The notes beneath the pieces were generated by a model, which was not told the DNA's origin, did not search any database, and worked only from the letters and a program-made list of their open reading frames with translations. A DNA stretch of 24,491 nucleotides, taken from a virus (lineage: Duplodnaviria; Caudoviricetes). The DNA is taken from positions 1 to 24,491 of IMG/VR virus record IMGVR_UViG_3300048886_001546; one strand, 5' to 3'. Of this stretch, positions 1-24,491 are shown piece by piece (position 1 is the stretch's first letter; each line of letters begins with the position of its first letter). The translations under genes were made by a program, and so were the position numbers.

Positions 1-55
1 ACAATCGGCCAACTCCTTATTTTAAAAGGACTTATAGAACATCTTGAATAAGTGT

Positions 56-63
56 TATAAATA
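56..63 (+). promoter_or_regulatory. T4-type late promoter (TATAAATA)
   Basis: Exact TATAAATA upstream of ATG 81, followed by an AGGGGA RBS; matches the gp55-dependent late promoter consensus. Confidence 0.75.
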
Positions 64-80
64 TATCTATAGGGGAAACC

Positions 81-725
81 ATGTTAAAAAAAGTTGACGG
101 CAAATGGGCTATCGTTTCAAAGTCCTCTGAGAAGGTTTTAGCATATTACAAGGGAGAAGGTAAACCAGATGAGGAATGGGTTAAGAAGCAAGAAAGACGA
201 ATCCAATTTTACAAGCATAAAGGAGAGCATAAAATTATGAAAACGTATGAAGACCTAATGGAAGGTAAGCCAAAGAAATGGGCTGATATCAAGGATAAAA
301 ATACGAAAAAAGATGCATCACAATTTCTTAAAGCACTTGATGTAGGACAAGTTCTTGGTTATAGTATTGAACACCAAGAATTTTATATCTATGATTCTGA
401 GAAAGATTTTAAGGATGCCCAAAAGGGTACTAAAGGGAAAGCTATGCAATGGGTAAAGGTTGAAGGGTGGATTCAACACGGTATTGCTGTGAATGAAGCA
501 TATAAACCTGGTAAATTTAATTTCAAAGCAGCTGTTAAACTTGGTATGTTGCAAAAAGATGATGAGAAACCTATCCTGTCTATGAAGAAAAAAGGTTGGG
601 AAGTATATGAGTTTCTATTAACTAGTAAGGGGTTTGAATTGACAATGAAAAAAGGATCGGAAGAAAAGAAGTTCATTGACAAACGACCCGATTATGTTTT
701 AAAACAAGCAGATAAGAAAATTTAA
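81..725 (+). CDS. Lys-rich hypothetical protein, possibly a head/internal virion protein
   Basis: 214-aa ORF with RBS and late promoter; highly charged; internal MKTYEDLME segment resembles T4 internal-protein N-termini. Confidence 0.6.
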   Translation: MLKKVDGKWAIVSKSSEKVLAYYKGEGKPDEEWVKKQERRIQFYKHKGEHKIMKTYEDLMEGKPKKWADIKDKNTKKDASQFLKALDVGQVLGYSIEHQEFYIYDSEKDFKDAQKGTKGKAMQWVKVEGWIQHGIAVNEAYKPGKFNFKAAVKLGMLQKDDEKPILSMKKKGWEVYEFLLTSKGFELTMKKGSEEKKFIDKRPDYVLKQADKKI

Positions 726-728
726 CAA

Positions 729-1142
729 ATGGCTGTTTATACAAAACCACTTTCAACAAATGTAAGAAGTTGGTCTGATCTTGATTTGGATTTTTTAGCT
801 CATCCAGTTACTAAAGATATAGTTTTAAAAAGAGATGTTGAGGCTATTAAAAGATCGGTAAGAAATCTTATAATGACCAACCCACACGAAAGACCATTTC
901 AACCAGAAATTGGAAGTGGTGTTAGAGGTGTATTATTTGATTTAGTAGGCCCTACCACTGCTGTTGTTTTACAGGATGAAATAAGGCATGTAATTCAAAA
1001 TTTTGAACCAAGGGTAGAATTGGTTAATGTTAGAGTAATTAGTGCTATTGATAAAAACGGTTATTATGTAACAATAGAATTTACACCTTTGAATTTTCCC
1101 GAACCAGTAACAATCGAATTTTTCCTTGAGAGGCTAAGATAA
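729..1142 (+). CDS. gp25: Baseplate wedge subunit, gp25-like
   Basis: DLDLDF..HP..D, AIKRSVRNLI.T...ERPFQPEIGS and I.NFEPRV motifs typical of the gp25 family; directly upstream of gp6. Confidence 0.93.
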   Translation: MAVYTKPLSTNVRSWSDLDLDFLAHPVTKDIVLKRDVEAIKRSVRNLIMTNPHERPFQPEIGSGVRGVLFDLVGPTTAVVLQDEIRHVIQNFEPRVELVNVRVISAIDKNGYYVTIEFTPLNFPEPVTIEFFLERLR

Positions 1143-3080
1143 ATGGCATTATCAGATAAAATACAAGTAACCGAATTAGAATTTGAAGAAATTAAAGGTA
1201 ATCTAAAAACATATCTTAAAGCTCAAGATCAGTTTCAAGATTATGATTTTGAAGGAAGTGGTATGAGTGTGCTGATTGATCTTCTTGCATACAATACTCA
1301 TTACATGGCTTATTATGCAAACATGCTTGGTAATGAAATGTTCATGGACTCAGCATCGTTACGAGAATCCGTTGTTTCTCATGCAAAAACTATGGGTGTC
1401 ATTCCAACATCTGTTAAACCTGCTACTGCGAAATTAGATTTTGTTTTTACGCCTGGAGGTTTACCTCCCAGCTTGACAATTGAAAAGAATACAAAGTTTG
1501 TATCAAAAATTAATGGTATTAAATATAAATTTGTAACTACTAAAACAACTACAATTCCAAGATCCGTAAATGATACTTATAGCGTTACAGGTGTTGAGAT
1601 ATTGGAAGGGAAGGTATTAACTAGATCATATACAGTAGACGCATCTAATGAGATACAAAGATTTATTATTCCTAATCCAGATGTTGATCTAGATACATTG
1701 GTAGTTAATATTCAATCTTCAGCTTCAAACTCCAAAGTCGATACGTTTACAAATGGTAATAATATTGATGTTACAACTGTCAAGTCAACAGATAAAGTTT
1801 ATTGGGTACATGAAATAGAGGATAGCAAATATGAACTTACATTTGGTGATGGTGCAGTTGGTAAACAATTGTCGGATGGTAATATTATTTTTATTGAGTA
1901 TTTAGCTACATCGGGATCTGTTGCAAATGGAGCAAATTTATTTAGTGCAAATACAACTGTTGCTGGTTTGAATCCATCACAATATATTCAGACAACTAAT
2001 ACAGCAGCAGTTGGAGGGTCAGATATTCAATCCATCAAATCATTAAAATTTCTTACTCCAAAATTATATTCAGCACAAAAACGTGCATGTACTGCAGATG
2101 ATTATAAAGCAATTCTTCTAGAACAACGACCAGATATAGAATCTATCACTACATATGGTGGAGAGGATGCTGATCCTGTTCAATATGGAAAGGTTTATAT
2201 TGCAATAAAACCAACAGGTAATACAGTTTTTAGTGATACTGCAAAAGAAGCTATTATAAATGATATTCTCAAACAAACGAATGTGGTTACAGTTATACCG
2301 GAAATTGTTGATCCAACATTTTATTATTTACAATTAGACGCTACGGTTAATTACAATCCCATTACTAATTTAACAGATGAAGTTACTTTGAAATCAAATG
2401 TCAACTCATCAATACAAAAATATTTACAAAATAATCTTGAAAAGTTTGACCAGAAATTTAGATATTCTGTTCTTCTAAGAGAAATTGATAATACAAGTAA
2501 TGCAATTAGAAATACTAAGTTGATGGTAAGATATGCACAACGCATATATCCAGCAACATTTGGTGTACCAGCAACTTATATTGTAAATTTTAACAATCCA
2601 ATTTTACAGGGTTGTTTTAAGAGTACTCAGTTTGTAGGATCTGATGGACAAACCTGGCAACTGGTTGATGATACTGTAGGTAATGTAAAAATTGTTAAAT
2701 TGTCAACTGGAACTCTTACAGGGACATCATGGGTCAATGATTATAGTTCAGGTCATGTTCATAGAGTAGATGATACAGGAACTCTCCATACTGGTAAATA
2801 TCATTATGAAGAAGAACATGATGTGGCTAGTCAACTTCTTGAACAAATGATTTTACCTGACGGAACAACAAATATAGGCACAATAGATTATACTACAGGA
2901 CAAATTAAATTAGTTAATTTTGCACCTATGTCAATTACTTCTGGTGATTCTTATATTAAATTAAGTGTACATCCTCAAGTGACTACATCTGATGTTACAC
3001 CGTTGCGAGAACAAATATTAACTTATGATGTTAATGATTTAGAATCAATTGTTATTAAAATGGTTTCGGAAATAATATAA
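1143..3080 (+). CDS. gp6: Baseplate wedge subunit, gp6-like
   Basis: LEFEEIK.NL..YL...QF.DYDFEGS, LAYNTHY, E.F.DSA.LRESVVSHAK, FGDG..GK, Q.RA.TADDY and YGKVYIAIKP motifs; 645 aa. Confidence 0.93.
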   Translation: MALSDKIQVTELEFEEIKGNLKTYLKAQDQFQDYDFEGSGMSVLIDLLAYNTHYMAYYANMLGNEMFMDSASLRESVVSHAKTMGVIPTSVKPATAKLDFVFTPGGLPPSLTIEKNTKFVSKINGIKYKFVTTKTTTIPRSVNDTYSVTGVEILEGKVLTRSYTVDASNEIQRFIIPNPDVDLDTLVVNIQSSASNSKVDTFTNGNNIDVTTVKSTDKVYWVHEIEDSKYELTFGDGAVGKQLSDGNIIFIEYLATSGSVANGANLFSANTTVAGLNPSQYIQTTNTAAVGGSDIQSIKSLKFLTPKLYSAQKRACTADDYKAILLEQRPDIESITTYGGEDADPVQYGKVYIAIKPTGNTVFSDTAKEAIINDILKQTNVVTVIPEIVDPTFYYLQLDATVNYNPITNLTDEVTLKSNVNSSIQKYLQNNLEKFDQKFRYSVLLREIDNTSNAIRNTKLMVRYAQRIYPATFGVPATYIVNFNNPILQGCFKSTQFVGSDGQTWQLVDDTVGNVKIVKLSTGTLTGTSWVNDYSSGHVHRVDDTGTLHTGKYHYEEEHDVASQLLEQMILPDGTTNIGTIDYTTGQIKLVNFAPMSITSGDSYIKLSVHPQVTTSDVTPLREQILTYDVNDLESIVIKMVSEII

Positions 3081-5555
3081 ATGGCTGAAGTTAATTCAAA
3101 TTCTCCTATACATCCCGATCTTTATCAAAGGGTTTCAGTAAAGGTACAAGGACAGTTACCTGATTTTGTAAAACAAGATCATCCTACGTTTGTAGCTTTT
3201 CTTGAGGCTTATTATGAGTATATGGAGCAACTGGGAAAGCCAATTGAGGTTATTGGTAATTTACAGAACTATGTAAATTTAGATAAGACAACTGATGATT
3301 TTCTTGATTATTTTAAACAACAGTTTGGTAAAGACCTTCCAGAAGCAGTATTTGCTAATGCCAATAAGCCGTTTGTATTAAAGAAGCTTCGTGATTTTTA
3401 TCTTTCAAAAGGTAGTGAGAAATCTTTTCGATTTTTATTTAGATTATTACATAAGGAAGAAATAGATTTTTATTATCCTTCTGAAGATATGCTTCGTGTG
3501 TCAGATGGTAAATATACAAAGAATAAAATTATTAGAGTGATAGATGGATCTGGAACTAATGCAGTTTATGATTTAATAGGAAAACAAATAAAGGGTACTG
3601 TTTCAGGTGCAGAGGCAATAGTTGAATTAATAATAAAAGAAAAGGTCGGTAGTACAGAAGTAACAACAATGTATTTATCAGGCGTGAGAAATGAATTTAT
3701 AATTAATGATACGATAGTTGATGGTTCCAATACCTATACAGTTGGTTCTATGGTTACGGGTTATAATATAACAAATCCTGGTAATAATTATACCATTGGT
3801 GATGTTCTTAATGTTGACGGAGGCGTGGGTGATTCTGATGCAACAATTAAGGTTGATTCGTTAACTAGTGGAGAAATTGCCACTATTACCATTAATGATG
3901 GTGGTAGTGGATATGTTGTTGGGGATGTGTTGACTGTAGATAATAATGGTGTTAAAGATGTTGATACAAGAACAGCTAGTTTTGTTGTTAAAGAAGTTAC
4001 ATATGGTAGTGCTATTCCACTTGGTGCTGTTACACGAATAGAAATAGAAAATAAAGGTAGAGGTTATACTGGTCTTCCTACTATTAGTGGCGGGACGGGT
4101 ACGGGACTTGCGGTTACTTTAACAGGAGCTAATATTGGTGGTGTTAAAACATTAAAAATTAATAATGGTGGGTTTGGTTATTTAACTAATCCAACTATTG
4201 ATTTTTCTGCGAAGGGTGATGGAACAGCAACAGGGACAGGAATTATTTCGGGATATGAAAATGAATATAATGTTGGTTGGACAGGTGATGATGGTTTTCT
4301 TTCAGCAGGTAAGTACATTCAAGATAGTCTTTATTATCAATTATTTTCTTATGTCATTACCTCCGGTGCGTCAATTCAAAACTGGCGAGATATTGTAAAA
4401 CAAACGGTACATCCGGCCGGGATGGCAATGTTTGGTAATGTTCAGATCCATGGTTATGCTTCTACTACATTAAATGCACATACATTTGCTCCTCCTGGAT
4501 TACCACAACAGGAATATACAATTATTTTTCACGAAGGTTCAATTGAACCGCCTGTTGTTGTTAAGATACCAGTTGACTCTTGCGAAGGTGAGATTGAATA
4601 TATTTTCTTACTTGATGCAGATTATTTATTCGTTCTTGATTCTGAAGGAGATCCACCAGCTAATGAGGAGTGGGCATTAGTTACTGAATCAATTACAGAA
4701 TCAGATGATTGGGGTTTAGTTACTACACCAACTTTCTTTATTGCTCCAACAGTTTGTCAAACGTATCTTAAATTTTTAGGAATACAATATCTTAAAAATT
4801 TGAAAGGTTTAGCAGATTATTTAGAATTAACAATTGGAGCAACTAGATATGGTGATGACGGTCTTATTACAGATTTACAAGAAACTGAAGAAGGGGAGGA
4901 TTTTGGAAATCTTACAGATGAAATTATTCTTTCAACTCAATTAAGATTAGGGCCGTTGAGAAGAAAATTAGATTATTGGAAATTCAGAACACAGGGTGGT
5001 TATTCTCAAGGTGTTATTGGAACTGGTGCTTCAGCAGATGTAGATGCTCCTGTAGCAGGTGCTATAACTGGTTTTTCAAACTTGGTAGGTGGAACTGGTT
5101 ACATTAATCATGCAGGTAAAAGTATAGGTCCGCCAAGAGTTGTGTTTGATAATACTGGAACGGGAGGAACTGGTGCTAAAGCAGATATAACTATTACTGC
5201 TGGTGTTGTAACTGCTATAACTGTTACAGACGGTGGAACTGGATATACATCTGCACCAACTATTATAATTACTGGATCTGGAGAACCTGGAGGAACAGAA
5301 TCTGGAACTGGTATAGGACCTTTCTTGAGTCAATTAACATTTGATTGGCAAGCACTAGGTGGTATGAAGCAAAGAAATCTAACAAATGCAATAGTTACAC
5401 AATGGGATCATAGTGTAACTCCTGATGTGTCTTATGGTGAAACTACTACTGCAGGGTTTCTTACAAATGTATATGCAGATTCGTCTAAACGAATTTTACC
5501 GCCAGCGGATGGTCCAATTACATTACAATGGTATCAGCCAGGTGGTAATCCATAA
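3081..5555 (+). CDS. gp7: Baseplate wedge protein, gp7-like (wedge initiator)
   Basis: QLPDFV...HP.FV.FLEAYYE, FYLSKGSEKSF.FLFRLL, IQDS.YYQ.FSYVI and HPAG..MFG motifs; lies between gp6 and gp8; several GxGY beta-repeat modules. Confidence 0.75.
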   Translation: MAEVNSNSPIHPDLYQRVSVKVQGQLPDFVKQDHPTFVAFLEAYYEYMEQLGKPIEVIGNLQNYVNLDKTTDDFLDYFKQQFGKDLPEAVFANANKPFVLKKLRDFYLSKGSEKSFRFLFRLLHKEEIDFYYPSEDMLRVSDGKYTKNKIIRVIDGSGTNAVYDLIGKQIKGTVSGAEAIVELIIKEKVGSTEVTTMYLSGVRNEFIINDTIVDGSNTYTVGSMVTGYNITNPGNNYTIGDVLNVDGGVGDSDATIKVDSLTSGEIATITINDGGSGYVVGDVLTVDNNGVKDVDTRTASFVVKEVTYGSAIPLGAVTRIEIENKGRGYTGLPTISGGTGTGLAVTLTGANIGGVKTLKINNGGFGYLTNPTIDFSAKGDGTATGTGIISGYENEYNVGWTGDDGFLSAGKYIQDSLYYQLFSYVITSGASIQNWRDIVKQTVHPAGMAMFGNVQIHGYASTTLNAHTFAPPGLPQQEYTIIFHEGSIEPPVVVKIPVDSCEGEIEYIFLLDADYLFVLDSEGDPPANEEWALVTESITESDDWGLVTTPTFFIAPTVCQTYLKFLGIQYLKNLKGLADYLELTIGATRYGDDGLITDLQETEEGEDFGNLTDEIILSTQLRLGPLRRKLDYWKFRTQGGYSQGVIGTGASADVDAPVAGAITGFSNLVGGTGYINHAGKSIGPPRVVFDNTGTGGTGAKADITITAGVVTAITVTDGGTGYTSAPTIIITGSGEPGGTESGTGIGPFLSQLTFDWQALGGMKQRNLTNAIVTQWDHSVTPDVSYGETTTAGFLTNVYADSSKRILPPADGPITLQWYQPGGNP

Positions 5556-5584
5556 TAAAAAATAATAATCAACGCAAAAAGTAT

Positions 5585-5592
5585 TATAAATA
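5585..5592 (+). promoter_or_regulatory. T4-type late promoter (TATAAATA)
   Basis: Exact motif in the intergenic gap upstream of ATG 5623 (RBS GAGGA). Confidence 0.75.
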
Positions 5593-5622
5593 TTATAATA
5601 AACAAAAAGATGAGGATAAAAA

Positions 5623-7023
5623 ATGTCTGCTATAATTAATAACAGTTTTAGAAAATTCAATGCTGATAATTTTATCAGTAGTTTTGTTGGTAATAATGTC
5701 TATTTGACAATTGGTAAGAATACTGAATGGGCAGGACCAAGTGCTGGGGAATATATAGAAACAGCACCTAATGATGCTACGATTCCAGTTCCCATTGATA
5801 CGACAGCTGCATATTATAAGAACCATGATGATTTGATTGCTATTAAAAAGATTAGTTCCGCAGATGTTTCTCATGTAATTAAAAGAGTCAATTGGACTAC
5901 AAATACTAGATATGCAGAATACGATCATCTTCAAGATGATATGATTGATGGAGTTAACTTAGATGCTAATGGTTTACCAGATCCAGCTGGTGTATTAACA
6001 GATTTTTTTGTAATGAACTCTACTTTTAAAGTATATAAGTGTATTAGTAATTATGGTGGTGCTCTTTCGGTCAATGAACCTACTAGTACTCAAACGACTG
6101 TTTTTGAAACAGCAGATCATTACAAGTGGAAATTTATGTTTGAAGTTCAGCAAGCAGATGTTGTTAAATTTGTAACGACTGATTGGATTCCAATTAAAGC
6201 ACCGGCTGATACTATTTCTAATCCAGATCAGGCTGCTGTAGAAAATGCTGCGACTGATGGATCAATAGAACATATTAATATTGTAAGTGGTGGAACCTTA
6301 TATAAAAATCATACTGGAAATGCAGTTGGTTCAACAATAAATACAATTACTTTAGCATCTACAGCAGACCAGACTGCAGGTTATTATGATAACATGACGG
6401 TGTATATTAGAGCGGGTAAAGGTGTTGGTCAGTTGAGAACAATAACGAGTTATGGTGGAAGTGATGAACTAGCAACTGTTAGTCCTAATTGGGATTCTGT
6501 TAATACATATCCTGATAGTACAAGCGTATATGATGTTATGCCTGCCGTTACTTTAGCATCTGTAGATAATAATGATGCTAGTGCTCATGTTTCAAGGGTT
6601 AATGCATCAACAGGAGCTATTGAAGCTGTTGCAATGAAAGAGGAAGGAACATTATATCGTTCAGGAACTGCTACTATAACTAGTGGCGGTGGCGGTGGAA
6701 CAGCCGCGGTATTAAAAGTAATGATTAGTCCAAGGGGTGGACACGGCTTCAATGCTGTTAATGAGCTTGGAGGAGCATTTGTAATGTTAAATAGCCGTTT
6801 AGTTGGGATTGAAGGTGGTGATTTTCCTGTAGGTGCTGATTTTAGAAAAGTACAAATTCTAGTTAATCCTAGTTTAGTAGCAGGAGGTCTAGCAACTGGT
6901 AGTGCTTATCAGCAATCAGATTTAGCAACAGATACAGGAGATATTATTTATTCCGAATTTAGAGGTCCTATTAATAGAGCATCTGATTCAACCGAAGATA
7001 TAAAAATCGTTTGTGAATTTTAA
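5623..7023 (+). CDS. gp8: Baseplate wedge subunit, gp8-like
   Basis: MSAII...FR..NA..F, FFVMN..FKVYKCISN, D.YKWKFMF, ISPRGGHG..A..ELG and C-terminal I.R.....EDIKIV.EF, as in marine T4-like gp8. Confidence 0.88.
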   Translation: MSAIINNSFRKFNADNFISSFVGNNVYLTIGKNTEWAGPSAGEYIETAPNDATIPVPIDTTAAYYKNHDDLIAIKKISSADVSHVIKRVNWTTNTRYAEYDHLQDDMIDGVNLDANGLPDPAGVLTDFFVMNSTFKVYKCISNYGGALSVNEPTSTQTTVFETADHYKWKFMFEVQQADVVKFVTTDWIPIKAPADTISNPDQAAVENAATDGSIEHINIVSGGTLYKNHTGNAVGSTINTITLASTADQTAGYYDNMTVYIRAGKGVGQLRTITSYGGSDELATVSPNWDSVNTYPDSTSVYDVMPAVTLASVDNNDASAHVSRVNASTGAIEAVAMKEEGTLYRSGTATITSGGGGGTAAVLKVMISPRGGHGFNAVNELGGAFVMLNSRLVGIEGGDFPVGADFRKVQILVNPSLVAGGLATGSAYQQSDLATDTGDIIYSEFRGPINRASDSTEDIKIVCEF

Positions 7024-7038
7024 TAAAAGGAAATTTTA

Positions 7039-10000
7039 ATGTCGAATTTTAATATAAATACAAATCAAAGTCCTTACTTTGATGATTATGATGAAGAAAA
7101 AGATTTTCATCAAATATTATATAAAGCAGGATTTCCTGTTCAAGCTCGTGAATTGACGCAAGAACAAACTATTTTAAGAAATCAAATCAAACGATTTGGG
7201 AATCATGTTTTTCAAGATGGTTCTAAGGTTACGGGTGGTGATGTTACTCTTAATTTAGAATATGAATATGTAAAATTAGAACCACAGTATAATGGTGTTA
7301 ATATTACTCCTTCAAATTTTCATGGTAATACTGTACTTGGTACAGAATCAGGTTGTAGAGCTATTGTTTTAAATAGTATTGTTAGTGATATTACTACAGG
7401 TGATCCAGATACGATTTTTGTAAAGTATATTTCTGGAGAATCAGTTACTACAAAAGTACAAGGTATTTTTGTGACAGGTGGAGGTATTGGTTATACATCA
7501 GCACCAACAGTTGCTATTACTGGTGGGGGTGGAGTTGGTGCTTCAGCCGTGGCAGTATTGAATACTGCAGGGGAAGTCGGAGCAGTTAATGTAACTAGTA
7601 AAGGATCAGGATATACTTCTGCACCTTCTATAACATTTACAGGTGGTAGTGGTTCTGGTGCAGAAGCTGATTCAACCATAAATACTGCCGCGTCCTTTAA
7701 AAATGGTGAACGTATTGTTACAGAGAATTTAGCAACTTCTGGAATTGCACAATCAAGTGGATCGACTGGTAGAGGATCTGCTGTTTCTATAGATGATGGT
7801 GTGTTTTTTATCTCTGGTAATTTTGTTCGTATTGCTGCTCAAACAATTATTTTAGAAAAATATACTGATAGACCATCACAGAAAGTTGGTATTACAGTTG
7901 CAGAAACAATTGTTGATTCTGGAGCAGATTCTACCTTATTAGATAATGCACAAGGGGCATATAATTTTTCTGCACCTGGTTCAGATCGTTTAAAGATTGC
8001 TTTAACCTTAGTAAAAAAATCAGTTGATAGTGTAGACGATATAGATTTCTTTGAACTTTTAAGAATATCTAATGGTCTTATAACTAAAGATTTTAGGAGA
8101 CCACTTTATTCAGAATTAGAAAATACATTAGCTAGTAGAACATATGATGAATCGGGAAATTATACTGTACGAGCTTTTAATATTCAATTAAAGGAAGATG
8201 CATCTGATTCTACAAAATTTAAAGTTCGTATTGATCCAGGTAAAGCTTTTATTGAAGGAAAAGAATATGAAACCTTTACTGGTACTGATGTTTCAATTGA
8301 TAAAGCTAGAACTTTTGCAAATGTAAATAATTTTGATCGTCTAATGCAATTTGGTAATTATGTTGTTGTAACTTCCTTAAAAGGATTGTTTAATATATCA
8401 ACACAACAAGAAATTGATTTACATAATGTAGCTTCTGCATCTATTGATCTGACTGATGACACTACATATGCTACATCAAAAATTGGAACGGCAAAAGTTA
8501 GAAGTGTAGATTATGTTTCTTCTGGAGTTTTTAATTTATATATTTATGATATTAAAATGACTGCTTCAGCATTTACTGCTGTTGATTCGTTTTTTCTTCC
8601 AGTTGATCCATCAACTACACCAGTCGTTGAAACTTCTTCTTGTGATATTGATGATAGTGGTCGTGTTGGAGGATTATCATCCGGTACTACAACACTATAT
8701 GAAACCAACGAAAATAGTTTAGTATTTCCTTTAGCACAGAATGTTATTAAAACAATTCGTGATGCAGATAATATAATTGATACAAGTTATAGAGTAAAGA
8801 GGGTATTTGAAAGTGTTGTTTTTGCAACTGGTGTATCAACTATATCAACAACAGGTAGTACAGAAACTTTTTTTGGTTCAGGTACTTTAAGTGATACAAA
8901 TAAATTAGAAGGGTATCTTGTAACAGTTAGGACAGTTGGAACTTCATCATATACAGTTGGACAAATTCTTGACTTCACTGGTTCTAATGAGAGTATATTA
9001 GTTAATGCACCCAGTAATACTAGTATAACTTTTGATACAGGGGGAACTGACAATTTTACAGCTGATATTATTGCAACAATTAATTTAGATGGAAAACAGG
9101 AAAAGGTTAAAACATTAATTAGTACTGAAACAAAAACTATTACTACACCAAATACTACACCTACAGGTTATGATTCTTTAGAAGTATCTGATGTTTATAA
9201 AATTCATGCTATATATGATTCCGGTGATCCTATAGTTGATCCAATAATTCCTTCACTTAATTTAGATAATCCTTCTAATGATGCTTTAACCGTAGGAGAA
9301 ACTATTACAGGTGAAATTTCTGGTGCTACTGGAAGGGTTGTAACAAGTGTTGGTGGTGCAAGTTCACTTCAGTATATTCCTATATCAGGAACTTTTGTTC
9401 CAGAAACGATTACAGGTGGAACGAGTGGGTTTACTAAAACTGTAACTGTTGCTGTAGCTGGTCATCCAGAGATATCATCCAAATATGAATTAGATAGTGG
9501 AATGCGAGATAATTTTTATGACCATGGACGAATAAAATTAAAGGCTGGTCAAACAGCACCGGCAGGAAGAATAACAGTTATCTACGATCATTTTACGCAT
9601 TCTGGTACTGGTTATCTTTCAGTTGATTCTTATGCAACTGTTGATTTTGATTCTATACCAACATACATTAGTCCTATTACAGGTGTAGAAGTTGAATTAA
9701 GAGATTGTGTAGATTTTCGACCAAGACGTGCCGATGGAGGTACTACAATAGAAAATATTGAAATACCTGTACCAAATACAAATTGGTCAGCTGATTATAG
9801 TTATTACTTACCGAGAACTGATTCAGTTTATATTAGTAGAATTGGAACAACAGCAAGGGAGACTATTGCTACGGATGTATTTGGTAGTAATACGGGAGTA
9901 CCTTCATTACGACAAACCTCTCCACCACGTTTAGATGGAACAATGGATTTGTATAGAATACGAATTCCTGCTTATACTTTTAAAGCAAGTGATGTTAGTG

Positions 10001-12438
10001 TAGAGTATATTGAAAATAAACGATACACTATGCGTGATATTAGTAATCTTGAAAAACGATTAAGTAATGTTGAGTATTATACTTCTTTAACTTTGTTAGA
10101 AAGGGAAACAGATTCATTAGTTATTAAAGATGCTGCTGGATTAGATAGGTTTAAGAGTGGAATATTGGCAGATGAATTTAGTGGTCATTCTGTTGGAGAT
10201 GTCTTTAGTCCTGATTATCAATGTTCTATTGATTTTCAAGAAAGATTTTTAAGACCACCATTTAAAATGGAATTAACAGATATTGATTTTAACTCTGACG
10301 AATCAACAGGTATACAACGAACAGGTGATTTGATTTCTCTTCCTTATGAATCTGAAACATATATAGATCAACCATTAGCAAGTAAGTTTATTAATGTTAA
10401 TCCATTTGCTGTAGTTGCATGGATTGGTATTGTTGAATTGACACCACCAAATGATAATTGGATTGATACTAATACGCGACCAGAAGTTGTTGTAAATATA
10501 AATGGTGAAAATGATGGATGGGAACAAATGATTGGTTTTGGTTTTGAAAGCCAATTTAATACTTGGGAAACAATAGGAACGGGAAGACAACTTAGATCAC
10601 AGACAAGAGGGACTACAGCAGCAGAAAGAGCTGGTGCAGGTGCAGGAAGGGCTCTAAGACGACAAACTGAAACACTTGCATTTCAACAAGGGTCAATAGA
10701 ACGTGCTGAAATAACAGGCACAGAAGCAGTAAGAAATGAAGTTGGTGAAAGGGTTACTGATGTTTCTATTATTCCTTTTATAAGGTCACGCGATATAACT
10801 GTTAATGTAACTGGTATGAAACCATTGACACAAGTATATCCATTTTTTGATGGAGAACCTGTTTCGGCATATTGTACACCAACTGGTGGTGTTCTCGGTG
10901 ATCCGATTTACACTGGTGAGTCTGGTGAAATATCTGGTTTAATTTTTTCTCTACCTAATACTGATACTTTAAGATTTAGAGTAGGAGATAAACAATTTCT
11001 TTTACTTGATAATTCAGCGGGTGACTTACTACTTGCTGGTACACGTGGTGAAGTGATTTATCAAGCAAGCGGTTTATTGCAACAAAGAGAGAATGTAGTT
11101 CTTTCTACAAGAGTACCAAGAATTGAAAGGAGAACTACTCAGGAGGCGAGAGTTAGTATTAATACGACTGTTGACTTTTTTAATCCTCCTCCTCCACCAC
11201 CAAGAGATCCGTTGGCGGAAACTTTCTTTGTAGATGGAACTATATATCCAAATGGTCTATTTCTTTCAAGTCTTGATGTATATTTTAAAAGTAAAGACAC
11301 TAATAATATTCCAGTAACTTGTGAAATTAGAACCACTGTTAATGGTTATCCATCAACTGTAGTAGTTCCTTTTAGTGATATATCAAAACTACCAGCTGAT
11401 GTAACTACTAGTGAAGATGCATCTGTTACAACTAATTTTCTGTTTGATAAAGGATTAGTATACTTACAACCTGGTGAATATTCTATTGTTATTCTTTCAA
11501 ATAGTTTAGAGTATGAGGTATTTCTTGCAGAGATGGGTGACGATATTATTGGAACGACTAGAAAAGTTTCTGAACAACCGTATGTTGGTTCGTTTTTTAA
11601 ATCACAAAATGCATCAACTTGGACAGCAGAACAAAATCAAGATTTATCTTTTAGACTTAATAAATGTAAATTCACAGTAGCAGACTTTTCTGAAGCTGTA
11701 TTTAAAAATCAGATAATTCCTACAGAATATAAATCAAACATTCTACAGATTGTACCAAGAGAACTTCTTACGGCAGGTACTAATATTACTTGGGGAGTTA
11801 AAATGACGGATGTTGAGAGTAATACTATAGATACTACTTTCTTTGAAGTAGCAAAAATGGAAAATCTTGCTTTAGAACGACAAAAGAAAATTACAACTTT
11901 AGCAGGTAGTTATATTTCTGCTGCTCAATTTTCGTCAAGATCAGAACACATTTCCCCAATCATTGATCTTGCAAGAAATAGTGTTGTTACTGTTGAAAAT
12001 ATTGTTAATAATATTTCAACAAATGAAACAAATACAGAAGGTGGAGATGCATTAGCTAGATATCAAACTAGACGAGTAACTCTTAAAGAAGGTTTTGATG
12101 CTGCTTCATTGAAGGTTTATCTAACTGCTAATAGGCAAGAAGGAACAAGTCTTAAAGTTTACTATAAAGTTTTGTCACAGTTTGATCCAGAAATTTTTGA
12201 TGATAAACTTTGGACTGAAATGGTTGAAATGACAAATCAAAATAATATTTCTGCTGATGATTCAATTAATGAGTATTTTGAAATTGAATATGAGCCTGTT
12301 GGTAATGATATTGCTTATACTTTAGATAATATTACATATCAAAATTTTAAAACTTTTGCTATTAAAATTGTAATGATGTCTAGTACTACAACGAGAGTTC
12401 CATTAATTAAAAATTTAAGAGCTGTTGCATTAGCGTAA
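7039..12438 (+). CDS. Large virion structural protein (DUF4815/VrlC-like baseplate-associated)
   Basis: 1799 aa; PYFDDY...K.F..IL.K.G.PVQARELTQ.Q, DNAQG..N..APG.DR, RTYDESGNY.V, KRYTMRDI..LEKR..N.EYYT.L, DPLAETF, GSFFKSQN.STW and FAIKIVM.....P.I.NLRA.A motifs. Confidence 0.88.
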   Translation: MSNFNINTNQSPYFDDYDEEKDFHQILYKAGFPVQARELTQEQTILRNQIKRFGNHVFQDGSKVTGGDVTLNLEYEYVKLEPQYNGVNITPSNFHGNTVLGTESGCRAIVLNSIVSDITTGDPDTIFVKYISGESVTTKVQGIFVTGGGIGYTSAPTVAITGGGGVGASAVAVLNTAGEVGAVNVTSKGSGYTSAPSITFTGGSGSGAEADSTINTAASFKNGERIVTENLATSGIAQSSGSTGRGSAVSIDDGVFFISGNFVRIAAQTIILEKYTDRPSQKVGITVAETIVDSGADSTLLDNAQGAYNFSAPGSDRLKIALTLVKKSVDSVDDIDFFELLRISNGLITKDFRRPLYSELENTLASRTYDESGNYTVRAFNIQLKEDASDSTKFKVRIDPGKAFIEGKEYETFTGTDVSIDKARTFANVNNFDRLMQFGNYVVVTSLKGLFNISTQQEIDLHNVASASIDLTDDTTYATSKIGTAKVRSVDYVSSGVFNLYIYDIKMTASAFTAVDSFFLPVDPSTTPVVETSSCDIDDSGRVGGLSSGTTTLYETNENSLVFPLAQNVIKTIRDADNIIDTSYRVKRVFESVVFATGVSTISTTGSTETFFGSGTLSDTNKLEGYLVTVRTVGTSSYTVGQILDFTGSNESILVNAPSNTSITFDTGGTDNFTADIIATINLDGKQEKVKTLISTETKTITTPNTTPTGYDSLEVSDVYKIHAIYDSGDPIVDPIIPSLNLDNPSNDALTVGETITGEISGATGRVVTSVGGASSLQYIPISGTFVPETITGGTSGFTKTVTVAVAGHPEISSKYELDSGMRDNFYDHGRIKLKAGQTAPAGRITVIYDHFTHSGTGYLSVDSYATVDFDSIPTYISPITGVEVELRDCVDFRPRRADGGTTIENIEIPVPNTNWSADYSYYLPRTDSVYISRIGTTARETIATDVFGSNTGVPSLRQTSPPRLDGTMDLYRIRIPAYTFKASDVSVEYIENKRYTMRDISNLEKRLSNVEYYTSLTLLERETDSLVIKDAAGLDRFKSGILADEFSGHSVGDVFSPDYQCSIDFQERFLRPPFKMELTDIDFNSDESTGIQRTGDLISLPYESETYIDQPLASKFINVNPFAVVAWIGIVELTPPNDNWIDTNTRPEVVVNINGENDGWEQMIGFGFESQFNTWETIGTGRQLRSQTRGTTAAERAGAGAGRALRRQTETLAFQQGSIERAEITGTEAVRNEVGERVTDVSIIPFIRSRDITVNVTGMKPLTQVYPFFDGEPVSAYCTPTGGVLGDPIYTGESGEISGLIFSLPNTDTLRFRVGDKQFLLLDNSAGDLLLAGTRGEVIYQASGLLQQRENVVLSTRVPRIERRTTQEARVSINTTVDFFNPPPPPPRDPLAETFFVDGTIYPNGLFLSSLDVYFKSKDTNNIPVTCEIRTTVNGYPSTVVVPFSDISKLPADVTTSEDASVTTNFLFDKGLVYLQPGEYSIVILSNSLEYEVFLAEMGDDIIGTTRKVSEQPYVGSFFKSQNASTWTAEQNQDLSFRLNKCKFTVADFSEAVFKNQIIPTEYKSNILQIVPRELLTAGTNITWGVKMTDVESNTIDTTFFEVAKMENLALERQKKITTLAGSYISAAQFSSRSEHISPIIDLARNSVVTVENIVNNISTNETNTEGGDALARYQTRRVTLKEGFDAASLKVYLTANRQEGTSLKVYYKVLSQFDPEIFDDKLWTEMVEMTNQNNISADDSINEYFEIEYEPVGNDIAYTLDNITYQNFKTFAIKIVMMSSTTTRVPLIKNLRAVALA

Positions 12439-12441
12439 ATT

Positions 12442-12621
12442 ATGGATACATTTGTTAGAGAAGGAAAAGCACTTTTAGAAACTAATTTATCTGGTTTAGA
12501 ACGATATAAGTTATTAAGAGAGCAAAAACAAAAAGAGCAATCAGATATAAATAGTATTAAGGAAGATATTATCGAGCTTAAGAAACAAGTAAAACTATTG
12601 TTAGGAAAACAAAATGGCTAA
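12442..12621 (+). CDS. Small coiled-coil protein (59 aa), not in the ORF track
   Basis: Manual translation: MDTFVREGKALLETNLSGLERYKLLREQKQKEQSDINSIKEDIIELKKQVKLLLGKQNG*. Fills the gap after the DUF4815-type gene and overlaps the next ATG by 8 nt. Confidence 0.8.
   Translation: MDTFVREGKALLETNLSGLERYKLLREQKQKEQSDINSIKEDIIELKKQVKLLLGKQNG
12546..12553 (+). promoter_or_regulatory. T4-type late promoter (TATAAATA) inside the small ORF
   Basis: Exact motif about 60 nt upstream of the fibre gene ATG at 12614. Confidence 0.6.
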
Positions 12622-13336
12622 AATTGTAAAAAGACGAAGAGGTACAACAGCAGAACATGCAGTTTTTAAAGGTGCTCTCGGTGAAATTACTATTGATATG
12701 GATAAGGATACTGTAGTCGTACATGATGATGATTTGTTAGGTGGTTTTCCATTAGCAAGAGAAGATTTAAGTAATGTTAATCTTGTGGGAAGAATTGGTA
12801 TTACGGAATTAGATTTAACAGATGGTCAACCAGGACAGTTTCTTAAAACAGATGGCTCAGCTGGTCTTTCATTTGCTACAGTAGATATAGATAACTCTGT
12901 TGTTGGTGGTGATGTTACTGGTACTGTTTCCAATATTCAGATTGCACAGGGTGCAGTAGATTCAGCAGCAATAGGTACAGGTGCAGTTTTAGAAAATCGT
13001 ATAGCTGATGATGCTGTAACATCACCAAAAATAGCTGATAATGCTGTTGGTATGTCAGAAATTAATGTGATAGATGGTTCAGCTGGTCAAGTGTTGACCA
13101 CTAGTGGTGCTGGTGCGTTAAGTTTTAAAACTAGTATGACGGAAACAATTGTTACACCGACTGGGGGTCAATTAACCTTTAGTGGTTTAACTTATAATAT
13201 AGGAAGAATCTCTGTTTTTTTAAATGGTATTAAACTACTCAATGGTGTAGATTTTGTTGCCAATGATGGAAGCTCTGTAGTGTTCACTGCTGGTGTTTCA
13301 TCTACTGATAGAGTTGAATTTCAAATATTTGCATAA
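12614..13336 (+). CDS. Tail fibre protein, paralog A (Mtd_N-like N-terminus)
   Basis: N-terminal RRRGTTAEH..F.GA.GEIT.D..K.TVVVHD; GQ.L.TDG...LSF and IADxAV repeats; C-terminal VFLNGIKL..G.DF.A.DG domain. Confidence 0.8.
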   Translation: MAKIVKRRRGTTAEHAVFKGALGEITIDMDKDTVVVHDDDLLGGFPLAREDLSNVNLVGRIGITELDLTDGQPGQFLKTDGSAGLSFATVDIDNSVVGGDVTGTVSNIQIAQGAVDSAAIGTGAVLENRIADDAVTSPKIADNAVGMSEINVIDGSAGQVLTTSGAGALSFKTSMTETIVTPTGGQLTFSGLTYNIGRISVFLNGIKLLNGVDFVANDGSSVVFTAGVSSTDRVEFQIFA

Positions 13337-13348
13337 TAGGAGAGAGTA

Positions 13349-13855
13349 ATGTCAAAAGCAAGAGAAATAGCAGATTTACTTGATGTTGGTGGTGATGTAC
13401 TTCTTGATCGGTTAGATAATTTACCAGCTGGTGCGGCACCAGATTGGAATACATTATTGAATAAACCTACTTTGGCACCATCTGCAACAACTGATACAAC
13501 TAACGCGGATAATATCACTAGTGGAACTATGTTAGTAGGTAGAATTGGTACAGGTACAAATGACTCGACTACTTATTTAAGAGGTGATGGAACATGGACA
13601 ACGAACTGCACAAATTTTGCTAATTGTACTAACTGCGGAACTTCCGGAACACTAAACTCGCTGACTACGTTGGGCGAAGTGGAAATAACACATTACTTAT
13701 GGCCTCCTACAAGTACTCAGTTTGGTGCCTGTAATTGTGGTGGTCCTACTAGAGAATATTACGAGCTAGTAGATAATGGTCAGACTTTGGTTACTCAGAC
13801 GAGTGGAACTCAATCGACATGCGCATGTCAATGTGATTGTGCGTGTAATTGTTAA
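13349..13855 (+). CDS. Fibre-like protein with Cys-rich C-terminus; putative substrate of the adjacent rSAM/SPASM enzyme
   Basis: RBS AGGAGAG; MSKAREIA start, WNTLLNKP and YLRGDGTW fibre-type motifs; 11 Cys, all in aa 87-168, ending CACQCDCACNC. Confidence 0.75.
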   Translation: MSKAREIADLLDVGGDVLLDRLDNLPAGAAPDWNTLLNKPTLAPSATTDTTNADNITSGTMLVGRIGTGTNDSTTYLRGDGTWTTNCTNFANCTNCGTSGTLNSLTTLGEVEITHYLWPPTSTQFGACNCGGPTREYYELVDNGQTLVTQTSGTQSTCACQCDCACNC

Positions 13856-13870
13856 AAAAGGATAATAATT

Positions 13871-14887
13871 ATGTTTAAAAAAATGTATAATAGCTTGTCG
13901 GTAGCAGTTCATGTAGAATTTTTGGTACATGACGACTATGCTTGTTTAAAAATATGGACTCCTGTTTCAGAAAGAGTAGAAAGATTTGAAGGGGATGTTG
14001 CTACATCGGCTGATTTAGGTAAGGATAATAAGGTTCCTGGGCAAATTAGTGGAACTACTATTAAAAGTTTAGCTTTTAGTCAACTACCAGAATATATGAG
14101 TTTTCCAGTAGATAACACAGGAGTTTATCATACCAGGTTACCTGCAGGTGTAATTTACGGAGAAGAAAAAGATGGTGTAGATTTTTTGCCTAACATTCCT
14201 GCCAGTATCAGAAGTAATTTCACAGATGCTCTCACAGGACAACTTTTTCGTAATGTTGCCTATTCATGGATTGATCCAACAGATACTTCTATAAATGGCG
14301 GGGAACAGTCTGATGGAGCATGTTGGGTAATAGGTGTTGTATCTTCTGACTGTCCTAGAACTTCTCCTGCTTATAATGCACTTGCGACTACTCATAATTC
14401 TAAAGCGCATCCGCTTAGATCAGTACGACAGTATGGAGCGCCTGCTTCTTTATTTTTATATCAACCATTTATGACGGATAACTTTACGGATTGTTCTGTT
14501 ACTCTAAAATATAATAAAGGATATGGGTTTAGTACCAATATTCTTGATGGTTGGGATACTGGTAGTGGGTATGATTATCTTGGTCAACTTGCTGATGCTA
14601 TGCCTCATTTTACAGTAACTAGTGGCGGCACAACTATAGATGCAGATGCACATGATACAGTAGAATTTAAAATGGTTGATGCTGATGGGACTCTTATAGA
14701 AAAAGATACTACTGTATATTTAGAATCTACAGGAGGGTATCTTCCTAAAACTAGAGTTGCCGTTACAGATGGTTTAGGATCATTTAAAGTATCTGCACTA
14801 GGTTTAGTAACTGACGATACCTTTAAAATTAAGATTGGACTTAGAAACTATACTGGAGTTAAAGACGTAAACTATACGGTTACTTAA
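13871..14887 (+). CDS. Hypothetical protein (338 aa) with probable C-terminal Ig-like beta-sandwich
   Basis: RBS AAGGA; C-terminal ~95 aa has an alternating beta-strand pattern (TVEFKMVD..VYLESTGGYLP..FKVSALGL..FKIKIG); TAATG overlap with the next gene. Confidence 0.7.
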   Translation: MFKKMYNSLSVAVHVEFLVHDDYACLKIWTPVSERVERFEGDVATSADLGKDNKVPGQISGTTIKSLAFSQLPEYMSFPVDNTGVYHTRLPAGVIYGEEKDGVDFLPNIPASIRSNFTDALTGQLFRNVAYSWIDPTDTSINGGEQSDGACWVIGVVSSDCPRTSPAYNALATTHNSKAHPLRSVRQYGAPASLFLYQPFMTDNFTDCSVTLKYNKGYGFSTNILDGWDTGSGYDYLGQLADAMPHFTVTSGGTTIDADAHDTVEFKMVDADGTLIEKDTTVYLESTGGYLPKTRVAVTDGLGSFKVSALGLVTDDTFKIKIGLRNYTGVKDVNYTVT

Positions 14888-15462
14888 TGGATTCTTTTAG
14901 TTATGAAAAGGCTTTTTCAAGCCAACAATGTGATAAAATTGTTTCTGATTTTGGTTATGAACCAACACTAGAAGCTAGTAGTGTTTATGGTCGTGATGGA
15001 TCACCAGTTTCTGATGAATCTATGGCACATATAAGATCATCATCAGTGCACTGGATTGATACAAAATTAGAAATTAATAAAGTGATTTGGGAACTTATGT
15101 TAGAAGCTAACAGTAAATTTTTTAATTATAATATTCATCAGTCCGGGGGCGAACAAATACAGTTTAGTAAATATGGCATAGGTGATTTTTACGAATGGCA
15201 TAAAGATTATTTTGATAAGCCTGATACACACAATTTTGGGGAAGTAAGAAAATTATCCGTAACGGTTGAATTATCTGATCCGGATAGTTATGAAGGAGGT
15301 ATATTAGAATTTTATAATGGAAACAAAACAACTAGTAGGCCTGTGCAAAGTAAAGGAGTTATAACTGTCTTTGATTCGCGGGAATGGCATAGAGTTACTA
15401 AAATAACTAAAGGTACGCGATACAGTCTTGTAATGTGGTGTAGAGGTGAAAAATTTAAATGA
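14887..15462 (+). CDS. 2OG-Fe(II) oxygenase, prolyl-4-hydroxylase/PKHD-like
   Basis: Y.WHKD (HxD), RKLS..V.LSD...YEGG.LEF and VFDS..WHRV..IT.GTRYSLV.W (distal His and 2OG-binding RxS). Confidence 0.9.
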   Translation: MDSFSYEKAFSSQQCDKIVSDFGYEPTLEASSVYGRDGSPVSDESMAHIRSSSVHWIDTKLEINKVIWELMLEANSKFFNYNIHQSGGEQIQFSKYGIGDFYEWHKDYFDKPDTHNFGEVRKLSVTVELSDPDSYEGGILEFYNGNKTTSRPVQSKGVITVFDSREWHRVTKITKGTRYSLVMWCRGEKFK

Positions 15463-16235
15463 AAAAACCCGCACATATAGAATTTTATGAAAATCTAAAA
15501 GAAGAATCTAAAGATACAAGAACCCACCCACTAGATAATTCTGTAACAATTCAACAAAAATGGGCTACGCCGTTTTTGGAAAGTGACATAACTCTTCCAC
15601 AGAAAATGCGTGAGGATTTAATTAAAGTCCTTGAAATAAAGGAAACCGCTTTAGCTGAGCTTAAAGAAAGCGAGCCAGAATTTTATGGCATGGCTGAAGC
15701 TAAAGGATTTTACGCAACTACTCATTACAATCTTTTTGATAATCCCGCAGAACACGCATTTGCAGAGCAATCTATTTTAGATTTTGAGCAAATTGCTTGT
15801 AAATTGATTCGCTACTACATCCGTAAAGGTTGGGGTGTTCAACAAGCTGATGATTTTAGAATTGAAGGTAGATGTTTTGGTAATGTTCAACAACCAGGAG
15901 CTAGAACATATCCCCATTATCATCAAGATACTAATGGTGTTTTAGTACATTACCTTACTGTAGGAGATGGAAATTTATTGGAGGGTACTTATGATTCTCC
16001 AAGGCATGGTAGTCACAAAGTTTTATTTATTGATCCACGACCTGCCGTTAATTATCCTTATTGGGAAAAAGTACATACAGTATCTCCAAAAACAGGACTT
16101 ACTGTAATTCACCCAAATTATTTATGGCATGAAACCAATCCTTGGTTAGGAAAAGGAACGAGAGTTTGTATTGTAGTAAATTTTAGAATTATGTCACACG
16201 GGTATAATGAACTTAGCAAGCAATTTAGGGGGTGA
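15459..16235 (+). CDS. Putative 2OG-Fe(II) oxygenase (TIGR02466-like), paralog 1
   Basis: PHYH...GVLVHYL, FIDPRP, P.TGLTVIHPNYLWHET and RVCIVVNF motifs. Confidence 0.8.
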   Translation: MKKPAHIEFYENLKEESKDTRTHPLDNSVTIQQKWATPFLESDITLPQKMREDLIKVLEIKETALAELKESEPEFYGMAEAKGFYATTHYNLFDNPAEHAFAEQSILDFEQIACKLIRYYIRKGWGVQQADDFRIEGRCFGNVQQPGARTYPHYHQDTNGVLVHYLTVGDGNLLEGTYDSPRHGSHKVLFIDPRPAVNYPYWEKVHTVSPKTGLTVIHPNYLWHETNPWLGKGTRVCIVVNFRIMSHGYNELSKQFRG

Positions 16236-16975
16236 TGGCGGTTATGGATTTACAAGTCACGGAAGAATGGCCTACTATTATTGGTACTGAAACTATAGAA
16301 TTACCTCAAGTAATGAGAGATGTTCTTGTTAAGGTAATTAAAGAACAAGATAGTGTTTTTACAGAGAACACCTACAATAAAATAAATAAAACTACTTCTG
16401 ATTTAGAAGCATTTGATTCTAAGATATATAACCTATTTGATTATTCACGTTATGAAATAGAAGAAGAAATAACACAAATCAAAGAATTTGAGAGGATAAT
16501 GTCGAAGGTTATCAGAGAGTATGTTTCTGAAGCATGGCAAGTAGATCAAGATATAGAGATTGATGTTAGAGGTTTTGGTAATGTACAAAGGACGTTTGGA
16601 AGAAGAACATCTCCTCATTTTCATCATGGTTGGGATGGTGTTTTAGCTCATTATGTAACAATAGGTGATGAGTATAAAACTAAATATACGATCCCACATG
16701 AAACAAAAGATACGGATTATAGTGGTGAATTATTATTGTTAGATCCAAGACCTAATAATTATGCTACTGATGAAAATATTAGGACTGATATTATACATAT
16801 AACTCCGTCTAATGGTCTTACTATAATACATCCTGCTTATATATGGCATGAAACGCATACTCATACTAAAGCAGGAGATAGAGTACTTGTAGCTATTAAT
16901 TTTCATATAAGGAATCGTAATTTTGATGAATTACCAACAACTTTGGTCAACACCTATAGGGAAGGTTCAAATTGA
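16235..16975 (+). CDS. Putative 2OG-Fe(II) oxygenase (TIGR02466-like), paralog 2
   Basis: PHFH...GVLAHYV, GELLLLDPRP, GLTIIHPAYIWHET and RVLVAINF. Start uncertain (GTG 16232, ATG 16235 or ATG 16244). Confidence 0.8.
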   Translation: MAVMDLQVTEEWPTIIGTETIELPQVMRDVLVKVIKEQDSVFTENTYNKINKTTSDLEAFDSKIYNLFDYSRYEIEEEITQIKEFERIMSKVIREYVSEAWQVDQDIEIDVRGFGNVQRTFGRRTSPHFHHGWDGVLAHYVTIGDEYKTKYTIPHETKDTDYSGELLLLDPRPNNYATDENIRTDIIHITPSNGLTIIHPAYIWHETHTHTKAGDRVLVAINFHIRNRNFDELPTTLVNTYREGSN

Positions 16976-17624
16976 TCTTCCGGAAAATATACGAAAGACT
17001 TTAATTCAACAGGTTATATTTAATTATAACCGAAGAACGGAAGCGAAAGAACCTATACCTTCGTTTATGGATTTGTTTGATTATACTCAATATGTAGGTG
17101 ATGAAAAAATAGATGTATTTAAGGCTGTATATAGATTTGAACTTATTATCAGCAAGATTATTAGATCGTTTGTTGAACAAGCATGGGGTATGAATGAAAA
17201 AGCTGAATTAGCAATGCATTGTACGAGTAAAGTACAAGCACCGTATGACATGAGAATAGAACCACATCGGCATAATAATGTTGATCTTACAGCAGTACAT
17301 TATTTAACTACGGGTAATGAGTTTCATTACAGGCCTCCTGATTCAACTTTAGATGAAGGTCCATATTTACCTAATGATTACAGCGGTGAGCTTTTATTAT
17401 TAGACCCAAGGCCTTGTATAACATATCCTTATAATGATAAAGCTAAAACAATCAAGCCACAAAATGGTCTTACTGTCATTCATCCTGGTTATGTTTGGCA
17501 TGAAACACATCAACATACGCAGCCGGGTGTAAGAATAGCTTTAGTTATTAATGTTGAAATATCTAAAGAAACTAAAGTACATTCATCATTAAAACAATTA
17601 ATTAATATGAGGACATTAATATGA
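16926..17624 (+). CDS. Putative 2OG-Fe(II) oxygenase (TIGR02466-like), paralog 3
   Basis: PHRH...AVHYL, GELLLLDPRP, GLTVIHPGYVWHET and RIALVINV. ATG 16926 preferred over TTG 16923; QQLWSTP aligns with QQKWATP of paralog 1. Confidence 0.8.
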   Translation: MNYQQLWSTPIGKVQIDLPENIRKTLIQQVIFNYNRRTEAKEPIPSFMDLFDYTQYVGDEKIDVFKAVYRFELIISKIIRSFVEQAWGMNEKAELAMHCTSKVQAPYDMRIEPHRHNNVDLTAVHYLTTGNEFHYRPPDSTLDEGPYLPNDYSGELLLLDPRPCITYPYNDKAKTIKPQNGLTVIHPGYVWHETHQHTQPGVRIALVINVEISKETKVHSSLKQLINMRTLI

Positions 17625-18958
17625 AATTTAAGTTTTATTTAGAAAATCAAAAAGATAATAAAGAATTATTATTAGATTATGATAATGAAACCTCAGAGTT
17701 ACGTTATGAGAATGGTGATATTGTAATACCGCAGGATATTTTTAGAGATTTTAAGCCATTTTATAAAATGAATGAAGGAAAAAGAGAACTATCAAAAATA
17801 AAAATACAACTAGGATTAAAATGTAATTATTCTTGTGAGTATTGTTCGCAGAGGTTTGTTCCTCGCAACCCAGATGATGATTATAAACATGAGGATGAAG
17901 ATGAAAAGACAGCAGAAGAAATTTCTATATTTATTAAAAGGTTTGATAAAGTAACAGTTGGTGAAAAGTTACACTTTGAGATGTGGGGTGGAGAACCGTT
18001 TTTGTATTTTCCAAAAATGAAATTAGTAACAGAACAATTACACGAAAAATATCCAGAAGCAACATTTAGTGTTATTACAAATGGTTCTTTAATTAATCAA
18101 GAAATAATTGATTTTATACAGAAATATAACTTTAGTGTTTCTATTTCACATGATGGTGTTGGACAAAAGACAAGAGGACCAGATCCTTTAGAGGATTCAG
18201 AAAAAAAGAAATGGTTATTTAAATTGAGAAATCTTTTAATTCCTGAACAAAGAATTTCTGTTAACGCCATGATTCATAAAGATAATGATAGTCGTTTAGA
18301 AGTTCAGAGGTGGATACGAAATAATTTTGGAATGGTTCCGATAGGAGAAGGTGGTACAGTAGATGCATATGATGAAGGTGGTCTTACTATGTCGTGGAAA
18401 ACAAATGAAGAACATATTAATTATAGACGGAAAGCATTTCGTGAGATAATGAGTGGAGATTTAATTCAATTTAATAAGAAAGATGAAAAAATTACTGGTT
18501 TTATAAATTCATTGAAGGCCCAAAATCCTTCTTCTTCATTATTGCAAAAATGTGGGATGGATAGACCAGATACAATGGCAGTTGATCTTAATGGTAATGT
18601 AACCACTTGTCAAAATGTAACTGTATCATCTAATAATCCTGCAGGGATTTCACATTATATAGGAACTATGGATGATTTAGATAATGTTAATATTAAGACA
18701 GGAACTCATTGGTCAGATAGAGAAGAATGTCCTAAATGTCCTGTTCTTCATTTATGTCAAGGAAGTTGTTTATTTTTAAGTCCGGGATCAGAAGAATGGA
18801 AGGCGTCTTGTGAAAATGCATATAGTGATAATGTTGTTTGGCTAGCGGCAGCTTTGTATGAAATAACAGGTCATATTTTATATAAAATTGAAGGGCCACA
18901 TCCTGAGTATCGGCATGATATATTTGGATTTGAAGCAAAAAAATATGAATATGTATAA
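17621..18958 (+). CDS. Radical SAM/SPASM domain protein (putative peptide/protein maturase)
   Basis: CNYSCEYC (CxxxCxxC, 17822-17845), WGGEP, ITNG and SISHDG; SPASM cysteines CGMD...NGNVTTC...CPKCPVLHLCQGSC...C (7 Cys including Cx2Cx5Cx3C). Confidence 0.93.
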   Translation: MKFKFYLENQKDNKELLLDYDNETSELRYENGDIVIPQDIFRDFKPFYKMNEGKRELSKIKIQLGLKCNYSCEYCSQRFVPRNPDDDYKHEDEDEKTAEEISIFIKRFDKVTVGEKLHFEMWGGEPFLYFPKMKLVTEQLHEKYPEATFSVITNGSLINQEIIDFIQKYNFSVSISHDGVGQKTRGPDPLEDSEKKKWLFKLRNLLIPEQRISVNAMIHKDNDSRLEVQRWIRNNFGMVPIGEGGTVDAYDEGGLTMSWKTNEEHINYRRKAFREIMSGDLIQFNKKDEKITGFINSLKAQNPSSSLLQKCGMDRPDTMAVDLNGNVTTCQNVTVSSNNPAGISHYIGTMDDLDNVNIKTGTHWSDREECPKCPVLHLCQGSCLFLSPGSEEWKASCENAYSDNVVWLAAALYEITGHILYKIEGPHPEYRHDIFGFEAKKYEYV

Positions 18959-18965
18959 AAACTAT

Positions 18966-18973
18966 TATAAATA
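18966..18973 (+). promoter_or_regulatory. T4-type late promoter (TATAAATA)
   Basis: Exact motif in the gap between the rSAM stop and ATG 19011. Confidence 0.75.
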
Positions 18974-19010
18974 ATACAATAGATTAAATAAATTATAGGC
19001 GGAAAACGAT

Positions 19011-20129
19011 ATGGCAAAACTAGTTCAAAGACGAAGAGGTACAACTGCAGATCATGTTAATTTCATTGGTGCTGTTGGTGAAATAACTGTTGATACTACA
19101 AAGAATACTGCTATAGTACATGACGGAACAACTGTAAAAGGACACCCCCTTGCATTAGAAGATATGTCTAATGTTGTTGGTACTCCTGTTGGTGGTGGTG
19201 TTGGTATCACACAATTAAATGTTAATGATGGTATTGCAGATCAACTGTTATCTACGGATGGTTTTGGTAATCTTTCTTTTACAACCGTTGAAACTAATAT
19301 TGCAAATGAATCAGTTGGAGGAGATGTTTCTGGTATTGTAAGTAATATTCAATTAAGAAATAATGTTGTAACTGTTAATGAAATAAATGTTGCAGAAGGT
19401 ACTATTGGTCAAGTATTAACTACAAATGGTGCTGGTGGTTTAACTTTCACAGATAAAACAGATGTTACTAATGCTCCTGTTGGTGGTGATGTCAGTGGTA
19501 CTATAAGTAATATTCAATTAGTTGCCAATGCTGTTAGAACAGCTGAAATTATAGATAATGCTGTTACTAGTAGTAAGTTATCTGTTAATTCTGTTAGTAC
19601 ATTAAAAATTGTAGATTTAAATGTTACAGGAGATAAACTTGCTGCTGATGCCGTTTCTACTATAAAGATTCTTGATGGTAGTGTAACAGATGATAAAATT
19701 GTTAGTGTTGATGCCAGTAAATTAACAGGTTCATTAGGAGTATTAGATGGAAGTAGTTTAACTAATCTCCCCTATGATACATCTTTTATTGGTGGGTTTG
19801 ATGCAGATATGGTTCCAGAAGATTTACTTCTTAATGGTATTTATGGAGAAATGGTTATGTCAAGAAATGGAACATTTCAAGGTGAAGTAGGTTATCTTGA
19901 TGTACAGGCTACAGGTACTCCATTTATAGTTGATATAGAAAAAAATGGTGCATCAATCTATTCTACTAAACCACAATTTGCTATAGGTTCAGCAACAATG
20001 ACTAGTGGTACATATGCAAACAGTAATTTTGCATCTGGTGATAGAATAACATTAAAGGTTGTACAAATAGGTAGTTCTACTGCTGGTCGTGGTCTTCGTT
20101 TTACGTTGAATGGTAAGGCCCCATCATAA
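19011..20129 (+). CDS. Tail fibre protein, paralog B (Mtd_N-like N-terminus)
   Basis: MAKLVQRRRGTTADH..F.GA.GEIT.DT.K.T..VHDG; two GQ.L.T.G.G.L.F...VGGDVSG..SNIQL repeats, decamer AVT..K repeats and a distinct C-terminal domain (VDIEKNG...GDRITL.V.QIGS..AGRGL). Confidence 0.8.
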   Translation: MAKLVQRRRGTTADHVNFIGAVGEITVDTTKNTAIVHDGTTVKGHPLALEDMSNVVGTPVGGGVGITQLNVNDGIADQLLSTDGFGNLSFTTVETNIANESVGGDVSGIVSNIQLRNNVVTVNEINVAEGTIGQVLTTNGAGGLTFTDKTDVTNAPVGGDVSGTISNIQLVANAVRTAEIIDNAVTSSKLSVNSVSTLKIVDLNVTGDKLAADAVSTIKILDGSVTDDKIVSVDASKLTGSLGVLDGSSLTNLPYDTSFIGGFDADMVPEDLLLNGIYGEMVMSRNGTFQGEVGYLDVQATGTPFIVDIEKNGASIYSTKPQFAIGSATMTSGTYANSNFASGDRITLKVVQIGSSTAGRGLRFTLNGKAPS

Positions 20130-21026
20130 ATGACGCATTTAAATCCAACATTTATAAGTAGACAAAATAAATTAAAAGGTACTTTTGGTGGTGTAGAAAC
20201 TTATTATATGGGGCAGGGACAAAATGTTCAATATAAAGTTCATACGTTTGAATCATCAGGTGTTTTTATTTATGCCGATAGTAGTACTGCACAATTAGCC
20301 AGTAGTATACTTCAGATTGGTGGCGGAGGAAGTGGTGCCCCAGGAGCAGGTGCTGGTGGTGCTGGTGGAATGTTAGTAACTCCAAGTTATAATATTATAC
20401 CGGGTGAATATAATATAATTGTTGGTGCTGGTGGACCTTCCAATGCAAATGGTCAAACCGGTACACCATCAAATGGTATTGATAGTCAATGTAATATGCC
20501 TGGCCTTGGTGATGCGATTGGTGGTGGTATGAACTTTACTGCCGGTGGAAGTGGTGGTGGAGGAGGCCCGCCAAATAATAGTGGTGGCACTGGAATTCCT
20601 GGTCAAGGAAATAATGGAGGCTCTGGACATAACTGTGGAGGAGCAGCTGGAGGAGGCGGCGGCGGTGGAGCAGGTCAAGCTGGCACTGGTGCAACTCCAA
20701 TGGGTGGTTGTCCTGGTTGTGGAGGTTGTAATGGAGGAGGTGGTGGTAGAGCAGGTGACGGTTTAGAAAATGATTATAGAACTGGCTCCAACATCTGGTA
20801 TGCAGGTGGTGGTGGAGGAGGCGGTGGTAATACAAGCGGTAATCATGGCGAAGGAGCAGGTGGACAAGGTGGCGGAGGAGCGCCAGGTTCTTCACCAGGC
20901 ACTGCTGATGGTGTTGATGGCACTGGAGGAGGAGGTCATGGATCGGGTAGTGGATCAAACCCAGGGTCTGGTGGGAGTGGCTTAGTTGTTATCAGAGTGC
21001 TTGATATTTTTGGAACAGGACCGTGA
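20130..21026 (+). CDS. Glycine-rich tail/adhesin protein
   Basis: YKVHTF..SG, GGGG..GAGGAGG, Y.I.VGAGG, YAGGGGGG and GGSG.VVIR framework typical of phage polyglycine receptor-binding domains. Confidence 0.8.
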   Translation: MTHLNPTFISRQNKLKGTFGGVETYYMGQGQNVQYKVHTFESSGVFIYADSSTAQLASSILQIGGGGSGAPGAGAGGAGGMLVTPSYNIIPGEYNIIVGAGGPSNANGQTGTPSNGIDSQCNMPGLGDAIGGGMNFTAGGSGGGGGPPNNSGGTGIPGQGNNGGSGHNCGGAAGGGGGGGAGQAGTGATPMGGCPGCGGCNGGGGGRAGDGLENDYRTGSNIWYAGGGGGGGGNTSGNHGEGAGGQGGGGAPGSSPGTADGVDGTGGGGHGSGSGSNPGSGGSGLVVIRVLDIFGTGP

Positions 21027-21027
21027 T

Positions 21028-21531
21028 ATGTCATATTTTGCTAAAGTTGTAGACAATAAAGTAGTTACAGTAATAAAAGCTGAACAAGATTTTATAGATC
21101 AGTATGATGATGGTACTGGTGAGGGTGAGTGGATTCAGACTTCATATAATACATGGGGTGGAAAACACTATGATAGAAATGGTGTAGAAGATGATAAACC
21201 ACCATTAAGATATAATTATGCAGGTGTGGGTTTTATATATGATAAAGAAAAAGATGCTTTTCTTGCTCCACCATTACATCCAAGTTTCGTATTAAATGAA
21301 ACGACTATGAGATATGAGCCACCAATTCCATATCCAACAGGTTTGAAAGGTGGTCCAAGAAGATTTATTTGGGATGAAGATCATTATAATGAACATGGTG
21401 AATGGTTAGATTTGTGGGATACATCAGATGCGTTATCACAACATAATCCAGATTCAAAATATTATTTGGAAGATGTTGTTAAGTATGAAGATCCAGATTA
21501 TCCATTTGAGGATTACCCTGAAAGATACTAA
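21028..21531 (+). CDS. Conserved phage protein (WIQTSYN family), possible fibre-associated/assembly protein
   Basis: Likely start is ATG 21028 (MSYFAKV), not 20986; WIQTSYNT, LRYNYAG.G..YD...DAF..P and PPIPYP motifs, a type I recall next to Gly-rich fibre genes. Confidence 0.7.
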   Translation: MSYFAKVVDNKVVTVIKAEQDFIDQYDDGTGEGEWIQTSYNTWGGKHYDRNGVEDDKPPLRYNYAGVGFIYDKEKDAFLAPPLHPSFVLNETTMRYEPPIPYPTGLKGGPRRFIWDEDHYNEHGEWLDLWDTSDALSQHNPDSKYYLEDVVKYEDPDYPFEDYPERY

Positions 21532-21534
21532 AAT

Positions 21535-21819
21535 ATGGCTACTGCTGAAGAACATAAAAATAGAATGACACAAGCAGAACGTGAACAGAAAATGACTTGG
21601 CAAGAAATTCGTGATGAATCTATTGGTATGTTAAAGGAAACTTATGATGCTGTAACAAGTGGTTTTGTAGAAAAGGAAAGACAGGCTGCACGATATAAAA
21701 TATGTGAAGGATGTGAAGTGTTTAAGCCACTTTTAAGACAATGTAATTCATGTAAGTGTTTTATGCCAGCAAAAACATTATTTAATAATTCCAGATGTCC
21801 TAAAGGTTATTGGATGTAG
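21535..21819 (+). CDS. Small Cys-rich putative metal-binding protein (DUF6171-like)
   Basis: R..IC..C........C..C.CFM..K.......CP...W pattern with 6 Cys. Confidence 0.7.
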   Translation: MATAEEHKNRMTQAEREQKMTWQEIRDESIGMLKETYDAVTSGFVEKERQAARYKICEGCEVFKPLLRQCNSCKCFMPAKTLFNNSRCPKGYWM

Positions 21820-21841
21820 GAAATAAAAAGAGGAAAAATAA

Positions 21842-22558
21842 ATGCCATCAGCAATATCAGTAAACGTAACAGACACATTTGAACAATGGCGATTAAAAAC
21901 CAATCAAATTAGTATAGATGTTTTTGATGCTGTCAGAAATGTGCATGAGGATCTAACACCTTCACTTGGTGGTGATTTATATTTAAATAATACTGAAACA
22001 GGTTATACGGGTAGTTTTGATATTCTTGGAACAGGGAATATTAATATTGATGGTTCTATTACATCTACAGGCAATATTTCAGGTGCTGGTATTACTGGTA
22101 CTGGTGATTTTACTGCCAACTCTAAGTTTTCTGTTAATGCTGCCAGTGGAAATGTTACGGGTAGTAATTGGTCAGTTGACGGTACTACGGGCGAGTTAAC
22201 ACTAGGTGCTGGTATTACGGGCGGTAATTGGTCTATTGATGATGCTACGAGTGATATTACTGCAACAACTTTTAGTGGTGATTTAGAAGGTACAATTAAT
22301 ACTGCTACAACTGCTACCACACAAGCTGCTGCTGTTAATAATACAACGGTAGCAACTACAGAATATGTTACTACAGGGATTGGTAATCTTACTCTTACAG
22401 TTGATGCATTATCTGATACTACAATATCAAATCCACAAGAACAGGACTTGTTAATGTATGATAGTGCTTCATCAAAATGGGCAAGCGGATCAATTACTGC
22501 AGCTGGTGTTCCGAATCAAGCGTTTACAGTAGCAATGGCAATTGCACTTGGATATTAA
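21842..22558 (+). CDS. Tail fibre-like virion structural protein
   Basis: V..TDTFEQWR.KTN N-terminus, D.TP.LGG.L, ATT.YV, LSDT.I....DLL.YD...KW and C-terminal AMAIALG. Confidence 0.72.
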   Translation: MPSAISVNVTDTFEQWRLKTNQISIDVFDAVRNVHEDLTPSLGGDLYLNNTETGYTGSFDILGTGNINIDGSITSTGNISGAGITGTGDFTANSKFSVNAASGNVTGSNWSVDGTTGELTLGAGITGGNWSIDDATSDITATTFSGDLEGTINTATTATTQAAAVNNTTVATTEYVTTGIGNLTLTVDALSDTTISNPQEQDLLMYDSASSKWASGSITAAGVPNQAFTVAMAIALGY

Positions 22559-22567
22559 TATAACTCT

Positions 22568-22575
22568 TATAAATA
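22568..22575 (+). promoter_or_regulatory. T4-type late promoter (TATAAATA)
   Basis: Exact motif in the intergenic gap upstream of ATG 22607 (RBS AAGGA). Confidence 0.75.
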
Positions 22576-22606
22576 TTTGTAATTAATAAAATAAAAGGAT
22601 AACGTA

Positions 22607-22930
22607 ATGGCAAACGATTTTAAAAATGCACACAAACAAGGTATAACCACAATAACGGATATTTATGAGGCTCCTGCTGGTAAAACTTCTATTCTTTTGG
22701 AATTAGATGTTGCGAATGTACAAACTTCCATTGTTTCTGTTACAGTAACCGTAACTGATGCATCAAATTCTGATGTAGCAACTAATTTAGTTAAGTTAGC
22801 ACCTCTACCTACTGGTGGTACTTTGCAGGTAGTTTCAGGACAGAAAGTTATATTAGAAGCAGGGGATAAAGTACAAGTAGCTACAACGGGGACTTGTGAT
22901 GTTGTCGCTGCTGTTTTAGAAGATGTTTAA
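22607..22930 (+). CDS. Small beta-rich virion/fibre-associated protein
   Basis: MAN.FKN, IY.AP, ANV, LVK.AP.P.GG.L..V.GQK.ILE.GD pattern; follows the AIALG-ending gene. Confidence 0.7.
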   Translation: MANDFKNAHKQGITTITDIYEAPAGKTSILLELDVANVQTSIVSVTVTVTDASNSDVATNLVKLAPLPTGGTLQVVSGQKVILEAGDKVQVATTGTCDVVAAVLEDV

Positions 22931-22949
22931 TTTATAAAGGAAATAATAT

Positions 22950-23540
22950 ATGCCTTATTTAGGAACAGCACCAACACCTTTTGCTTCACCAGAAACTTTT
23001 GAAGATATTTTTCCTATTACGACACCACAAAATGTATTTACTCTGAGTAGAGATGTTGTAAGTGAAACAGATATTATGATTTCAATCAACGGAGTTGTAC
23101 AACATGGTGCTTCTCATATCTTGTCAGGTGTTAATAATAGAACACTTACACTAGATGCTAATTTAGAAGAAAATGATGAACTTAGAGTTTTACATTATGG
23201 ATTTAAAGCTGTTAGTATCAATACAGGAGCACCCGATGATGATTCTGTAACAACACAAAAATTATCAAATAATGCTGTTGAAACTTTAAAAATAGCAGAT
23301 GATGCTGTAACAGGCCCAAAAATTGATGATGGTGCTATTTCGGCCAATCATATTAACTCCTCACTATCACTTGCAGGACCTTCTCTTGGTGATGATAGTA
23401 TTATCAGAACTAATAAAAAAAATATTTCTCAAAATATAGTATTTGATGGAGATGAAAATGGGATGACGGTTGGACCTATTACAATTGATCCAACATTTTA
23501 TGTAACAGTTACTGCCGGTAGTACTTGGACTATTATTTAA
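22950..23540 (+). CDS. Tail fibre-associated protein
   Basis: MPYLG start, F.L.......I.I.INGVVQ domain, decamer V...KI.DDAV repeats, C-terminal GPITI....VTV..GSTWTII. Confidence 0.72.
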   Translation: MPYLGTAPTPFASPETFEDIFPITTPQNVFTLSRDVVSETDIMISINGVVQHGASHILSGVNNRTLTLDANLEENDELRVLHYGFKAVSINTGAPDDDSVTTQKLSNNAVETLKIADDAVTGPKIDDGAISANHINSSLSLAGPSLGDDSIIRTNKKNISQNIVFDGDENGMTVGPITIDPTFYVTVTAGSTWTII

Positions 23541-23552
23541 AAGGAAAAAAAA

Positions 23553-24491
23553 ATGGCGTCAACTTTAAAAGTAGATAGAATAGAAACACCTGGAGGAGTA
23601 GGTAATATATCATTTGGGAATCCTATAAGTGGTGACGGTAGTCAGTTAACTGGTGTTGGTTTAGCAGTTGGAGGAGGTGCAGTTACTGCAGGTGACTTTT
23701 TATACCATGATGGAACGGAGTGGACTCGGTTACCAAAAGGCACAGCTGCTCAATATTTAAGAATGAATGCTGGTGCCACTGCACCCGAATGGATAGCAAC
23801 TACTGGCGCGGGAATTCAAGTACCAGCTTCTTCAGCCGCGGGAGATATTCTTTATTATGATGGATCAAATTATGTAAGGTTGGCAAAAGGAACTGCCGCG
23901 CAAACCCTTGCTATGAATAGTGGTGCTACAGCGCCCGAGTGGATTGCCCCTGCTGGTGGTGGTGCTTGGGAATACTTATCTACTAGCACTTTTACTAATG
24001 TTGCAACAGTAGATATAACTTCTGCGGATGGAATTTCTCAAGCCAATCATTCTGCTATAGCCTGTCATTTTGAGGGCGTTTTCCCAGTTAACGGAAATGA
24101 AAGTATGTTGATGCGATATTCGGAGGATGATGGGTCGTCTTTTTCATCAGCAGCTGATTACAATATGGCTTCAACTGGATTCAATGATGCGGGTTCCGCT
24201 GCCACCGCCTATGATTCTAATTCAACTTCCATTCGTTTTTCACCAGCCAATCCAGATAGTTCTGTAAATACTGGATTATGGGGATGGCTGTATTTCCCTA
24301 TGACTACTCAAACAAGTCAAAATATAAACACAACTTGGAATATGAGTTGTTGCGATACTAGTAATAATATAACCATCGGTACTGGTGCAGGTAGTAAACG
24401 CTCTTCTGGTGGTGGGGATTGGGATGCATTTCAATTCTTATGCACAAGTGGAAATATTACAGGAACAATTAGAATTTACGGAATAAAACAA
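23553..24491 (+). CDS. Tail fibre/adhesin protein (no stop codon within window)
   Basis: Not in the ORF track. RBS AAGGA; frame reads MASTLKVDRI...GNITGTIRIYGIKQ, 313 codons to the window end. Confidence 0.8.
   Translation, partial: MASTLKVDRIETPGGVGNISFGNPISGDGSQLTGVGLAVGGGAVTAGDFLYHDGTEWTRLPKGTAAQYLRMNAGATAPEWIATTGAGIQVPASSAAGDILYYDGSNYVRLAKGTAAQTLAMNSGATAPEWIAPAGGGAWEYLSTSTFTNVATVDITSADGISQANHSAIACHFEGVFPVNGNESMLMRYSEDDGSSFSSAADYNMASTGFNDAGSAATAYDSNSTSIRFSPANPDSSVNTGLWGWLYFPMTTQTSQNINTTWNMSCCDTSNNITIGTGAGSKRSSGGGDWDAFQFLCTSGNITGTIRIYGIKQ
23688..23948 (+). repeat. Tandem intragenic protein repeat with 50-aa period
   Basis: AGDFLYHDGTEWTRLPKGTAAQYLRMNAGATAPEWIA (23688-23798) versus AGDILYYDGSNYVRLAKGTAAQTLAMNSGATAPEWIA (23838-23948). 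Confidence 0.85.

Follow-up and report, generated by a model that had tools for sequence, protein, structure and literature searches.

A radical SAM/SPASM enzyme paired with a Cys-ended fibre-type protein in a marine T4-like phage: a predicted maturation cassette for the tail-fibre tip

Introduction

Several described maturases resemble parts of the phage locus considered below. CrpC of Methanococcus voltae, with a seven-Cys SPASM domain, places thioethers in a whole protein, CrpA (PMC13692751), and in both systems a radical SAM enzyme of this kind is paired with the Cys-rich C-terminal part of a protein rather than with a short peptide. However, the phage enzyme reaches only 36 bits against 525 for the CrpC family, its model holds no full RRE, its setting is a phage tail, and CrpA has CxxQ/D repeats where the phage Cys protein has X-Cys dyads and a CxCxC end; the main text of that paper does not mention phage, viral or tail. 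CteB has the seven-Cys SPASM pattern (PMC6231123), and CteB (5WHY) and PapB (NF047865) share with the phage enzyme the fold, the CX2CX5CX3C SPASM motif and three AuxI Cys, although the phage enzyme falls far below the cut-off of 340, is without the leader-RRE arrangement and the CX3D motif, and has a predicted substrate of fibre type.

Two further systems are compared here by their chemistry. NxxcB joins Cys to Asn by a thioether and tolerates Ala, Gln and Asp as acceptors (PMC9389541), the residues that fill the ladder of this phage; the acceptor lies three residues upstream in NxxcA but would be adjacent (-1) in the phage. The enteropeptin sactisynthase links Cys to its immediate N-terminal neighbour in a six-membered thiomorpholine ring (PMC12395415, PMC13361665), which is the ring geometry that an X-Cys dyad would need, although there it is a single ring on N-methylornithine in a secreted peptide. 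TigE (8VPO) has seven SPASM Cys and needs a GYW tyrosine (PMC10878394); it is the top sequence match of the phage enzyme, but that tyrosine is not found in the latter. The top fold match, anSME (4K36), likewise acts on a protein, but its clusters are fully Cys-ligated by eight SPASM Cys, against seven in the phage enzyme. Among cultured phages, members of the same enzyme family (phrog_1802, 42% identity) occur in Ralstonia phage RSP15 and Achromobacter phages JWF and 2-1, in RSP15 and JWF likewise 3' of a Cys-ended fibre gene. Their records carry only the annotation "radical SAM domain-containing protein" and propose no substrate, and a literature search found no description of this cassette or of such a fibre-tip modification.

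Results

Layout of the locus

The window, the whole stretch of 24,491 nucleotides that was analysed, contains the tail-fibre region of a marine T4-like phage, with the cassette at 13349-18958 on the + strand. The original prediction described a co-oriented, tightly packed gene set flanked by tail-fibre genes, and all seven ORFs were found as placed, all on the + strand and adjoining or overlapping by 1-50 nt.

12546 to 12553, + strand: T4-type late-promoter motif TATAAATA, 68 nt 5' of the Mtd_N gene; the unit is predicted to start here
12614 to 13336, + strand: Mtd_N fibre gene, 240 aa (PF18454, E 4e-10; phrog_9648, tail)
13349 to 13855, + strand: Cys protein, 168 aa, fibre-type, ending CACQCDCACNC; 11 Cys, all within residues 87-168
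13349 to 13597, + strand: its N-terminal half, aa 1-83, fibre attachment with shaft-type repeats
13598 to 13855, + strand: its C-terminal half, aa 84-168, with Asn-Cys dyads, hypervariable middle and ladder; predicted substrate
13820 to 13852, + strand: terminal Cys ladder, C158-C168, at the end of the Cys protein
13871 to 14887, + strand: U, partner protein of 338 aa, Ig domain at its C-terminus (structure model, fold match, neighbourhood)
14887 to 15462, + strand: OG1, PF13640-type 2OG-Fe(II) oxygenase (H105-x-D107...H168), optional (Pfam)
15459 to 16235, + strand: OG2, PF13759-type oxygenase (H153-x-H155...H224), cassette-linked (Pfam, tree)
16232 to 16975, + strand: OG3, PF13759-type paralogue, lineage-specific duplicate (Pfam; 35% to OG2; tree)
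about 16926 to 17624, + strand: OG4, PF13759-type paralogue; start deduced from its homologue in L001, giving a 50-nt overlap with OG3
17621 to 18958, + strand: radical SAM/SPASM enzyme, 445 aa, phrog_1802 (PF04055, phrog_1802, SPASM model)
18966 to 18973, + strand: next TATAAATA motif, 45 nt 5' of fibre gene 19011; the unit is predicted to end here

The flanking genes at 12614 and 19011 carry the Mtd_N domain and tail PHROG matches. The former, which the original cassette had omitted, has an Mtd_N-like counterpart immediately 5' of the Cys gene, or separated from it by one gene, in the marine-clade loci with upstream DNA, and its product probably serves as the proximal piece to which the Cys protein attaches. 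An assembly artefact was rejected. Contigs from one sequencing run, possibly the source sample, tile 12600-19100 with zero differing letters, and a contig from another study spans 15531-17617 with 56 other letters. The motif TATAAATA, which we take to be the T4-type late-promoter consensus, occurs six times in the window, a count that by itself lies within chance expectation (mean 4.8); five of the six sit 25-68 nt 5' of a gene start, all on the + strand, and the 68-nt spacing recurs in related loci L005, L013 and L018. Positions 12546-18958 are marked as one predicted late transcription unit. A scan for sigma-70 promoters and terminators gave promoter matches not above chance, and RNA runs yielded only short matching pieces, from an oligo-dT library.

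The radical SAM/SPASM enzyme

The predicted radical SAM/SPASM identity was confirmed by PF04055 (above cut-off), phrog_1802 (E 1e-55) and the SPASM model TIGR04085 (32.3 bits against a cut-off of 27); apart from that domain model the enzyme lies below every NCBIfam cut-off. With a limit of E 1e-40, its family comprises 1,743 proteins. The only Cys are C68/C72/C75 of the CxxxCxxC motif, kept in 102 of 103 enzymes, and seven in the SPASM region (311, 330, 370, 373, 379, 383, 397), kept in 101-103 of 103, with C370, C373, C379 and C383 forming the CX2CX5CX3C motif. This pattern resembles those of CteB and CrpC and is in line with a thioether-maturase type of enzyme, although seven SPASM Cys are not diagnostic, as the cyclopropyl synthase TigE has seven too. 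D314, invariant in 101 of 103 enzymes, could fill the open iron site as a fourth AuxI ligand. The best NCBIfam match was PapB (NF047865, 74.6 bits against 340), and TIGR03974 gave 39 against 425. Membership was rejected for the CrpC family TIGR04463, which the original prediction had named as an example of radical SAM families predicted to act on Cys-rich protein regions (36.2 bits against a cut-off of 525), for anSME (TIGR03942, 58 bits against 349; no eighth SPASM Cys in 103 enzymes) and for the cyclopropyl synthases TigE and TvgB (GYW motif anywhere in just one of 103).

The enzyme might instead act on the Cys end without making a thioether, for example by forming a Cys aldehyde or thioaldehyde as anSME does, by C-terminal decarboxylation, by epimerising alternate residues or by a C-C bond; with the oxygenases it would then install another chemical group. 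This is unlikely, if the least so of the alternatives to thioether formation. It draws on anSME as top Foldseek match (E 2.6e-13, practically tied with CteB), on TigE as best PDB sequence match, on the varied accessory enzymes of the cassettes (other HxD...H cupins, desaturase-like proteins, a second radical SAM enzyme), and on a model that, like anSME, shows no full RRE: three strands and no helices precede the barrel, and C-terminal elements might complete an RRE-type domain. However, the extra AuxI Cys of anSME, expected between 312 and 329, is absent in 103 of 103 enzymes, and the Asp that follows its hairpin Cys, which has a catalytic role in anSME, is replaced by Gln in 99 of 103; the near absence of the GYW motif likewise speaks against cyclopropyl chemistry.

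Co-occurrence of enzyme, ladder and partner

Among enzyme loci with at least 4.5 kb upstream (36 of 160 were dropped, 12 of those with a ladder), a same-strand Cys-ladder ORF was present in 123 of 124. An enzyme without a Cys-rich neighbour, which the original prediction had named as contrary evidence, was thus found once, in a locus broken by mobile DNA. A stricter ladder pattern was matched in 121 of 124 loci and in all 27 clusters at 70% identity, with three opposite-strand control matches. In the reverse direction, after removal of in-frame ladder ORFs with less than 4.5 kb downstream (13 of 53 CxCACNC and 42 of 70 NCNCNCxC), the family enzyme lay near 39 of 40 CxCACNC-stop ORFs and 21 of 28 NCNCNCxC ORFs, with a distant radical SAM enzyme in five more of the latter, while control loci, in which the DNA pattern fell outside any ORF of at least 60 aa, gave a radical SAM match in 0 of 42. 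Anchored on U, a Cys-ladder gene lay directly 5' in 42 of 43. These counts include redundant loci, and the three anchored sets share members; chance is excluded as the cause of the enzyme-ladder pairing. Enzyme, Cys-ended protein and U family travel together across phages and prophages, in support of the original prediction. Four of the dropped small proteins (L300, L308, L324, L363) carry an N-terminal NCNCNC with no enzyme in the stretch of DNA covered and are likely another family.

The tail-module setting recurs in prophages, JWF and RSP15. In JWF a Hint domain follows the ladder, and the ladder would therefore end up at the mature C-terminus. The jumbo phage RP12 has a distant enzyme with an unannotated 65-aa ladder ORF upstream. 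A virion proteome of a distant relative, the 32-protein list of RP31 (PMC5468394 Table S3), contains none of the cassette-region ORFs 69-76, but it recovers only 17 of 28 predicted structural proteins, its smallest protein has 12.8 kDa, and the ladder ORF is unannotated in the RP12 record.

The Cys protein

Pfam, PHROG and NCBIfam gave no direct match for the Cys protein, and its Atlas matches all stay under 0.9. Its N-half is matched by 59 longer proteins, 13 of which contain Peptidase_S74 or Phage tail repeat domains, and this homology to fibre shaft segments, with its tail-module position, makes it fibre-type, as first supposed. All 25 aligned clade proteins, a set chosen by this feature, end in CACNC, whereas the hypervariable middle shares only 34% identity with that of the closest relative, compared with 86-95% in the N-half. 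Mixed codons encode the ladder, which rejects a DNA microsatellite origin. Neither the NxxC spacing of NxxcB nor the CxxxD spacing of PapB is present in the substrate, a point against the thioether reading. Across 113 dereplicated substrates Asn precedes 80% of 425 non-ladder Cys against a background of 12%, and so strong a need for Asn fits a two-residue cross-link better than the non-thioether chemistries above.

The same dyads weigh on a second alternative, that the ladder is a metal or Fe-S stack on the trimeric fibre axis, for which the enzyme builds or loads the cofactor while the chain stays covalently unchanged. T4 gp37 has a His-x-His metal stack on its trimeric fibre axis, Cys at every second position of a strand would point to the same side, ladders range from 3 to 10 Cys, and genes resembling IscA and ferredoxin (named by eye) are present on related T4-like contigs. 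It is nevertheless improbable: it leaves the Asn before isolated, non-ladder Cys unexplained, and the enzyme matches peptide and protein maturases, not cluster synthases. Slightly less probable again is that the Cys end is a RiPP core, cut off and released as a toxin, signal or metal scavenger, with the fibre-like part as leader or carrier. Some ladder substrates of just 65-95 aa, and a hypervariable core between constant ends as in RiPP precursors, would suit such a product. Yet fibres of 300-600 aa whose N-termini are unrelated carry the same end, a Pfam scan of 127 neighbours from 11 loci showed no recurring peptidase or exporter (host enzymes could serve), and the unit lies under a late-promoter motif among tail genes.

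The partner U

U belongs to a family of 620 clusters at 50% identity and ends in an Ig (Big-1/intimin-like) domain at aa 244-338 (Z 11.2, rmsd 2.1, 91 aligned; model pLDDT 89.2). Its N-terminal domain gave no fold match in whole-model searches and no Atlas match, a result that does not by itself establish a new fold. An N-terminal domain common to U and the 240-aa partner of JWF type, suggested by eye, was not found (hhalign probability 0.1%). The variable fibre middle and U showed no co-variation (Spearman -0.02, 66 non-independent pairs), and a complex prediction with three Cys-protein copies (aa 44-168) and U scored 0.00, which is weighed neither way.

The oxygenases

OG1 matches PF13640 (58.5 bits against 27) with an HxD...H triad, and OG2-4 match PF13759 (39.9, 25.8 and 27.9 bits against 27, one just under; OG4 scanned without its first 12 residues) with HxH...H; their relationships come from a quick tree. 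A single oxygenase per cassette is typical (65 of 124 enzyme loci), OG1-type enzymes are present in 23 of 124, and close relatives differ in oxygenase number. The four oxygenases are thus a local expansion, and of the proposed RiPP-like cassette the link between radical SAM enzyme and Cys-ended protein stands, whereas the dedication of all four oxygenases does not: same-clade paralogues also lie outside the cassette, and in 9 of 61 oxygenase-anchored loci, for example between tail-tube and portal genes, neither enzyme nor U nor ladder is present within 7 kb. Such paralogues also favour a reading of the oxygenases, or of the whole set, as general cargo of a variable tail region, acting on host surface, DNA, metabolites or the like, as do the 14 of 124 cassettes with neither oxygenase type, the 12 loci whose oxygenase has lost its first HxH/HxD motif, and the JWF cassette, which has none. 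However, at least one oxygenase lies inside the cassette in 110 of 124 loci, all 36 full-length OG2 matches at 47% identity or more do so (OG2 had no match among cultured phages), and the enzyme-ladder pair is not a chance one. General cargo is very improbable for the set, but for OG1, OG3 and OG4 alone it comes close to an even chance.

Discussion

Taken together, these comparisons allow the construction of a model in which the enzyme, on balance, would form thioethers at the Asn-, Ala- or Asp-Cys pairs of the fibre tip. Its parts differ in strength: that the Cys end is what the enzyme modifies is highly probable, that the product is then a thioether is fairly probable, and that the protein stays on the virion is, if anything, a shade more probable than the first. 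The Cys protein itself likely forms the fibre tip, and a cross-linked, host-binding tip is likely because Cys end and enzyme occur together in nearly all sampled loci. Late in infection, the enzyme would bind a substrate Cys on the open iron of its first auxiliary cluster and take a hydrogen from the preceding residue (Asn or, failing that, Ala or Asp), whereupon a small thioether ring would close with a change of -2 Da. Further rings would form in the same way down the ladder and at the Asn-Cys pairs dispersed outside it. An OG2-type oxygenase may then add hydroxyls, Asn being the obvious target, with OG1, OG3 and OG4 as optional extras. U may bind the matured end as a tip adaptor or adhesin, or as a chaperone, and the rigid Cys frame would hold the hypervariable, host-facing loop.

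A bolder form of the thioether model, and an improbable one, is that many unrelated phages (T4-like, siphovirus-type prophages and a phiKZ-like jumbo phage) turn the fibre end into a RiPP-like ligand of fused Asn-Cys rings, further oxidised by variable oxygenases and mimicking some small molecule that the host imports, such as a metallophore. Tailoring enzymes and fibre sequence together would then determine host range, a new kind of receptor recognition. Even in its plainer form, the thioether model would give a function to phrog_1802 and to the U family, a substrate to part of the large number of 2OG oxygenases that phages encode, and perhaps a new cross-link chemistry at adjacent residues; the enzyme may also be portable, because its tag is short and occurs on unrelated proteins. 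JWF, a cultured phage that carries both a Cys-ended fibre and a family enzyme, makes the claim directly testable. Phage receptor-binding fibres are treated as plain gene products, and if the model is true, many tailed phages would mature their fibre tips by radical chemistry.

Setting of the cassette

The linear virus record, 24,491 bases long and about 14% complete, runs from large T4-type baseplate genes (identified by eye) into fibre genes, and an ORF check on the window upheld the original prediction of seven tightly packed genes at 13349-18958:

13349-13855, 168-aa fibre-type Cys protein, the putative substrate, ending in an alternating-Cys run (the ladder)
13871-14887, 338-aa partner protein, U
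14887-17624, four 2OG-Fe(II) oxygenase genes, OG1-OG4
17621-18958, 445-aa radical SAM (rSAM)/SPASM enzyme, phrog_1802

Contigs of the likely source run (X1) tile the cassette with zero differences, and its oxygenase part is also covered by DNA from an independent study (X7); the runs holding the cassette are metagenomes, marine or hydrothermal-vent. A motif of the T4 late-promoter type lies upstream of two fibre genes, at a distance of 68 nt from the Mtd_N gene (12614) and 45 nt from the gene at 19011, and five of its six matches in the window, all on the coding strand, fall 25-68 nt upstream of a start. Its spacing before the cassette is identical in three related loci (L005, L013 and L018), and it is absent upstream of the cassette in 6 of 14 relatives examined. 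The predicted transcription unit is 12546-18958, the 240-aa fibre gene included. Downstream of the gene at 19011, a second conserved block (20130-21819) encodes three proteins:

within 20130-21819, Gly-rich protein, PF21722
within 20130-21819, 167-aa protein, phrog_7759
within 20130-21819, 94-aa protein with CxxC motifs, phrog_13558

Co-occurrence of enzyme, ladder and U

Enzyme-anchored loci were drawn from 608 viral matches and 212 genome matches by taking the 80 best of each, and the count takes in the 124 of these 160 with at least 4.5 kb upstream. The Cys-rich neighbour whose absence had been set beforehand as refuting is present, as a same-strand ladder ORF, in 123 of the 124; the exception, L120, carries a recombinase-type element inserted upstream (by eye). 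A stricter ladder pattern retained 121 loci (63/65 clusters at 90% identity, 27/27 at 70%) and gave three matches on the opposite strand, which served as control. Searches with DNA patterns blind to the enzyme led back to it: CxCACNC-stop gave 84 loci, 53 in frame and 40 evaluable, with the family enzyme in 39 and the remaining locus truncated at a contig end, while NCNCNCxC (some 620 loci estimated, 120 sampled, 70 of these in frame) gave 28 evaluable loci, 21 with the family enzyme, five with a distant rSAM and two with none. No rSAM match occurred in 42 control loci (at least 9 kb, pattern match outside any ORF). U-anchored loci held a ladder gene in 42 of 43 cases, the exception (L041) looking decayed; the three anchored sets overlap and include near-duplicates. 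Bacterial matches scanned (127 of 178 ORFs in 11 loci) were mostly prophage tail modules, with tip-attachment genes on one side and lysis genes on the other. Six Roseobacter-group loci (L204, L205, L187, L197, L206, L208) carry U, a short Cys-ended gene (~85-95 aa), an oxygenase and an rSAM beside S74, tail-repeat or collagen fibre genes, with housekeeping-gene surroundings in the three scanned; they may represent the fibre locus of a gene-transfer agent or what is left of a prophage.

The arrangement also occurs in cultured phages: Ralstonia phage RSP15 has a fibre ending NCQCGN, U and the enzyme, and Achromobacter phage JWF has a fibre with ladder and Hint domain, a partner other than U and the enzyme. 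In the jumbo Ralstonia phage RP12, a distant enzyme homologue is likewise found with a ladder ORF:

L467:861-1058 (NC_041911.1), unannotated 65-aa ORF ending in the ladder NCNCNCAC

YomR-like fibre genes lie on one side of this ORF. On the other is a cluster in which three genes are annotated as rSAM, a fourth ORF has a CxxxCxxC motif and another gene is MgoB-like. L318 and L327 contain small ORFs that resemble the RP12 one. Counting against the proposed maturation, ORFs 69-76 are absent from the RP31 virion list (PMC5468394 Table S3, rows of S2), a shallow list blind to a 65-aa unannotated ORF.

The Cys protein and its partner

Profile searches of Pfam, PHROG and NCBIfam gave no family match for the Cys protein; 59 longer proteins align with its residues 1-85, and Peptidase_S74 or phage-tail-repeat domains are present in 13 of the 59; all 11 Cys lie within residues 87-168, six in the terminal ladder. 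Against the closest relative, L005, identity is 86% at the N-terminus, 95% in the shaft and 34% in the middle, compared with 67-68% for U, 84% for OG2 and 89% for the enzyme; across 12 loci the middle has a median identity of 33% and the enzyme one of 67%. The alignment suggests a hypervariable segment within a constant frame, as in receptor-binding tips. Three loci (L012, L027, L275) carry 3-4 tandem Cys-ended fibre paralogues with differing middles; L012 and L027 have a single U and a single rSAM.

Among 113 dereplicated substrates (of 192), the 425 non-ladder Cys are preceded by Asn in 80% and Ala in 9% of cases (Asn background 12%), and no other offset exceeds 27%. Of 430 ladder spacers, 392 are Asn, Ala or Asp, NC within the ladder being a selection criterion for the set. 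From this bias and the spacers, the recognised unit is likely to be X-Cys, with X mostly Asn, and neither NxxC nor CxxxD. The ladder ends at most five residues from the stop in 99 substrates; nine have long extensions beyond it, six of Hint type (Pfam-confirmed in L003; by motif in L040, L050, L202, L328 and L352). In L155, L164 and L326 a conserved domain beginning KIIC follows, with no Pfam match in L155.

U is present in 102 of the 124 loci (from the best 80 of 608 viral and 80 of 212 genome matches), and several loci without it have a JWF-type partner with no detectable relation to U. In its confident model (pLDDT 89.2), residues 244-338 form an Ig domain like those of GH2 enzymes, intimin and invasin (fold match, Z 10-11), though sharing a fold is not proof of function; U may be an adaptor, adhesin or chaperone.

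Oxygenases and accessory genes

Four dedicated oxygenases had been proposed, a reading that the counts do not support. Counted with our own iterated HMMs (two loci undercounted; 12 matches without the first motif), at least one oxygenase occurs in 110 of the 124 cassettes (same best-match sets), distributed as 0 in 14, 1 in 65, 2 in 33, 3 in 9, 4 in 1 and 5 in 2; PF13759 occurs in 108 and PF13640 in 23. One oxidative step per cassette looks to be the norm. OG2-4 fall within a single 34-row clade (SH-aLRT 99, quick tree), and in an X7 contig of a close relative the OG2 end is joined to the rSAM (window 16211-17625), so that OG3 and OG4 are absent there. An oxygenase-anchored search returned 61 loci. 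Cassettes account for 52, with every one of the 36 close OG2 orthologues among them, and the other nine are more distant paralogues elsewhere in T4-like genomes. On T4-like marine contigs (L446, L448-L450, L443-L445; neighbours named by eye), OG2-4 clade paralogues adjoin IscA-like, ferredoxin-like and aldehyde-dehydrogenase-like genes, or have tail-tube and portal flanks.

Where a cassette has no oxygenase, it often carries cupins of another kind, genes resembling desaturases or a second rSAM. L071, L072 and L115 have, between U and the rSAM, several cupin-like genes of the HxD...H type along with membrane proteins that resemble fatty-acid desaturases (PF00487 in L115), and L042-L046, L048, L162, L185 and L194 have a second, shorter rSAM (~340 aa) in the oxygenase place.

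The enzyme and its probable chemistry

The enzyme contains ten Cys and no more. Three serve the SAM cluster and seven lie in SPASM, each kept in 101-103 of 103 aligned enzymes. D317 aligns to the second Cys of the first auxiliary cluster (AuxI) of anSME, a position at which Cys occurs in none of the 103. CteB and CrpC have seven Cys and leave the AuxI site open (PMC6231123; PMC13692751), but TigE also has seven and uses a tyrosine (PMC10878394), and in the phage enzyme D314 could be a fourth ligand. In fold, the model (pLDDT 88.4) is about as close to anSME as to CteB, and a full RRE was not found in this predicted structure. An HMM check against maturase subfamilies did not bear out the pointer to TIGR04463, which, like every NCBIfam maturase family, fell far below cut-off.

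Most likely, the enzyme would join each Cys sulfur to the residue directly before it, although every step from co-occurrence to chemistry is inferred. Precedents are the Cys-Asn beta-thioether of NxxcB, which also accepts Ala, Gln and Asp (PMC9389541), the enteropeptin ring joining Cys and the preceding residue (PMC12395415; PMC13361665), and thioethers within a whole protein made by CrpC, whose supplement lists related proteins from other taxa (PMC13692751). A literature search covering few subscription journals and the main text of the CrpC paper found no description of rSAM maturation of phage fibres. The cassette is real and conserved, and it would be a new form of rSAM protein maturation.
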